This document shows, in pieces, positions 1-64,000 of a stretch of 64,000 bases of DNA. The DNA lies in assembly GCA_904501945.1 (NCBI GenBank), contig CAJGCU010000001.1:1639-65638 (forward strand), given 5' to 3'. Each line of letters starts with the position of its first letter. Position 1 is the first letter of the stretch. The notes below the pieces were generated by a model. It saw only the letters and a list, made by a program, of their open reading frames with translations, had not been told where the DNA came from and ran no database searches. This stretch comes from an uncultured Bacteroidaceae bacterium (GTDB taxonomy: Bacteria; Bacteroidota; Bacteroidia; Bacteroidales; Bacteroidaceae). A program made the translations under genes and the position numbers.

Positions 1-809
1 TCAAAAAGTGATTCGTAGAATGTGCTGTATGCTTCTTTGAAATCATCTCCCTCTACGGGTTCAAGAACAGGCTTGTTGAGAGATTTTGCATATTCCATGA
101 TTGCAGAATCCGTATTGGAGTTTTCTATAATAACACCATCAGCAAACTTTACGCCAATCTTTACCAGTTCTGTGTGTCCGAACTTGTTTTCGCAGATATC
201 TTTAATGTCATCATGGCTAACATCTTTGTATTCTACGAATTTTGCATTTTCGGTACCAAGATCTTGCTCAAATTCTTTTGGCGAAGCTTCTATCACAACT
301 TTTGTGTCGCGGAATGAAGGTTCTTCGTTGTATGCTTTCTTGATGTAGAGTGGAGCAAGTGCAGCAGCCCATCCATGGCAATGGATAACATCAGGAACCC
401 AACGTAACTTTTTAACAGTTTCCAGTACGCCTCGTGCATAGAAGATAGCACGTTCGCAATTGTCTGTGTATTCTTTCCCGTCTTTATCCGTCAAAATGCC
501 GCGCTTCATGAAATAGTCATCGTTGTCGATGAAATAAATCTGCATTCGGGCAGAGGGTAGTGAGGCCACCTTAATGATGAGTGGATGATCGGTATCGTCA
601 ATGATAAGGTTCATTCCGGAAAGGCGAATGACCTCATGAAGTTGATTGCGACGCTCATTAATATTGCCCCATTTGGGAGAGAATGTTCTGATTTCGTGTC
701 CTTGCTCCTGAATGGATTGAGGCAAAATACGACCCTTCAGAGAACTTTCATTCTCTGCTACGAATGGTGCGATTCCTGTTGTAATAAATAGTACTTTTTG
801 GGCTTTCAT
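1..809 (-). CDS. glycogen/starch synthase-like glycosyltransferase (GT5 catalytic domain); 3' end runs off the window
   Basis: Absent from the ORF track because no stop lies in the window. Manual translation from ATG (807-809) gives MKAQKVLFITTGIAPFVAENESSLKGRILPQSIQEQGHEIRTF...VIHCHGWAAALAPLYIKKAY..., open through position 1. The HCHGW motif resembles HAHDW of GlgA. A TAACTTTG box lies upstream. Confidence 0.6.
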   Translation of the reverse strand, partial: MKAQKVLFITTGIAPFVAENESSLKGRILPQSIQEQGHEIRTFSPKWGNINERRNQLHEVIRLSGMNLIIDDTDHPLIIKVASLPSARMQIYFIDNDDYFMKRGILTDKDGKEYTDNCERAIFYARGVLETVKKLRWVPDVIHCHGWAAALAPLYIKKAYNEEPSFRDTKVVIEASPKEFEQDLGTENAKFVEYKDVSHDDIKDICENKFGHTELVKIGVKFADGVIIENSNTDSAIMEYAKSLNKPVLEPVEGDDFKEAYSTFYESLF

Positions 810-845
810 TTTGTGCAGCTTTTCGATAAAGTACGAAAAGTAATG

Positions 846-853
846 CAAAGTTA
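846..853 (-). promoter_or_regulatory. Bacteroidetes -7 promoter box TAACTTTG (TAnnTTTG)
   Basis: Plus strand reads caaagtta, 37 nt upstream of the ATG at 809. Confidence 0.45.
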
Positions 854-941
854 GTGAAAATCCGCGAAAAATCGTGATATTTTTGTTTTAATTAAGATTT
901 TAGCGGCTGGTTTTCACGTTCTTTGTGGTTGATTTGTAATT

Positions 942-1748
942 TTATGTTAGCGAGAAAGGACCTGTTGGTATTTTACGCCGTAGTACTTCGAGTTTGAAAT
1001 CTACGCCTGCTATGATTCCGTAACTGCGCAAGACCGATTCTAGTGTTTTGCGGGCAAGTTCAGGATGGTTGTTCTCTTCGCTGAGATGACAGAGCCATAC
1101 GTAGCTGAGTTTCTCGTGAAAATTTTCAGCCAATGCGTATGCTGTTTTCTTATTGGAAAGGTGTCCATGCCCGCTGGCAATACGTTCCTTTAGCATTTCA
1201 GGATAGCGTCCTTGTTTCAACATTTCTTCGTCGTAATTGGCTTCCAGAATGAGGTGTGTACTTTGGGAAATGTAGTATTTCACATTTTCTGTGACATCTC
1301 CTACATCGGTCATGACAGTAAAACGACACTCTCCAATTTCAATGTGGTAGCCTACGTTCTCTGATGCATCATGGGGAATGGTGAAAGGTGTAATGACAAA
1401 AGGAGCTATCTTGAACGTTTTGCCGGCCTCTATGTTTTGGCGATTTTCTATAGGGATCTTAACGGTGCTCTGCCAGTTCCTGTCCATTCCTTCATGAACC
1501 AGTTTGGTTGCATAGACGGGTATGGCATACTCTTTGCTAATTTTCCCTGTAGCCTTGGTGTGGTCAGCATGGTCATGAGTAACTATGATACCTCGTATTT
1601 TGCTGACTTTCAGTCCGTATTCTGTCAGATTTTTTTTGAATTGACGAATGCCAACGCCACAATCAATGATGATGGCGTCTGACTCTGTTGATAGATAGTA
1701 ACAATTGCCGCAACTGCCGCTCCCAAGGCTGAAAAATGTTATTTCCAT
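942..1748 (-). CDS. MBL-fold metallo-hydrolase
   Basis: 268 aa with ATG start. Carries the metallo-beta-lactamase motif THDHADH plus downstream His/Asp ligands. Confidence 0.8.
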   Translation of the reverse strand: MEITFFSLGSGSCGNCYYLSTESDAIIIDCGVGIRQFKKNLTEYGLKVSKIRGIIVTHDHADHTKATGKISKEYAIPVYATKLVHEGMDRNWQSTVKIPIENRQNIEAGKTFKIAPFVITPFTIPHDASENVGYHIEIGECRFTVMTDVGDVTENVKYYISQSTHLILEANYDEEMLKQGRYPEMLKERIASGHGHLSNKKTAYALAENFHEKLSYVWLCHLSEENNHPELARKTLESVLRSYGIIAGVDFKLEVLRRKIPTGPFSLT

Positions 1749-1823
1749 GCGATAAAGTCATAACTTGACATAGCTGAGAAGCTTTTTATCTTCCCAGCTA
1801 GGCCAAATGTCAGTTGCGTTATT

Positions 1824-3584
1824 TTATTCTTTAGGCAAATTAAGTGCAATAAAGTCTTCGTCAAGCTGTTTCTGATCCACAAAAGATGGGGCATCAAGCA
1901 TTACGTCTCGTCCGCTGTTGTTCTTAGGGAATGCAATGCAGTCTCGGATGGAATCAAGACCCGCAAATATGCTGACCCATCGGTCGAGGCCATAAGCCAA
2001 TCCTCCGTGTGGTGGGGCACCATACTTGAATGCATTCATCAGGAAGCCGAATTGTTCTTCGGCTTTCTCTGGCGTGAAGCCAAGTATTTCGAACATTTTA
2101 GCTTGTAGCTTGGGGTCGTGTATACGGATGGAGCCACCACCAACTTCAACACCGTTGCACACCATGTCGTAGGCGTCAGCACGAACTGCAGCAGGGTCAG
2201 AATCAAGCAGATGAACGTCTTCATCCATTGGGTGTGTGAAAGGATGGTGCATGGCCATCAAACGCTGTTCCTCTTCGCTCCATTCAAACATTGGGAACTC
2301 TGTTACCCACAGCAACGCGAATTTGTTCTTGTCGCGCAAACCAAGACGTTCACCCATTTCCAAACGAAGTTCACACAGCTGCTTACGTGTCTTCATGGCA
2401 TCGTCGCCGCTGAGGATGAGAATGAGGTCGCCAGGCTGGGCAGCCATCTTTTCCTTCAGTGCCTGAAGGTCTTCTTGTGTATAGAACTTGTCCACAGAGG
2501 ATTTCACGACGCCGTCTTCCTGTACACGAGCGTAAACAAGGCCTTTTGCACCAATCTGTGGTCGTTTTACCCATTCTGTCAATTTGTCAATGTCTTTTCT
2601 GGTGTATGAAGCACATCCTGCAGCACAGATTCCGCCTATGTATGCTGCATCATCAAATACAGCAAATGTGCCTTTCTTCAGTATGTCGTCCAGTTCGACA
2701 AATTCCATGCCAAAACGCATATCAGGCTTGTCGGAACCAAAGCGTTTCATACATTCAATCCATGGCAGGCGAAGGAAGTCTCCTTCTATTTCTACGCCTT
2801 TCAATTCCTTGAAAAGATGTTTTGCCATGCCCTCAAAAGTACTGATTACATCTTCTTGAGTGACAAATGACATCTCGCAGTCTATCTGAGTGAACTCAGG
2901 CTGCCGGTCAGCGCGCAAGTCTTCATCACGGAAACATTTTACAATCTGGAAATAGCGGTCAAATCCTGCAACCATCAGCAACTGTTTCAAAGTTTGAGGA
3001 GACTGTGGCAATGCGTAGAACTGACCAGGATTCATGCGTGACGGAACAATAAAGTCGCGTGCTCCTTCAGGGGTAGATCCAATGAGCATTGGAGTTTCCA
3101 CTTCAAGGAAACCGAGATTGGAAAGATAGTTGCGTACGGCAATGCAGAAATGGTGGCGCAGTTCAAGATTCTGGCGAACAGGATTGCGACGCAAATCAAG
3201 ATACCTGTATTTCATGCGCAGGTCATCACCGCCGTCAGAATTGTCCTCGATGGTGAAGGGAGGAGTGATAGACTCGTTGAGTACGGTCAGTTCAGACACT
3301 TCTATTTCAATATCTCCTGTAGGGATATTCTTGTTCTTGCTGTATCGTTCTGCGACAGTGCCTGTCACTTGAATGACAAACTCTCGTCCGAGTTTATTGG
3401 CGCGTTCACAAAGAGAAGCGTTTGTCTCCTCGTTAAATACCAACTGCGTGATGCCGTAGCGGTCGCGCAAATCAACAAAAGTCAACGCACCCATTTTTCT
3501 TGTGCGCTGTACCCATCCGGCAAGTGTTACCTGCTTGCCTGCATCAGAGAGTCTCAGCTCTCCATTTGTATATGTTCTGTACAT
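1824..3584 (-). CDS. aspS: aspartate--tRNA ligase
   Basis: 586 aa. N-terminal OB anticodon-binding domain and class II core motifs ([18 protein letters not shown]; GGGSIRIH; [13 protein letters not shown]). Confidence 0.97.
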
Positions 3585-3616
3585 ATCTTATAGATGTGTT
3601 ATATTATTTTCTTTTG

Positions 3617-3624
3617 CAAAGATA
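3617..3624 (-). promoter_or_regulatory. -7 promoter box TATCTTTG
   Basis: Plus strand reads caaagata, 33 nt upstream of the aspS ATG. Confidence 0.45.
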
Positions 3625-3783
3625 CGAAATTTTGAATAAATGTGAGAAAAAGGTTTGATTATATTTCTCAAATGAGGAAAAAAGATTTTTTTTATGTCTG
3701 TTAAATTCGCATTCCCGTTCAGGACAAGATTTGGGAATCGTGTACTTGAAAAATGGTGTTTCCCCAATCTGCATATTGGTATA

Positions 3784-3875
3784 GGGCGCATCCAATTTAC
3801 GTTATAGGGCACATCGTAATTACATAGCAGGGTGTATCGTAATAACGCTCTAGATTGTATCGATTATCTGAAAAA
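3784..3875 (+). repeat. tandem 23-bp repeat array (CGTAATTACG family), 4 units, last one weak
   Basis: Units are gggcgcatccaatttacgttata / gggcacatcgtaattacatagca / gggtgtatcgtaataacgctcta / gattgtatcgattatctgaaaaa. Phase is exactly 23 bp. Lies between the tamL-like stop and the aspS promoter. Confidence 0.8.
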
Positions 3876-3907
3876 ACATTGACCTTTGATTGGTGTGCTG
3901 TGTGCCC

Positions 3908-6211
3908 TTAGAAGGGCATACCTACAGCAAAGTGGAACGCGAAGTCGCGGTCAAAGTTGGGATGTGTGATAGGGTAGTGGCCTTTTCCTGTATAGGCCGG
4001 ATTTATGGCTTTCATGCCTGCATCGAAGCGGACAATGAAGAAGTTCGCGTCCATACGAAGGCCTATGCCATAGCTGACGGCAATTTGTTCGAGGAATGTG
4101 TTGAAACGGAATTCCCCGCCAGGCTGGTCCTTATATTCGCGTATGGTCCAAATGTTTCCAGCATCGACAAAGGCGGCTCCGCTGAATTTCCAGAATAGCT
4201 TGGTTCGATATTCGAGGCTAAGGTCCAGTTTGATGTCGCCAGACTGATTCAGAAAGTTGATTCCTTTGTCTTTCCCGTTGTATTTTCCTGGGCCTAACGA
4301 GCGTACTGACCATCCTCGTACGCTATTGGCTCCTCCTGCGAAATACCGTTTTTCAAATGGAAGCTGGTTGGAATTGCCATACGGGTAGGCTATGCCTAAT
4401 GCACCATGGAATGCCACAGAATTGTTTTTGTCAATACGGATACTTTTAGAATATTCAAAATCTCCTCGGATATATTGTGCAAAGGCAATTCCGCAGAAGG
4501 TGTATTGACCATTGCTGTTTCGCTTGCCGTTGGCAAGATGGGTTAAAGCATTCAAGACGTTGCCAGATGTCTCGATGTTGAATCTTATGGTATAAGCATT
4601 TTTTCCGAATGTCTGTTCTCTCGCGCCAAGCGAATTGTAAGTGTAGGTATATCCTAATTTTGTGATGAGCAGATTCTCATAATTATACTTTAAGATGGCG
4701 TTTGTTTTTCCAAGTGAGTCGAGATATTGTTCCTTGAAAGTCTTTGAAATCCAAGGCATATATACATAGTTCACCTCCAATAGGTCGAAACGGTGCTGGA
4801 TGTGTTGGCTTTTGCTGCTCCATTTGTAACGCCATGCAGCAGTGAGAACTCTTCTTTGAAACTCAGGACGGTTCTGCATATTATATTGCAGAGCAATTTC
4901 AGAGGAGGCATTGTGTAAAGTGCCCCATTCCCTTTTTACATATGGAAGCAAGAAAGCAGGGAAGCCTAATGTGGCCTCTGCTCCCAATTCTACGTAATTG
5001 TTACCGTCATAGCCCTCAAGTCCAGTGATAGCTTCGTAGGCACCTCTAATCTTGAATGTAAAAGTTTCTGAGCCTTTGAAGAGATTCTTGTTCTGGTATG
5101 ACGTGGAGACGGCTGCTCCAAGGTCGCCTGCAGAGTTTGTTGCTTCTACGTCAAATCCAAACGAATGCGGCTTTGCATGGTTTACTGTGATGTTGCAATC
5201 AATAGTGTCTGTGCCAGGGCGTTCAGCTATATTGATGCTTGAAAACGAAATGGCTGGCAGACGAGTATAGTTTGTGTATGTTCGTTTGAAATAGCTGTCA
5301 TTGTATAAATTGTTTGGACGTATCATCGTGTTGCTGATGAGCAAACGCTTTCTGAAGTGCTGTTGACCTTGGTGTAAAAAGTTGTACTCATGATGTTGTA
5401 CTGTATCAACAGGCTCATCAGCGGATGTGATATCAGTTAGAAAGTTTACGTTTCCAATCGTATATCGCTTGTGATTTGTTGCCGCCGTGCGTCCGTCACC
5501 TTGATGCAACTTTATTCTCATGAGAATGTCCACTTCTGTCGAATTGCGTGCTGTATCTGCACTGAAACGAACATCTTCTTTGTTGAATTTATAGTATCCG
5601 TTATTCCTTAAATAAGAGGCAATTCTGTTTCTTTCTGTATTCAAAGTGTTTACATCAAAGGAATTGCCAGACTTCAGAAGTGAACGGGCGGTATCTTCTA
5701 TTGTGATGAAGTGTCTCAGTCCTTCGTCTTCGACGACACGGTGGATGTTGCGGATAGTATAGCGCTTATTGGGATGTACATGGTAGAGAATTTTCATTTT
5801 TTTCCCGTTCTCAATCTTGATTTCATCTATATCAGCTTTCATATATCCTGCATTATTTAGCACTTGCCTGATGTCTTCCATCGTTTTTTGAGCCTTCTTG
5901 CTATCGTAAAGTACAGGTGCTTCTCCTAATTTACGAAAGAAATGGCAAATGTTTTTTGTTGTGTCAGTTCCTGAAAGTGTATAAATTTTCAATGGAACTT
6001 TTGCTCCAAACCATTTTGTATTTGTGTTTTGTGCCACATAGTCCCCTAACATGTATGTCTTCATTACTTCGTCTTCATCGCAAATCACTTTCACACCTGT
6101 CAACATATGTTTTCCTTCTGGAATATATCTATCTACAGAACATGCAACAATCGTCATGCTCAGCACTGCAAAAGTTATTAGCGTACGTATATGTGAAAGT
6201 TGGAATTTCAT
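3908..6211 (-). CDS. Omp85/BamA-family outer membrane protein with lipoprotein signal (TamL-like partner of TamB)
   Basis: Preferred start MKFQLSHIRTLITFAVLSMTIVAC|S has a lipobox. The C-terminal surface-antigen barrel shows GGANSVRGW and a terminal ...AVGMPF. A TACCTTTG box at 6233-6240 lies inside the longer ORF (to 6301), so the ATG at 6211 is favoured. Confidence 0.75.
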   Translation of the reverse strand: MKFQLSHIRTLITFAVLSMTIVACSVDRYIPEGKHMLTGVKVICDEDEVMKTYMLGDYVAQNTNTKWFGAKVPLKIYTLSGTDTTKNICHFFRKLGEAPVLYDSKKAQKTMEDIRQVLNNAGYMKADIDEIKIENGKKMKILYHVHPNKRYTIRNIHRVVEDEGLRHFITIEDTARSLLKSGNSFDVNTLNTERNRIASYLRNNGYYKFNKEDVRFSADTARNSTEVDILMRIKLHQGDGRTAATNHKRYTIGNVNFLTDITSADEPVDTVQHHEYNFLHQGQQHFRKRLLISNTMIRPNNLYNDSYFKRTYTNYTRLPAISFSSINIAERPGTDTIDCNITVNHAKPHSFGFDVEATNSAGDLGAAVSTSYQNKNLFKGSETFTFKIRGAYEAITGLEGYDGNNYVELGAEATLGFPAFLLPYVKREWGTLHNASSEIALQYNMQNRPEFQRRVLTAAWRYKWSSKSQHIQHRFDLLEVNYVYMPWISKTFKEQYLDSLGKTNAILKYNYENLLITKLGYTYTYNSLGAREQTFGKNAYTIRFNIETSGNVLNALTHLANGKRNSNGQYTFCGIAFAQYIRGDFEYSKSIRIDKNNSVAFHGALGIAYPYGNSNQLPFEKRYFAGGANSVRGWSVRSLGPGKYNGKDKGINFLNQSGDIKLDLSLEYRTKLFWKFSGAAFVDAGNIWTIREYKDQPGGEFRFNTFLEQIAVSYGIGLRMDANFFIVRFDAGMKAINPAYTGKGHYPITHPNFDRDFAFHFAVGMPF

Positions 6212-6232
6212 AGTCAAACGACAAATTGTTTG

Positions 6233-6240
6233 CAAAGGTA
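6233..6240 (-). promoter_or_regulatory. -7 promoter box TACCTTTG
   Basis: Plus strand reads caaaggta, 22 nt upstream of the ATG at 6211. Confidence 0.4.
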
Positions 6241-6366
6241 GTGTAAATCGAAGACAGAACAAAATAATTATTCGTTTTTTATGCCCTCTTTGTCGGAGCA
6301 TCCATAAAAAATGGAGCCATGCTTATGATTGCGGCAAGGCTCCATGTATTTATAATGGTGTGATGT

Positions 6367-7263
<897 letters not shown>

Positions 7264-7339
7264 TTAGAATTTATTTAGTTTGTTAGAGTTTTGTAGTTTT
7301 TTATCGTATGTTTTCTCAACGACTAATTTTCTCAGCAAC

Positions 7340-10300
7340 TCAATCGTCTTGTGTGACTCTCTTTTTTGTAAATGGTTTAATGATTTTTTTTGTTTTTTTC
7401 TCTTTTGACTTAAGGCGTTTGCGAATAGATTCAAAATCATGGCGCCATGAAAGACCTATTCCCTGTGTGTTGAGGGTGGCTTTGGTGAAGTATCTGTCGT
7501 TGGTTTGATTGTATGCTTTGAGATATAAGTTGCCATTTTGGCTCATGCGCCACTTGACTTCAAAGTCACCGATAAAATTGCCTTGGTCTGTGAGGGCATT
7601 GTCACGATAGCCGAAAGCCCCGTTGATAAGGAGTCTGTCATCGAAAAGCTTGCCTTCGAGCAACCCTTCTACGTCAAGGTCGTCCCATCCTTTTTCTCCA
7701 GTAGTGAGTGATGAACCAAAGTTCCAGTTTGCGTTAGTGCCAATCATATTGCTAAGCATCTGATTGATTTGTCCGCTGAGAGTAGAAGAAAGGAGAGAAT
7801 TCATGGCCTGTTCTGAATTATTGCCACCGTTGTTGCGTGCGTATTCGTTGGGATAGAAACGCCCGAGCCCCAACAGGTAAATCATTTGTGTGTTCATTTC
7901 TTCCTCAGAGTTAATCATCGAACGAACAAGTTGGCGCACTTCTTCACTTACGTTAGGAATATTCATGTCGAACTTGAAATCCATATTGCCCAATTTTCCA
8001 GTGATGTCAAGGATTCCGATGACTTTGACTTTGTTGTTTTGTGTAAAGGCCGTTGTGGACGTGAGGTCGCTAAGTGGAACGGAATTGATGGTGTGATGGC
8101 AAATAAGGTGTATGTTGGCATCGAAGGGATTGCCGTTGAATTCGACAAGTGAACCGGGTTGTAGAGCTAGGTCGCGGAATATAATGTCTTGCAGGTATAA
8201 TCTATAGAATCCAGAATTGATATTGTAGTTTCCAAACAATTGGAAAGTTCCTTTGTTATACCATTGAGCGGTTAGTTTTGCATGGCCAAATGTTCTCATG
8301 TAACCATCTTCAATGTTATCCATACGCAGTTTTACCTCGCAGTCTGGTGTCAGGTTAATGTCAAAGTTTATGTAAATGTCACTATTGTAATTTTTCTTTG
8401 CTTCTTTTACTATTGTGAGCGAGTCTTTTTCTGTATCTGTTTTCGTAGAAGAATATACATTTTTTATGTCAGAGTGAAATGTTTGTAACGAGTCGCGATC
8501 ACGGAATTCGATGAATGAATTTCCTGTAATGGCGTCGGGAGTTGCTGCATCATAAGCAAAAACAGAGCCTTTAGTTGGGGTGACGTTTGCGTTTACATAT
8601 AGCGGATGACCATCAGAACCACTGACAGTAAGCGTGCCATTAGCGAAAACAGTGGCAAGGAATTTATCGCTATTGAATTCGTGTTCGTCGTACGCAAGCA
8701 ATTCATGAAGGTTAACATGAAAGTCGTACTTGAAATTTTTCATGTTGCGATGTGTGACTTGCCCATTGAGAGTTGAACGATGCCCGAATCTGTCGTAGAT
8801 GCTGATATCTTTGAAATCAAACAGATAGGGCCGTAGATGAAGCGTGTCCCCTTCGATGTGGTAGGGCACATTAGTGGCACGCAGTCGAAGATTCATATGG
8901 GGTACGGCATCGCCAACGATGTTGACATCATTTAGTGGACCAATGATACTGATCGGACCTGTAACATATCCGTTCACTTCTTTGAAAATCCCCCCCAAAA
9001 ATCCGTGTATGAAAGAAGCGTTTGTGTTGTGTGTGCCGACATTTATCTGTATATCATTGCGTGCTGGAGATATCCAGCCATTCACGGTGGTAATACCTGT
9101 AATGTTCTTTTCTCGTCCTGTAAGTGCGTCAGGCACTCTATATAAGTCAACAATACGACCTTCTACAGAAATACCCTCTATTTTTTCGTCCCATTTAGCG
9201 GTGATGTTGGCATTACCTAGTGGCCCTTCTTGTATAGAAAGGTTTTCAACAGACAAGTTTGCATGGATGTTGGGTGTTCCTCCTGCCATGATGTTGTTGA
9301 AGATAGCTTGACCAGAAGCTTTACCTGCAAAATGTACAACGTTGAAATTGACAAGCGTCAGGATGTATTTGATTTCCAAATTCTTGAGTGTCGCAACAAG
9401 TGAATCAGAAGGCGATTCAGATGCTCGCCCATTTATAGACAAGAAGCTATTTGTATTATCGTTGGCAAACATGACTTGGTCGCATTCTAAACTCTGTTGG
9501 TAAAGCGAAATGCGAGAAGGTGAAATAGTCCATGTCGTATCGTTGATGACAGCATTTGATTTACGTAAAGTAATATCGGTTTTTGTGCTGCCTAAAGAAT
9601 CGCTGAATTGAATGACGGGAAGGAGTTGCATGGTAATGTTGTTCCGTCCAGCCGTATTGATGTACATATCACCATAAATGATATTGTTGTGTATGTCTGC
9701 TGTAAAATCAAGTTTTGTGGAAGAGGATGGTATTTCTTCATCATCACTTTCTTTATATGTAGAGGCGATAGCATGAACATTCATGTTGTCGGGAGTAGTG
9801 TTGCATACCAAAGCGATGTCATCATAGTCTTTTTCATTATAGCTAACACTTGGGGCATCAATATTGAGTGACATTTGTTCGTTGTCTGAACTCAAATTTC
9901 CAAACATTCTAACAGGTTTTTTCAAAGCGAATTTCGTGTCAGTTAAACTGTGTAGAACAGGAGCGTCTTTCACAGTAATTTCATAGGTGAAATCAGTTGC
10001 AGGTATGTTTTGTTTCTTTACCAGAATCGGTAAGTGGTGCGATAATTGATTAGTAAAGTTGGCAACTATATCAGCAAGCGATGCCTGTCCTTCAATGGAC
10101 GCAGTAAGAATTTCACTATTAATTGTATATAGACTTGTTTCATTTTCTTGTTTTTGGGCGTTAATGATAATGTCTTTTAATGAATAGTTATTCTCTTTCG
10201 TCTGTAGGTTGATGTCGTTAAATTTAATGTTGCCATATAGATGCTTGAAATCCTTGCCTCTCAACTGAGCAATGGCTTTCAGAGACAATTCTTCTTCCTT

Positions 10301-11881
10301 ATCAGTTTTGACAAGGTTGAGATTGTTAAAATGGATTTTATCCAAAGATAAATCAAGTTGAATGTCTTTGTGCGGTGCATCAATATAAATAATGTTTGCG
10401 CAGGATTTTAGATTCTCGTCATCGATGTCCACCATGCCTTTCATACCTGTTGGGTAGCTTTGTGCATCTATGCTGATATTATTATAATTGTAACCATTGT
10501 AAGCTATGTGATGAATTTTTCCTAAAGCTTTAGCTGAAGGAATTGCCTGTGTGGAAATCGTGTTATATACAACATCAAAGTTGAATGATGTTGTTCCCAA
10601 TCGTTTATCGTTTAGAATTTTACCAATGTGTACGCTATCTCCTGAAATGACGCCAGAAAGTATTTTGTTCGCATCATATATGATGTCATATTCAGCAGAA
10701 CCGATAGCTGTTTTGATATTTCCGTCTGAGAGAAACTCTTTATCTGAATTATATTTAATATTACCAGAGTATGTAATATCTTTGATATGATGGATTAGAC
10801 TATCTTTATAATTAGGAATGAAGGTGTTGACAATGTTGGGAATTTCTTCGTCTCTAAGATTTAAATATGATATGTGAGAATGGATTTCTCTAAGTTCTTT
10901 GTTGATGGGGCGGAAAATATCCATATTTGCTTTGAAGGTGATATTTTTCCCAGAATAGACATTGAAGTCTGGTACAGCAATTGTTTTCTCATTTCCAATG
11001 ACGCTGAAACTGAAATGAAAGGGTGTATTGAATGAATCCAGTTTCTTTTCAATGGATGCAAGGTCTTTGAGAACGATTGTTCCTGTAAGCGGGGTGCTGC
11101 GCAATGTGAATGTGCTGTCATTCTTAAAATGTTGAAAATCGACATTTAAGGAATCTATAGAGGCATGAGAATGGGGAAGTGATATGCTGAAATCTGTAAG
11201 GCGGGCTTGCTTGCTGTTTGCTGTTAGCTTAAAACGTGTATCATGAAGGGATAGTCCTGAATTGAGTTCGCTGGCTTGTAGGCGACGAACAGATATGTTG
11301 AGAGAGTCTTTCGAGAAGCTGCGTAAAGCTATATTCATACCACAATCATGTAGATGTATATGATTGGCGTCTAGAGTGTTAGGTCGTATCTTTTCAGATT
11401 TTATATCATAATTGATGTCTGCATGGCGAATAATGAAAGATCCTATTCGTAGGTTGATTGGAGAGGATTGTTCTTTCTGCTCGCTTGTGAAAGCATCAAT
11501 GACAAATTGGTAGTTAGGGGCACTTTCTGCTGTTTGTTTATAGAGCGTTACTTTAGTTCCGAATAGTTGCGCTGTCCCTATATCAATTTTTCCAGAAACT
11601 AAAGAAAAGAGATTTATGCTAGCCGATACTCTTGCTATGCTAGCCATAGGTTTTCCGTCTGGCTCGTAAATAGCCATATCGTTGACGATTATGCGATTAA
11701 GAAAACCAAGGTTGATGTTTCCGATTTCTACTTTTGATTTTAGCTCGTTGGACAATATATTAGCAGTCCAGTTTGCCAATTTATTTTGTATAAATGGCAA
11801 ACTGAACAAAAGGACAATAGCAGCATAGGTTGCGACAATTGTCCCTATAATGTTGACTAATATTTTTTCGAGGTTTTTCAA
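7340..11881 (-). CDS. tamB: translocation and assembly module protein TamB (AsmA-like, DUF490 C-terminus)
   Basis: 1513 aa. N-terminal membrane anchor ILVNIIGTIVATYAAIVLLFSL, a very long beta-rich body, and a C-terminal ...GNLYLKAYNQTNDRYFTKATLNTQGIGLSWRHDF. The start codon reads TTG (caa at 11879-11881) and no in-frame ATG precedes the anchor. Confidence 0.75.
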   Translation of the reverse strand: MKNLEKILVNIIGTIVATYAAIVLLFSLPFIQNKLANWTANILSNELKSKVEIGNINLGFLNRIIVNDMAIYEPDGKPMASIARVSASINLFSLVSGKIDIGTAQLFGTKVTLYKQTAESAPNYQFVIDAFTSEQKEQSSPINLRIGSFIIRHADINYDIKSEKIRPNTLDANHIHLHDCGMNIALRSFSKDSLNISVRRLQASELNSGLSLHDTRFKLTANSKQARLTDFSISLPHSHASIDSLNVDFQHFKNDSTFTLRSTPLTGTIVLKDLASIEKKLDSFNTPFHFSFSVIGNEKTIAVPDFNVYSGKNITFKANMDIFRPINKELREIHSHISYLNLRDEEIPNIVNTFIPNYKDSLIHHIKDITYSGNIKYNSDKEFLSDGNIKTAIGSAEYDIIYDANKILSGVISGDSVHIGKILNDKRLGTTSFNFDVVYNTISTQAIPSAKALGKIHHIAYNGYNYNNISIDAQSYPTGMKGMVDIDDENLKSCANIIYIDAPHKDIQLDLSLDKIHFNNLNLVKTDKEEELSLKAIAQLRGKDFKHLYGNIKFNDINLQTKENNYSLKDIIINAQKQENETSLYTINSEILTASIEGQASLADIVANFTNQLSHHLPILVKKQNIPATDFTYEITVKDAPVLHSLTDTKFALKKPVRMFGNLSSDNEQMSLNIDAPSVSYNEKDYDDIALVCNTTPDNMNVHAIASTYKESDDEEIPSSSTKLDFTADIHNNIIYGDMYINTAGRNNITMQLLPVIQFSDSLGSTKTDITLRKSNAVINDTTWTISPSRISLYQQSLECDQVMFANDNTNSFLSINGRASESPSDSLVATLKNLEIKYILTLVNFNVVHFAGKASGQAIFNNIMAGGTPNIHANLSVENLSIQEGPLGNANITAKWDEKIEGISVEGRIVDLYRVPDALTGREKNITGITTVNGWISPARNDIQINVGTHNTNASFIHGFLGGIFKEVNGYVTGPISIIGPLNDVNIVGDAVPHMNLRLRATNVPYHIEGDTLHLRPYLFDFKDISIYDRFGHRSTLNGQVTHRNMKNFKYDFHVNLHELLAYDEHEFNSDKFLATVFANGTLTVSGSDGHPLYVNANVTPTKGSVFAYDAATPDAITGNSFIEFRDRDSLQTFHSDIKNVYSSTKTDTEKDSLTIVKEAKKNYNSDIYINFDINLTPDCEVKLRMDNIEDGYMRTFGHAKLTAQWYNKGTFQLFGNYNINSGFYRLYLQDIIFRDLALQPGSLVEFNGNPFDANIHLICHHTINSVPLSDLTSTTAFTQNNKVKVIGILDITGKLGNMDFKFDMNIPNVSEEVRQLVRSMINSEEEMNTQMIYLLGLGRFYPNEYARNNGGNNSEQAMNSLLSSTLSGQINQMLSNMIGTNANWNFGSSLTTGEKGWDDLDVEGLLEGKLFDDRLLINGAFGYRDNALTDQGNFIGDFEVKWRMSQNGNLYLKAYNQTNDRYFTKATLNTQGIGLSWRHDFESIRKRLKSKEKKTKKIIKPFTKKRVTQDD

Positions 11882-11917
11882 GTGTTTTTATAACTTTAAT
11901 ACCTTGTTTTTCTGAGG

Positions 11918-12409
11918 TTAAAGTTCCATCTTGCGTTTGAAATCAACCATCTTTATAGCAGTGATGGCGCATTCGTCACCTTTGTTGCCCATCGCCCCGC
12001 CTGCTCTGTCCTCTGCTTGCTGCATGTCAAGCGTTGTGATGAGTCCGTATATAACGGGTTTTTCTTGTGTTGCATTCAGGTGTGCTAATCCGTAGGTAGT
12101 TCCTTGGCAGATGTAGCGGTCATGTGGGGTATCACCTCTAATGACACAGCCGATGGCGATAACTGCATCTACTTTTTTCTTCAGCATTTGCGATGCTCCG
12201 TAGATGAGTTCAAAGCTGCCAGGTACTGTCATGATTGGTATGTCGGAGGGCTTTACGCCATGTTTTACGAGCGTTTCTTTTGCTCCTTCGAGAAGTGAAG
12301 CGGTAATGTTTTCGTTCCATTCAGCCACAACAATGCCAATCTTCATCCCTGTTGCGTCTGGAACGGAGTTGGTATCGTAGTCGGAGAGATTATGATTTTT
12401 AGTTGCCAT
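11918..12409 (-). CDS. ribH: 6,7-dimethyl-8-ribityllumazine synthase
   Basis: [11 protein letters not shown]...[12 protein letters not shown]...PGSFELIYG...[20 protein letters not shown] at 12409; the ORF-track start at 12424 is TTG. Confidence 0.93.
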
Positions 12410-12424
12410 AGTGTATAAATACAA

Positions 12425-12488
12425 AATGAGGAATTAGGATTTATCGCCAGACGTCTTTATTGCGTTGGTTCATTCCTAATTCCTCATT
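12425..12488 (-). terminator. long-loop hairpin between the TPR gene and ribH (terminator or ribH leader structure)
   Basis: 15-bp perfect stem aatgaggaattagga (12425-12439) / tcctaattcctcatt (12474-12488). On the minus strand it is followed by ttgtattta. Confidence 0.4.
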
Positions 12489-12514
12489 CTTTATTTTTAA
12501 TTGATTGTCTCTAT

Positions 12515-13189
12515 TTACTTTGTTGCACGTTCGATGTATTTGTCAATATCTTGTGAGATAGGGCTACGGTAGTAAACTGTCTTAATCTTATTGTAAAGTT
12601 CAACAGCCTTATCGTTTTGATTCATTGATTCATACACTTGACCTGCCTGAAGAAGGAATACAGGGCTAACTGCATCGTTGTTTGCTTTGTTTGCAGCTTC
12701 AATCAGAGTCTTGATTCCTTTCTCATTGTCACCTTTCTGAATGTAGAGGTTTCCAAGAGCTGCGATTGCTGCAGGAGATACTATGTCGTCATCTTGTGTA
12801 GAGAAATCTTCGAGGAACTTGATAGCTTCACTTACGCTGTCAACCTTTGCATAAGACAATCCTGCGTAGAGTTTTGCGATGTTGGCAGTTTTTGTTCCGC
12901 TATACTCATCGATGATTTTGATGAAACCCTTGCTGTTGCCATCACCGTTGAGTGCTTGGTCGTACTGTTCCTGAGCAAATGCAACCTGAGCAACGGCAAT
13001 CGCTTTCTGTGCTTCAATTTCCTTGTCTGCCATCAGGTTCTTGTAAATATAAAAACCTGTAGTTACTACGATGATTGCGCCAAGGATTACTGCGATTTTT
13101 TTCCAGTTCTTTTCGATGAAAGCCTCGCTCTTGTTAAGCTGTACGTCAAGTGCGATAGGCTCTTCAATTTTTTGTTCTTTCTTTGCCAT
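12515..13189 (-). CDS. membrane-anchored tetratricopeptide-repeat protein (YfgM-like)
   Basis: 224 aa. N-terminal TM helix IAVILGAIIVVTTGFYIY followed by TPR-like helical repeats. Confidence 0.55.
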   Translation of the reverse strand: MAKKEQKIEEPIALDVQLNKSEAFIEKNWKKIAVILGAIIVVTTGFYIYKNLMADKEIEAQKAIAVAQVAFAQEQYDQALNGDGNSKGFIKIIDEYSGTKTANIAKLYAGLSYAKVDSVSEAIKFLEDFSTQDDDIVSPAAIAALGNLYIQKGDNEKGIKTLIEAANKANNDAVSPVFLLQAGQVYESMNQNDKAVELYNKIKTVYYRSPISQDIDKYIERATK

Positions 13190-13226
13190 GATATGTTTAT
13201 TTATTTTTTACTTCACAAAAATCATG

Positions 13227-13234
13227 CAAAATTA
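13227..13234 (-). promoter_or_regulatory. -7 promoter box TAATTTTG
   Basis: Plus strand reads caaaatta, 38 nt upstream of the ATG at 13189. Confidence 0.45.
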
Positions 13235-13405
13235 ATATATTTTCCTTTAATATTAAAAGTTTTTATGAAAAATCTTTGAGTGGATTCTTACTTTTCTGTT
13301 TATAAATGTATTTGAATTGTTAAAAAGAAAGAAAGTTAACATTGGAAGGGGCTGTAGACCTATAGCAGTAGAATTGAGTTTGCAAAGATGTTCTGTTGTG
13401 GTGTG

Positions 13406-13474
13406 CCCTACATCGTAGTTACGTTATACCTTGCAACGTAATTACGATACAATATATAACGTAATAGAGATGTA
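13406..13474 (+). repeat. tandem 23-bp repeat array (CGTAATTACG family), 3 units
   Basis: Units are ccctacatcgtagttacgttata / ccttgcaacgtaattacgataca / atatataacgtaatagagatgta. Cores start at 13412, 13435 and 13458. Confidence 0.75.
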
Positions 13475-13480
13475 TAATAA

Positions 13481-13528
13481 TGTAAAAAAATGATGTGCCC
13501 CACATCGAGTTATCGGTATGGGGCACAT
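13481..13528 (-). terminator. rho-independent terminator of the GH127-like gene
   Basis: 10-bp stem atgtgcccca (13493-13502) / tggggcacat (13519-13528) with a 16-nt loop. On the minus strand it is followed by cattttttta. Confidence 0.7.
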
Positions 13529-13559
13529 TAATTTCATAATGTTTTCTTTGTCACGTATC

Positions 13560-16500
13560 TTATTTGTTTACAGTTTTTCTTGCTTCTGTAAGGCGATTGA
13601 AAGCCTTTTCTATAAGGTCGTGCGTACCTGAACCGTCGTTAACATACTGTACCACCATATCTGCATAATTGATGGCTTCTCTCAATTCGGTTGTCTTGTT
13701 TGGTATGTTTTCTTTGGAATCAGTTAACAATGGCAGAAGTTCGTTGAGGTCTTCTGGCTCAGCGAGGTTGCCTGGACGCATGGTGTTGATGGCAACATTG
13801 AGCGCTGATGTAGCCGCATTGATTTCCTCTTGTGTAAGTTCCTTTTTAGACTTGGCTTCTACTTTCTTTGCAATTTCCATTTGCTGAAGCAAGCGAGTAT
13901 AACCATTAGGTGCCCATGGGGAGAATGCTGGAACTTTTACGGCGAGGGCATTCCATGCATTTTGATTTTCAACACGTTCTTCTGCCACTTGCAGTGCCTG
14001 TTCAAGACTTGTTTTATCTATGCCCTTCTTGCTTTTCTTCTTCGCTCCACTTTCGATGTTGAGACGGAGATAGTGAGTAGAATGGGCTGTCTGGTAATAG
14101 TCAGGTGTAAACGTGATAACAGAAGCATTTGGCTTTTCAAACTGCAATGTGTACAGTTTTCCGTTAGTTCCATCGTCTGTAGTGGCAGTAACTGGCTGAA
14201 GCTCGTTCAGAGCAGAAGAAAGAGTGATGTCGGCATCTTTCCATTCTTTTACGTCAGATGTCGCCATGGCGAGCGGACCATACATGATTGTGCCCACCCA
14301 TTGAGGGTCAAATGGAGTACGTGTTTCGTTCTTTCCTGTTGCAGCAAGATCCATTTTGTCTGGTCCCCAATTGATATGCTTTGTGAAAGGCATGGTAACT
14401 TCAATCTTGTCGCCATCTTTCCAATCTCTTGCAGGAATCTCCACATAAGTACATGGCTGGTAATCTTTTGCAATAGATTTTCCATTCAGTTTCACGTCAA
14501 ATCCTTCTGTTGCCCAATAGGGAACACGAAGTTTTAGCGTGAAGTTTGTATTCTTGCTTGCGTCTGTCTTTTTAACAGTTATCACGCTATTTTCAGCAGG
14601 CCATTCACAAGATTGCTCAATAGTGATGCCTTTGTCTTTCCATGTTGCGAGTGTTGGGAGATAGAGCGCAATCCACATGGTATTATCGCTAACGAAATAA
14701 GCAGCTTCCTGGTACTTCACGTGGTTTTCTGAGCCTGTACCACCACAGCATGTGCTTTGAGGAGTGTTGTTTCCATAAGGTTTGATGGCGTTCATGCCTA
14801 CTGCGTATTGGTAGGTGACACCCCAACGCTGAGGATGGACAGAGCCTACAATTTGGTTGTAGAGAATACGCTCGTAATAATCCATGTATGCTGCGTTGTC
14901 TGGGTCAAAACAGTTCAGATCTTTAGTGAGTTTTGCAAGGTTGTATGCACAACATGTCTCATTGATGTCTGGGTTTGGATACATGTTACGGTTGCGGTCG
15001 CTCATCACGCTTGTATTCATTGAAAGAATTTGCGAATAAGGTTGACGGAACATCTCTCCATTTCCCACGCCACCCATTGCATAAGCATAACGTCCTTGTA
15101 CAAGATTCCAGAAGTTGTACGCAAGGTTGTAATAATAAGGGTTCCCGTTGCTGATGTATGAGCGCAACGCTCCGACAATCATAGGTATGTGCTGGTTGGC
15201 ATGACGTGTGCGAATATCGTCTATGTTCTTTGCAACAGGGTCGAAGAAAGCTGGAGAGTCAAAACAGTTTGCTGCTTCAATCAGACGCGCTTTCTCTGTT
15301 GGATCGCTTACCATTTCTGAAAGGCGAGCCAAAGATTCTGCCATTCCACCTACTTCACCAGCAATATACATGTTCCACATTTCGTAGCGATTTCCTGGTT
15401 TTGCCTGGCGCTCAGCCTTATCTCCTTCTGATTTTACAAATGTTCGGTAATGCATACGGTTCCATACCCAAAGACCCATATCTTTAGCGATGAGAAGGGC
15501 CTTGTCAGCAATTTCTTTTTCATCGATATTATTTGCTATGTCAATGAGTCCGGCCAGTTGCTTGTGGATGGTATAGTAAGGCGCCCAAACCCATTCCTCA
15601 TTATTGTACGCGCGATAGCACTCGATTAGGGCAGGGTGAGCTGCAGGGATGGCATTTAGGTATCCATATCCATACTTTTTGTAATCTTTCTTGTATTCGT
15701 CGAAAGCAGCCCAGTTTCCTTTCATTGCCTTCAACTCTTCTTCTGGAGCATAATCGCGTGCTTCCCAGTAGCGATTGAGGGTGCTGTCCCAAACGAAAGT
15801 ACGTTCTTGGCATTCACGCAATTCATTCACCATACGGCGAATTCTTTCTCGCAACTCGTTTTTTTCTTGAATCAAGTTTGCTTCTGGAGATGAGCATGAG
15901 GCGAAAGCAAAAGCAAGTGCACTCATGTAGTGACCTGATCCGTGCCCTTTCAGTTTTGTTGTAGGCGAGTCCCAGCCGTTTGCTGTTCTGTATCCTTCTG
16001 TTGGCAATCCATAGGTGTCTCGATAGTTATAAAGCTGTTGACTAATATCCCATGAAAGAATTGTTTTAATGGCCAGCTTTTTGTTGTTTGATAACCTATT
16101 GTCACTCTTTATGTAAACATCGCTTAATGGAAGCGGTTGTGCAACTGCCTTTGGTGCAGGAACGTCCCAAGCAGTATCTGTTACTTTTATGTTGGCAGTA
16201 ATAGGATAGCCATTATCAGTTGTGTTGTCTCCAATAATGAAACCATTGATGGTGTATTCTTTGCCAGCAGGATAGAGTTCAGGGTTAGACTCTTGCTGCT
16301 CAATAGACTGTGTGTAGTTTGTCCATTTGGTCTGTCGCCATTCTTGAGTTCCATCGCTGTAGGTAACATAGACTTGCCAAGGAAGGCGTGGGACGCTGCC
16401 TGATGGCACTTCAACATTGATAGGCGCAACTTTTGAAATCGATCGCTGTTTGGATTTTGATTTAGATTTGGGAGCAGCCAATGATGTGGTAGACATCAAT

Positions 16501-16580
16501 GGTGAAGACTCGGCAAAAGTAGGCATGGCCAAGCAGAAACCGATAGCTCCACAAATAATAAGGTTTAAGTTTTTCTTCAT
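13560..16580 (-). CDS. DUF1680-type glycoside hydrolase (GH127/GH146-like beta-L-arabinofuranosidase family) with extra N- and C-terminal domains
   Basis: 1006 aa with a signal peptide. INETCCAYN and QSTCCGGTGSENH match the Glu/Cys Zn-site and Cys nucleophile arrangement of GH127. An N-terminal Ig-like segment and C-terminal helical repeats are also present. Confidence 0.55.
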   Translation of the reverse strand: MKKNLNLIICGAIGFCLAMPTFAESSPLMSTTSLAAPKSKSKSKQRSISKVAPINVEVPSGSVPRLPWQVYVTYSDGTQEWRQTKWTNYTQSIEQQESNPELYPAGKEYTINGFIIGDNTTDNGYPITANIKVTDTAWDVPAPKAVAQPLPLSDVYIKSDNRLSNNKKLAIKTILSWDISQQLYNYRDTYGLPTEGYRTANGWDSPTTKLKGHGSGHYMSALAFAFASCSSPEANLIQEKNELRERIRRMVNELRECQERTFVWDSTLNRYWEARDYAPEEELKAMKGNWAAFDEYKKDYKKYGYGYLNAIPAAHPALIECYRAYNNEEWVWAPYYTIHKQLAGLIDIANNIDEKEIADKALLIAKDMGLWVWNRMHYRTFVKSEGDKAERQAKPGNRYEMWNMYIAGEVGGMAESLARLSEMVSDPTEKARLIEAANCFDSPAFFDPVAKNIDDIRTRHANQHIPMIVGALRSYISNGNPYYYNLAYNFWNLVQGRYAYAMGGVGNGEMFRQPYSQILSMNTSVMSDRNRNMYPNPDINETCCAYNLAKLTKDLNCFDPDNAAYMDYYERILYNQIVGSVHPQRWGVTYQYAVGMNAIKPYGNNTPQSTCCGGTGSENHVKYQEAAYFVSDNTMWIALYLPTLATWKDKGITIEQSCEWPAENSVITVKKTDASKNTNFTLKLRVPYWATEGFDVKLNGKSIAKDYQPCTYVEIPARDWKDGDKIEVTMPFTKHINWGPDKMDLAATGKNETRTPFDPQWVGTIMYGPLAMATSDVKEWKDADITLSSALNELQPVTATTDDGTNGKLYTLQFEKPNASVITFTPDYYQTAHSTHYLRLNIESGAKKKSKKGIDKTSLEQALQVAEERVENQNAWNALAVKVPAFSPWAPNGYTRLLQQMEIAKKVEAKSKKELTQEEINAATSALNVAINTMRPGNLAEPEDLNELLPLLTDSKENIPNKTTELREAINYADMVVQYVNDGSGTHDLIEKAFNRLTEARKTVNK

Positions 16581-16718
16581 AGGTTAATCTAACATATTTT
16601 TAGTAAATTCAACGTAAATTTTTTGTAAAATTAAATAATTATGTTGATATGTTCATTACGAAAATATAAAAAAATATTATTTTGCTATTTTTAACCATGT
16701 TTTTTGGATTATTTTGCC

Positions 16719-16726
16719 TAAATTTG
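16719..16726 (+). promoter_or_regulatory. -7 promoter box TAAATTTG
   Basis: Lies in the divergent spacer, 127 nt upstream of the ATG at 16853. Confidence 0.35.
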
Positions 16727-16852
16727 CAAATACAAAGATGGTTTTATGGGGAAATCCCTTTAAAAGATAGGGATTTTTTCTGAATGTGTAAGATAAATAA
16801 ACCGAACTTTGCAACAAGAAAAATTAGGTTGAATTTAGCACAGAAGGAATTA

Positions 16853-18043
16853 ATGAAAAGACTTTTAATTTATGCATTTTTGATTTTGCCATTATTCTGC
16901 CATGCACAGGATGACATGTACTTCACTTCTTCCAAGAAGGCAAAAAAGGAAGCACGAGAGGCTGCGGCAGATTTGCGAGCTAATGCAGAGGACGTAGAAC
17001 GCGCTGCAGCAGAATTGGAAGAATGCGTTGCAATCGTTACATATAATAGCAATAGTCGCAATGAAGATGAATACAATCGCCGTTATGTGGATGGGGATGA
17101 TTATCAGATATCTGGTGGCTATCCAAGCGATTCATTGTCCGCAAATATTGATTCTGTAGATGCGGCTGATGAAAGTTCTGTTTATGAGATGGATGACCCT
17201 GAACTTGACTATCGTTTTTCTCGTCGTATCGTGCGGTTCCATAATCCTCGCGCTTATGCTTTGGCAAGTCCATATTATTGGGACTTATATTATGTGTATG
17301 GTGCATGGGATTATCTTTACGATCCATATGACCCATGGTATTGGCACTATGGTTGGCGCTATGGTTGGTCCTGGGGACCTTGGGACTGTTGGTATGGCTG
17401 CATTTGGGGATGGCATCGTCCTTATGCTTGGACATATTGGGGGTGGGGGCCTTCCTGGAGTCGTCCTATTTATGGTATAGTTCATCAGCGAAATGCTGTT
17501 CCACGCGAGTTAAATTCTTCTCGTGGACATATGTCAGCATCTCGTAGAATCCGTACTAGTGCTACGGGCGGAACAATTTTTGGTGCACGTACGAGTGCTG
17601 CATCTCGCAGTTCTTCAACAGCTTCACGTAGTTCAGCTCGTGGAAGTAGAACAAACACGCAAAACGTTCGTGGCGGCAGTTCTTATACTGATTATGCCAA
17701 TTCGCGTGCAGGTCGTACAAGCGCTACAACCAATCGTGTGCAGCAGCAATCGGATCGTTCAAACAGTCGTCGTACAAGTGCTGCACAACGTAGCACGGCA
17801 ACGCGAAACAACTCTGTAACTTCATCTTCTGTTCGAACAAACAGTAGCCAACGAAATAGTTCTTCGGACTCGCGTACATATAATAATTCTTCTTCGCGTT
17901 CCACTACTCGTAATTCAACACCAGCATTCAATAGCACCCCTTCACGCAGTTCTGTAGGTGGAGGCTCGTCTATAGGCGGTGCTAACCGTGGAGGTGGTTC
18001 TGTTGTTGGTGGTGGAAGCCGTGGAGGCGGTGGACGTCGATAA
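16853..18043 (+). CDS. secreted hypothetical protein: helical N-terminal part, extreme Trp/Tyr-rich block, Ser/Arg/Thr/Asn/Gly low-complexity tail ending GGGSRGGGGRR
   Basis: Preferred start MKRLLIYAFLILPLFCHAQ is a signal peptide; the longer ORF starts at 16784. By my count, aa 139-208 contain about 15 W and 15 Y. Confidence 0.6.
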   Translation: MKRLLIYAFLILPLFCHAQDDMYFTSSKKAKKEAREAAADLRANAEDVERAAAELEECVAIVTYNSNSRNEDEYNRRYVDGDDYQISGGYPSDSLSANIDSVDAADESSVYEMDDPELDYRFSRRIVRFHNPRAYALASPYYWDLYYVYGAWDYLYDPYDPWYWHYGWRYGWSWGPWDCWYGCIWGWHRPYAWTYWGWGPSWSRPIYGIVHQRNAVPRELNSSRGHMSASRRIRTSATGGTIFGARTSAASRSSSTASRSSARGSRTNTQNVRGGSSYTDYANSRAGRTSATTNRVQQQSDRSNSRRTSAAQRSTATRNNSVTSSSVRTNSSQRNSSSDSRTYNNSSSRSTTRNSTPAFNSTPSRSSVGGGSSIGGANRGGGSVVGGGSRGGGGRR

Positions 18044-18133
18044 TTAGTAAGAAATAATGATTCTTTCATAAGTTTTATTTTGTTTTTAATTGACTAATTG
18101 TTTGATAATAAATTATTTAATATCATATATTGT

Positions 18134-19708
18134 ATGAATATTTTAGGAAAATCTATTTTGTGTGGTATATTGGCTGGTACTGCATTATTTGTACAGGCTC
18201 AAGATAGCTATGATGCACAGAATCTAACCACAAGCGATCTAAATGGTACATCTCGTTTTGTCGCAATGGGTGGAGCATTAGGTGCTTTGGGAGGTGACAT
18301 CAGTGTGATGAGTACAAATCCTGCAGGTACCGCTATGTACAGAAGGTCTGATGCTGCCATCAGTTTGAGTGGGGTGTTCAGTGGTAAAGGTGCGATGGAT
18401 CATGATGGTGCTCGAATGTCGTTAGATCAAGGTGGCGTTCTGATAGCTTTTGATATGGAAAATCCATCTGACAAAGGGGTTCAGTTTGTCAATTTCGGAG
18501 TTAATTATCAGAAAAAACGTAATTTTCTCTTTAACCAGTTGACTGATGTTCAGAATTTGAACTCTACATTTAGCCAAACGTTCCAAATAGCCGACCTCTG
18601 TACTGATGCTTGGGCAAATGATTATTATGGTTCTTTGGCAGATATGAGTGCGTCTGTGTTTAAGGATCCCCGTCGCGAAGGCATCTTGCTTGAAAATTAT
18701 TACGATAAGGATGGGAACCTTTTGGGCAATTCTCTGTTTGATAATCCTGGTAATATATATCTTGACCCTAAAGATGCAGATAAGGTTGATTATGTGGAAT
18801 ATCAAGGAATAGCAGCTGATAAAGCCTATTATGAGAAAGCTACTTATGGCAGTAACATACAGGCGGACATCAATCTATCGCTTAATGTTTGCGATCAGTT
18901 CTTCATTGGTGCTTCATTAGGTATATATAATATGGATTACACGCGTGAGTCTTTCTATCAGGAGCTGGGTGTGGATGGTTATACTTATGACTTTACGAAT
19001 TGGTATAATACTACATCTGATGGATTTGATGTGAAATTAGGTTTTATTTGTCGTCCTTTTGAGGATAGCCCATTCCGTTTTGGCGTGTCTGTTCATTCGC
19101 CAATATGGTATCGCATGGTTGATGCCAATGGTTCTATGCTTTATCTTGATGATAATTACGTTACAGAACTTACAAACTCAGAATACGAATATGATTTCCG
19201 TACTCCTTGGAAATTCGGCGTAAGTCTTGGTCATACAATTGGACAGAATATAGCTCTTGGTGCAGAATATGAGTATCAGGATTTGAGTTCTGCCAAGTAC
19301 AGTAGCATTGATGGGTATGATGCGAGCTATTTCCGTAATGTAAACGACATGACGAAAGAGACTCTTTGTGGGCAACATACGTTGAAATTGGGTGCAGAAT
19401 ACAAGCCTGTGGAAGAAATCTCAATCCGTCTGGGATACAATTATGTATCTTCTCCTTTCAAGGAGGGTGCTTATCGTACCATTGGATATGATGGACCTTA
19501 TACAGAAACAGATTACACAAATTGGGGCGATATCAATCGTTTCTGTTTTGGACTGGGATATCGCTATAAGGGCGGATATATAGATTTGGCGTATCAATAC
19601 CAATTGCAAAAAGGGGACTTCTATGCCTTTGACGACATTGATCTTAACCCAACCAAACTCGATTGTGATCGTTCGCAGCTGATGGCTACGTTTGGTTTCC
19701 GTTTTTAA
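18134..19708 (+). CDS. FadL/TodX/PorV-like outer membrane beta-barrel protein
   Basis: Signal peptide MNILGKSILCGILAGTALFVQAQ. The N-terminal hatch-like motif RFVAMGGALGALGGDISVMSTNPAGTAMY fits the FadL-family pattern G..GGA....D.....NPAG. Alternating beta pattern and a C-terminal ...TFGFRF. The ORF-track start at 18098 is TTG. Confidence 0.6.
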   Translation: MNILGKSILCGILAGTALFVQAQDSYDAQNLTTSDLNGTSRFVAMGGALGALGGDISVMSTNPAGTAMYRRSDAAISLSGVFSGKGAMDHDGARMSLDQGGVLIAFDMENPSDKGVQFVNFGVNYQKKRNFLFNQLTDVQNLNSTFSQTFQIADLCTDAWANDYYGSLADMSASVFKDPRREGILLENYYDKDGNLLGNSLFDNPGNIYLDPKDADKVDYVEYQGIAADKAYYEKATYGSNIQADINLSLNVCDQFFIGASLGIYNMDYTRESFYQELGVDGYTYDFTNWYNTTSDGFDVKLGFICRPFEDSPFRFGVSVHSPIWYRMVDANGSMLYLDDNYVTELTNSEYEYDFRTPWKFGVSLGHTIGQNIALGAEYEYQDLSSAKYSSIDGYDASYFRNVNDMTKETLCGQHTLKLGAEYKPVEEISIRLGYNYVSSPFKEGAYRTIGYDGPYTETDYTNWGDINRFCFGLGYRYKGGYIDLAYQYQLQKGDFYAFDDIDLNPTKLDCDRSQLMATFGFRF

Positions 19709-19720
19709 CTATATAATATA

Positions 19721-19798
19721 ACACCGCCTGCATAACATGTAAAACACCGTGTACGAAATATGTTGTATATGGTGTTTTATATGTTATGCAGGCGGTGT
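19721..19798. repeat. 78-bp palindromic intergenic element (copy E1); likely bidirectional terminator
   Basis: Arms are acaccgcctgcataacatgtaaaacacc (19721-19748) and ggtgttttatatgttatgcaggcggtgt (19771-19798). 27 of 28 positions pair, with a 22-nt loop. Lies between convergent genes. Confidence 0.8.
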
Positions 19799-19862
19799 AC
19801 GGCGTAGTGAAGGGAATATTGTTATATGGATTTGCTTAAAAGTCTTAGCAGAAGCGTGGTGG

Positions 19863-20588
19863 CTATTTCAGGTTGTTGGTCAACTTTTCATCGTTTGGAT
19901 TCTTGATGAGTGTGTTTTTGGCTGACCCTGTGAGAGTAATGGATTGTTTCCCTTCATTGAGCACGGTTAAATTATCAACATCGAGATTCATATTGATATT
20001 AGCGGAACTGCGATAGTAGATAGTGGCCTCGCGTGCTTGAAGATTGTCAATGGTGATGTCGCCAATATTGCTTGATTCGATGATGGCTGTTTCGCATTCA
20101 ACTTGTCCTACTTTCAAAGTTCCTGTGCCTAAAACTCCAAGTCGTAGGTTTTCTCCTTTCCATGCGGATGTGCTTTCGAAATTGCCGCTTCCGCAAACGC
20201 TGACACAGTGGAGAGTTGGGCAAGAGATATACAGGCGCACGTTGCTTTTTGAACCAAAGAGGTTGACTTCGTTGTTCCGGTCGGTTTTGATACTGACGGT
20301 GAGCATGCTGCTATCGAAATCTGCATCGAGATGTTGTAGCATGGCACTATCTCCCTCAATATCAATGCTGTAATCTCCTTGGGAATAGAAAATGTCAACA
20401 CTTCCCAAATTTGTGATGTAAGAAAATTCGTATGGGATGTTGAGAGGTTTTCTGATAATGTTTACTTTCTTTTTGTTTTGTGGATTTTCTTTTGGTTGTG
20501 TTGTTTGTTGCTGGTTCTCAGCAGGAGTGCTGTGGCATGCTATTAGAATGAACAAAATTAGGAATGTAAGTAAAGATAGATTTCTCAT
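19863..20588 (-). CDS. lipoprotein, DUF2807 / GIN-domain-like (beta-helical putative adhesin head fold)
   Basis: 241 aa. Lipobox FILIAC|HS and a repetitive beta pattern (VDIFYSQGDYSIDIEGDSAML..., ...NLTVLNEGKQSITLTGSA). Confidence 0.5.
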   Translation of the reverse strand: MRNLSLLTFLILFILIACHSTPAENQQQTTQPKENPQNKKKVNIIRKPLNIPYEFSYITNLGSVDIFYSQGDYSIDIEGDSAMLQHLDADFDSSMLTVSIKTDRNNEVNLFGSKSNVRLYISCPTLHCVSVCGSGNFESTSAWKGENLRLGVLGTGTLKVGQVECETAIIESSNIGDITIDNLQAREATIYYRSSANINMNLDVDNLTVLNEGKQSITLTGSAKNTLIKNPNDEKLTNNLK

Positions 20589-20618
20589 GCTTTTTTATTG
20601 TGTTATGATTGTTTGATG

Positions 20619-20626
20619 CAAAGTTA
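20619..20626 (-). promoter_or_regulatory. -7 promoter box TAACTTTG
   Basis: Plus strand reads caaagtta, 31 nt upstream of the ATG at 20588. Confidence 0.45.
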
Positions 20627-20679
20627 AGATAAATGGCTGAAAAGTAGAAATTATATTTGCTAATCCTGTTTTTTTTCAA

Positions 20680-20687
20680 TACCTTTG
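20680..20687 (+). promoter_or_regulatory. -7 promoter box TACCTTTG
   Basis: 40 nt upstream of the ATG at 20727. A second candidate, TATATTTG, lies at 20652-20659. Confidence 0.45.
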
Positions 20688-20726
20688 CAATGAAAATATT
20701 CATAAAAATATAAATTTTTTAATAAA

Positions 20727-21314
20727 ATGGCACTCGATAATAAGTACATTACTGTTGCATATCGACTTTACACAATTGAAGATGGTGAAGAGGATACTGA
20801 TCCGATAGAAGAATGTTCTGTTGCGCATCCTTTTCAATTTATCAGTAAATTAGGCGTTGTTCTCCCTGCTTTTGAGGCAGGCGTGGAAAAAGTGGAAAAA
20901 GGCGGAACGTTTGATTTCGTCATTCCATGCAAGGATGCATATGGAGAATTTCAGGATGAGCTGATGTTTGATGTGGAAAAGTCTATTTTCTGCGTAAATG
21001 GTGAAATAGATAGTCGTTACATCTATGAAGGCGCTGTCGTTCCAATGCAGGGTGAAGATGGAAATCGTTTTAATGCAACCATCATAGAAATTAAAGATAA
21101 ATCTGTGACCATTGATTTGAATCATCCGCGTGCAGGTATGGATCTCCATTTCGTGGGCGAGGTCGTTGAAAATCGTTTGGCAACGAATGAAGAGGTAGCA
21201 GAGCTTCTGAATGCTATGAGCGGTTGCGGTGGTGGATGTTCAAGCGGCTGTTCTGGTGGTTGTGGTGGCGGTTGCAGCGATGGAGGCTGTGGCGGCGGAT
21301 GTGGAGGATGTTAA
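20727..21314 (+). CDS. slyD: SlyD-like FKBP-type peptidyl-prolyl isomerase with Cys/Gly-rich C-terminal tail
   Basis: 195 aa. FKBP core with an insert-in-flap region ([10 protein letters not shown]...; [17 protein letters not shown]). The tail [31 protein letters not shown] has 8 Cys. Confidence 0.8.
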
Positions 21315-21316
21315 TA

Positions 21317-22393
21317 ATGAGAAATACATTTGGCAACATATTCACGTTGACGACTTTTGGGGAAAGTCATGGATCTGCTGTTGGTGGTGTCGTAGATGGC
21401 ATGCCTGCGGGGATTGATGTAGACATTGATTTCATTCAGCAAGAACTGAATCGCCGTAAGCCTGGGCAAAGCAATGTGACGACCAGTCGACAAGAGAACG
21501 ATGTAGTAGAGGTGCTTTCTGGAATATTCGAAGGTAAATCTACGGGATGTCCTATTGGCTTTAATGTAAGGAATACGAATCAGCATTCAAACGATTACGA
21601 GAATATCAGAAACGTCTTTAGACCATCTCATGCTGATTATACTTATTTTTCTAAATATGGCATTCGTGATCATCGAGGAGGAGGACGTTCGTCAGCACGT
21701 GAAACGGTTTCACGTTGTGTGGGGGGAGCACTTGCTAAATTGGTATTGAAAAAAATAGGTATAGAAGTTGTTGCGTATACTTCTCAGGTTGGGCATATTG
21801 CTATTGATAAGGATTATCGACATTATGATTTTTCTTTGATAGAGAGCAATTCTGTACGCTGTCCAGATGTGGAGAAGGTCAAGGAAATGCAGGATTTGAT
21901 TCTGAAAGTAAAGGCTGAGGGAGATACCATTGGTGGAATTATTACATGTGTTGTAAAAGGCTGTCCAGTTGGATTGGGAGAACCTGCATTTTCAAAATTA
22001 CACGCAGAATTAGGTGCTGCCATGTTAGGAATCAATGCCGTGAAAGGTTTTGAATATGGTTCTGGTTTTGAGGGTGTTGGGCAACGTGGATCTGAACAAA
22101 ATGATATTTTTTACAATGATGCAGGCAGCGTGAATGTCCGAACAAATAATTCGGGAGGTATTCAAGGCGGAATTTCTAACGGACAAGATATTTATTTTCG
22201 AGTCCTATTTAAGCCTGTAGCGACACAGCTTCGTCCGCAACCCACAGTGGATGTGTTAGGACAAGAGAAAATATTAGAGATGAAAGGTCGTCATGACTCA
22301 TGTGTTCTGCCAAGAGCAGTACCGGTGGTGGAGGCCATGACTGCTATGACAATCTTAGATTATATTTTATTAAATAAAACTGTACAGCTATGA
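21317..22393 (+). CDS. aroC: chorismate synthase
   Basis: [19 protein letters not shown]... and conserved [19 protein letters not shown]. The ATG at 21317 follows the slyD stop. The longer ORF from 21224 is an out-of-frame read of the Cys/Gly codon repeats. Confidence 0.95.
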
Positions 22394-22812
22394 ATAAAGT
22401 GATGCTTATTGGTAATGTGGGAGCCGATCCTCAGGTTAAATATCTTGATCAAGGTGTATGTGTAGCGCAATTGCGTCTTGCTACAACCGAGCGTGGTTAC
22501 ACTTTGCAGAATGGAACTCAGGTACCAGATCGTACAGAGTGGCATAATTGTATCTTCTGGCGAAAGTTGGGAGAAATAGTTGAAAAGTATGTACATAAAG
22601 GAGACAAGCTATATATCGAAGGTAAGATTCAGTCACGTGATTGGACAGACCGTCAAGGTATCAGCAGAAGGACTGTAGATATAATGGTTGACAATATGGA
22701 ACTTCTTTCTTCTCGTACAGCAGCTTCTCTGCCTGAAAAGCAGACAGAACAGCCTAGACCTGAATCTGATGCGGTGACGCCTTCTGACAATAATGGTGAA
22801 TATCCTTTCTGA
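22390..22812 (+). CDS. ssb: single-stranded DNA-binding protein
   Basis: 140 aa. OB fold [18 protein letters not shown]...W and C-terminal tip ...NNGEYPF. ATGA overlap with aroC. Confidence 0.9.
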
Positions 22813-22828
22813 TGATACTAATAAATTT

Positions 22829-23599
22829 ATGATAGATATGACGACTGTTCCAACAATTATAGCAGGTCCATGTGTAATTGAGTCAATGGATTGTCTTGAA
22901 GAGGTTGCTCAAGAGTTAGTTCGGCTGAATGAAAAATATGGATTAAATATCATTTTTAAGTCTTCGTTTGATAAGGCAAATCGTACTAGCATACACTCTT
23001 ATCGTGGTCCAGGATTGGAAAAAGGAATGCAGATGCTTTCCGATATTAAGGAAAAGTATGGACTGAAGGTTCTTACCGATATCCATGAAAGTTATCAAGC
23101 TCCAATTGCTGGAGAAGTTGCAGATGTGTTGCAAATTCCAGCATTTCTTTGTCGTCAGACAGACTTACTGACGGCAGCTGCGCGTACAGGACGTGTTGTG
23201 AATATCAAGAAGGCCCAGTTCCTCTCGGGGTTAGATATGGAATTCCCTGTACAGAAAGTACGTGAGAGCGGGAATGACAATGTCTGGTTGACGGAACGTG
23301 GAAACATTTATGGATATAATAATCTTGCTGTAGATTTCCGCAATATTTCTGATATGCATAAATTTACAGATATGGTTATTATGGATTGTACACATTCGGT
23401 ACAACGTCCAGGAGCGGCTGGTGGAAAGACTGGAGGCAATCGAGAATTTGTACCAGCAATGGCTGTCGCAGCAAAGGCATTTGGTGCAAATGGTTATTTC
23501 TTTGAGGTACATCCTAATCCAGATAAGGCACTTTCTGATGGACCCAATATGCTCCAGCTGGAAAATCTGGATTTAGTGATTGCGAAATTGATTGATTAA
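22829..23599 (+). CDS. kdsA: 3-deoxy-8-phosphooctulonate synthase
   Basis: FKSSFDKANRTSIHSYRGPG and a conserved KDO8P synthase core. The start is ambiguous among 22793 (overlaps ssb), 22829 and 22838. Confidence 0.9.
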   Translation: MIDMTTVPTIIAGPCVIESMDCLEEVAQELVRLNEKYGLNIIFKSSFDKANRTSIHSYRGPGLEKGMQMLSDIKEKYGLKVLTDIHESYQAPIAGEVADVLQIPAFLCRQTDLLTAAARTGRVVNIKKAQFLSGLDMEFPVQKVRESGNDNVWLTERGNIYGYNNLAVDFRNISDMHKFTDMVIMDCTHSVQRPGAAGGKTGGNREFVPAMAVAAKAFGANGYFFEVHPNPDKALSDGPNMLQLENLDLVIAKLID

Positions 23600-23607
23600 T
23601 TGTACAT

Positions 23608-24558
23608 ATGGAAATGAAACCAAAACTATATGCAGAACGATGTTTGCGTGATGAGGCACAAGCATTGCTTGCTTTAATTCCGCAGTTAGATGACAGTTTT
23701 GATCAGGTGGTGGAACTTATACATCAATGTTTAGGACATGTCGTCGTAACAGGTGTGGGGAAGTCGGGGCATGTTGGTGCTAAAATTGCTGCAACGCTGG
23801 CATCAACAGGGACGCCTGCCTTCTATCTAAACTCGCTTGATGCGCTGCATGGAGATTTGGGTATGATTATGGATGATGATGTATTGCTGATGATAAGCAA
23901 CTCTGGCAATACTGACGAACTTCTGCGTATTACAGCATCGTTAGAGGGACGACATATTCCCATTATTTCGATGACGGGATCAGCAGATTCGCTTTTAGCA
24001 CAACATTCTGATTACCATATCTTATGCAGTATTGCACGTGAGGCATGTCCGTTGAACTTGGCGCCAACGGCAAGTACTACGGCAGCCATGGCGATGGGAG
24101 ACGCTTTGGCATGTGCTCTTATGGAGATTCGAAAGTTCAAAGCTAAAGATTTCGCACAATTTCATCCAGGTGGTACATTAGGACGCAAACTGTTGCTCAA
24201 GGTAAAGGATGTCATGTACACTGACAATTTGCCTATTGTTCCACCTTCTATGAAACTGTCTGATGCTCTTATGATTATTAGTAGTGGAAAGTTAGGTTTA
24301 GGTGTTGTGATAGATGGGGATGACATTCTGGGAATTATTACAGATGGAGACATTCGTCGTGCTGTAGAGGGAGCGCGTGATAATTTTATAAACATTTCAG
24401 TTAGTGAAGTTATGACACGTACTCCAAAAACAATTTCACCAGAAGCAAAATTGACAACTATCCAACAAATGTTTCGCAATCACAAGATTCACTCTTTGTT
24501 AGTTGTTGATCATGGAAAACTTGTGGGAATCGTTGACTATTTTGCTATTATGAACTAA
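23608..24558 (+). CDS. kdsD: arabinose-5-phosphate isomerase (KpsF/GutQ family: SIS + tandem CBS)
   Basis: 316 aa. SIS motif VTGVGKSGHVG and two C-terminal CBS domains. Confidence 0.9.
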   Translation: MEMKPKLYAERCLRDEAQALLALIPQLDDSFDQVVELIHQCLGHVVVTGVGKSGHVGAKIAATLASTGTPAFYLNSLDALHGDLGMIMDDDVLLMISNSGNTDELLRITASLEGRHIPIISMTGSADSLLAQHSDYHILCSIAREACPLNLAPTASTTAAMAMGDALACALMEIRKFKAKDFAQFHPGGTLGRKLLLKVKDVMYTDNLPIVPPSMKLSDALMIISSGKLGLGVVIDGDDILGIITDGDIRRAVEGARDNFINISVSEVMTRTPKTISPEAKLTTIQQMFRNHKIHSLLVVDHGKLVGIVDYFAIMN

Positions 24559-24579
24559 TTGTATAAAAGAAAATATAAA

Positions 24580-24620
24580 AAGGGATGCTTCTGCTTTTTG
24601 TCAGCGCATCCCTTCTTTTG
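24580..24620 (+). terminator. rho-independent terminator after kdsD (abuts the convergent pit gene stop)
   Basis: Stem aagggatgc (24580-24588) / gcatccctt (24606-24614), followed by cttttg. Confidence 0.6.
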
Positions 24621-24621
24621 T

Positions 24622-26865
24622 TTATTGGGCTAGTAATTTTTGAGTGGCTCTCAATTGATGCCTCATAATGCTAAGCAATTCTTGACTTTCTTGTAGCAAA
24701 TTTAAATATACTTGCAAAATATTGTATAGAGAAGTGTCTTCGGAATGATGCATACGCTCAATAAGATTTTCTCTGAGGACAGACAGTTCGTCTTTATATA
24801 AATCAGCTTGTTTAAGCACATCTTTGTATCCTTCGAATTCTTTCTTGTTAAGCATTGCTGTTGTTTGAATCATTAGTTCGTTGATTCTGTTTTGGAATGT
24901 CTGGAATTCAATTCTATATGATTCTGGTAATGGATTAAAATGATTGTCTACATGCTCTTTGACGGGTTCCAACATTCGTATTAGACAGTAGATATATTGC
25001 TTATTGCTGTTGATACCTAAATGGAACCATGTGTTACGTTCAATAGCAATATCGCGTGGAATGCGGCGTATGGACAGAAACTCTTTTCTTCTTAGTCTTT
25101 TAAGCTCCTCTTGTTTATTTGCAAGTTCTTTTTCAACGATATTAAGTTCGCTAAAATTCTCATTTGCAAGACCATTGAGTATATGATTATATTGATCTAA
25201 TACAAATTGGCATACGGAAGTTTGTGCTTTTGATACATGTGTTTGCAACAGTTCCCAAATTTCTTGTGGGTCTCGACTACGCATCATTTGGGTGAAAATT
25301 CGGTCTTTCTCTTCTTCTTCCTTCTTTTTGCCAAATTGGATGTTGCTACGAATCAGCAAAAAGATTGCAAGACCCATTAAGAGGAACATTGCAACGAATC
25401 CACCATAGTACATCAATAGACAAACAAGAGCGCATGCCATGAAACTTACTCCGGCAGTAATAAACCAGCCACCAATGACACTCATTACACCAGTCACACG
25501 AAATACAGCACTTTCTCTACTCCATGCGCGGTCAGCAAGACTTGTACCCATTGCTACCATAAATGTAACATAGGTTGTTGAAAGTGGAAGTTTGTAATTG
25601 GTACCGATAACAATAAGTACAGACGATAATACAAGATTGATGGCAGCTCTCACAACGTCGAAAGCCGCTCCATCAGGAAGAGAAATCTCATCCTTACTGA
25701 AACGCTTGTCAATCTTTGCTGTTAATGCTTTAGGAATGAAGCGGCTAAAAAATAAGCCGCTCTTTTGTGTAGCACGTACAAGGCTTCTTGCTGCACGAGA
25801 TGAGCCAAACATTTCGTCTCCTTCATCTTGCCGACTGAGGTCAACAGATGTTTTTACAACATTTTGTGCCTTTTTCGATGTTGTTATGGCAATTATCATC
25901 ACCAATCCAGCTGCAAGAAGATAGAAGAATGGCGATTTGGCAGATTCCATCAGAGAAGACATCATAAACGAGTTTGCATCACCGGCACCATTGTTCATCC
26001 AGTCTTGGTAAGAAGAAAGACCAGCAAGAGGGACACCGATGAAATTGACCAAATCATTTCCAGCAAATGCCATTGCAAGTGCGAACGTACCTGTTAAAAT
26101 GATAATCTTGAAGATGTTGATTTTACACAGGTTAAGTACAAAAGAAAGCATTGTTGTCACGATAAACCCTGCGACGAGCAGTATGTTTGTGTTGGCTACA
26201 ATCCAATCTTTGGCACCTTCCTCTACGAACGGAGACTTTGATATTCCTTTGATAAAAATAAAATAAAGGAGAATTGTAAAAGAAATACCTCCAAAAATGG
26301 AAATCGCAGTTGAGTTATGCCTCTTTTGATTGAATGTGAAGATGATACGAGTCAACCATTGTACTAGTATTCCAAATACTAAAGCGATAGCAACGCTGAC
26401 AAAGATAGCGATAATGACAGTCAGTACTTTATCTGTATTAATTAGATCCGAAAGTACAAATGGGGCTCCTGAGAATATTTTAATGACGGCCAATACAAAC
26501 GCGGCACCTAATAGTTCGAACACCAGAGATACTGTGGTTGAAGTAGGCAAGCCAAGTGTGTTGAACGTATCAAGAACAATGACGTCTGTAACCATAACTG
26601 CTAAAAATACAATCATCACCTCATGGAATGAGAAATGCAAGGGGAGCATTATACCATGGCGCGCTACATCCATCATGCCTGCTGACATCATTGCGCCAAC
26701 AAGTACACCTGCTGCAGCAATGATGAGAATGGTACGAAAATGAGCTACACGTGCACCTATTGCCGAGTTGAGAAAGTTGACAGCGTCGTTGCTGACACCT
26801 ACAAAGAGATCGAACACCGCTAAGATTAGCAGAAATCCAACGATAATGAGATAAATGGTTTCCAT
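24622..26865 (-). CDS. PiT-family inorganic phosphate transporter fused to a C-terminal cytoplasmic helical (PhoU/DUF47-like) domain
   Basis: 747 aa. Two PHO4 repeats (GVSNDAVNFLNSAIG; AGNDLVNFIGVPL), many TM helices and an all-helical charged tail of about 230 aa. Confidence 0.85.
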   Translation of the reverse strand: METIYLIIVGFLLILAVFDLFVGVSNDAVNFLNSAIGARVAHFRTILIIAAAGVLVGAMMSAGMMDVARHGIMLPLHFSFHEVMIVFLAVMVTDVIVLDTFNTLGLPTSTTVSLVFELLGAAFVLAVIKIFSGAPFVLSDLINTDKVLTVIIAIFVSVAIALVFGILVQWLTRIIFTFNQKRHNSTAISIFGGISFTILLYFIFIKGISKSPFVEEGAKDWIVANTNILLVAGFIVTTMLSFVLNLCKINIFKIIILTGTFALAMAFAGNDLVNFIGVPLAGLSSYQDWMNNGAGDANSFMMSSLMESAKSPFFYLLAAGLVMIIAITTSKKAQNVVKTSVDLSRQDEGDEMFGSSRAARSLVRATQKSGLFFSRFIPKALTAKIDKRFSKDEISLPDGAAFDVVRAAINLVLSSVLIVIGTNYKLPLSTTYVTFMVAMGTSLADRAWSRESAVFRVTGVMSVIGGWFITAGVSFMACALVCLLMYYGGFVAMFLLMGLAIFLLIRSNIQFGKKKEEEEKDRIFTQMMRSRDPQEIWELLQTHVSKAQTSVCQFVLDQYNHILNGLANENFSELNIVEKELANKQEELKRLRRKEFLSIRRIPRDIAIERNTWFHLGINSNKQYIYCLIRMLEPVKEHVDNHFNPLPESYRIEFQTFQNRINELMIQTTAMLNKKEFEGYKDVLKQADLYKDELSVLRENLIERMHHSEDTSLYNILQVYLNLLQESQELLSIMRHQLRATQKLLAQ

Positions 26866-26892
26866 TTTATAAAATTATTTAATTTTCGTGTG

Positions 26893-26900
26893 CAAAGTTA
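26893..26900 (-). promoter_or_regulatory. -7 promoter box TAACTTTG
   Basis: Plus strand reads caaagtta, 28 nt upstream of the ATG at 26865. Confidence 0.45.
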
Positions 26901-27005
26901 AATTTCTGATGTTACAATTCAATGAAGAACTTGTTACGTTTTAGTTTCGACATTAAAATGTAACATTATTTATTGTATAGATTTGTAGTAAAAGGTTAAA
27001 ACGAG

Positions 27006-27035
27006 AAAGAGGCATGTCTACTGACATACCTCTTT
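27006..27035 (-). terminator. terminator hairpin downstream of dnaJ
   Basis: Stem aaagaggcatgtc / gacatacctcttt pairs at 12 of 13 positions with a 4-nt loop. T-rich tracts flank both sides. Confidence 0.6.
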
Positions 27036-27064
27036 TTTATATTACAATGGTATATGACAATTCG

Positions 27065-28222
27065 TCACTTCTTGAAATATGCACGGAAATGACTGAATAT
27101 TTTATCTTTGATGCCTGTAGAAGGTTTAATGTTATCGCTACTTGCTAAAGTTTCGATAGCTTTCCGTTCTTCTTTGTTGAGTGTTTCTGGCATATAAACA
27201 GTTATGTTGATAATTTCATCTCCTTTCTGATGCCCATAGCCGTTAATGTCAGGGATTCCCTTACCTTTCAGTCGCAGCACTGTGCCTGGTTGTGTACCTG
27301 AAGGAATGGTGATTTTAGCCTTTCCATCATGTGTAGGCACTTCTAGTGATGTGCCGAGCACGGCTTGAGGAATAGTGAGCAAAAGGTTGTAAACGAGGTC
27401 GCATCCGTCTCTAACAAGTTCGGGATGAGGTTTCTCATGTACGAGAATCTGAAGGTCGCCATCAACACCATTGCGTCTGCCTGCTCCACCTTTGCCTTGG
27501 AAATTATAGGCATACCCTTCGATAAGTCCGGCAGGGAGTTCTACTTCAACTTGTTTTTCACCTTTCACAATTCCTTCTCCATGGCAATGTGAACACTTGT
27601 TCTTGATGACAGTCCCTTCCCCTTGACAAGTTTCACATACCGTCTGTGTCTGCATGATGCCAAGCATTGTTTGGCGTGTCTTATAAACGGTTCCTTGGCC
27701 GTTGCAGTTGCTACAAGTAGCTTCTTGTCCATCTTCAGAGCCTGTTCCTTTACAATGAGGGCACTGGATATCTGTACGAAGGTTGAATTTTTTAGTTACA
27801 CCATGAACGATATCATTGAGTTCTAATTCAATGCGCATGCGCAAGTCTTGGCCTTTATACACAGGCTTTCTGCGCTGCCCGCCTCCGCCAAAACCTCCGA
27901 ATCCTCCAAATCCGCCACCCCCGAAGATGTCTCCGAACATGCTAAATATGTCGTCCATAGACATGCCTTGCCCACCTCCAAATCCGCCTGCACCAGGACT
28001 GAATGCGTCTGGTCCGAATTGGTCGTATTGACGTCGTTTTTGTGGATCTCGCAACACATCGTATGCTTCTGCAGCTTCTTTAAATTTCTCTTCTGCAGTT
28101 TTATCACCAGGATTGCGATCTGGGTGATATTTTATAGCCATTTTTTTATAGGCTCTTTTTATTTCATCGTCGGAAGCAGTTTTTGAAACTCCCAACACTT
28201 CGTAGAAATCTCTTTTTGCCAT
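27065..28222 (-). CDS. dnaJ: molecular chaperone DnaJ
   Basis: 385 aa. J domain with HPD ([10 protein letters not shown]), a G/F-rich linker and four CxxCxGxG zinc-finger repeats. Confidence 0.97.
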
Positions 28223-28263
28223 AGGATTATTTCAATTGTCAATTGTTGTTGTCAATTGTCAAT

Positions 28264-28845
28264 TCATTCAGCTACAGCTACTTTAGCGTAGCGTATTACT
28301 TTGTCATTCAATATATAGCCAGCTATCATGCAGTCCATCACTTTGCCCTTCAAATCTTCTGGCTGTCCTGGAACCATGGCGATAGCCTCATGCAAGTCAC
28401 TGTCAAAAGGCTGTCCTACAGCTTCCATCTTCTTCAATCCTTCTTGTGCTAAGAGTTTGAAGAATTTGTCAATAATCAAGTTAACTCCTTCTTTCACTGC
28501 TGCCACGTCTTCATACTTATCCATATTTTGCTGAGCACGTTCCAAATCATCAATGACAGGCAGGAGAGTAGTAATGACTTTTGAACCGCCGTTCTTGATG
28601 AGTTCGGCTTTTTCCTGCATCACACGTTTGCGGAAATTGTCAAATTCAGCGACTTTGTAAAGCTGCTGTTTCTTCAACTCTTCGATTTGCTTTTCCAGTT
28701 CTGTAATCTTTTCTTCGGGAGTTAATTCACGAGGCTCTTCTGTTTCTTTTGTCTCTTTTTGTTCGTCAGAAGTTTGTTGAATTTCTTCGACGCCCTCATT
28801 AACGATTTCCTCGTTAATTTCTTCATTCTTTATATTTTTCTTCAT
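28264..28845 (-). CDS. grpE: nucleotide exchange factor GrpE
   Basis: 193 aa. Acidic N-terminus, long coiled-coil helix and a GrpE C-terminal beta domain. Lies immediately upstream of dnaJ. Confidence 0.92.
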   Translation of the reverse strand: MKKNIKNEEINEEIVNEGVEEIQQTSDEQKETKETEEPRELTPEEKITELEKQIEELKKQQLYKVAEFDNFRKRVMQEKAELIKNGGSKVITTLLPVIDDLERAQQNMDKYEDVAAVKEGVNLIIDKFFKLLAQEGLKKMEAVGQPFDSDLHEAIAMVPGQPEDLKGKVMDCMIAGYILNDKVIRYAKVAVAE

Positions 28846-28951
28846 AATTCTACGTTGTTAACAATAATTGTCTATGACAAAAATAATGCCAGCGCATGAA
28901 ACACCGGCATACGTATGACATTGTGTCACTTGTTCCATTTGAATTACGTTA

Positions 28952-28959
28952 CAAAGTTA
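28952..28959 (-). promoter_or_regulatory. -7 promoter box TAACTTTG (grpE-dnaJ)
   Basis: Plus strand reads caaagtta, 107 nt upstream of the grpE ATG. Confidence 0.35.
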
Positions 28960-29112
28960 CGGCAAATTTCTCGTATAGCCAACAATCTTAACTGATAAAA
29001 TGTTCTATGGCATGAATTTGACTGAGATAAGGAACTCCTTTGTCATTGCCTAAAGCATTCAGAAAATTGGACATAATGATTAAAAATCGGTGGGCTCTAC
29101 ATTGAAATATTA

Positions 29113-29148
29113 ATATGCCCCATAACGCAAAAGCGATGTGGGGCATAT
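29113..29148 (-). terminator. terminator hairpin downstream of lysA
   Basis: 10-bp stem atatgcccca (29113-29122) / tggggcatat (29139-29148) with a 16-nt loop. Same hairpin family as 13493-13528. Confidence 0.55.
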
Positions 29149-29164
29149 CAATTAAATATATGGT

Positions 29165-30325
29165 CTACAGAAAGTCTTCGGTTGTGTATCCTTCTGGAAG
29201 TTTGCGGCAATTATAGCTTGATGCCATGATTTCTCCATAAGCACCAGCAGAGAGTAGGGCAAGCATATCGCCACGATGAGTTTTGGACAGACGAGTTTCT
29301 TTTTCAAACACATCGCTGGATTCGCAGATCGGACCGACAACATCATAGGTTTCTTCTGGCTCGTTGCTTGTGAGATTGATAATGCGATGGTGGGCATTGT
29401 AGAGGGCAGGACGGATTAAATCTGTGAAGCCGGCATCGACGATGACGAATTTCTTGACAGATGCCTCTTTTACGTAGTTAACCTTGGTGATGAGTGCGCC
29501 ACACTGTGCCACTATAGCTCGTCCTAATTCGAAGTGAACAGTCTGTCCAGGACGCACTTTCAGATATTTATCGTAAACCGCAAAATAATCTTTGAAATTT
29601 GGAATTGGATTCTCTTGTGGTTTTTCGTAGTCAACTCCAAGACCACCACCTACATTGATAATTTCCAATTGAATGCCTTGCTCTTCCAATTTATCTTGCA
29701 ATTCATTGACACGGTGGGCAAGGGCAATGAAATCGTCCATTTCCAAAATTTGTGAGCCAATGTGGAAGTGCAGACCTTTGAACTTTATGTTCTTCATGCC
29801 TTGTGCAAGACGGATGACTTTTTCCATGTCTTCCATGGCAATGCCAAACTTGTTTTCGGCTAAGCCCGTTGTAATATTGGCGTGCGTGTGAGCACCCACA
29901 TCAGGATTGATTCGGAAGCAGACGGTTGCCATTTTGTTCTTTCTGGCTGCAATCTCGTTGATGACTTCCAATTCTGGAATGCTCTCTACGTTGAAGCAGA
30001 ATATATCTTTGTCAATACCAAGTTCTATCTCCCAATCACTTTTGCCTACACCTGCAAAGACGATTTTATTGGCCGGGAAGCCAGCTTTGAGTACCTGTTC
30101 AATTTCGCCTCCTGACACACAGTCTATGCCTAATCCTGTTTCGTTGATGACTTGTAGCACTTTGAGGTTGGCATTGGCCTTCACGGCATAGTGGACGAAA
30201 TAGTTGTCGTGTTTTTTTGTTTCAGCACAGATGGCATCAAGCGTTTGGCGCAGAAGGTTTGTATCGTAATAATAGAAAGGCGTGCGGATATCCGTAAACC
30301 TTTCTACATCCATTTGAATATCCAT
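29165..30325 (-). CDS. lysA: diaminopimelate decarboxylase
   Basis: 386 aa. Fold-III PLP decarboxylase with YAVKANAN (PLP lysine) and GGGLGVDY. Confidence 0.93.
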   Translation of the reverse strand: MDIQMDVERFTDIRTPFYYYDTNLLRQTLDAICAETKKHDNYFVHYAVKANANLKVLQVINETGLGIDCVSGGEIEQVLKAGFPANKIVFAGVGKSDWEIELGIDKDIFCFNVESIPELEVINEIAARKNKMATVCFRINPDVGAHTHANITTGLAENKFGIAMEDMEKVIRLAQGMKNIKFKGLHFHIGSQILEMDDFIALAHRVNELQDKLEEQGIQLEIINVGGGLGVDYEKPQENPIPNFKDYFAVYDKYLKVRPGQTVHFELGRAIVAQCGALITKVNYVKEASVKKFVIVDAGFTDLIRPALYNAHHRIINLTSNEPEETYDVVGPICESSDVFEKETRLSKTHRGDMLALLSAGAYGEIMASSYNCRKLPEGYTTEDFL

Positions 30326-30333
30326 AATCCTAA

Positions 30334-31647
30334 TTAGTTGAATAGATGGTCGGAGAGTGATTGGAGAGCCTTCTTCTTATCTTCGGCTGAGATGAGGAAG
30401 GAGATATTATGATTGGAGCCTCCGTAGGAAATCATGCGGATAGGTATCTCTTTCAACGCTTCGGTTGCCTTGCTCTGAAAACCAATATTCTGTGCGTCAA
30501 GGTCACCCACTACACAGATAATGCACATGTCCTTGTCAACTTGCACGTGTCCGAACTTTTTCAGCTCGTTGATAATAGCATCAAGGTTTGTTGTATTGTC
30601 GATAGACACACTTACACCTACCTCTGATGTGGTAATCATGTCGATAGAAGTTCTGTATGATTCAAAAATTTCGAATACTTTGCGCAAGAACCCGTAGGCG
30701 AGCAGCATGCGAGATGATGTTATTTTGATTGCTGTGATGTTGTCTTTTGCTGCTACTGCCTTGATTTTTCCATGCTCTGTTTCATTGTTGATAACTGTTC
30801 CTGGAGCAGATGGATCCATTGTGTTGAGGAGCTTTACTGGAATACCTGCATATTTTGCTGGCTGTACACATGTTGGATGAAGAATCTTAGCACCGAAGTA
30901 TGCCAGTTCAGCAGCCTCTTCGAAGTGCAGGTGGTTAACTGGTGTCGTGTTTTCCACAAAACGTGGGTCATTATTATGCATACCGTCAATGTCTGTCCAA
31001 ATCTGGATTTCAGATGCTCCAACAGCTGCACCTATGAGTGATGCACTATAGTCAGAACCTCCGCGCTGCAGATTGTCAATTTCGCCATAGGCGTTGCGGC
31101 AGATGAATCCTTGTGTGATGTAGATGTCTTTTTCTGGCACCTTGTCGAGTTGAATCTTGATGTTTTTGCTGATGTACTCAAGATCTGGCTCTGAATTTTT
31201 GTCTGTACGCATAAATTCAAGAGCAGGTATGAGCGCAGCATTGTATCCTTGCTCAATGAGATAGTTGGTTACCATGTTGGTAGAGATGATTTCTCCTTGG
31301 CCAACGATGATTTTCTCTTCAAAGATAGTGAAAATACCTTTTGTGAAAGAACGCAGATAATTGAATTCTTCTTTTATGAACTCCAATGTATTCTGCTTCA
31401 TCTCGTTGGTTGTGTAGAGTTCTTCTACATGTTTCTTGTATTTCTTCTCGAGCGAGTTGATAGTTTCATTTGCTCCTTCTGGATTTTTCTTGTAGAGATA
31501 GTCTGAGATTTCCACAAGTGAATTTGTTGTTCCAGACATAGCAGATAGAACAACGATTTTCTGGTCGCCGTCGGTAATGAGTTTCACGACTTCCTTCATT
31601 CTTTGTGGGGTGCCAACGGATGTTCCGCCGAATTTGAGTACTTTCAT
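30334..31647 (-). CDS. lysC: aspartate kinase
   Basis: 437 aa. MKVLKFGGTSVG amino-acid kinase N-terminus and C-terminal ACT domains. Confidence 0.93.
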   Translation of the reverse strand: MKVLKFGGTSVGTPQRMKEVVKLITDGDQKIVVLSAMSGTTNSLVEISDYLYKKNPEGANETINSLEKKYKKHVEELYTTNEMKQNTLEFIKEEFNYLRSFTKGIFTIFEEKIIVGQGEIISTNMVTNYLIEQGYNAALIPALEFMRTDKNSEPDLEYISKNIKIQLDKVPEKDIYITQGFICRNAYGEIDNLQRGGSDYSASLIGAAVGASEIQIWTDIDGMHNNDPRFVENTTPVNHLHFEEAAELAYFGAKILHPTCVQPAKYAGIPVKLLNTMDPSAPGTVINNETEHGKIKAVAAKDNITAIKITSSRMLLAYGFLRKVFEIFESYRTSIDMITTSEVGVSVSIDNTTNLDAIINELKKFGHVQVDKDMCIICVVGDLDAQNIGFQSKATEALKEIPIRMISYGGSNHNISFLISAEDKKKALQSLSDHLFN

Positions 31648-31713
31648 ATTTTTATCTTTTTATTTTCTTCTTATATATAAATAATGTTTCATTCTTCTCT
31701 TACGTCTGATGAA

Positions 31714-32391
31714 TCATTTTTTTTCATCCTTTATTTCTATCAGCTTACGGTTTTCGCATTTGAATTGTCTTCCTGGGAACTGGTCAATCAACTGTAAGTT
31801 GTGTGTGATGACAATGACAGTGCTTCCGGCTTTGCATATTTGTTGTAGCAACTCTGTGATTTGCCTTCCTGTCTCAGGGTCAAGGTTTCCCGTTGGTTCA
31901 TCGGCAAGGATGAGTTTAGGGCTGTTGAGGATGGCGCGTGCAATGACAATGCGCTGTTGTTCTCCGCCAGATAGTTCAGATGGCATCTTGTAGCCTTTTG
32001 TTGACATGCCAACCAAGTCAAGAACATCGCTGATGCGTTGGTTGATTTCGACTTTGTTTTTCCATCCTGTGGCTTTTAACACAAATCGGAGGTTTGCATC
32101 TACGGTTCGGTCGGTCAATAGTTGGAAGTCTTGAAAGATAATGCCAAGTTCTTTACGCAAGTCTGGCAGATTACGACGTCTAAGTTCTTTCATGTCGTAG
32201 CCAATAACTTTTGCATCTCCTTCAAGGACAGGGAGTTCTCCGTATATAGTTTTAAGGAGAGAACTTTTTCCTGTTCCAACTTTTCCTGTGATGTATATGA
32301 ATTCTCCTTCTTTTACGTCGAAGTTTACATCCTGTAAAACCAGTTGCGATTCTTGATAGACGTTGACGTTTTTATAATCAATCAGATTCAT
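31714..32391 (-). CDS. ftsE: cell-division ABC ATPase FtsE
   Basis: 225 aa. Walker A GKVGTGKSS, signature LSGGEQQR and Walker B ILADEPTGNLD. No ftsX is adjacent. Confidence 0.8.
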   Translation of the reverse strand: MNLIDYKNVNVYQESQLVLQDVNFDVKEGEFIYITGKVGTGKSSLLKTIYGELPVLEGDAKVIGYDMKELRRRNLPDLRKELGIIFQDFQLLTDRTVDANLRFVLKATGWKNKVEINQRISDVLDLVGMSTKGYKMPSELSGGEQQRIVIARAILNSPKLILADEPTGNLDPETGRQITELLQQICKAGSTVIVITHNLQLIDQFPGRQFKCENRKLIEIKDEKK

Positions 32392-32434
32392 TTTCTTCTA
32401 ATTGACAATTGGGGGGATGAATGACAATTGAATA

Positions 32435-33046
32435 TTAGTGTTTATGCCAGTTGGGATCGTGGCGTTCAGCCAGTTCTGCTGCAAGATCTTCAATGCTAAG
32501 TCCCTTTGAAGTGAGCAGCACGATGAGATGATACAGCATGTCAGACGCTTCATAGACGAGGCGTTCGTTATTGTTAGCAACAGCTTCAATTACAGATTCC
32601 AGCGCTTCTTCTCCTACCTTCTGCGCCATGCGATGACAGCCGTCTTTGAAAAGTGAAGTTGTATAGCTGCCTTCAGGCATTTCTCTGTGTCGCTTTTCGA
32701 TAAATCGCTGCAGTTCAACCATGAACATGATTGGATTCTCATTCTTTTCGTTCCAGCAAGTGTCGGCACCAGTATGGCAAACAGGACCAATTGGTTTTGC
32801 CTTAATGAGTAGCGTATCATTGTCACAGTCGTTCAAAATCTCTACAACGTTGAGAAAATTGCCGCTTGTTTCGCCTTTTGTCCAGAGTGTTTGACGTGTA
32901 CGGCTGTAAAAAGTCACCTTTCCTGTTTCTACCGTCTTGTTGTATGCCTCCTCGTTCATGAATCCGAGCATCAGCACTTTCAAAGTCTTGGCATCCTGTA
33001 CGATAGCTGGTACAAGACCGTCCATTTTGTTGAAATCGATTTTCAT
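32435..33046 (-). CDS. hisIE: bifunctional phosphoribosyl-AMP cyclohydrolase / phosphoribosyl-ATP diphosphatase
   Basis: 203 aa. HisI motif ...SRTRQTLWTKGETSGN...DCDNDTLL...C and a HisE helical C-terminal half. Confidence 0.93.
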   Translation of the reverse strand: MKIDFNKMDGLVPAIVQDAKTLKVLMLGFMNEEAYNKTVETGKVTFYSRTRQTLWTKGETSGNFLNVVEILNDCDNDTLLIKAKPIGPVCHTGADTCWNEKNENPIMFMVELQRFIEKRHREMPEGSYTTSLFKDGCHRMAQKVGEEALESVIEAVANNNERLVYEASDMLYHLIVLLTSKGLSIEDLAAELAERHDPNWHKH

Positions 33047-33083
33047 TATTTGTTAGTCTTTATAATCTTCTATTTTATTTTTC

Positions 33084-33875
33084 TTAAAGTCTTACATTTA
33101 CACCTTCACTGGCAAGATACTGTTTCAGTTCCGGAATAGGAATCTCTCCAAAATGGAATACGCTTGCTGCTAATGCTGCATCGCAATGTCCGTTAAGGAA
33201 AGTATCGCGGAAATGCTCTTTTGTTCCGGCACCTCCCGATGCTATGACTGGAATGGTAAGTGAATCTGATAGCTTTCTCAGTGCCACATCTGCAAATCCT
33301 TTTTTAACACCATCATGGTTCATTGATGTGAAAAGAATTTCGCCAGCTCCTCGCTCGTTAGCCTCTTTTGCCCAGTCGAAAAGTTTATATTGTGTGGGAA
33401 CTCTTCCTCCGTTGATATAGCAAACCCAATCGCCATCAATATTTGGGTCGCCATTTTCGTGAATAGTGTCATCTTCACATTTCGCATCGATAGCCACTAC
33501 GCATACTTGACTGCCAAAGTTGCGGGCAATTTCGTCTATTAGTCCAGGATTGCGTAAAGCAGCTGAATTGATACTCACTTTATCAGCGCCGGCATTCAGC
33601 AGGCGGTCAACATCCTTCAGTTCGTTGATGCCGCCACCCACAGTGAAAGGTATGTTGATTTCTTTGGCAATGCGCTTGACTAATTCTGTAAAAGTTTTTC
33701 TTCCCTCGTGCGATGCCGTTATATCAAGATACACCAGTTCGTCTGCCCCTTGTTCGCTATATGTTTTTCCTAACTCGATAGGGTCGCCAGCATGACGGAG
33801 ATTAACGAAGTTCGTTCCTTTTACTGTTTGACCATCTTTGATGTCAAGACATGGTATGATTCTCTTTGCTAACAT
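33084..33875 (-). CDS. hisF: imidazole glycerol phosphate synthase cyclase subunit
   Basis: [15 protein letters not shown]...[11 protein letters not shown]...GGGI... Confidence 0.95.
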
Positions 33876-33916
33876 CTTTTCCTAATTGATAAAAGGAGAC
33901 TATAAGATATTTATTC

Positions 33917-34642
33917 TCAATGATTAAAAAACTTTTCTAGTTCTTCTAGTTTGATTTTCCCTTCATAAATAGCCTTGCCAAAAACAACGGCAGGAATACC
34001 TGCTTCGTTCAGCATGTCAATGTCTTCGACGCAGCTGACACCGCCGCTGGCAATGAGAAACAGCTTTGGAAACTCTTTCATAATTTCCTTGTACAATTCC
34101 ACTGATGGGCCTTGGAGCATGCCGTCTTTGCTGATGTCAGTACAAAGTACGTTATCTACTCCCTTGTTGACATACTTATGCAGGAACGGAATCAACTCAT
34201 CTTCGCCTTCCTCCTTCCATCCGTTGATGCTGATCAGGCCATTCTTAACGTCTGCTCCAAGAATGATTTTGTTGTCATTGTATTTCTCAATCCATGTTTC
34301 AAACAGCGCAGGATTCTTTACGGCTACGCTGCCAATAGTCACCATTGACGCACCACTGGCAAAAGCGATGTCGATGTCTTCGTCAGTCTTGATGCCGCCT
34401 CCAAAGTCAATGACGAGGCTTGTGTGGTCGGCTATTTTCTCTATGGTCTTATAGTTTACAATATGTTGCGAACGAGCACCGTCCAAATCTACCGTATGTA
34501 AACGACGGATGCCGTGTGCTTCAAACATCTTTGCAACTTCGAGAGGATCTTCGTTATACACCTTTTTCGTGTCATAATCGCCTTGAGTCAGACGCACGCA
34601 CTTTCCATCAATAATGTCTATGGCTGGAATTATTTCAATCAT
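33917..34642 (-). CDS. hisA: ProFAR isomerase (1-(5-phosphoribosyl)-5-[(5-phosphoribosylamino)methylideneamino]imidazole-4-carboxamide isomerase)
   Basis: [23 protein letters not shown]... with a (beta/alpha)8 pattern. Confidence 0.95.
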
Positions 34643-34720
34643 TTCTCAAAAAAACTTCGAATCTTTTGTTTTTGTAATTATTCTTTCCCGGAAAATGAGA
34701 TGGGTGGAAATAATGTCTTT

Positions 34721-35317
34721 TTACACCTTTAAATCGATAAAATTTCTCAATATACGTTCGCCAACAGTTCCGCTCTTCTCAGGATGAAACTGGGTTGCGT
34801 AGAAATTTTCCTTTTGTAATGCAGATGAATAGGGTTGAGTGTAGTGAGTTGTTGCTATAGTGAAGTCACACTTTGGCACATAAAAGCTGTGGATAAAATA
34901 GACGAACTCTGGCTTTTCAAAGCCTTCAAACAGCATGGATTGTGTGTCCTCAATCGTGTTCCATCCCATTTGTGGCACTTTATCTTCATGCACTTGTGGC
35001 TGAAATCTCTTCACTTCTACATCAAAAACACCGAGACAATCTGTATCATATTCTTCGCTATGACGGCAAAGTAGCTGCATTCCAATACAGATGCCTAATA
35101 CGGGTTGTTTCAGATTTACGATTACCTTGTCTAAACCATGCTCCTTTAGGTATGCCATAGTGCTTTTTGCTTCTCCCTGACCAGGGAATATAACACGGTC
35201 GGCTGCACTAATCTGTTCAGGGCAATCTGTCACCATTGGTTCTATGCCTAAACGTTTTACGGCATTCTCTACTGAACCGATGTTTCCGGCGTTGTATTTA
35301 ACTATTGCTACGTTCAT
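34721..35317 (-). CDS. hisH: imidazole glycerol phosphate synthase glutamine amidotransferase subunit
   Basis: 198 aa. Class I GATase with GICIGMQLL (catalytic Cys) and ...QFHPEKS. Confidence 0.95.
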   Translation of the reverse strand: MNVAIVKYNAGNIGSVENAVKRLGIEPMVTDCPEQISAADRVIFPGQGEAKSTMAYLKEHGLDKVIVNLKQPVLGICIGMQLLCRHSEEYDTDCLGVFDVEVKRFQPQVHEDKVPQMGWNTIEDTQSMLFEGFEKPEFVYFIHSFYVPKCDFTIATTHYTQPYSSALQKENFYATQFHPEKSGTVGERILRNFIDLKV

Positions 35318-35345
35318 TTTACCTTATAATACCACATAATTCGTG

Positions 35346-35353
35346 CAAAGTTA
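35346..35353 (-). promoter_or_regulatory. -7 promoter box TAACTTTG (hisHAF-IE)
   Basis: Plus strand reads caaagtta, 29 nt upstream of the hisH ATG. Confidence 0.5.
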
Positions 35354-35449
35354 ACATTTTTTTGTGAGATACACATTATATTTCCGTAATAAAAGAATTA
35401 GAAGTAGGCGGAAAAACATTTTTATCGTTTTTTTGTCTATGTATATGTT

Positions 35450-35529
35450 CACCGTCTTTATAATATTTCAAACACAGCCTGCTAAATATTTCTTACGTGG
35501 TATTTGTAACATTATAAACACAGCTGGGT
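35450..35529. repeat. palindromic intergenic element, copy E3 (diverged)
   Basis: caccgtctttataatatttcaaacacagcctgctaaatatttcttacgtggtatttgtaacattataaacacagctgggt aligns colinearly with E2 (45184-45258) and E1 (19721-19798). Confidence 0.55.
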
Positions 35530-35574
35530 AATAGTGCAACTATGCAGCTCTTGTTTGTTGACAGAATAAATTTG

Positions 35575-35628
35575 ATGGTAAAATCAAAAGTAGTACAGCA
35601 AACATATATTAGTATCCTTATAATGAAG
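35575..35628 (+). repeat. left arm of the inverted repeat bracketing the PL11 gene
   Basis: atggtaaaatcaaaagtagtacagcaaacatatattagtatccttataatgaag equals the reverse complement of 37711-37764. 47 bp are perfect (35575-35621) and 54 bp match with 2 mismatches. Confidence 0.9.
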
Positions 35629-35788
35629 TGAGCCAATAACCTCAAACAAGTGAGGAGGAAAAGGATCCCCGCCCTCTACCACAAGGATAAAGAGAGACTC
35701 TTTATAAAGGAGGGGGCGTATGTGAATTTGGAATACATTATGTTAAATTCTTTAATGGGTCGCTTTTAATATATTGGCTTGCAATGAC

Positions 35789-37651
35789 CTATTGTTTCAT
35801 ATCGGCACCCAAATAAAATCCAAGTTCTGGGGGCTGATTGTAGCCTACATTTTCAGCAGCGACACTTGCACGATAGGGAATATCTAGCATAAAGGTTGGA
35901 AAACGATGTTTAGTGGGAATTGTGGTGGAGTAGATTCGCAGTTCCGTACTTTCATGGTTGCGGACAATGATTTCCTCGCGCCAGTCGCCAAGAATATCTG
36001 CGGAAAGACATGGGTTTTGTTTGCTGCCGTTATTGAAAGAGCATCCCTCTGCATGTAAGTTTTTGATTGTAACAACATTTTGTGTTTTCCAGTCCCATTT
36101 CATAATGGCATTTCGGTCAAGTAATTCGCGTAGCAAATCCCCGTCCCACCATACGGCGCTGTTTTGTGGAATTGCCTTGGTGGGGCAATGGTGCTGTCCT
36201 GTCACGTCGAAGAATCCTCGCTGTGAAGCCGACCACATTTCTGCTCCATAACAGGTGGGGTCGATATCGGCAGCCATTCCTCGTCCTACATCGTTTCTAC
36301 TCTTTATTTGGAATATAGTTCGTCCGCTTCGAGCATCACGCAGAGTCGAACCATCGCGTTTGTTTTCGAACACGCTCCATACTTGCAATTGTGTACTGTC
36401 GGGGTAAAAGGGAAACATATGCATGGCGTCGCCATGCCCCATGGCTGTAGAATAAAGCCCTTTCCCATCATTGTTGACAACCATAGCTCCGTAAACAATT
36501 TCATCGCATCCGTCGCTATCAATATCTGCAACGCGCAAATTGTGATTGCCTTGTCCTGAATAGGATGGGGTATTTTGAGAGTCAAAGAGCCAGCGTAGTT
36601 TAAGGTCTTTCCCATTCCAATCATATGCAGCAAGACACGATCTTGTATAATAGCCTCGACACATGATGGCGCTTGGGTGTTTTCCGTCAAGATAGGCAAC
36701 AGCTGCCAGAAAACGATCGCAGCGGTTCCCGTAACTGTCTCCCCAATCAGAAGGGTTGCCACGTGGCGGTTGGTAATTGACTGTTTTTAATGCCTTTCCT
36801 GTTGCGCCGTCAAAGACGGTAAGGAATTCAGGTCCATCAAGAATCCTTCCAATGATGTGGCGATTTTGTTTGTTGCTTTTCCCTTGTATATAAAGGTTTA
36901 TCGTACCGTTTGAAACCCAGTTTGCATTGGGGTTTCCAATCACTTTCCCTTTTCCATCAATCGTGCCGTCGGCAGTTTTTGTAATGAGTTCTGCACGTCC
37001 GTCTCCATCGAAATCGAAGACGAGAAATTGTGTATAATGGGCTCCTGAACGAATGTTTTTTCCAAGGTCAATGCGCCAAAGCAGTTTCCCAGTTAATTTA
37101 TAGCAGTCGATAAGTACATTGCCAGTATACCCCTCGTGGCTGTTGTCGTGGCTGTTGGAAGGCTCCCACTTGAGGATAATCTCGTATTCTCCATCTCCAT
37201 CCACATCACCTACACTAGCGTCATTGGCTGAGTAGGTATAAACGTTTCCATCGGGAGTGGTTCCATTTTCAGGTTTGGATAATGGAATGGGAATGTAGCT
37301 TTTTATGTTGGGTGTAATAGTATATGATGCGCTTTTTTTCTTTCGTTCCTTGTTGTTTTCCACGGCCACAACCTTTATTGTCGCATTGTCTTTTGGTACT
37401 AATGTTTTGAAGAAGGTGGAATGTTTTATTTCTTCGCTATTCAATAGTTTATCGTTTTTATAGATATTAAATGAAGTTGATTCTTCATTCTCTAATAATC
37501 GCCATGAAACAATAAGGCTATCCCCATCTTTAAAACAAATGAGTCCCCTGTTTAGTTGTTCCTTCTGAATGTCTGGGGCATAAGCAGGTTGGGATATGGC
37601 AGCAATTGCTATAAGAAAGGAAATAAAGGTTAGAAAAAGGTGTTTTTGCAT
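35789..37651 (-). CDS. rhamnogalacturonan lyase-like beta-propeller (PL11, YesW/YesX-like)
   Basis: 620 aa with a signal peptide. Repeated Ca-binding FG-GAP-like motifs DVDGDGEYE, DFDGDGRAE and DIDSDGCDE. Also LKWEPSNSHDNSHEGYTGNVLIDCYKL. Confidence 0.65.
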   Translation of the reverse strand: MQKHLFLTFISFLIAIAAISQPAYAPDIQKEQLNRGLICFKDGDSLIVSWRLLENEESTSFNIYKNDKLLNSEEIKHSTFFKTLVPKDNATIKVVAVENNKERKKKSASYTITPNIKSYIPIPLSKPENGTTPDGNVYTYSANDASVGDVDGDGEYEIILKWEPSNSHDNSHEGYTGNVLIDCYKLTGKLLWRIDLGKNIRSGAHYTQFLVFDFDGDGRAELITKTADGTIDGKGKVIGNPNANWVSNGTINLYIQGKSNKQNRHIIGRILDGPEFLTVFDGATGKALKTVNYQPPRGNPSDWGDSYGNRCDRFLAAVAYLDGKHPSAIMCRGYYTRSCLAAYDWNGKDLKLRWLFDSQNTPSYSGQGNHNLRVADIDSDGCDEIVYGAMVVNNDGKGLYSTAMGHGDAMHMFPFYPDSTQLQVWSVFENKRDGSTLRDARSGRTIFQIKSRNDVGRGMAADIDPTCYGAEMWSASQRGFFDVTGQHHCPTKAIPQNSAVWWDGDLLRELLDRNAIMKWDWKTQNVVTIKNLHAEGCSFNNGSKQNPCLSADILGDWREEIIVRNHESTELRIYSTTIPTKHRFPTFMLDIPYRASVAAENVGYNQPPELGFYLGADMKQ

Positions 37652-37710
37652 GTTTAAAGGTTAGCATATCGAGTTATGAGGTTGTTGAGTTTGTGTCTTA
37701 AAACTAACAA

Positions 37711-37764
37711 CCTCATAATAAGGATACTAATATATGTTTGCTGTACTACTTTTGATTTTACCAT
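37711..37764 (-). repeat. right arm of the inverted repeat bracketing the PL11 gene (covers the last 12 codons, stop and 3' flank of the lipoprotein gene)
   Basis: Reverse complement of 35575-35628. It overlaps the stop of CDS 37727-38206. Confidence 0.9.
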
Positions 37765-38206
37765 TATAAGTGTAACTCCATAAGCTTACATGGATGGTCA
37801 TTTGGTGTAGGTCTATGTCTGTTGCATTAGTTATACCTCGTTCGTTAAAGAAGATTTTGTTGTCATGGTAAAGCCTGTCTTCTAGCTGTTGGAGACTGAT
37901 GGGAGAACTCATCTTATTGAGAAACTTTTTCTCAGCCTGACTATTGCATAATGCAATCGCACTTGCAATTCCATTAAAGTTTACTTGGGCTGTTTCCTCA
38001 AAAATGTATTCTGTAAATTGCAGAGAATCAATACTCTTCAAAATGAGGCTGTCATATTGTGCATCAAGAGCATTGGAGTAAACGATGCTGTCGGCTCCGA
38101 CATAATATATACATGTTGCTTCTGCATGATTATCTGTGTCGTCACATGAAGTGCTCACAGTAGCTAAAAAGATAATAGCTGTTAAAAAGAAAATGATTTT
38201 TTTCAT
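37727..38206 (-). CDS. hypothetical lipoprotein
   Basis: 159 aa. Lipobox signal MKKIIFFLTAIIFLATVSTSC|D. No recognisable domain. Confidence 0.5.
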   Translation of the reverse strand: MKKIIFFLTAIIFLATVSTSCDDTDNHAEATCIYYVGADSIVYSNALDAQYDSLILKSIDSLQFTEYIFEETAQVNFNGIASAIALCNSQAEKKFLNKMSSPISLQQLEDRLYHDNKIFFNERGITNATDIDLHQMTIHVSLWSYTYNGKIKSSTANIY

Positions 38207-38239
38207 TTGATTTTCAATATTTTATAGTTTTTACTTGAA

Positions 38240-39181
38240 TTATAATATGTTGTTGGCTTGGTTCATTCCACGTTGGACAATATCCGTGAAATTGTAATCA
38301 ACAGGTTCTTTTGGTTTTTTCCCGTTTCGATAGTCTAGTGGGCTGAGCGAAGTAAGTTTTTTGAACCATTTCCCAAAATAGCTTTGATTGGGGAAATTTA
38401 GTGTGTCGGAGATTTCCTTAATGGTCATATTTGTCTTTTTTAGTAAGTTGCGTGTGTCTACCAATAGTGCAGTGGTAATCCATTCACTAGGCGTTTTTCC
38501 TGATTTTTCTTTGATAACAGTACTGAAATATCGTGTGGTAAGACATTGCAGATTTGCGTAGTAGGTGACTTTGTGCTCTGTTCGATATTTTTTATATAAT
38601 TGTGTCACAAACAAATGTAGTACATCATCTTTTCTTGAGAAAGTGTTGTTTTTGTCCAGTGTGCTGGCATAACATTGCAGAATTTCCAAAATGAGGGCGT
38701 AGCTTAGTAACTCAACCTGCTTTTTGGCGATTTCTTGAACAGGACTTTCTTCCTTCTTGTTGATATCTTCTAATGTGGATTTATCTTTTTTCGAAGCGGC
38801 TTTGAGCAAAGTAATGTATTGACCTATAATGTTGTACTGTGTGTCAGAAAGGATGTAGTGAGGAGATTGTTTTATGATGTATAGAGAATTGAAATTAGTG
38901 ACATTATACAGCAATGGTTGTATCGTTTCCAAATTTACGCCAATGAGTGTTCCTCGTAGATTGTCGCTATGGTTGATAATCCGTAAATTGCTATAGGAAA
39001 AATAAACCACTATGGAATTTTTGTAAAGGCGGTATTCTTTATTGTCGATTGTAAGGGTTACTTCGCCTTCTTTACAAAGAAACATTCCAGTCTTGTTCAG
39101 TTTGACGCTTTCCTTTTCTGCTTTAAGGATATTTACTTCGCCACCTTTTAATTCATAGATTGTCACTTTTTCTTCTGTCAT
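38240..39181 (-). CDS. AraC-family transcriptional regulator
   Basis: C-terminal HTH_AraC (YFSTVIKEKSGKTPSEWITTALLVDTRNLLKKTNMTIKEISDTLNFPNQSYFGKWFKK) and an N-terminal cupin-like domain. ATG at 39181; the ORF-track start at 39190 is TTG. Confidence 0.85.
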   Translation of the reverse strand: MTEEKVTIYELKGGEVNILKAEKESVKLNKTGMFLCKEGEVTLTIDNKEYRLYKNSIVVYFSYSNLRIINHSDNLRGTLIGVNLETIQPLLYNVTNFNSLYIIKQSPHYILSDTQYNIIGQYITLLKAASKKDKSTLEDINKKEESPVQEIAKKQVELLSYALILEILQCYASTLDKNNTFSRKDDVLHLFVTQLYKKYRTEHKVTYYANLQCLTTRYFSTVIKEKSGKTPSEWITTALLVDTRNLLKKTNMTIKEISDTLNFPNQSYFGKWFKKLTSLSPLDYRNGKKPKEPVDYNFTDIVQRGMNQANNIL

Positions 39182-39314
39182 ACTAAGCAATTTTGCACAA
39201 AGTAACTACATTTTGAGAAAATCACCAATTTTTTCAACTTTTTTTAAGAAATTAAAAGTACAAAAAGGACAAAAAACCGTTATTAGACATCACAAATGTT
39301 AAGAATAAATAAAG

Positions 39315-39322
39315 TAATTTTG
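39315..39322 (+). promoter_or_regulatory. -7 promoter box TAATTTTG (RND operon)
   Basis: 30 nt upstream of the ATG at 39352. Confidence 0.5.
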
Positions 39323-39351
39323 CAGATGAATATTCAATTAAATAAAGCCAA

Positions 39352-40419
39352 ATGAAACAATTTTTATGTATTGCTTGTGCGTTGGGATGTATGGTCTTTT
39401 TGTCTTGTGTAAAGAAAGACTCTAATCCCACTGCTGTACCATCGGTTTTTATATCAGAAGTGAGAACGGTTTCAGGAGTAAGTGCTACAACTTTTACGGG
39501 CAAAACGAAGGCTGTTTCTGAAGTTAATCTTGCTTTTCGTGTTGCTGGTCAAATTGAACGTATTCTGGTAAAAGAAGGAGATTACGTAAAAAAAGGACAA
39601 ATTGTTGCAAAAATGGATAATCGCGATTATGTTGTCCAGTTGGCTGCAGCACGGGCCGAATATCAGCAAGTAAAGGCCGATGCAGAACGCGTGATGGCGC
39701 TTTATAAAGAAGGGAATGTGACGGCGAGCAACTATGACAAAGCGAGATATGGGTTACAGCAAATTGCTCAGAAATTAAAGAATTGCGAAAATAGATTAGC
39801 TGATACGGAACTGAGAAGTAGTGTGGATGGTTATGTACAGACAAAGTTTCATGAAGCGGGGGAAACCGTGGGCGAAGGTATGTCTGTTTTAAGTGTTTTC
39901 GAAAGTGGAAAAATTGAAGTTGAAATAAAAGTAAGTTCATCTGATTTTGTTGATATAGAAAAAATTAATAATTTTTATTGTAGTTTTGAATCAACAGGAA
40001 AAGATAGTTTTCCTCTTCGTATAGCTCGTGTCAATAAAGAGGCAAATGCTTCACAGCTTTATGTGGTTCGATTGATGTTGGCTGCTCCGTATGATGCTCA
40101 AAAGGTAACTCCAGGAATGACAGCGATGGTATATGCAGAAATCCCCAAACGTGAAAATGAAGGTAATGTTTGTATCCCTTCAAGTTCTATATTGCATCAA
40201 GATGCTAAAACACAGGTGTTTGTTTATCGCTCTGATTTAAGCACTATCCATTTGCGTGAAATTAAAGTACATTCAATCAATCGTGATGGCACTATGCTAG
40301 TTGAAGGTGTGAAAGCTGGTGAAAATATAGTTCTTTCGGGTGTTCACCATCTTAAGGATGGCCAGAAAGTCAAAGTGTTACAGAAGCCTTCTCCGTCCAA
40401 TGTAGGAGGTTTGTTATAA
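39352..40419 (+). CDS. RND efflux periplasmic adaptor (membrane fusion protein, HlyD family)
   Basis: 355 aa. Lipoprotein signal ...VFLSC|V, lipoyl-like hairpin and beta-barrel pattern. Lies upstream of the RND permease. Confidence 0.85.
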   Translation: MKQFLCIACALGCMVFLSCVKKDSNPTAVPSVFISEVRTVSGVSATTFTGKTKAVSEVNLAFRVAGQIERILVKEGDYVKKGQIVAKMDNRDYVVQLAAARAEYQQVKADAERVMALYKEGNVTASNYDKARYGLQQIAQKLKNCENRLADTELRSSVDGYVQTKFHEAGETVGEGMSVLSVFESGKIEVEIKVSSSDFVDIEKINNFYCSFESTGKDSFPLRIARVNKEANASQLYVVRLMLAAPYDAQKVTPGMTAMVYAEIPKRENEGNVCIPSSSILHQDAKTQVFVYRSDLSTIHLREIKVHSINRDGTMLVEGVKAGENIVLSGVHHLKDGQKVKVLQKPSPSNVGGLL

Positions 40420-40461
40420 CATATTATATTAACATATGTATAATTTATAATACATAGGATT

Positions 40462-43400
40462 ATGAATCTCAGTAAATGGGCTTTGTATCGTAGTAAGTTT
40501 ATCAATTTTATAGTTTTGATACTTGTTGTTGGGGGAATATTTGCTTACTATGCGATGCCAAAGTTGGAAGATCCCTCAATTAAGGTGAAACAGGCGATGG
40601 TTGTCACCACTTATCCTGGTGCTTCAGCACATCAGGTGGAATTAGAAGTGACAGACCCTTTGGAGAAAAGCATTTTTGAAATACCTAATTTAAATAATGT
40701 CCAATCATCCAGTTACGCTGACTTGAGCATCATTACTGTTGAGTTACAAACAACTGTCCCTGCTGATGAAGTAGAACAGCATTGGGATATGCTTCGTCGA
40801 AAATTGTCAAACATTCAGCATCAACTTCCGGAAGGTGCTTCTATTCCACAAGTGCGTGATGATTTTGGCAATGTGTATGGAATGTTTTATGCACTTACAG
40901 GAGACGGTTATAGCGATAAGGTCTTAAATGATTATGCTGAACTTATCAAACGTGAAGTAAACGGCATTGATGGTATTGCTCGTGTTGATATATATGGTAA
41001 ACGTAATATGTGTATAAACATTGAGTTGCGAGAAGATAAGATGGCAAATCTTGGTGTGATGCCAACCGAAGTAATAATGACACTTAACAATCAGAACAAA
41101 ACTTGTTATGCTGGTTATTATGATAATGGCACTCATCGTGTTCGTGTGTCTGTAGGTGATAAGTTTGATTCCATAGAAGATATATCCAATATGCTCATAC
41201 AAGGACATGATGACGATATGTTGCGCATCAAAGATATTGCAGTTGTGAGTAAAGTGTATGAAGATGTTACTCGTAATTCCATGTCTTACGACGGTGAGAA
41301 GGCGTTAGGTATCAGTATCGCTTGTTCTTCGGATTATGACATATTGAAAGTTGGTACTCAGGTGGAAAATGTCATTCAATCAATTGAACAAAAGTTTCCA
41401 GCAGGAATTACTTGTAAAAAAGTATTTTACCAGCCTGAGCGAGTGAATGATGCTTTGAATACTTTTTTGGTGAATTTGCTTGAATCAGTTCTCATTGTTG
41501 TTCTTTTGCTAGTCTTCTTCATGGGGTGGAGAAGTGGCGTCATTATTGGTGCAAGTTTGATAGTTATAGTTTTTGGATCATTTTTTGTGCTTCGCAACTT
41601 CGATGGCACCCTTCAGCGTGTGTCGCTTGCAAGTTTTGTTTTGGCTATGGGTATGCTGGTCGATAATGCCATCGTGATAGTTGATGGAGTGCTGGTTGAC
41701 ATGAATCAGGGAAAGTCGCGTGTAGCGGCATTGACATCTATTGGAGGTAAAACTGCTATGCCTTTATTAGGTGCAACTCTTATTGCGATTCTAGCTTTTC
41801 TTCCAATTTTTATGAGTCCAGATACGGCTGGTGTCTATGTACGAGATTTATTTATTGTTATTGCTGTAAGTTTGATACTCAGTTGGATTCTTGCTTTGAC
41901 TCATGTACCTATAATGTGTAACAGGATGCTTCCTCAGATCGTTCCTTCTTCGCAAAAAGAGACGAAAAATCTTTATGAAGGAAAGGCTTATGATATTCTT
42001 AATCAAATATTGATTTGGGGACTACGCCATCGGATATTTGTAGTCGCTTCATCAGTTTCTTTGCTGGCTTTTAGTATTTATTGCTGCAAGTTCATCAATC
42101 AGGCCTTTTTCCCTGATATGGAATACAATCAACTGTATATGGAATACAAACTTCCAGAAGGCTATAACTCTACGCAGACAGCAAATGATTTGGAAGAAAT
42201 ACGCCAGTTGCTTATGAAGCGCGATTACATTACCCATGTGACTGCTTCTGTTGGAGGAACTCCCTCACGCTACAATCTTGTTCGTTCTATTGCAACTCCC
42301 TCATTATCATATGGTGAACTTATTGTAGATTTTACATCTTCATCTGCCTTGGTTGAACATATTGACGCGTTACAAAAAGAAATCAGTAGGTTATACCCCG
42401 ATGCGTATGTTAAATTCAAACGTTATAATTTGATGTTCAAAAAATATCCAATAGAGGCCTGTTTTCATGGCCCCGATCCAGCAGTGCTGCATCAGTTGGT
42501 TGATTCCGCACGCGCTATCGCCGCTGCTTCAGGGAAGGTGTATCTTTTGACTTCAGATTGGGAACCTCAAGTGCCAATGCTTAACATTGCTTATGACCAG
42601 GCTTCTGCTCGTGGACTTGGGCTCTCTCGGAGTGACGTGGCTTTGTCTATGATGGCATATACAGGGGGAGTACCAATTGGTACTTTTTATGATGGTATCA
42701 ATACAGAACAAATTTATGTAAAATGCACTGATGAAGACGGAAATAGTATAGCGAATCTTGAAAATGCTCGTATTTTCGGGCTTATGCCCAATATCGGCCA
42801 GTTCCTTAATCGTTCTACGATGCAGAAATTGATGGCTGGGACTGTGACACGTGATGAGATTGTAGAAAATCTCATACAGACAATCCCCTTGAAACAAATT
42901 TCTCATCGTATAGACATCAGGTGGGAAGAGCCTGTAGTTGTTCGTTACGACGGGGAACGTACCCAACGCTTGCAGTGTTCACCATGCCCAGGTATTGGCA
43001 CAGAAACCGCTCGTAAGTTTATTGCAGAAAAAATTGAACAAATACCATTGCCTGAAGGCTATACACTTACCTGGGGGGGGGAAAAGAAGGCTAGTGATCA
43101 GTCAATGAAGTATCTATTTCGTGATTTCCCACTTTGTATCGTTATCATGATTTTGATTCTCATTATGCTATTTAATGATTATAGAAAAACGGCTATTATT
43201 TTCTGCTGTATTCCGTTGGTTATCATTGGAGTTATTCCTGTTGTAATGCTTACAGGAAAACCTTTTGGATTTGTCGCTATAGTAGGCGTTTTGGGACTTG
43301 TTGGCATGATGATAAAGAATGGTATAGTCTTAATGGACGAAATACATTTGGAAATTTCACAAGGAACTCTGCCTCGTGAGGCATTGTTACATAGTTCGAA

Positions 43401-43581
43401 ATCCAGATTACGCCCTGTCATGATGGCAAGTCTCACTACAATACTTGGTATGATTCCACTTGTGTCTGACGCCATGTTTGGTTCGCTCGCTGTTATTATT
43501 ATGGGTGGTCTTTTTGTAGGAACACTTATTACATTAGTTTTCATCCCTGTATTATATTCTATATTCTTCAAAGTAAAATGA
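40462..43581 (+). CDS. RND efflux permease (AcrB/AcrD/AcrF family)
   Basis: 1039 aa with a 12-TM architecture and two large periplasmic loops. Confidence 0.92.
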   Translation: MNLSKWALYRSKFINFIVLILVVGGIFAYYAMPKLEDPSIKVKQAMVVTTYPGASAHQVELEVTDPLEKSIFEIPNLNNVQSSSYADLSIITVELQTTVPADEVEQHWDMLRRKLSNIQHQLPEGASIPQVRDDFGNVYGMFYALTGDGYSDKVLNDYAELIKREVNGIDGIARVDIYGKRNMCINIELREDKMANLGVMPTEVIMTLNNQNKTCYAGYYDNGTHRVRVSVGDKFDSIEDISNMLIQGHDDDMLRIKDIAVVSKVYEDVTRNSMSYDGEKALGISIACSSDYDILKVGTQVENVIQSIEQKFPAGITCKKVFYQPERVNDALNTFLVNLLESVLIVVLLLVFFMGWRSGVIIGASLIVIVFGSFFVLRNFDGTLQRVSLASFVLAMGMLVDNAIVIVDGVLVDMNQGKSRVAALTSIGGKTAMPLLGATLIAILAFLPIFMSPDTAGVYVRDLFIVIAVSLILSWILALTHVPIMCNRMLPQIVPSSQKETKNLYEGKAYDILNQILIWGLRHRIFVVASSVSLLAFSIYCCKFINQAFFPDMEYNQLYMEYKLPEGYNSTQTANDLEEIRQLLMKRDYITHVTASVGGTPSRYNLVRSIATPSLSYGELIVDFTSSSALVEHIDALQKEISRLYPDAYVKFKRYNLMFKKYPIEACFHGPDPAVLHQLVDSARAIAAASGKVYLLTSDWEPQVPMLNIAYDQASARGLGLSRSDVALSMMAYTGGVPIGTFYDGINTEQIYVKCTDEDGNSIANLENARIFGLMPNIGQFLNRSTMQKLMAGTVTRDEIVENLIQTIPLKQISHRIDIRWEEPVVVRYDGERTQRLQCSPCPGIGTETARKFIAEKIEQIPLPEGYTLTWGGEKKASDQSMKYLFRDFPLCIVIMILILIMLFNDYRKTAIIFCCIPLVIIGVIPVVMLTGKPFGFVAIVGVLGLVGMMIKNGIVLMDEIHLEISQGTLPREALLHSSKSRLRPVMMASLTTILGMIPLVSDAMFGSLAVIIMGGLFVGTLITLVFIPVLYSIFFKVK

Positions 43582-44984
43582 ACACAAAGAAATTTATACA
43601 TACCGCTGTTTTTTTGTTTTTTTTCGTTTTGATAAATGCACAGCCTCTCTCGATCGAACAGTGTCGTGCCAAAGCACTTCTACATAATCGTTCGCTTGCT
43701 GCAGCCAGAGTTAAACTTGAACAAAGTCGTTTTGAAGCAAAGGCTTACAAAGCAAACTATTATCCACAAATTAATTTGACGGCTATCGATCTATATAGCC
43801 TTGCTCATGGGGATTTTACGATGGAAGGAGGACAATTGCCCATTTACAAGTATGTAGGTTCCGAATCTTCCTATGTGCCTGATGTTACGGAGAATCACGA
43901 TGGAACCTATCGTTTGAATCAATATGCCGATTTCCCCGACCAAACTTTCGAGTGGAAAATGAAAAATTTGTTCATTGGAAATATTTCTATCGTAGAGCCT
44001 CTTTTCGCAGGAGGTAAAATTTCTACGGCCTACGAAATGGCTAAACTCGGAACTCGAATAGCTATTGAAAATGTGCGTCTAACAGAGTCGGAAGTTATTG
44101 TTAAAACAGATGAAGCCTACTGTATTGTGGCAAAAACATCAGAACTTGCCAATGTGGCACGGAGCTACAGGACAATGCTTGAAGAGCTAAAAAAAAATGT
44201 AGAAGCAGCTCTCAAACATGGTATGAGTACTCGCAATGACCTGATGAAAGTTCAAGTCAAAATGAACGAAGCAGATTTGTCTATAAAGAAAGCCGAAAAT
44301 GCCAACAGACTTGCTATTATGAATCTCTGTCGCATCATTGGTATGCCAATTAACACGTCCATTAGCATCTTGCCTCCTGATACATTTTCTAACATTTATC
44401 AAGTTCTTGATGACCATGATTCAGCACTTTACGTATCTTCACGTCCTGAGTATGCCATTATTGAACGTAAGACAGAAATGGCGCGCCAAAACATAAAGCT
44501 TGTAAAGAGTGACTTTTTGCCAAATGTTTCACTAAGTGCATCATATACATATTTGAATGGTGGTACATTGGTGGGTAGAAAACTTGCTAACAGCGGAGCT
44601 GCTACTGTTGCTGTTGCTGTAAATATTCCTGTTAATATTTTTGGAGAGGCTTCCGCAAAAGTTAATTCTGCACGAGCAAGCCATCAGATTGCTCTGCTTG
44701 AGCAACAAGACCTCAATGAGCAGATGCAACTTGAACTTTTGCAATGTCAAAACGCGTATGAAGAAGCCCATGCACAATTGAATCTTTGCCAAAAGGCTCT
44801 CTTGCAAGCAGCAGAGCATGTGCGTTTATCCAAACAACAGTACGAAGTTGGTTTTGAAATGCTGAGCAACTATCTTGAAGCCCAATTCCTTTGGCAACAA
44901 AGTAGCGCAAATCTTATTGAAGCCCGTTGGAATCTGTTTATTGCCCATACTCGGCTCTTGAAAGCTAAAGGAGAATTACGGTAG
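43578..44984 (+). CDS. TolC-family outer membrane efflux protein
   Basis: 468 aa with a signal peptide and two OEP repeats. ATGA overlap with the permease. Confidence 0.85.
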   Translation: MNTKKFIHTAVFLFFFVLINAQPLSIEQCRAKALLHNRSLAAARVKLEQSRFEAKAYKANYYPQINLTAIDLYSLAHGDFTMEGGQLPIYKYVGSESSYVPDVTENHDGTYRLNQYADFPDQTFEWKMKNLFIGNISIVEPLFAGGKISTAYEMAKLGTRIAIENVRLTESEVIVKTDEAYCIVAKTSELANVARSYRTMLEELKKNVEAALKHGMSTRNDLMKVQVKMNEADLSIKKAENANRLAIMNLCRIIGMPINTSISILPPDTFSNIYQVLDDHDSALYVSSRPEYAIIERKTEMARQNIKLVKSDFLPNVSLSASYTYLNGGTLVGRKLANSGAATVAVAVNIPVNIFGEASAKVNSARASHQIALLEQQDLNEQMQLELLQCQNAYEEAHAQLNLCQKALLQAAEHVRLSKQQYEVGFEMLSNYLEAQFLWQQSSANLIEARWNLFIAHTRLLKAKGELR

Positions 44985-45183
44985 AAACATGGCAGCCTAT
45001 TGATTCATTTAAAATAGTTATACGACAGTAATACGGTGTGTCCCGCATCGAAATGTTGATATGTTCTTTTATACGTGATTTTTAATTCTCTGCATATTTA
45101 AAGTGAATTCGACGAAACAATGTTTTCTCTCTGTTGCCTGCAATTTCTTATTTTCCAAAATAAGATTTGACTCCTTACGTGCT

Positions 45184-45258
45184 CACCGTGTGCATAATAC
45201 CTTAATCACCGTGTTTAAAATATTTCGTACAAGGTGTTTATAATATTATGTAGGCGGG
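45184..45258. repeat. palindromic intergenic element, copy E2
   Basis: caccgtgtgcataataccttaatcaccgtgtttaaaatatttcgtacaaggtgtttataatattatgtaggcgggt is colinear with E1. Lies between convergent tolC-like and dnaA. Confidence 0.6.
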
Positions 45259-45379
45259 TAAAGCCCCAAATGCTGTTTGTTGATGCCATTATGTGAAGTT
45301 CTATAGGCTATGGTCTGCGTCAATTCTGCGCAGCTAGTTTTTATATCTTTTTCGTCGAATTCAAGGTGTTTAATGCAAT

Positions 45380-45414
45380 GAAGGAGGGAAATATTTTTTT
45401 TGTTTCCCTCCTTC
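45380..45414. terminator. hairpin terminator between dnaA (minus) and the RND operon (plus)
   Basis: 12-bp perfect stem gaaggagggaaa (45380-45391) / tttccctccttc (45403-45414). The loop is T-rich and tattttt follows on the plus strand. Lies 20 nt from the dnaA stop. Confidence 0.6.
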
Positions 45415-45433
45415 TATTTTTCCAAACAAATTT

Positions 45434-46843
45434 TTATTTTTTAGAAAGCCTGATTTCTTCTATCAGTTCCTTGATGTCAAGTTTGATTTTTTCATCCATT
45501 TCCATAATACCGCTAATTTGTTTAATAGCGTGTATTACGGTAGAATGATTACGATTACCAATATACAAACCTATTTGTACATGAGATTTATCTGTTAATT
45601 GATCTGCAAGATACATGGCAACTTGTCGTGCATGAGCTATCTGCTGAGTACGTATGCGTGATTCTATCTGACTTACTTTCAGATTATAATGATTGCAAAC
45701 GCATTGCTTGATGTGGTCAATTGTGATAGGTGTTTCATCTCTTTCTACAAATCTTGGAAGGACTTTCTTAACAAGATTCATATCAATGCTACAATTGTAA
45801 ACAACTGAATATGCAATGAGCGAATTAATAATGCCTTCGAGATCGCGGATGCTTTCATCTAAATTTTCAGAGATGAATTTCAATACGTTATATGGAATGT
45901 TTAATCCTTCTTTTTCAACTTTCGCAGAGAGAATGTCTAGTCGTAGATTCCGTGTCGGCTTCTCTATTTCAGCTTGCATACCCCATTTGAAACGAGTGAG
46001 AAGACGGTCTTCGAGTCCTTGTATGGCGATAGGTGGACGGTCTGCAGAAAGGATAATTTGCTTTCCATTGATATGCAGATGGTTGAATATATGGAAAAAA
46101 GTGTTTTGAGTCTGTATTTTTCCTGAAAGTTCCTGTACGTCGTCAAGAATCAGCGTATCAATAGTTTGGTAGAATCGGATAAAATCATTCACCTTGTTTT
46201 GGCGTACTGCGTCTGTATATTGAACAGTAAAAAGATGCGCAGACAGGTAAAGAACACGCATTTGTGGATGGTGTTCTTTTATACGCGTTCCAATGGCACT
46301 AATGAGATGGGTCTTTCCGCATCCGGAAGGTCCATATACAAAGAATGGGTTAAATGTCTTTGCTGGATTATTGGCAATAGATTCACCGACAGAACGTGCC
46401 AGTCGATTGCTCTCGCCTTCGATATAATTGTCGAACTGGTAATGAGGGTAGAGCTGAGAATCTAAATCTTGTACCATTGGAGCTGTCACATCGTCTGGTG
46501 ATTTGCGGGCATCGAGACGTGGCTCTCCGTTGGTAACTCTTGGAGTAATATTGGTTTTTTCTACAACTTCACAACCTGGCGTTGTTTTTACCACTGCCAC
46601 ATTATAATATAATGCTTTGATGCTATCGCCAAATACTCTTTTGAATGTAGAAGCCATCAATGGCAGGAAGTTGTCCTCCAATAACTTCTTGACAAATTCG
46701 CTAGGTACATTAAGTACCAGCTTGCCATTTTCGAAACTGTGAAGTTCGACAAAGGCAAACGAAGCCGCGAATTGTTCTGGTGTGATATTGTCGCGAATAA
46801 TATCGAGACATCTATCCCACAGTTGTTTTGGAGTTTGTTCCAT
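45434..46843 (-). CDS. dnaA: chromosomal replication initiator protein DnaA
   Basis: 469 aa. Walker A GPSGCGKTHL, an AAA+ core and C-terminal DNA-binding domain ...GNRNHSTVIHAIKQI. Confidence 0.97.
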   Translation of the reverse strand: MEQTPKQLWDRCLDIIRDNITPEQFAASFAFVELHSFENGKLVLNVPSEFVKKLLEDNFLPLMASTFKRVFGDSIKALYYNVAVVKTTPGCEVVEKTNITPRVTNGEPRLDARKSPDDVTAPMVQDLDSQLYPHYQFDNYIEGESNRLARSVGESIANNPAKTFNPFFVYGPSGCGKTHLISAIGTRIKEHHPQMRVLYLSAHLFTVQYTDAVRQNKVNDFIRFYQTIDTLILDDVQELSGKIQTQNTFFHIFNHLHINGKQIILSADRPPIAIQGLEDRLLTRFKWGMQAEIEKPTRNLRLDILSAKVEKEGLNIPYNVLKFISENLDESIRDLEGIINSLIAYSVVYNCSIDMNLVKKVLPRFVERDETPITIDHIKQCVCNHYNLKVSQIESRIRTQQIAHARQVAMYLADQLTDKSHVQIGLYIGNRNHSTVIHAIKQISGIMEMDEKIKLDIKELIEEIRLSKK

Positions 46844-46893
46844 TAGAGTTACGTTAGCTTAGAGTAGTGATTCTCATGTGATTTTTACGAATG

Positions 46894-46901
46894 CAAAGTT
46901 C
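46894..46901 (-). promoter_or_regulatory. imperfect -7 box GAACTTTG upstream of dnaA
   Basis: Plus strand reads caaagttc, 51 nt upstream of the ATG. The first base deviates from TAnnTTTG. Confidence 0.25.
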
Positions 46902-47139
46902 GCCTTTTTTTTTCAAACATCAAAATTTATAAAAAGCGCTGTTATTTATTCTTAAAGAAAAGATGCTTCATATCAGCCATTTACGTTTGTTAAGTTCAGA
47001 AAGTATTTTATTTTATCAACTAATATTAATGTGTTGTAAACTAGTATTTTATAAAAGTTAAGAACTTTTAATTTCTATCTTGATATTGAAAATAACAAAG
47101 ATGTAATTCTTTGTTATTCCATTCTTTATATAACATTTG

Positions 47140-47193
47140 ACAAAGATAAAACAAAAAAGATACTGTTTGAACAAAATTCAAATAGTATCTTTT
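47140..47193 (-). terminator. rho-independent terminator of the MlaD-like gene
   Basis: 17-bp stem aaaagatactgtttgaa (47155-47171) / ttcaaatagtatctttt (47177-47193) with one mismatch on the minus strand. It is followed on the minus strand by tttgttttatc. Confidence 0.65.
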
Positions 47194-47218
47194 TTCATAT
47201 TTTCTTTTTTTGTTTTTT

Positions 47219-48118
47219 TTATTTTTCTTTTCTGCCGAAAAGTGAGAAATGTACATAGCGTTTAGGGTGTAATCGGAGGTCTTCAAGCAGGCGTGAAGAG
47301 TTCATCAAGGTAGAGTCGATGTGCAAGGCGATAGAATTGTCATTGACTAACATGCCGAGCGATGTTTCTTTGCTCTTCATTGCTGTATTTAGTTTGAAAG
47401 TTAGGTCGTTCACATTATTGAGAGTTGCGTCAGCCTTTTGTGCCATGCCAACTATGTCAATTTGATTGATTCTATTGGTTGTTGTCTCCAGGTTTGTGCA
47501 AATATTGTTTGTTTTAGAAATGAGTTGCGGAACATCTTTGCTTAGAAGTCCATTTAATTGCGAAGTAGTAGTTTTAAGTTCCTCTGATATGGTAGCCATA
47601 TTGAGCATGGACGTTGAAAGAGAGGGGTCGTTAGCCAGTGTGTTCAATGCAGAAAGGATAGAGTCCATTTTCGGAAGCATTTTTTCAACTTGAGGAATCA
47701 TGTTTCCGGCCGCAGTCATAAGGTCGGTCATGGGTGTTCCATTGATGGTGTCACCTGGCGAGAGGATGACAGTTGGGTCTGTTCCTAATTTCAAGTTCAT
47801 CATGGCACTTCCAAGCATTTCCTTGGTCATGTAAACAGTAGTGCCTTGGGGAATCTGGAAATCAGGATTGACACAGATTTCGACAGTCAAGTTTTGTTTG
47901 ATTGGATTGAAAGTGATTTCTTTCACAAAACCGACTTTTAGACCATTGGCACGTACGTCTGATGCTGTGGGCATGCCTTGTACATCGGTCATTTCGACAT
48001 AATAAGAAACGTCATTACTGAAAAGTTTGAGTCCTTTCAGGAAGATGATTCCTACATATACAATCAGGATAGCAGCGATGGCTACTAATGCGATTTTTAT
48101 TTCCTTGCTGATTTTCAT
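47219..48118 (-). CDS. MlaD/MCE-family protein
   Basis: 299 aa. N-terminal TM anchor IALVAIAAILIVYVGIIFL, an MCE beta-barrel domain and a helical C-terminus. Confidence 0.7.
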   Translation of the reverse strand: MKISKEIKIALVAIAAILIVYVGIIFLKGLKLFSNDVSYYVEMTDVQGMPTASDVRANGLKVGFVKEITFNPIKQNLTVEICVNPDFQIPQGTTVYMTKEMLGSAMMNLKLGTDPTVILSPGDTINGTPMTDLMTAAGNMIPQVEKMLPKMDSILSALNTLANDPSLSTSMLNMATISEELKTTTSQLNGLLSKDVPQLISKTNNICTNLETTTNRINQIDIVGMAQKADATLNNVNDLTFKLNTAMKSKETSLGMLVNDNSIALHIDSTLMNSSRLLEDLRLHPKRYVHFSLFGRKEK

Positions 48119-48163
48119 ATTGTTGTGGTTGTTTTAATTCGTTACTCTGTTATTATATTAAAC

Positions 48164-49246
48164 TTATTCCTCAAATTGAACTATAAATGCTCCGGGAAAT
48201 TTTTTCAAAATGGATTTACGAATTTTCTCTGCTTCTTTTCGAGTTGATGCAGCGCCATGAGTATAAATGTACTTTCCGTTTTTTGTGTGCATTTCGCATT
48301 TCAGACCTTTGAATTGCCTGTCATTACTTTTGAGTTTAACGTTTCCAGCTAACACCTGAACTTTATAAGTAATCTTTGGGGTGTTAGATGAAACAGTAAC
48401 AGCTTGGGCCGGTGCTGCTTTTTCTTCAGGTGCTGCTTCAATCGCAGGTTGGTATGCTTGAGGTTGCCCTGTCCTAGCCGATACGTACTGTACAATAGCA
48501 TTATAGATGCTGTTTGACATTTTTTTCTGTCCATTGCTGGACATCAAGAACTTTTCTTCTGTTGGATTTGACATGAATCCCACCTCGAGCAATACGCTTG
48601 GCATATAAGTGAGGCGCAGTACTGCCAGATTGGCTTGCCTAACTCCCATGTCTTTGCGCCCACCTGTACGAATCATTTCGTTCTGTACTGTTTGGGCAAA
48701 AGCAACACTTTCTTTCATGTCGTGGTCCTGCATCAGTTCAAACATGATGTTGCTTTCTGGGGTAGCATTGTAATTATATTTTTTTGCAGCTTCGCCTTCT
48801 AAGGCAATGACGGAGTTTTCTCTTTTCTCCACTTCGAGGTTTGTTTCAGCAGTAGAAAGACTTAACGTGTATGATTGGACACCATTCACGCTGCGTCGAG
48901 AACCTTTGGGCAAGGAGTTGACATGGATAGAGATGAAAAGGTCAGCCTTTGCGTCATTGGCAATCTCGGCACGACGTCCAAGTTCGACAAAGACGTCCTT
49001 TGAACGGGTATATACAACTTTGATGTTGGGATTGTTGCTTTTCAGCATTCTTCCAACTTCCATAGTAATATTAAAGGCTATATCTTTTTCTCTGTTCGAA
49101 CGTGATGTTCCGATTGTTCCAGGATCTTTGCCTCCGTGTCCAGCATCCAATACTACAATGAAATCTCCGTCGTCGGACATGGAAGACGCAGAAAGAGGAT
49201 ACAAAAGAATGCTTATATATATAATAATGTGTAAGAAAAGTCTCAT
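48164..49246 (-). CDS. N-acetylmuramoyl-L-alanine amidase (Amidase_3) with C-terminal SPOR domain
   Basis: VVLDAGHGGKDPG...ISIHVNS... and a C-terminal SPOR-like YKVQVLAGN...FPGAFIVQFEE. The start at MRLFLHIIIYISILL (49246) is preferred because the TAACTTTG box lies inside the longer ORF. Confidence 0.85.
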   Translation of the reverse strand: MRLFLHIIIYISILLYPLSASSMSDDGDFIVVLDAGHGGKDPGTIGTSRSNREKDIAFNITMEVGRMLKSNNPNIKVVYTRSKDVFVELGRRAEIANDAKADLFISIHVNSLPKGSRRSVNGVQSYTLSLSTAETNLEVEKRENSVIALEGEAAKKYNYNATPESNIMFELMQDHDMKESVAFAQTVQNEMIRTGGRKDMGVRQANLAVLRLTYMPSVLLEVGFMSNPTEEKFLMSSNGQKKMSNSIYNAIVQYVSARTGQPQAYQPAIEAAPEEKAAPAQAVTVSSNTPKITYKVQVLAGNVKLKSNDRQFKGLKCEMHTKNGKYIYTHGAASTRKEAEKIRKSILKKFPGAFIVQFEE

Positions 49247-49264
49247 CTCTAAAATATTTCGCTG

Positions 49265-49272
49265 CAAAGTTA
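49265..49272 (-). promoter_or_regulatory. -7 promoter box TAACTTTG
   Basis: Plus strand reads caaagtta, 19 nt upstream of the ATG at 49246. Confidence 0.45.
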
Positions 49273-49356
49273 AGAAAAAAACATACGACATCTAAGCAAA
49301 CGTTGAAAAGAATGGCCTTTCCGATATGCTTTTATGCTTTATGGGACAAAGTTTCT

Positions 49357-51876
49357 TTATTCATTTATCAAAACTTTTCCATCAGACGTAATACCTTCTG
49401 CACTGATGTACATTTCTTGACATGTTGAGTTGTTGTAGAACTCAACCTTTGCTTTTCCTTCGGCATCTGTACGGACATTAGGATTCCAGTAGATCGTTCT
49501 TCTGAAGTCTGCCATAGGAGGAATGATGCTGTAATCCTCCATTTTGAATGTTGAAGGAGCATTGAATCCTTGGAAGTATGTTCTGCGCAATCCCTTTTGA
49601 CTTTCTGTTGTCACTTTTGTATGGAGATAGAGATAAATGCTAACACTTCCATTTGTATTTTCTGGGGCTCCAGGAACTATATAGATGGATTTGATATCAT
49701 CTAACCATAGTTCCGCCACTGGAGGAACATGCTTTCGTTCTCCATTATCAACAATCCAAATAATGTCACGTCCAGCATATTTAACATATTCTCTAACTTT
49801 AAGCGACCTGCGGGCAGGATAGTATTCAAATAAAGAGTTTCTTTCCTCTAAATATGTAAAAATATAAGGAACAGGAAGACCTTTATCTTGAATGTCATTA
49901 CAATCTTTGTCGGCATCGTAATACAACGTAGCGTACTGGCGTCCGAAATTCTCGTTCTTATATGCCCAATCGTCATTCGTGAAGTATCTGCGTTTTGCTT
50001 TAACGGTTACATTCTGAAGCATGTGAGTCTTCTTTGTAATTGGAATGAATACTGCTTCTTCCTCTAAATTAGTAAATTTTTGGGTTTTGACAAAGAAATT
50101 TGGTTTTAATGGTTTCTGTATTTCTGACTCTAAAGGTGTAATGAAACGTGGAGTAGGTGAAAACTGGCGGTCAATTCCCACATAATAGGTTTTGCGTTTG
50201 TTGCCTTTGGGGGTACCTTTTTTTGTATAAATTTGCATATTCCACTTGCCATCCACAAAAGGCATTTCGAAAGCGTAATTACCAAAGGAATCAGTTTGAG
50301 TCTTTCCTATGAGGCTTTGCCCTTCTTTGTTGTAAAGCATCACTTCCATGTTTACAAAGCTAACTGGATTTTTCTTTCGATATGCCTTCAACTGTCCAAA
50401 CACATAAAACTTGTCCTCTATGGGTTGCGATTTGCGGAAAATATACTTTTCAGACATCAATCTCCAGTCATATCGTCTCCAGCCCTGTGTCATCATGAGC
50501 AAATCGGCAGATTGGCGATGTGTCTCATCGTCTGCTTCGAAGTAGTAGTCAATATGATGGATATAGCCTTTTACTTCTGAACTAAGCAACATCCATGTCT
50601 TCATGTTGCCCTGTTTGCCGTTCGTCATGTTTTCTGCATCGATGGCTGAGAACGAGAGAAAGGCATTGGGCTCTGTCTGAAGCTCTAGCTCAACCTTTCC
50701 ACAAGGCTTGAGACTCTTTGTGGCAGATGTTATGCGTATGCTGTCGCTGTCGTTTGGCTTGGGACAGATGAAAAAGAGGCGTTCTGCCTGAATTTCTCCT
50801 TTTGTGTCAAACAGCGTGAACTGATGAACTCCTTCCTGCATGGCCTTCCTGTCTAAGAGGATTTTCATATTTGGAACGGCTTTCAGCGTATCTGCCAGCA
50901 GAATATTTCCGTTGTGCATTACTACATATCCTAACAAGGCGCCACAGAGGCTGTCTGTGGTTTGAATGGATGCACTCATCTCTTCGCTGATTACATCAAA
51001 GTGTAAGGCATGACCTTCCTTTCTAGCTGCAGGAAGTTGGAAAAACTGTGTTTTGTCCTTCAAGTTTTTCATTTGGAAAGATAAGGCGCCACTGTCGGGA
51101 ATGATATCGAACATGCCTCTGCCAAGGCTGTCGGTATTTACGGTTGAGAGTACATCTCCTTTTTCGTTCATGACGAACCCTTCTGCTTGGTAGGGGATTC
51201 CGTTGTCATCGACTGCCAGCATGGCAACTCTACACTTTTTGCCAACAATCAAATGTCCTCCCTCAGGATAAAACTGTATGCTAATGCTTTTTGCAAGTTT
51301 GCTGCTGTAAACACCCTCTCCGATGGCGTTCAGATAAAGAGAATCTGTACGGTCACGATTGTTAGGGTCGCGTTGTTTGTAGAGACGGTTCTGAATAGTC
51401 AAATCCTTATAGTTTCCTTCTTCCTTAGGAGTCTTGAAGATAGGAAAAACGCGAGAGAATACAGCATTTACTCCCCAGTTGGTCATGTAGCGAGTGTATG
51501 CACGCACTTCGTAGAAACCGCTGCCCAGCAAGGTGTCGAGCATCAAGTCTCCATGCGCCTGCCCATTTTCATCAATGGGATATTTGCGTGTCTTTATCAC
51601 ATCTCCGCTAGGATTAAGCAATTCTACATACAGCACCTTGCTCAAGTTGGTAGGGGAGCCATTATCTGTTTTGGTCACATAAGCTTTGAACCACATTGTC
51701 TCATTTTCAAAGTAACCCATATTGTCAAAGTGAAGATACACTTTTTCTTGTGGAATAACCTTGTTGAAATTCATGGCTTTTTGAATGTATGACATGATTT
51801 TTGTCGTGTCTGTTCCTTGGGCATGAAGTGATGTCGTCAAGACACACATGGTGAGGATATGTAAAAAACGTTTCAT
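49357..51876 (-). CDS. large secreted hypothetical protein with MG2 / carboxypeptidase-regulatory-like beta-sandwich repeats
   Basis: 839 aa from MKRFLHILTMCVLTTSLHAQG (signal peptide). EKVYLHFDNMGYFENETMWFKAYV and LYVELLNPSGDVI resemble alpha-2-macroglobulin MG2-type domains. The function is unknown. Confidence 0.4.
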   Translation of the reverse strand: MKRFLHILTMCVLTTSLHAQGTDTTKIMSYIQKAMNFNKVIPQEKVYLHFDNMGYFENETMWFKAYVTKTDNGSPTNLSKVLYVELLNPSGDVIKTRKYPIDENGQAHGDLMLDTLLGSGFYEVRAYTRYMTNWGVNAVFSRVFPIFKTPKEEGNYKDLTIQNRLYKQRDPNNRDRTDSLYLNAIGEGVYSSKLAKSISIQFYPEGGHLIVGKKCRVAMLAVDDNGIPYQAEGFVMNEKGDVLSTVNTDSLGRGMFDIIPDSGALSFQMKNLKDKTQFFQLPAARKEGHALHFDVISEEMSASIQTTDSLCGALLGYVVMHNGNILLADTLKAVPNMKILLDRKAMQEGVHQFTLFDTKGEIQAERLFFICPKPNDSDSIRITSATKSLKPCGKVELELQTEPNAFLSFSAIDAENMTNGKQGNMKTWMLLSSEVKGYIHHIDYYFEADDETHRQSADLLMMTQGWRRYDWRLMSEKYIFRKSQPIEDKFYVFGQLKAYRKKNPVSFVNMEVMLYNKEGQSLIGKTQTDSFGNYAFEMPFVDGKWNMQIYTKKGTPKGNKRKTYYVGIDRQFSPTPRFITPLESEIQKPLKPNFFVKTQKFTNLEEEAVFIPITKKTHMLQNVTVKAKRRYFTNDDWAYKNENFGRQYATLYYDADKDCNDIQDKGLPVPYIFTYLEERNSLFEYYPARRSLKVREYVKYAGRDIIWIVDNGERKHVPPVAELWLDDIKSIYIVPGAPENTNGSVSIYLYLHTKVTTESQKGLRRTYFQGFNAPSTFKMEDYSIIPPMADFRRTIYWNPNVRTDAEGKAKVEFYNNSTCQEMYISAEGITSDGKVLINE

Positions 51877-51902
51877 AGCTATCTTTTTTAGCTTAGCTGT
51901 TG

Positions 51903-51910
51903 CAAATATA
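51903..51910 (-). promoter_or_regulatory. -7 promoter box TATATTTG
   Basis: Plus strand reads caaatata, 27 nt upstream of the ATG at 51876 and inside the longer ORF. Confidence 0.45.
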
Positions 51911-51961
51911 CTCATTTGTTTTGAGAAAATCAAGCATAAGTTTAGGTAATTAAATATTTCG

Positions 51962-52053
51962 CCTTGTACCGTAATTACGCTATAGGGTGTAACGTAATTA
52001 CGATGCAGGGTGTAACGTAATTACGATGCAGGGTGTAACGTAATAGTGGTATA
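51962..52053 (+). repeat. tandem 23-bp repeat array (CGTAATTACG family), 4 units, two identical
   Basis: Units are ccttgtaccgtaattacgctata / gggtgtaacgtaattacgatgca / gggtgtaacgtaattacgatgca / gggtgtaacgtaatagtggtata. Confidence 0.9.
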
Positions 52054-52073
52054 GCAAGAAGCTGGAATGTGGT

Positions 52074-53540
52074 TTATTGTCTCTTCATATTTCGTTCTGC
52101 GTCCATCCTCAGAAAGATGAAAAGCAGGATGGTGAATCCCCATAGCGAGGAGCCTCCATAGCTGAAAAAGGGTAGTGGGATGCCGATGACAGGAGTTAGT
52201 CCTAATACCATCCCAACATTGATGAAGAGATGGAAAAGGAAAATGCTTAACACGCAGTAGCCATATATTCGGCCCATAGTGTCAGGTTGTCGTTCTGCAA
52301 CAACGATGAGACGCCAGATGAAGAACAAATAAACAATGAGCACGCCTGCAGCTCCTATAAATCCTTCTTCTTCGCCTACTGTGCAGAAAATGAAGTCTGT
52401 GTGCTGTTCTGGTACATACTTGAGCTTTGTCTGCGTGCCTTGCAGGAATCCTTTTCCGTTGAGTCCTCCTGAACCAATAGCAATTTTAGCCTGGTTGACG
52501 TTGTAACCAGCTCCTCTGGGATCGTCTTTTTTGCCTAGCAGCACCTCTATGCGTGTACGCTGATGAGGCGCCATGTGATTCAGGATACTATTGCTAATAT
52601 AGAAAAATGAAGTGGAGAGTACTGCAAATAGCGCAATAAGAGCATATCTGTAGATGTGTGTATAAATGGCAAGACCAATAATATAGGTAGCCATGAGGAT
52701 ACAAAGTCCCAGCATCACATAGCAGACATCGAATGGTATGACATACATGGAGAACAGCATAGCAATGCAGGTCGTTCCCAGACAGGATGCTGCTAAGATT
52801 TTTACTGCCAGAGTGTTACGGCAATAAATCCATACCATGCCAATGGAGAAAATCATGGCGAGAAGCAGCACGGAAAATTCTCCAATAGAAACAGGCATAT
52901 TTGTGATGTAATCATCGCAGAATTTCATTCCAACAACGAAATAGACGACACAGGCGAATCCGCTAAAGAGGAGTGAGCCCGTCATGCCTTCACGGTAAAG
53001 TGTCAGAAAGAATGCAAAATATACCAAGGCCGATCCTGTTTCTTTTTGGCAGATGATAAGGAGCATGGGGAGCATGATGAGAGCAATGGCGATGCTAATG
53101 TCCTTTGTTTTCTTGATGCGAAATCCATATTCGCCCATAAATTTTCCTAAAGCTAAAGCTGTGGCAAATTTAGCAAATTCTGCAGGTTGAAGTTTTATGG
53201 AACTTCCTATAGGCAGCCATGAGCGCGAACCTTTTGTATCAGGAGCAATAATAATCGTTACGATGAGTAGAAGCATTAATGCGCCATAGATGACGTAGGC
53301 CGCTGTGTCGTAAAACTTCTTTTCTATCAGCATAAGCACAGAGGCCAAAACAAGCGAGGTTCCTGCCCAAACAATCTGTTTGCCAGAATTGGTTTCCCAG
53401 CTGAACAAATCTGGATTGTTGAAGTCATAGCAGGCTCCACATACGCTGAACCATCCCCAGATGATGAGCACCACATAAAGAGCAATCGTCATCCAGTCAA
53501 TGCTTAGAAACACACCTCTCTTACCTCTCTCTTGTCCCAT
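52074..53540 (-). CDS. rodA: rod shape-determining protein RodA (SEDS family)
   Basis: 488 aa, polytopic, with FtsW/RodA/SpoVE motifs (...GSGGLNGKGFLQGTQTKLKYVPEQHTDFIF...). Overlaps the mrdA 3' end by 20 nt. Confidence 0.9.
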   Translation of the reverse strand: MGQERGKRGVFLSIDWMTIALYVVLIIWGWFSVCGACYDFNNPDLFSWETNSGKQIVWAGTSLVLASVLMLIEKKFYDTAAYVIYGALMLLLIVTIIIAPDTKGSRSWLPIGSSIKLQPAEFAKFATALALGKFMGEYGFRIKKTKDISIAIALIMLPMLLIICQKETGSALVYFAFFLTLYREGMTGSLLFSGFACVVYFVVGMKFCDDYITNMPVSIGEFSVLLLAMIFSIGMVWIYCRNTLAVKILAASCLGTTCIAMLFSMYVIPFDVCYVMLGLCILMATYIIGLAIYTHIYRYALIALFAVLSTSFFYISNSILNHMAPHQRTRIEVLLGKKDDPRGAGYNVNQAKIAIGSGGLNGKGFLQGTQTKLKYVPEQHTDFIFCTVGEEEGFIGAAGVLIVYLFFIWRLIVVAERQPDTMGRIYGYCVLSIFLFHLFINVGMVLGLTPVIGIPLPFFSYGGSSLWGFTILLFIFLRMDAERNMKRQ

Positions 53541-55368
53541 AATTAATCTGTTTTTGTTGGAAGGCTTCAGCTTTCTTTTCGCTTTCAGGAGAAAGAGAAC
53601 CGTTGATATACTGCTCCATCATTAATGCTCCGATAGGTACACCATAATGTGCACCAAAGCCTCCGTTTTCGACATAAACAGCAATGGCTATTTGTGGATT
53701 TTCTTTAGGAGCAAACCCCATGAATACGGAGTGGTCTTGTCCACGATTTTGTGCCGTTCCTGTCTTTCCACAAACTTCGTATTGCAGGCTGTTTGCAGCT
53801 CTACAGGTTCCTCCTGTTACAGCACTACGCATTCCTTCTACAGCTATGTCATAAAACTTTTTTTCAACTTTAGTAAAATGCTTCACCAATAAGCTGTCGG
53901 CAACATTTCCTCCTTCAACAGCTTTAACCACATGGGGCGTGATGTAATAGCCTCGATTAGCCACAGTTGCACCAAGATTTGCAATTTGCAGAGGAGTAAG
54001 AGTTACTTCACCTTGTCCAATAGAGATAGAAATGACGGTCAGAGCCGACCACGACTTCCCCAGTCGTCGAGTATAGTATTCTGCATTGGGAATCATCCCT
54101 CGAGCCTCGCCAGGTAAATCTACTCCTAATTTGTATCCAAATCCCATGCTAACCATATAATCTTTCCAAGTAGTCATGGCTTCTTGTGTGCTTTGATAGT
54201 TTTTCCTGTTGTTGAACATGTTGTATAATCCCCAGCAGAAAAAGCTGTTGCACGAAGTGGCAATAGATGGAACAAGGGGTAATGGAGCACCATGTGCATG
54301 GCAGCCTAATTTTAACTTGCCAAATCTAAAACCTCCAACACAAGGATATTGCGTAGATGAAGTTATAATACCTTCTTGTAAAAATGTGAGTCCTTGAGAT
54401 ATCTTGAATGTGGAACCAGGAGGGTAGGTTCCTGAAACCGCTCTGTTCAGCATGGGCTTCATGGGATCTCGCTGCATTTCCAGCATTTGCGCTCCACGTT
54501 GTTTTCCCTCCATACGGTGAGGGTCATAGGAAGGTGCGCTGACCATGCAAAGAATTTCACCAGTTGCAGGTTCTATTGCAACAATTGAACCCATTTTCCC
54601 TTGCATTAAACGTTCGCCAAGTTGCTGCAGCTTGATGTCGATGGACAATGTAAGGTTTTTACCTGGTATAGGCTTACGGTCAAAAGCTCCATTCTGATAA
54701 TGCCCCTGAATACGTCCGCGTGCATCACGCAAGAGTACTTCTACGCCTTTTTCTCCTCTTAGCTCTTTCTCGTAACTGCGTTCAACTCCTTGTTTACCAA
54801 TATAATCACCTGGTTCATAATATTCATCTCGTTTAACATCCGCAGATGAAACTTCTGCCACATCTCCCAGCACATGTGCACAGTTTTCGGTCGAGTATCT
54901 ACGTATGGTTCGTTCACGCACATAGAATCCAGGATATCTAAATAGCTTTTCTTGGAAAAAACTGAATTCTTCGCTTGGAATCTGAGACAGGAACAGTTGT
55001 TGAGTATAGGTGGAATAACCAGGGTTTTTATTTCTGTCCTTAATGGTCTTCATACGGTTGTCAAACTCCTCTCTGGTCATGCTGAGTGTTTTGCACAAGT
55101 CGAGTGTGTCGAGATTCTTAATTTCTCGCATGATAACCATAATGTCATAAGCTGGCTGATTGTAAACGAGGAGTTCTCCATTGCGGTCGTAAATGACGCC
55201 ACGAGATGGAAAGATGACGTTGTTTAGGAAAGCATTATTATCAGCGCGGGTCTTGTATTCTTCGTTGGAAAGTTGAAGAAAAGCAAGTCTGGCAATATAG
55301 CAAAGAACAATAATAAGTGCAATTCCGCCAATGACAAATTTCCTGTATTCGTAAATATGGTTTTTCAT
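53521..55368 (-). CDS. mrdA: penicillin-binding protein 2 (elongasome transpeptidase)
   Basis: 615 aa. N-terminal TM helix, dimerisation domain, and a transpeptidase with STFK and KTGTA motifs. Confidence 0.93.
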   Translation of the reverse strand: MKNHIYEYRKFVIGGIALIIVLCYIARLAFLQLSNEEYKTRADNNAFLNNVIFPSRGVIYDRNGELLVYNQPAYDIMVIMREIKNLDTLDLCKTLSMTREEFDNRMKTIKDRNKNPGYSTYTQQLFLSQIPSEEFSFFQEKLFRYPGFYVRERTIRRYSTENCAHVLGDVAEVSSADVKRDEYYEPGDYIGKQGVERSYEKELRGEKGVEVLLRDARGRIQGHYQNGAFDRKPIPGKNLTLSIDIKLQQLGERLMQGKMGSIVAIEPATGEILCMVSAPSYDPHRMEGKQRGAQMLEMQRDPMKPMLNRAVSGTYPPGSTFKISQGLTFLQEGIITSSTQYPCVGGFRFGKLKLGCHAHGAPLPLVPSIATSCNSFFCWGLYNMFNNRKNYQSTQEAMTTWKDYMVSMGFGYKLGVDLPGEARGMIPNAEYYTRRLGKSWSALTVISISIGQGEVTLTPLQIANLGATVANRGYYITPHVVKAVEGGNVADSLLVKHFTKVEKKFYDIAVEGMRSAVTGGTCRAANSLQYEVCGKTGTAQNRGQDHSVFMGFAPKENPQIAIAVYVENGGFGAHYGVPIGALMMEQYINGSLSPESEKKAEAFQQKQINYGTRER

Positions 55369-55374
55369 CGCTGG

Positions 55375-55899
55375 CTAACTGAAATGTGAGGTGCTTTTAT
55401 GAGAACGCACGATGAGTTCTATCAAAACAATGGTAATCGTCGTAAACAGACTTCCTCCTATAATGGAATATGCTGTGAGTTGCCAATCTATGAGTGTAAA
55501 AGCATCAAGCAGATAAAATGCTCCATGTAATACAAGCATTAAGATAAAGATGTAAAGCAAGTAGCTCCAGAAACCTAGACTGTGGAAGGTCGGAACAAGG
55601 TCTTCTGCTGCATCTCGAGGGCAAAACATCTGCAACAATGCTGGCTGCATTAGCGCAACTAGTGTACAGGATGCTGCAGCCATTCCTGCCGTATTACTGA
55701 AAATGTCGAAAAGAAATCCTGTAGAAAAACCCCATAGAAGAACGGCTATGCGAGACGTGTTGCGATGGAAGCACACCAGCATATAGCCAATCACTAAAGG
55801 AGTAATATACCCCAACAAGTGTATGTGGTTGAAAACGACAATCTGAAAAAATAAGATTATCATCAATCTTGCTGTGCGTAAAAGGAATGTAGAACTCAT
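55375..55899 (-). CDS. mreD: rod shape-determining protein MreD
   Basis: 174 aa polytopic membrane protein lying between mreC and mrdA. Confidence 0.8.
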   Translation of the reverse strand: MSSTFLLRTARLMIILFFQIVVFNHIHLLGYITPLVIGYMLVCFHRNTSRIAVLLWGFSTGFLFDIFSNTAGMAAASCTLVALMQPALLQMFCPRDAAEDLVPTFHSLGFWSYLLYIFILMLVLHGAFYLLDAFTLIDWQLTAYSIIGGSLFTTITIVLIELIVRSHKSTSHFS

Positions 55900-55956
55900 C
55901 TTGCTGGGGTTATAAATTAGTGGCGATGTTTCTTGATGTGCCTTCTTGGGGACAAG

Positions 55957-56802
55957 CTATTGCTTATCATGCATTTCTGCCATTTCTTCTAGTTGGCGAC
56001 GTTCTGCTGATTGGTAATTGGTAATTACAGAAACGTTGCGTAGAGTCGTAAAATTTGTGAATAGTTTAACACGGAGCATATAGGAGATTCCATCAGTTGA
56101 GTCATTGATACGATGAACCATTCCTATTGGAAGTCCTGGAGGAAAAATGTCTGAAAATCCATTGGTCTCAACAATATCTTTTGGGGCAACTTCTGCATGA
56201 CGAGGAATGCTAGTCACATAGGCAATGTCGGCATAGCCTCTTTGCCATATCAGCGAGCCGAAATATTCTGAGTTGCGCAGTCGGCAGCTGATTTTACTGT
56301 TGACATGCAGAATTGGCATCACAATACTGTAATGTTCACTGGTCATGTATACAATTCCCACAACACCTTGTGAACATACGACTCCCATCTCAGGACGAAT
56401 GCCATCTGCCTCTCCTTTATTGATTGTCAGAAGGTTATTCGACTTGTGCAATGTCCCGTTGATGACTTGTGCATGAACTAAATCGTATTTCTTGGGCAAA
56501 GAAGGCATCCGTAGAATGCTGTCCAAATGATGTTCGTCTATTTGCCGCTGTATTTCGATAATCTGCCGGCGAAGTTCTTCGTTTGTCTGTTCAAGTGCCT
56601 GATTTTCTTCCTGCAAATGAAGGTAGGACGTAATGCCACTAATGACGTTGTAGGTTGAACCTACCACGTCATTAGCTGTTGTGAAATACACACTTTTTTG
56701 ATATCCATTATAGCTGAAAAGGAAAGCCAAGCTTAATACTTCCAGGCCTATGAATACAAACCAGTGCTTGTTTTTTATGATTAAGTCTATCAGTGCACGC
56801 AT
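55957..56802 (-). CDS. mreC: rod shape-determining protein MreC
   Basis: 281 aa. N-terminal TM helix, coiled coil and MreC beta domains. Confidence 0.88.
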   Translation of the reverse strand: MRALIDLIIKNKHWFVFIGLEVLSLAFLFSYNGYQKSVYFTTANDVVGSTYNVISGITSYLHLQEENQALEQTNEELRRQIIEIQRQIDEHHLDSILRMPSLPKKYDLVHAQVINGTLHKSNNLLTINKGEADGIRPEMGVVCSQGVVGIVYMTSEHYSIVMPILHVNSKISCRLRNSEYFGSLIWQRGYADIAYVTSIPRHAEVAPKDIVETNGFSDIFPPGLPIGMVHRINDSTDGISYMLRVKLFTNFTTLRNVSVITNYQSAERRQLEEMAEMHDKQ

Positions 56803-56808
56803 GGCACG

Positions 56809-57831
56809 TTAGCTCATAAGGAACTGGAAATTATTAACGTTCTTCAGCGCAATGCCTGTGCCCTTAGCTACTGCGTGCAATGGGTCTTCATTGACGTGGA
56901 ACTGAATCTGTATCTTGTCTGTAAGGCGCTTGTCAAGGCCGCGCAGCAAAGCGCCTCCACCTGTAAGCCAGATGCCATTTTTCACGATGTCGGCATAGAG
57001 TTCAGGAGGTGTCTGTTCAAGAGCCTGCAGAACTGCTGTTTCAATTTTTGCTATGGTCTTGTCAATACAATGTGCGATTTCCTGATAGCATACAGATATT
57101 TCCATTGGAAGGGCTGTGATACGGTTTGGACCGTACACGATGAAGTCCTCTGGGGCATTCTCGCCAAGGTCGGTGAGTGCAGAACCGACATTGATTTTGA
57201 TACGTTCGGCCATACGCTCAGACACCTTTACGTTGTGCTGGCGTGACATGTATTCCTGAATGTCTGCTGTGAGTTCGTCGCCAGCTACACGGATTGAGTT
57301 GTTGCTGACGATGCCTCCTAAGGAGATGACTGCAATCTCGGTTGAGCCACCACCTATATCAACCACCATCTGTCCCTCTGGAGCTTCAACGTCAATGCCG
57401 CAACCGATGGCTGCTGCCATTGGCTCGAAAATGAGGTGGACGTCACGTCCGCCAGAATGCTCTGCGCTGTCACGAACGGCACGAAGTTCTACTTCTGTCG
57501 ATCCAGAAGGGACTCCAATGACCATGCGGAGTGAAGGTGTGAAAAGATGGTGTCCTGTCTTTACCATCTTGATGAGTCCGCGCATCATCTGCTCGCAGGC
57601 ATAGAAGTCGGCAATCACACCATCACGCAGCGGACGGCATGTACGGATGTTTTCGTGGGTTTTTTCGTGCATCATCTTTGCCTTTTTACCCACGGCAATC
57701 ATCTTGTTGTTTTTCTTGTCCAGTGCAACGACAGAAGGTTCGTCCACCACAATCTTGCCATTACAGGTGATAATGGTATTTGCGGTGCCGAGGTCCATCG
57801 CAATATCTTGAGTCAAAGAGAAAAATCCCAT
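56809..57831 (-). CDS. mreB: rod shape-determining protein MreB
   Basis: MGFFSLTQDIAMDLGTANT... with an actin-like ATPase fold. ATG at 57831; the ORF-track start at 57843 is TTG. Confidence 0.96.
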   Translation of the reverse strand: MGFFSLTQDIAMDLGTANTIITCNGKIVVDEPSVVALDKKNNKMIAVGKKAKMMHEKTHENIRTCRPLRDGVIADFYACEQMMRGLIKMVKTGHHLFTPSLRMVIGVPSGSTEVELRAVRDSAEHSGGRDVHLIFEPMAAAIGCGIDVEAPEGQMVVDIGGGSTEIAVISLGGIVSNNSIRVAGDELTADIQEYMSRQHNVKVSERMAERIKINVGSALTDLGENAPEDFIVYGPNRITALPMEISVCYQEIAHCIDKTIAKIETAVLQALEQTPPELYADIVKNGIWLTGGGALLRGLDKRLTDKIQIQFHVNEDPLHAVAKGTGIALKNVNNFQFLMS

Positions 57832-57866
57832 TTTTTTATTCAATTCTTTATATATTCTTCGTTTTT

Positions 57867-58460
57867 TTACTTTGCGAAATACTCGTGAATGGCTGTGTCG
57901 TAGTGGCTTGATGTTGCAAATGCACGTTCAGCAAACTGCTTGCGCTGCGCTTTTGTGGTTTCGGCACCTTGAGCCTTCACGATGTCGAGCAGTGGCTTGT
58001 ATTCTGCCTTGCTTGGCACGATGACAACGTCGTTGAAGTTCTTGGCTGCAGCACGAATGAGCGAGATGCCGCCAATGTCAATCTTTTCAATGATGGCTGG
58101 CTCGTCATTTGTGTTGGCAACAGTTTCTTCGAATGGATAGAGGTCTACGATTACGAGGTCTATTTCTGGTATTTCATATTTTGCCATTTCCTGCTGGTCG
58201 CTTTCCAGCTCGCGGCGTCCGAGAATGCCTCCAAACACTTTGGGGTGAAGCGTCTTTACGCGACCGCCGAGGATTGAAGGGTATGTTGTGAGGTCTTCTA
58301 CTTTCTGGCATGGGTAGCCGAGGCTTTCGATAAATGATTGTGTGCCACCTGTTGACAAGAATTTAACCCCGTTTTTGTTCAGTTCTGCGAGAAGTTCGTC
58401 AAGTCCGTCTTTGTGGAATACTGATACAAGAGCTGTCTTGATTTTTTTTGTGTCAGCCAT
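57867..58460 (-). CDS. purH: stand-alone IMP cyclohydrolase (MGS-like N-terminal domain of PurH); AICAR formyltransferase domain absent
   Basis: 197 aa. MADTKKIKTALVSVFHKDGL...STGGT...GGRVKTLHPKV...DLVIVDLYPF...IDIGGISLIRAAAKN... It ends at ...YDTAIHEYFAK, where full-length PurH continues into the linker. The stop lies 35 nt before mreB. Confidence 0.8.
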   Translation of the reverse strand: MADTKKIKTALVSVFHKDGLDELLAELNKNGVKFLSTGGTQSFIESLGYPCQKVEDLTTYPSILGGRVKTLHPKVFGGILGRRELESDQQEMAKYEIPEIDLVIVDLYPFEETVANTNDEPAIIEKIDIGGISLIRAAAKNFNDVVIVPSKAEYKPLLDIVKAQGAETTKAQRKQFAERAFATSSHYDTAIHEYFAK

Positions 58461-58528
58461 TTTTCTTCTGAATTTTATAATTGTAAACTTATTGATAATA
58501 TTGTTCGTTCTTTGATAGAATAGAGTTA

Positions 58529-58536
58529 CAAAGTTA
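58529..58536 (-). promoter_or_regulatory. -7 promoter box TAACTTTG (purH-mre operon)
   Basis: Plus strand reads caaagtta, 69 nt upstream of the ATG at 58460 and inside the longer ORF (to 58541). Confidence 0.4.
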
Positions 58537-58680
58537 GGCATTTCTCTCCATACAAAACAGAAGATTTTATTTTTTTTGTTAGGGCCATTGTAATTTATAT
58601 AATTTCATCTGTGTTTTGTCTCCGTTTTGCAATGTTTGCTGTTGCTTTTTTGAAAGATGCATATGCTTGAAAGGGATCTC

Positions 58681-58749
58681 CCCTTCATCGCAATTACGCT
58701 GATGTATGTATCGTAATTACGATGAAGGGTGCATCGTAATGGCGTTTGC
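58681..58749 (+). repeat. tandem 23-bp repeat array (CGTAATTACG family), 3 units
   Basis: Units are cccttcatcgcaattacgctgat / gtatgtatcgtaattacgatgaa / gggtgcatcgtaatggcgtttgc. Cores start at 58687, 58710 and 58733. Confidence 0.8.
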
Positions 58750-58862
58750 GGGTGCGCAGAAGGAAAGCGGAAGAATTTGTCCAGAGAAATCTTGCTCACA
58801 TGTCAGACTTTCGATGGCAGAACGTCTTGCTGTGGCCATTGCCGTACTTATGATGTTTTAAA

Positions 58863-58892
58863 CACCGTCTGCGTAATATTACGTACACGGTG
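58863..58892. repeat. 30-bp palindrome with central CGTAATATTACG
   Basis: caccgtctgcgtaatattacgtacacggtg pairs at 13 of 15 positions. Lies 60 nt downstream of the lipoprotein gene stop. Confidence 0.6.
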
Positions 58893-58951
58893 CTCAGAAT
58901 TTTATAAAGGCTATGTGCATGTTTCGCCTTTCTTGCTGAGGTTCACAAGAT

Positions 58952-59617
58952 TTATCTCATTCCAATCACCAGCGGATTGCTTGTGTTGGTTTTGTCTGCA
59001 TATGCAACGTTCAAGCGTACAGAAACGCTTTGGTTTTTTTTAGCTTTCTTGCAGTGTATGCGTCCTGTATATCTGATTCTTTGGCCTGGTTCTAACGAGG
59101 TTGTCAAAGATGGTGATATGCTGCAGTTTTTATTGTTGTCTGTACTCAGGTAGATGACTATATTATTGAGCTGTTCGCGTGTTGTGTTCGTAATGAATCC
59201 TTCTATCTCAATCGTTTCTCCTTTAGACAGATAGCCATCGCCATCTCCGTCCATATAGTTGAGTGGGGAGATATTGGTTCGAACAGAAGGTGCAGCACCC
59301 ATATAGGCGCCTCCTCCTGTCTGGTAGTCTTCATAAGGTGCATCATAAGTTTGTGTGTTTGCAGCTTGCTCGTTTCGTTCAATTTGAGAAGCGATGCCAA
59401 CACCTAATACGGCACCAACTCCCATGCCGACAAGATTGCCGAGAGCGCTGTTTTCACCACGGAAAGGTCCGTGTCCCGTGAGGAACCCGATAGCTTCGCC
59501 TACCTGTCCTCCAATCATGGCTCCTGTAACTCCGCCAGCCGCTTGGTAGGTAGTGCCGCAGCTGCTTGTCAGAATGAGTGTCGCTAATGCTACTGATAAA
59601 ACTTTATTTCTTTTCAT
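58952..59617 (-). CDS. glycine-zipper lipoprotein with C-terminal beta-sandwich domain
   Basis: MKRNKVLSVALATLILTSSC|G lipobox. Gly-zipper GGVTGAMIGGQVGEAIGFLTG...GNLVGMGVGAVLGVGIA. The TAATTTTG box inside the longer ORF favours the ATG at 59617. Confidence 0.55.
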   Translation of the reverse strand: MKRNKVLSVALATLILTSSCGTTYQAAGGVTGAMIGGQVGEAIGFLTGHGPFRGENSALGNLVGMGVGAVLGVGIASQIERNEQAANTQTYDAPYEDYQTGGGAYMGAAPSVRTNISPLNYMDGDGDGYLSKGETIEIEGFITNTTREQLNNIVIYLSTDNNKNCSISPSLTTSLEPGQRIRYTGRIHCKKAKKNQSVSVRLNVAYADKTNTSNPLVIGMR

Positions 59618-59643
59618 AATGTCGTGGCTGTTGTTTTCGACTT

Positions 59644-59651
59644 CAAAATTA
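59644..59651 (-). promoter_or_regulatory. -7 promoter box TAATTTTG
   Basis: Plus strand reads caaaatta, 27 nt upstream of the ATG at 59617. Confidence 0.45.
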
Positions 59652-59746
59652 CTCATTATTCATGATATGTAACGTGTTTGGAGTCTTTAAAATCATTAAA
59701 ATGGTGAAGAGTTGGCAGATTAGTTGTAAATTAGAACTAAAAAGAC

Positions 59747-59754
59747 TACTTTTG
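59747..59754 (+). promoter_or_regulatory. -7 promoter box TACTTTTG
   Basis: It overlaps the GTG that opens the ORF-track ORF, so the ATG at 59769 (or 59778) is the likelier start. Confidence 0.4.
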
Positions 59755-59768
59755 TGGCGAATTTCACG

Positions 59769-60602
59769 ATGATACACATGACAAGCATACGTCATTCCTA
59801 TATACATATTTTAGTAGCTATATTATTCTCTTCGTTTTTTTCTGTGGCATGGGCTCAAAATGACTCTAAACAGAAAAAGACGAAACATGAGGAATTTATT
59901 ATTCCAGAAATACTGCCTGACCCCATTGCTCCACAAGCAAGGCCCGACAGGCATTCGGGCGTGTTGAATATGCCAATGTTGTCAGCTCGCGTTTCAAGCG
60001 AGCAACTGCATGGAATAGATGTCAGCCACTACCAGGGTCGTATCAACTGGGACGAAGTCGCAAAAGACCCCAACGTGAACTACGTCTATCTGAAGGCTAC
60101 AGAGGGAGTGAATACAACGGACGACACCTACCGTTACAATTTTAGAGAGTGCAAGCGAGTTGGATTGAAGGTTGGAAGTTATTTGTTTTTTCGTCCTCGC
60201 CTTTCAGCTAAAGCGCAATTCCAGCATTTCATGTCGATGGTAGATACAAAAAGCCAAGATCTACTTCCTGTGATTGATGCAGAAGTCATCAAAGGCGTTT
60301 CTGTCAGAGCTTTTCAGACACGATTGCTAGAACTATGCCAACTATTTGAAAAAGAATACGGTAAAAAGCCAATCATTTATACAGGCAGAAATTTCTATAA
60401 TAAGTATATTTATGGAAATACCCGACTTAGCACCTATAAATATTTCATAGCTTCATATACCTTTGAGGAACCTCAATTGAATGGGGATAAGGAATATGTG
60501 ATGTGGCAATATACAGCAACAGGAAGCGTGAAAGGAATTCGAGGCGACGTAGATCAGAGCAAGTTGATGGGGCGTCATACGCTTGCTGACATCCTGTATT
60601 GA
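59769..60602 (+). CDS. GH25 lysozyme (muramidase), secreted
   Basis: Signal peptide ...ILFSSFFSVAWAQ. GH25 core GIDVSHYQGRINWDEV...YVYLKATEG. Confidence 0.8.
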   Translation: MIHMTSIRHSYIHILVAILFSSFFSVAWAQNDSKQKKTKHEEFIIPEILPDPIAPQARPDRHSGVLNMPMLSARVSSEQLHGIDVSHYQGRINWDEVAKDPNVNYVYLKATEGVNTTDDTYRYNFRECKRVGLKVGSYLFFRPRLSAKAQFQHFMSMVDTKSQDLLPVIDAEVIKGVSVRAFQTRLLELCQLFEKEYGKKPIIYTGRNFYNKYIYGNTRLSTYKYFIASYTFEEPQLNGDKEYVMWQYTATGSVKGIRGDVDQSKLMGRHTLADILY

Positions 60603-60607
60603 AACGT

Positions 60608-62287
60608 CTATTCCCCAAAAAGAATTTTGTATTCTCGCTCTTTCGCTTGAGAAACCCAATTTTCAGGAATAAAACGCCAATGATTTTTAGGTTGTGGATC
60701 TATAGTGCCTATTTCTTTGATGTAATCCATCAAATAATGACGGATGTCATATTCGCTGACACACATAATGCGTGAATCAATCTCTTCTTTTGATAATCCA
60801 GCTCCTTTTGTCAGCAATTCTCCTCCTCCATTGGCACGGTAGGCAGTCATGGCAACAGTATATGTCTCATTAGGGAGAAAGGGCCGTCCATCTTCCATAG
60901 AGATAATGTGAACTTTCTCTCCCTCCGGCTTAGTCACGTCCACTTCATAACGAATGCCTGCAGCCGAATCGAAATTAAAGATGAAGTTTTTGAATCCCAT
61001 CCGGTTGGGATTGCTTTTCATTGGGCTGATAAGCAACATGGTATCTGTAGGTGAGTGCATCTGCTGAATCCAGCTTGCATAGCTCATTTCGAGATAATCT
61101 TTTATCTCTTGCCCCGTGAGCAGCAAGGTATAAAGGCGATCCTCAAAACGGTAGAGGTCGAATAGGTTGCTTACTTTGATGTCGCCAGCTTCAATGGCAG
61201 CATTGAAAAAGAGTGGGGCAGTGAACGAGAGGTCTGCCTTGCTTATTTTCAGCTGCAAAGACTGAATGAGATCAATATAAGCAGAGGAGCCGAAATAAGC
61301 CTCTGTGACATCTACACGATTGAGGAATGTGCCAATCTTTCTGGTGGAAAAATGTTTAACTTCATTGAACGAACGGTAGAAATGCTTCTTAAATGATGTA
61401 GCGTGCTGATTATGAAGCGTTCCGATATAATGAAGAGCACAATGAGTTTCATGATTGGCAACTCTGTCTTCTTCCATATTGAAGATAACATCTATCACAG
61501 CCACGCTGTAGGCGTAACAACCAGGATTGACACAAGGAACCATTCGTCCACTTTTTGTCGTGACTTCCTCAATGTTGCTGGAATGGTCGTGTCCATAAAG
61601 AATCAAATCGAAACCTTCAATATTTTCAGCCGTCTCGCGAGTCGCATTTTCCTTGTATTCAGGAGTTACTATGCCCTCATTCATGCCAGAGTGCATCAAT
61701 CCTACGATATAGTCAGGACTCTCTTCTCTTTTGACAATTTCAATCCATCGAGCCGCGCTTTCTTGAATGTCTTCAAATCGCATCCCCTCCCATGTCTTTT
61801 TAGGAATCCAATGGGGGATAGCTGGCGTAATAAAGCCTATTATAGCAATTTTAAGCCCCTGTCGGTAGAAAACTTCGTATGGCTGAAAATACGGCTCATT
61901 GGTTTGTGTGTCAATAACATTGGCACCAAGAATGGGATAATTGCATTCTTCTGTAAATTTGTTGAAGATGCTTTTGCCCATTTCTATATCATGGTTTCCA
62001 ATCACGGCCACGTCATAGCCAATATAGTTGCATATTTCAGCTACACGATGGCGAGAATTCTTGCAGTGATTGTTGAAATAATATGCCGTAGGTTCTCCCT
62101 GCAACATGTCGCCTCCATCAATGAGTATCGTATTTCCAGGGGCTTCTAAAACGGTGCTGGCAACAAACGCATGCACCCTCTGGAGACTTCCTTTTCCCCA
62201 GTGTTCATGACGGAAGTCGTAAGGGAAATAATTTCCGTGTACGTCCGTTGTGAAAATAAGTTTCAGATGCTTTGTCCCTTCGCCCAT
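60608..62287 (-). CDS. bifunctional metallophosphatase / 5'-nucleotidase (UshA-like)
   Basis: 559 aa. Calcineurin-like motifs TTDVHGN, GGDMLQGEP and GNHDIE, with a C-terminal 5'-nucleotidase domain. Confidence 0.85.
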   Translation of the reverse strand: MGEGTKHLKLIFTTDVHGNYFPYDFRHEHWGKGSLQRVHAFVASTVLEAPGNTILIDGGDMLQGEPTAYYFNNHCKNSRHRVAEICNYIGYDVAVIGNHDIEMGKSIFNKFTEECNYPILGANVIDTQTNEPYFQPYEVFYRQGLKIAIIGFITPAIPHWIPKKTWEGMRFEDIQESAARWIEIVKREESPDYIVGLMHSGMNEGIVTPEYKENATRETAENIEGFDLILYGHDHSSNIEEVTTKSGRMVPCVNPGCYAYSVAVIDVIFNMEEDRVANHETHCALHYIGTLHNQHATSFKKHFYRSFNEVKHFSTRKIGTFLNRVDVTEAYFGSSAYIDLIQSLQLKISKADLSFTAPLFFNAAIEAGDIKVSNLFDLYRFEDRLYTLLLTGQEIKDYLEMSYASWIQQMHSPTDTMLLISPMKSNPNRMGFKNFIFNFDSAAGIRYEVDVTKPEGEKVHIISMEDGRPFLPNETYTVAMTAYRANGGGELLTKGAGLSKEEIDSRIMCVSEYDIRHYLMDYIKEIGTIDPQPKNHWRFIPENWVSQAKEREYKILFGE

Positions 62288-62324
62288 GACCTAACTCAAC
62301 GTTTAAAATGGCATAATTATTTGA

Positions 62325-62332
62325 CAAAGTTA
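62325..62332 (-). promoter_or_regulatory. -7 promoter box TAACTTTG
   Basis: Plus strand reads caaagtta, 38 nt upstream of the ATG at 62287. Confidence 0.5.
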
Positions 62333-62437
62333 AGAAAAAAATGTCAATTTCATGACAAATGCCATGTCCTTTATGTCAAAAAAGACAAATGGCATCTTTT
62401 TTGTCATACTTTTTAATGAAATAAAACTCAAAACATC

Positions 62438-63082
62438 ATGGCATTCATTGATTACTATAAAATATTGGGTGTACCCAAAGATATTTCTCAGAAGGATATA
62501 CGTGCCGCCTATCGTAAGCGTTCAAAGCAGTTTCATCCTGATTTGCATCCAGACGATCCCAAAGCAAAGGCCAAGTTCCAGATGCTGAACGAAGCCTATG
62601 AAGTTCTGAATGACCCGGAAAAACGTGCAAAATACGACCAATATGGTGAAAACTGGAAACAAGCAGAACAATTTGGTGGATTTGGCAACGGGGGAGGGAA
62701 TCCATTTGAAGGTTTCAGTTTCAATATGGGTGGAGAAGGTGGCATGAGCGACTTCTTCCAGCAGATTTTTGGAGGTATGGGAGGACGGCGTACGCGGACA
62801 TCGCGACGTCCTGCAGAATCAACTGAAACTGAAGCTCATGTGACCATCGATGTTTGGACTGCCATGCTTGGCGGAGAACTGATTGTCAGCACTCCATACG
62901 GAAAGTTTAAATTGAAAGTGACACAGGGTACACAGCCCGGCAAGAAGGTTCGTCTGAAAGGCAAGGGAGGCACAATGAGCAATGGTGCTACCAAAGATCT
63001 CATCATTGTTTTTGATGTCACAATACCTGACAATTTGTCGGAACAACAAAAAAGTCTTCTTGAACAGGCTAGACGTGGATAA
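62438..63082 (+). CDS. short J-domain protein (CbpA-like; J domain + G/F linker + single DnaJ C-terminal domain, no zinc finger)
   Basis: 214 aa. [12 protein letters not shown]...[10 protein letters not shown] (HPD), a GG-rich linker and a C-terminal beta domain ...KVRLKGKG. Confidence 0.8.
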
Positions 63083-63178
63083 AGACACGAGTTTCGTTTT
63101 TTCTTTATCGAAGTCTCATGGTGGTGCTCATGGATGAGGATTCCAAATGAGAGAAATAGAGAGCAAAAACATAGAAAA

Positions 63179-63214
63179 CAGAAGGAGGGGAATCATTAAT
63201 TTCCCCTCCTTCTG
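63179..63214. terminator. bidirectional terminator hairpin overlapping the nhaA stop
   Basis: 14-bp perfect stem cagaaggaggggaa (63179-63192) / ttcccctccttctg (63201-63214). T-rich tracts lie on both sides. Confidence 0.6.
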
Positions 63215-64000
63215 TTTTCTATCATGGCAAATATATTGATGAGTGCCGATCCGAGAATGCCTGCACATAGGGAACCTAGTAGAACAGCTATTTTGCCAGA
63301 AGAACGAAGCGTTTCTATTATTTGAGGCTCAAAATCGCCAAAAGATAGGGTATCGACAAATATGGCCATTGTAAATCCGATGCCTCCAAGGCAGGCAACG
63401 GCAAAGAGCATTTTCCAAGACGCTCCTTCAGGCATCGTTCCAACTTTTGATTTAATTGCAATGAAACTAGCAAGCGTGATACCAATAGGTTTGCCCAGTA
63501 GAAGTCCAAAAAATATTCCCATGCCGACGAATCCCGTCCCTTCAATATCAAGATGTTGGAATATGTTAAAGAAACTGATATCAGGAATGACAACCCCTGC
63601 ATTTGCCAATGCGAAAATAGGCATAATCAGAAAGTTAACCCATGGATTGAGAGCATGTTCAAGGCGATACGACATACCTATTGAGTTGTTGTTGATGTAA
63701 CTCATACGACGTAGGCAATGGCGTTGCGGTCCATTTGGAAAAGGAACGCCTTGTTCTGCTATTTCATTGTCATAGTGCTGGATGCGAGCAATATATTTAT
63801 GATTACTTCTACGCAAATAAGCATGGTTGAATCGTGCTTCCATTGGAATCATGAATGCCATGACAACACCTGACATGGTGGAGTGTATGCCTGAATAGTA
63901 GAAAAGAAACCACACAACAATGGCTGGAATGAGATAGAAAGCCATTCGTTTTTCTCCTAGAGTATTCATGAATCGCACCATCGCCAATATGATAATGGCG
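63196..64000 (-). CDS. nhaA: Na+/H+ antiporter NhaA; 5' end outside the window
   Basis: The frame stays open to position 64000 (the apparent M at 63987 is TTG). Motifs GIHSTMSGVVMAFMIP and FALANAGV. Confidence 0.85.
   Translation of the reverse strand, partial: AIIILAMVRFMNTLGEKRMAFYLIPAIVVWFLFYYSGIHSTMSGVVMAFMIPMEARFNHAYLRRSNHKYIARIQHYDNEIAEQGVPFPNGPQRHCLRRMSYINNNSIGMSYRLEHALNPWVNFLIMPIFALANAGVVIPDISFFNIFQHLDIEGTGFVGMGIFFGLLLGKPIGITLASFIAIKSKVGTMPEGASWKMLFAVACLGGIGFTMAIFVDTLSFGDFEPQIIETLRSSGKIAVLLGSLCAGILGSALINIFAMIENRRRGN

Follow-up and report, generated by a model that had tools for sequence, protein, structure and literature searches.

Arrays of 23-bp Units in the Window

The window, i.e., the whole 64,000-nt stretch of DNA that was analysed, contains four intergenic arrays of 23-bp units, designated A, B, C and D. 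The genes that flank them code for RodA, an Omp85/POTRA protein, GH127 and a Gly-zipper protein, as the initial annotation had stated. It had also placed every array 3′ of a minus-strand gene, and all four lie 20-200 nt past the stop codon of such a gene. The type locus, array D (51962-52053, plus strand), consists of four units, and reading them directly from the sequence gave the same units as before. Its cores at positions 51970, 51993 and 52016 are all CGTAATTACG, and the core at 52039 is CGTAATAGTG. The spacers are G-rich (ATGCAGGGTGTAA), and an inverted half-unit, CCTTGTAC, is present at the left end. The promoter-type box described earlier beside this array is the Bacteroidetes-type −7 box TATATTTG at 51903-51910 on the minus strand. 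It serves the downstream 839-aa gene (ATG at 51876), is not part of the repeat, and is kept in strains as TATATTTG or TATCTTTG.

Array A (3785-3876, plus strand) is built of four degenerate units with the cores CCAATTTACG (3792), CGTAATTACA (3815), CGTAATAACG (3838) and CGATTATCTG (3861), and its spacers are also G-rich. The cores of array B (13406-13474, minus strand) are CGTAGTTACG (13414), CGTAATTACG (13437) and CGTAATAGAG (13460), and one more lies in phase at 13506. Array C (58681-58749, plus strand) contains CGCAATTACG (58689), CGTAATTACG (58712) and CGTAATGGCG (58735); here, CCCTTCATCGCAATTACG pairs with CGTAATTACGATGAAGGG, which gives an 18-bp stem with a 13-nt loop. Arrays B and D share a "tail" of ~16 nt after the last core (CGTAATAGWGRTRTA). 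A terminal unit that keeps only CGTAAT, claimed for all four arrays, is found in B (CGTAATAGAG), C (CGTAATGGCG) and D (CGTAATAGTG) and is less clear in A.

The periodicity was evaluated in several ways. TRF reported a repeat of period 23 at 51965-52044 (3.5 copies, 92% matches, score 132) and further period-23 arrays at 3780-3823 and 58686-58740. The core CGTAATTACG occurs five times in the window versus 0.01 expected, a count that was reached in none of 100 shuffles. With up to three mismatches allowed, ATCGTAATTACGAT gave 15 matches versus 3.6 expected, and 11 of the 15 lie inside the four arrays. Pairs of cores are spaced by 23 and never by 15-22 or 24-35, a test that is ascertained for the fetched loci and independent for window arrays A, B and C. 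An HMM built solely from the arrays of other genomes (a 46-nt profile) found exactly the four arrays A-D in the window and nothing else. The observation of four arrays of 23-bp units was confirmed. The best HMM matches of D (E = 1e-6), A (E = 6.5e-5) and C (E = 0.0017) are on the plus strand, and that of B (E = 0.019) is on the minus strand. The earlier statement that all arrays lie on the same strand therefore stands for A, C and D only; the polarity of B is opposite, because its informative spacer is C-rich on the plus strand.

The unit is an interrupted 16-bp dyad (YA-n-CGTAATTACG-n-TR) with a 7-bp centre, which is G-rich, or C-rich when flipped. As neighbouring units abut, their dyad centres are exactly 23 bp apart.

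Distribution and Gene Contexts

A pattern scan of species-representative genomes revealed 43 arrays. About 15 rumen or gut Prevotellaceae/Bacteroidaceae MAGs account for 42 of these, and strict matches number one to six per genome. The idea of a "four-locus family" was not borne out, since these 43 further loci are dispersed in many genomes. All 47 arrays lie outside ORFs of at least 100 aa as placed by a crude ORF caller, which agrees with the claim that they are not coding. With gene contexts taken from the same crude caller, the 37 arrays with two called neighbours were found between divergent (11), tandem (19) and convergent (7) genes. At the tandem sites, folding is better for the mRNA sense strand in seven cases and for the antisense strand in six, and the strands are equal in six. 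A link of orientation to transcription was rejected on this basis. Orientation relative to local GC skew is random (11/8), so that a link to skew or replication was rejected as well. The fixed orientation and 3′-UTR role proposed in the initial annotation do not hold as a general statement: gene contexts are mixed, there is no sense-strand bias, and few arrays adjoin a T-run. Random orientation was the annotation's own ground for refutation, and the orientation-dependent reading is weakened accordingly.

The neighbouring genes are heterogeneous (aspS, ribH/TPR, mreB-rodA, pgm, PFOR), and the distance from array to promoter varies from 50 to 250 bp. The window, which also contains dnaA, has four arrays in 64 kb, compared with no second array in ~377 kb of other loci, roughly 340 kb of which are the surroundings of the seed arrays. 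Seven loci have in common a conserved block of ~500 bp around the array. This block was considered as a leader, tail or TIR and rejected, as it is largely orthologous context, with the same genes (PFOR) adjoining in several species. Other palindromes, such as CCTCGTGAGC and CTCCGCGGGC, take the place of the core, in phase, in some arrays.

Variation between Strains and Sister Lineages

Contigs with an identical RodA allowed locus D to be compared between strains. Most of them have three units, and four are present in the window and in two other contigs (L048/L049), with a different unit duplicated in the window than in these two. The strain differences at this locus are whole 23-bp units. Two further contigs of the species have a nearly identical array A that differs by a single substitution. 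At locus B, the outer cores in most strains are mirror images, CTCCATTACG and CGTAATAGAG. In the sister lineage L052 (RodA identity 97%), arrays are retained, with turnover, at the sites of loci C and D, and the locus C array has one unit fewer at the same site. The array of locus B is retained in L098 and L099, in which the TPR protein is 96% and 87% identical, respectively; the MAG GCA_017391225.1 encodes the same TPR protein. The perfect core is kept in both, and the surroundings cannot be aligned; at orthologous loci, the core is thus conserved where the flanks are not. Relatives with 78-83% protein identity, in which the synteny differs, do not have the array. A comparison of filled and empty sites among relatives gave no clean insertion junction.

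Spacers occur in both orientations around the self-complementary core, with palindromic arms of 20-44 nt, and many arrays are long imperfect palindromes.

Folding and Terminator-Like Hairpins

The claim that adjacent or mirrored units are able to pair was supported by folding, with z < −3 in 35 of 46 arrays. Complementary flanks (at least 8 of 13 pairs) are present in 15 of 141 units. Purely direct arrays, such as the type locus D, form only weak core-core pairings. One strongly folding example is located 3′ of rodA in L052 (11496-11568), where a hairpin of −57 kcal/mol (z = −11) has A5 and U7 at its sides. An adjoining T-run was found at 10 of 46 arrays, and array D is without one. Hairpins followed by a U-tract were present at a few copies, which resemble intrinsic terminators; most arrays do not.

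Two unit-like hairpins were found in the window, compared with 0.04 in shuffles. The first, ATGTGCCCCA-TACCGATAACTCGATG-TGGGGCACAT at 13493-13529 on the minus strand, is followed by U7 on that strand and probably acts as intrinsic terminator for the GH127 gene. Array B continues into this hairpin in 23-bp phase, which places the core-like apex CGAGTTATCG at 13506 (13460 + 46). In L098, however, terminator and array are ~130 bp apart, so that the phase could be a coincidence. The second, ATGCCCCATAA-CGCAAAAGCG-ATGTGGGGCAT at 29115-29146, is a solitary hairpin in the spacer between two minus-strand ORFs; it gave no match with the array HMM and is assigned to the family only tentatively. The Gly-zipper gene has a terminator-like hairpin at 58860-58890 (minus strand) with the apex CGTAATATTACG, a core-like 12-bp palindrome at 58872-58883. 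The apex is different in the L052 orthologue, and membership of this hairpin in the family is uncertain.

The two strands differ in pairing in two groups of related loci, with 81% versus 66% of cells paired owing to G.U, and the wobble counts per array are over-dispersed (chi-square ~36 on 19 df). Covariation indicative of an RNA helix, calculated for 10 related loci, did not exceed that in shuffled controls.

Search for Known Families, Mobile Origin and Partner Proteins

Rfam gave no matches at gathering thresholds in the window, L014 and L022, and relaxed searches returned only sub-threshold noise of eukaryotic miRNA hairpins. A literature search for the core sequence, Prevotella REPs and 23-bp repeats yielded nothing specific. 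The initial annotation had not recognised the arrays as a described repeat family, and no description was found in Rfam or the literature. A CRISPR, which that annotation had also excluded, was rejected, since the 13-nt inter-core segments form a conserved family instead of unique spacers, and no cas gene was found among the flanking genes examined.

BLAST searches of plasmids and phages gave no match. A phage origin was rejected, as the three viral pattern matches belong to an unrelated high-GC phage operator set. In this unrelated IMG/VR phage, three ACGTAATTACGT dyads, the first two of them 23 bp apart, lie between divergent HTH genes. A metagenome scan with the type II spacer pattern TTACGNCGTTG-N12-TTACGNCGTTG, chosen so as to sample independently of the core, returned unrelated sequences only. 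The RAYT/TnpA_REP motif (an HuH...Y regex) was not found in ~0.6 Mb of array-locus sequence, and the arrays gave no sign of a transposase, of terminal inverted repeats or of target-site duplications. GAGACC-type ends were not seen, and the window arrays have no common flanks beyond ~16 nt.

Discussion

The four loci are real copies of a family of short intergenic repeats in rumen Prevotella-like bacteria that is apparently undescribed. With a confidence a little above even, we regard the arrays as a dispersed palindromic minisatellite, similar to REP and BrickBuilt and less so to a gene-specific operator or an RNA gene, in which slippage and inversion at the dyad drive evolution. They would be lineage-restricted, non-coding elements of the same kind as REP/BIME and the BrickBuilt of Porphyromonas, with no orientation-dependent, gene-specific function. 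The strain comparison shows gain and loss of whole 23-bp units by replication slippage or unequal exchange, which the repeated, self-complementary core makes possible. Strand switching or inversion at the core would flip the spacers, a process whose products are seen in the sequences, and such flips would give rise to C-arm/core/G-arm hairpins and whole-array palindromes. Where a T-run adjoins, the hairpin could have been co-opted as an intrinsic terminator. Because the core is invariant while spacers and flanks diverge, it most likely serves a trans-acting, sequence-specific dimeric protein as its recognition site. Judged from this conservation, a protein recognition site is probable, and a merely structural role of the core is unlikely. 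The candidate protein may be a transposase-like enzyme, by which the copies were seeded, or a DNA-binding protein of the host, by which they are retained. We infer dispersal by transposition indirectly, as no clean filled/empty pair was found between close relatives.

The closest known analogue, which the initial annotation had missed, is the MITE/minisatellite BrickBuilt, described in Porphyromonas gingivalis (Klein et al. 2015, Mob DNA 6:18; PMC4596501). It belongs to the same bacterial order and has a tandem repeat of exactly 23 nt without unique spacers. It is always intergenic and dispersed in ~19 copies (PMC4596501), and its repeat number varies among strains, as in the window family. 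Long stem-loops are predicted in both, with no Rfam match and terminators often nearby. In our own reading of the published unit, the tandem BrickBuilt repeat consists of a 12-bp palindrome, TCTCATATGAGA, and a spacer, comparable to CGTAATTACG and 13 nt. The unit sequences, however, are unrelated, and only the architecture is common. BrickBuilt has up to ~23 units, whereas the window family has 2-7, and spacers that flip orientation within arrays belong to the latter. BrickBuilt is flanked by a leader and tail of ~300 nt with IS5-like TIRs (GAGACCTTTGCA), which were not found in the window family. Reports of BrickBuilt are limited to P. gingivalis and P. gulae, and its promoter activity was demonstrated (PMC4596501).

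REP, BIME and REPIN elements are similar in a broad sense: like the window family, they appear as short imperfect palindromes in intergenic DNA only, which are dispersed, lineage-specific, vertically persistent, rapid in sequence turnover, sometimes clustered, and may serve as terminators or RNA hairpins. The initial annotation was supported in calling the arrays REP-like in a broad sense. In contrast to REPs, the type I consensus RTRAMGGGYRYAW and the core have no unpaired 5′ foot (GTAG/CGTC/GCTR); type II spacers do contain CGTC, in an internal and paired position. REPs are mostly inverted dimers (head-head or tail-tail), and head-to-tail copies are rare (PMC3733652). The window family is strictly head-to-tail in 23-bp phase, whereas the inverted dimers of REPs are 20-100 bp apart. 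It is also not depleted from divergent intergenic regions, and no RAYT gene was seen near any array in the ~0.6 Mb of locus sequence. The RAYTs include a subclass specific to Bacteroidetes, 2.6, that has "atypical" REPs (PMC6006769); its published REPs are 25-28-nt hairpins with a GCTR foot, and as they are unlike the window-family units, they were rejected as a match. Several points count against the minisatellite reading. The copy number looks low, tens per genome versus hundreds for classical REPs; the strict head-to-tail order is rare for REPs; and the clustering of arrays in the window is unexplained. Moreover, the orthologous conservation over species-level divergence could equally mean a selected host function.

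As an alternative, which we consider possible but rather unlikely, the arrays would be phased binding sites, and a dimeric DNA-binding protein particular to the lineage would use them in a host function. The predicted protein would act, for example, as a regulator, as a nucleoid-associated protein or in the organisation of domains, with a dimer bound per 16-bp dyad, and the 23-bp spacing (~2.2 turns) would permit cooperative binding, as in lambda-type operators and iterons. The geometry is similar to that of lambda-type OR/OL and of plasmid iterons (22-23 bp), i.e., dyads of ~16 bp about two helical turns apart in 2-7 copies, and the unrelated phage with ACGTAATTACGT dyads shows that it works as an operator. 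The invariant 10-bp core, kept at orthologous loci despite diverged flanks, is consistent with such binding, and so is the complementarity of positions ±7 and ±8 from the dyad centre in 61 of 74 and 54 of 74 spacers, respectively. Orientation independence is what a dyad DNA site predicts, and the arrays are clustered in a window that also has dnaA. Operators and iterons differ, however, from a family that occurs at many unrelated loci with no common theme among the neighbouring genes, including the 7 of 37 arrays between convergent genes, at variable promoter distances and with a unit number that varies among strains. Against this reading are also the in-phase swaps of the core for CCTCGTGAGC and CTCCGCGGGC in some arrays. 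No candidate protein emerged, a regulator or replication gene was not found next to the arrays, and the window arrays have no AT-rich unwinding element beside them.

A little less probable still is a wider proposal, in which the arrays belong to a Bacteroidales class of 23-bp-period arrays with palindromic cores, made or kept by a conserved dimeric protein machinery and, in this lineage, clustered as anchoring sites in a chromosomal domain with dnaA. As part of this proposal, the invariant feature would be the 23-bp ruler and not the sequence, with CGTAATTACG, with CCTCGTGAGC, CTCCGCGGGC and GTACCCCTCGGGTAC in the same genomes, and with TCTCATATGAGA in BrickBuilt as members.

It is improbable that the arrays act in RNA, as 3′-UTR hairpins that terminate transcription or protect mRNAs. 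The position of all four window arrays past a stop codon would fit this role, as would the better pairing of one strand and the over-dispersed wobble counts. Some copies, exemplified by 13493-13529 in the window and by the array downstream of rodA in L052 with its U7 tail, are GC-rich hairpins with a U-tract after a stop codon, similar to Rho-independent terminators and to the paired DNA-uptake sequences of Neisseria, which double as terminators. Most arrays, however, have no U-tract, and their apical sequence is conserved, a property that a terminator can do without and that is not predicted for a purely structural hairpin. The mRNA sense strand is not favoured as the better-folding one (7/6/6), divergent genes flank 11 of 37 arrays, a T-run is present at only 10 of 46 arrays and not at the type locus, covariation was no higher than in shuffled controls, and the G.U excess is possibly a by-product of G+T-rich spacers.

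True homology to BrickBuilt, i.e., an internal minisatellite of a MITE with IS-type TIRs on its leader and tail that is mobilised by an IS transposase, is very unlikely: the 23-nt period, intergenic siting, dispersion and strain variation are common to both, and the ~500-bp block at seven loci and the tail of arrays B and D could be read in this way, but the units are unrelated (AGACCATAGTATCCTCTCATATG in BrickBuilt versus GGGTGTAACGTAATTACGATGCA in the window family), the window arrays have no common leader or tail beyond ~16 nt, no GAGACC-type TIR and no TSD, the block next to PFOR in several species points largely to orthology and not to mobility, and plasmids and phages gave no match.

The preferred reading, a dispersed palindromic minisatellite, concerns rumen Prevotella, a dominant but poorly characterised group for which it appears that no dispersed palindromic repeat has been described so far. 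Repeats of this kind (REP, BIME, BrickBuilt) have effects on termination and mRNA stability, on promoter activity and on genome rearrangement; they are also used as typing markers. The window family is compact and readily recognised, and its unit-number polymorphism makes it a possible VNTR marker. The exact 23-nt period that it shares with BrickBuilt, from a different family of Bacteroidales, is unexplained; if the 23-bp ruler is indeed the invariant feature, the arrays would not be junk repeats but would anchor, in phase, a protein that organises the chromosome or derives from a transposase. If a protein partner exists, the invariant 10-bp dyad would be a direct handle for finding it. If there is no partner, annotators would still need to know these arrays, which can be mistaken for operators, sRNAs or degenerate CRISPRs.

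Arrays in the Window

The arrays form a genuine dispersed family of palindrome-core minisatellites with a 23-bp unit in rumen Prevotella-like bacteria, and no prior description of such a family was found in the literature or databases. The type locus, array D (51962-52053), reads exactly as the initial annotation gave it. Tandem Repeats Finder (TRF) called it with a period of 23 over 51965-52044 (3.5 copies, 92% matches, score 132) and made further period-23 calls in the window at 3780-3823 and 58686-58740. Five copies of the core CGTAATTACG were counted in the window against 0.01 expected (at least five in 0 of 100 dinucleotide shuffles); all five are inside arrays, with three of the four arrays represented. 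The extended dyad ATCGTAATTACGAT, with up to three mismatches, gave 15 matches against 3.6 expected, 11 of which fall within the four arrays. Near-core pairs were spaced exclusively by 23 bp, with none at 15-22 or 24-35 bp. A profile HMM trained on arrays from other genomes only, with the window arrays left out, found exactly four places in the 64 kb and none besides: array D (E = 1e-6), array A (~3785-3876, E = 6.5e-5), array C (58681-58749, E = 0.0017) and array B (13406-13474, minus strand, E = 0.019).

The flanking genes named earlier (RodA, an Omp85/POTRA protein, a GH127 enzyme and a Gly-zipper protein) were borne out, as was the placement of the arrays, which start 20-200 nt past the stop codon of a minus-strand gene and have the next TAnnTTTG box 50-250 nt downstream of them. 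The claim that all arrays share one strand is limited to A, C and D, because B is matched by the profile in minus-strand orientation and, read on the plus strand, has a C-rich informative spacer. Array B runs on in 23-bp phase into a hairpin at 13493-13529, with the core-like CGAGTTATCG at 13506 (13460 + 46). U7 follows directly on the minus strand, and the hairpin looks like a terminator of the GH127 gene. Elsewhere in the window, an AT-rich tandem repeat of period 19 (TTTATTTAGTTTGTTAGAA, 2.8 copies, 7250-7303) occupies the spacer between a 291-aa ORF and a 1513-aa TamB/DUF748-like gene. Directly upstream of mreB, a short minus-strand ORF (57867-58541) has an MGS-like domain and only the first ~58 positions of the AICARFT/IMPCHase profile; because the sister lineage also has it, as a conserved gene of 197 aa, it is not a newly truncated purH.

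Unit Anatomy and Strain Variation

The analysis of 83 inter-core segments (74 distinct) showed that the 13-nt spacer is a conserved family of its own. The type I consensus is RTRAMGGGYRYAW, in which the central GGG never varies, and type II is GCAACGnCGTTGC-like and palindromic in itself. Spacer positions 2/12 and 3/11 are complementary in 61 and 54 of the 74, and positions 1/13 in only 22; the true dyad is therefore ~16 bp long (YA-n-CGTAATTACG-n-TR), with a 7-bp centre after it. Both spacer orientations were seen around the self-complementary core. Many arrays have C-rich spacers on the left and G-rich ones on the right, which makes one long imperfect palindrome with arms of 20-44 nt; others, including type locus D, consist mainly of direct repeats, one end of the array being an inverted half-unit (CCTTGTAC-core-CTATAGGG). 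Of 141 single units, only 15 can form a hairpin with their own flanks. At three loci the core is swapped for another palindromic 10-mer (CCTCGTGAGC, CTCCGCGGGC, CCTCGCGAGC), with phase and spacers unchanged.

Eight metagenomic contigs carry a RodA identical to that of the window and a variable array downstream: six have three units, and two have four. The window reaches four by a duplicated GGGTGTAACGTAATTACGATGCA unit, and those two contigs by duplication of a different one. As judged from these sequences, the differences are 23-bp slippage of the minisatellite type. In L052, a locus of the sister lineage (RodA 97% identical), C and D are both occupied and the arrays diverge far more than their flanks; C is one unit shorter, and the array at D has turned into a terminator-like hairpin (-57 kcal/mol, z = -11) between A5 and U7. 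In lineages at 96% and 87% TPR-protein identity, an array with a perfect CGTAATTACG persists at locus B, amid spacers and surrounding intergenic DNA that are unalignable. Loci B and D lack an array in relatives at 78-83% identity, whose synteny differs. Within the species, the outer cores of locus B are mirror-image (CTCCATTACG, CGTAATAGAG) in most strains, a pattern expected from inversion or conversion around the central dyad.

Distribution and Neighbouring Repeats

A scan of 185,579 species-representative genomes, with two perfect cores 23 bp apart as the query, yielded 43 loci. Of these, 42 belong to ~15 MAGs from rumen or gut whose labels are Prevotellaceae, Bacteroidaceae or Bacteroidales (1-6 loci per genome); the match in an Actinomycetota MAG was rejected as an unrelated 23-bp repeat. 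None of the 47 arrays (the 43 and the window's four) falls within an ORF of 100 aa or longer. By a crude ORF caller, the 37 with two called neighbours comprise 11 divergent, 19 co-directional and 7 convergent contexts. Run over ~377 kb from other loci, of which ~340 kb surrounds seed arrays, the HMM gave no second array. The density in the window (four per 64 kb) is far above that of the other loci searched and points to lineage-specific expansion or regional clustering; one MAG contig of 124 kb carries three arrays. A 469-aa ORF of the window (45434-46843, minus strand) is syntenic with a gene called DnaA in L052 (Bac_DnaA, DnaA_N), and just upstream lies a T-rich tract (47188-47231, 44 nt, containing a 32-nt run of ~74% T), so the window may be origin-proximal. 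No GC-skew switch is visible, the skew being positive throughout the window.

In 507 kb analysed with TRF, period 23 was far commoner than any other period of at least 10, and ~9 of the period-23 arrays were without the CGTAATTACG core. Arrays with different palindromic cores (GTACCCCTCGGGTAC, CCTCGTGAGC/CTCGCGAG, a CAATTG-containing core, GTGCCCCACA, TTCCGCAGGAA) were seen in the same or related genomes, at loci L015 (604-672), L023 (400-468), L019 (7135-7226), L039 (6984-7075), L037 (5844-5912), L004 (7147-7215), L024 (5728-5819), L041 (2528-2619) and L054 (5523-5614); several adjoin, or share phase with, CGTAATTACG arrays. Tandems with TTACG/CGTAA-type dyads at L006 of an Actinomycetota MAG (3639-3740, TTCGTTTCACACGTAATTACGTC x4.4, 23 bp) and at L075 (183-250, TTACGCCGTTGGCGTAA every 23 bp) are a convergent likeness in unrelated taxa. 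Around the array at seven loci, a ~500-bp intergenic block is conserved (L014 1730-2215; also L010, L021, L038, L007, L005 and L026), in the order array, G-rich tract (GTGGGTGTGTCAGTTGTGGGGGGG), (GTTGCAGT)3, ~100 bp of near-pure A+T and inverted (ACTGCAAC)3. In several species the block is found close to PFOR, and one MAG contig has two copies of it; its layout resembles an origin or invertible segment, and no plasmid match was found. A ~75-bp perfect-hairpin insertion (GCACAAGAAAATGCACTAAAAAAATGCAATT...TGCATTTTTTTAGTGCGTTTTCTTGCG) at L014 2205-2285, and at the same position in L021 (two species), is missing from otherwise identical sequence in L038 and L010, and has the appearance of a small, palindromic mobile element distinct from the arrays.

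Possible Functions and Relation to Known Repeats

The constraint pattern points toward a putative protein-binding DNA site, because the core stays invariant while all its surroundings drift, and the units are dyad-symmetric, orientation-independent and fixed in phase. An unrelated phage shows that such geometry is usable: in a high-GC phage from IMG/VR (L061 7700-7790; also L060 and L062), two small, divergently oriented HTH-like genes (89 and 127 aa) are separated by a 90-bp gap with three ACGTAATTACGT dyads, of which the first two stand 23 bp apart. This set is a textbook repressor/Cro-type operator switch with the same palindrome, unrelated to the Prevotella family. Against a gene-specific operator stand the heterogeneous neighbours (aspS, TPR/ribH, mreB-rodA, pgm, PFOR), the occupied convergent contexts, the strain differences in unit number and the in-phase replacement of the core by other palindromes. 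That the arrays are phased binding sites serving a host function we consider unlikely.

A general RNA element of 3' UTRs, as the initial annotation proposed with its stabiliser or terminator, is more doubtful still. Most arrays do fold strongly on one or both strands (z < -3 on at least one strand in 35 of 46). Among 10 sequences from two groups of related loci, G.U pairs give one strand the better pairing (81% vs 66% of cells). The number of wobbles per array is over-dispersed, and G+T-rich spacers probably account for the G.U asymmetry. However, covariation in these 10 sequences did not exceed that of shuffled controls, and in co-directional contexts the better-folding strand was mRNA sense in 7, antisense in 6 and equal in 6. 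Spacer polarity agreed with local GC skew in 11 cases and disagreed in 8, a T-run adjoins only 10 of 46 arrays, and many arrays sit between divergent genes. We conclude that a terminator or stabiliser role would be real for a few copies (window 13493-13529; L052) and not a general function.

The closest described element is BrickBuilt of Porphyromonas gingivalis (unit AGACCATAGTATCCTCTCATATG), a 23-nt tandem repeat without spacers, always intergenic, with 19 copies per genome, strain-variable repeat number, predicted long stem-loops and no Rfam match (PMC4596501). Dispersed copies and these other properties are common to both families, and in tandem the BrickBuilt unit gives a 12-bp palindrome (TCTCATATGAGA) plus an 11-nt spacer, the same architecture. 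A BrickBuilt-type MITE in the strict sense is nevertheless very improbable, since the units have no sequence similarity and no leader or tail with IS5-like inverted repeats was found at the arrays. REP/REPIN elements are likewise palindromic, intergenic, lineage-specific and persistent, but their unpaired GTAG or CGTC foot, mostly inverted dimers, hundreds of copies and avoidance of divergent regions (PMC3733652) are all unlike the 23-bp family. The Bacteroidetes-specific TnpA_REP subclass 2.6 has "atypical" REPs, listed as 25-28-nt hairpins with a GCTR foot (PMC6006769); they do not resemble the 23-bp units. The HuH/Y1 motif was absent from all loci examined.

On balance, we lean slightly towards a REP/BrickBuilt-like repeat. 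Slippage changes an array by whole units, inversion centred on the dyad would alter it further, an occasional copy would be co-opted as a terminator, and the invariant core would probably be recognised by a trans-acting protein. Worth attention are the local clustering of arrays and the exact 23-nt period that the family has in common with BrickBuilt and with the other palindrome-core arrays in the same genomes.
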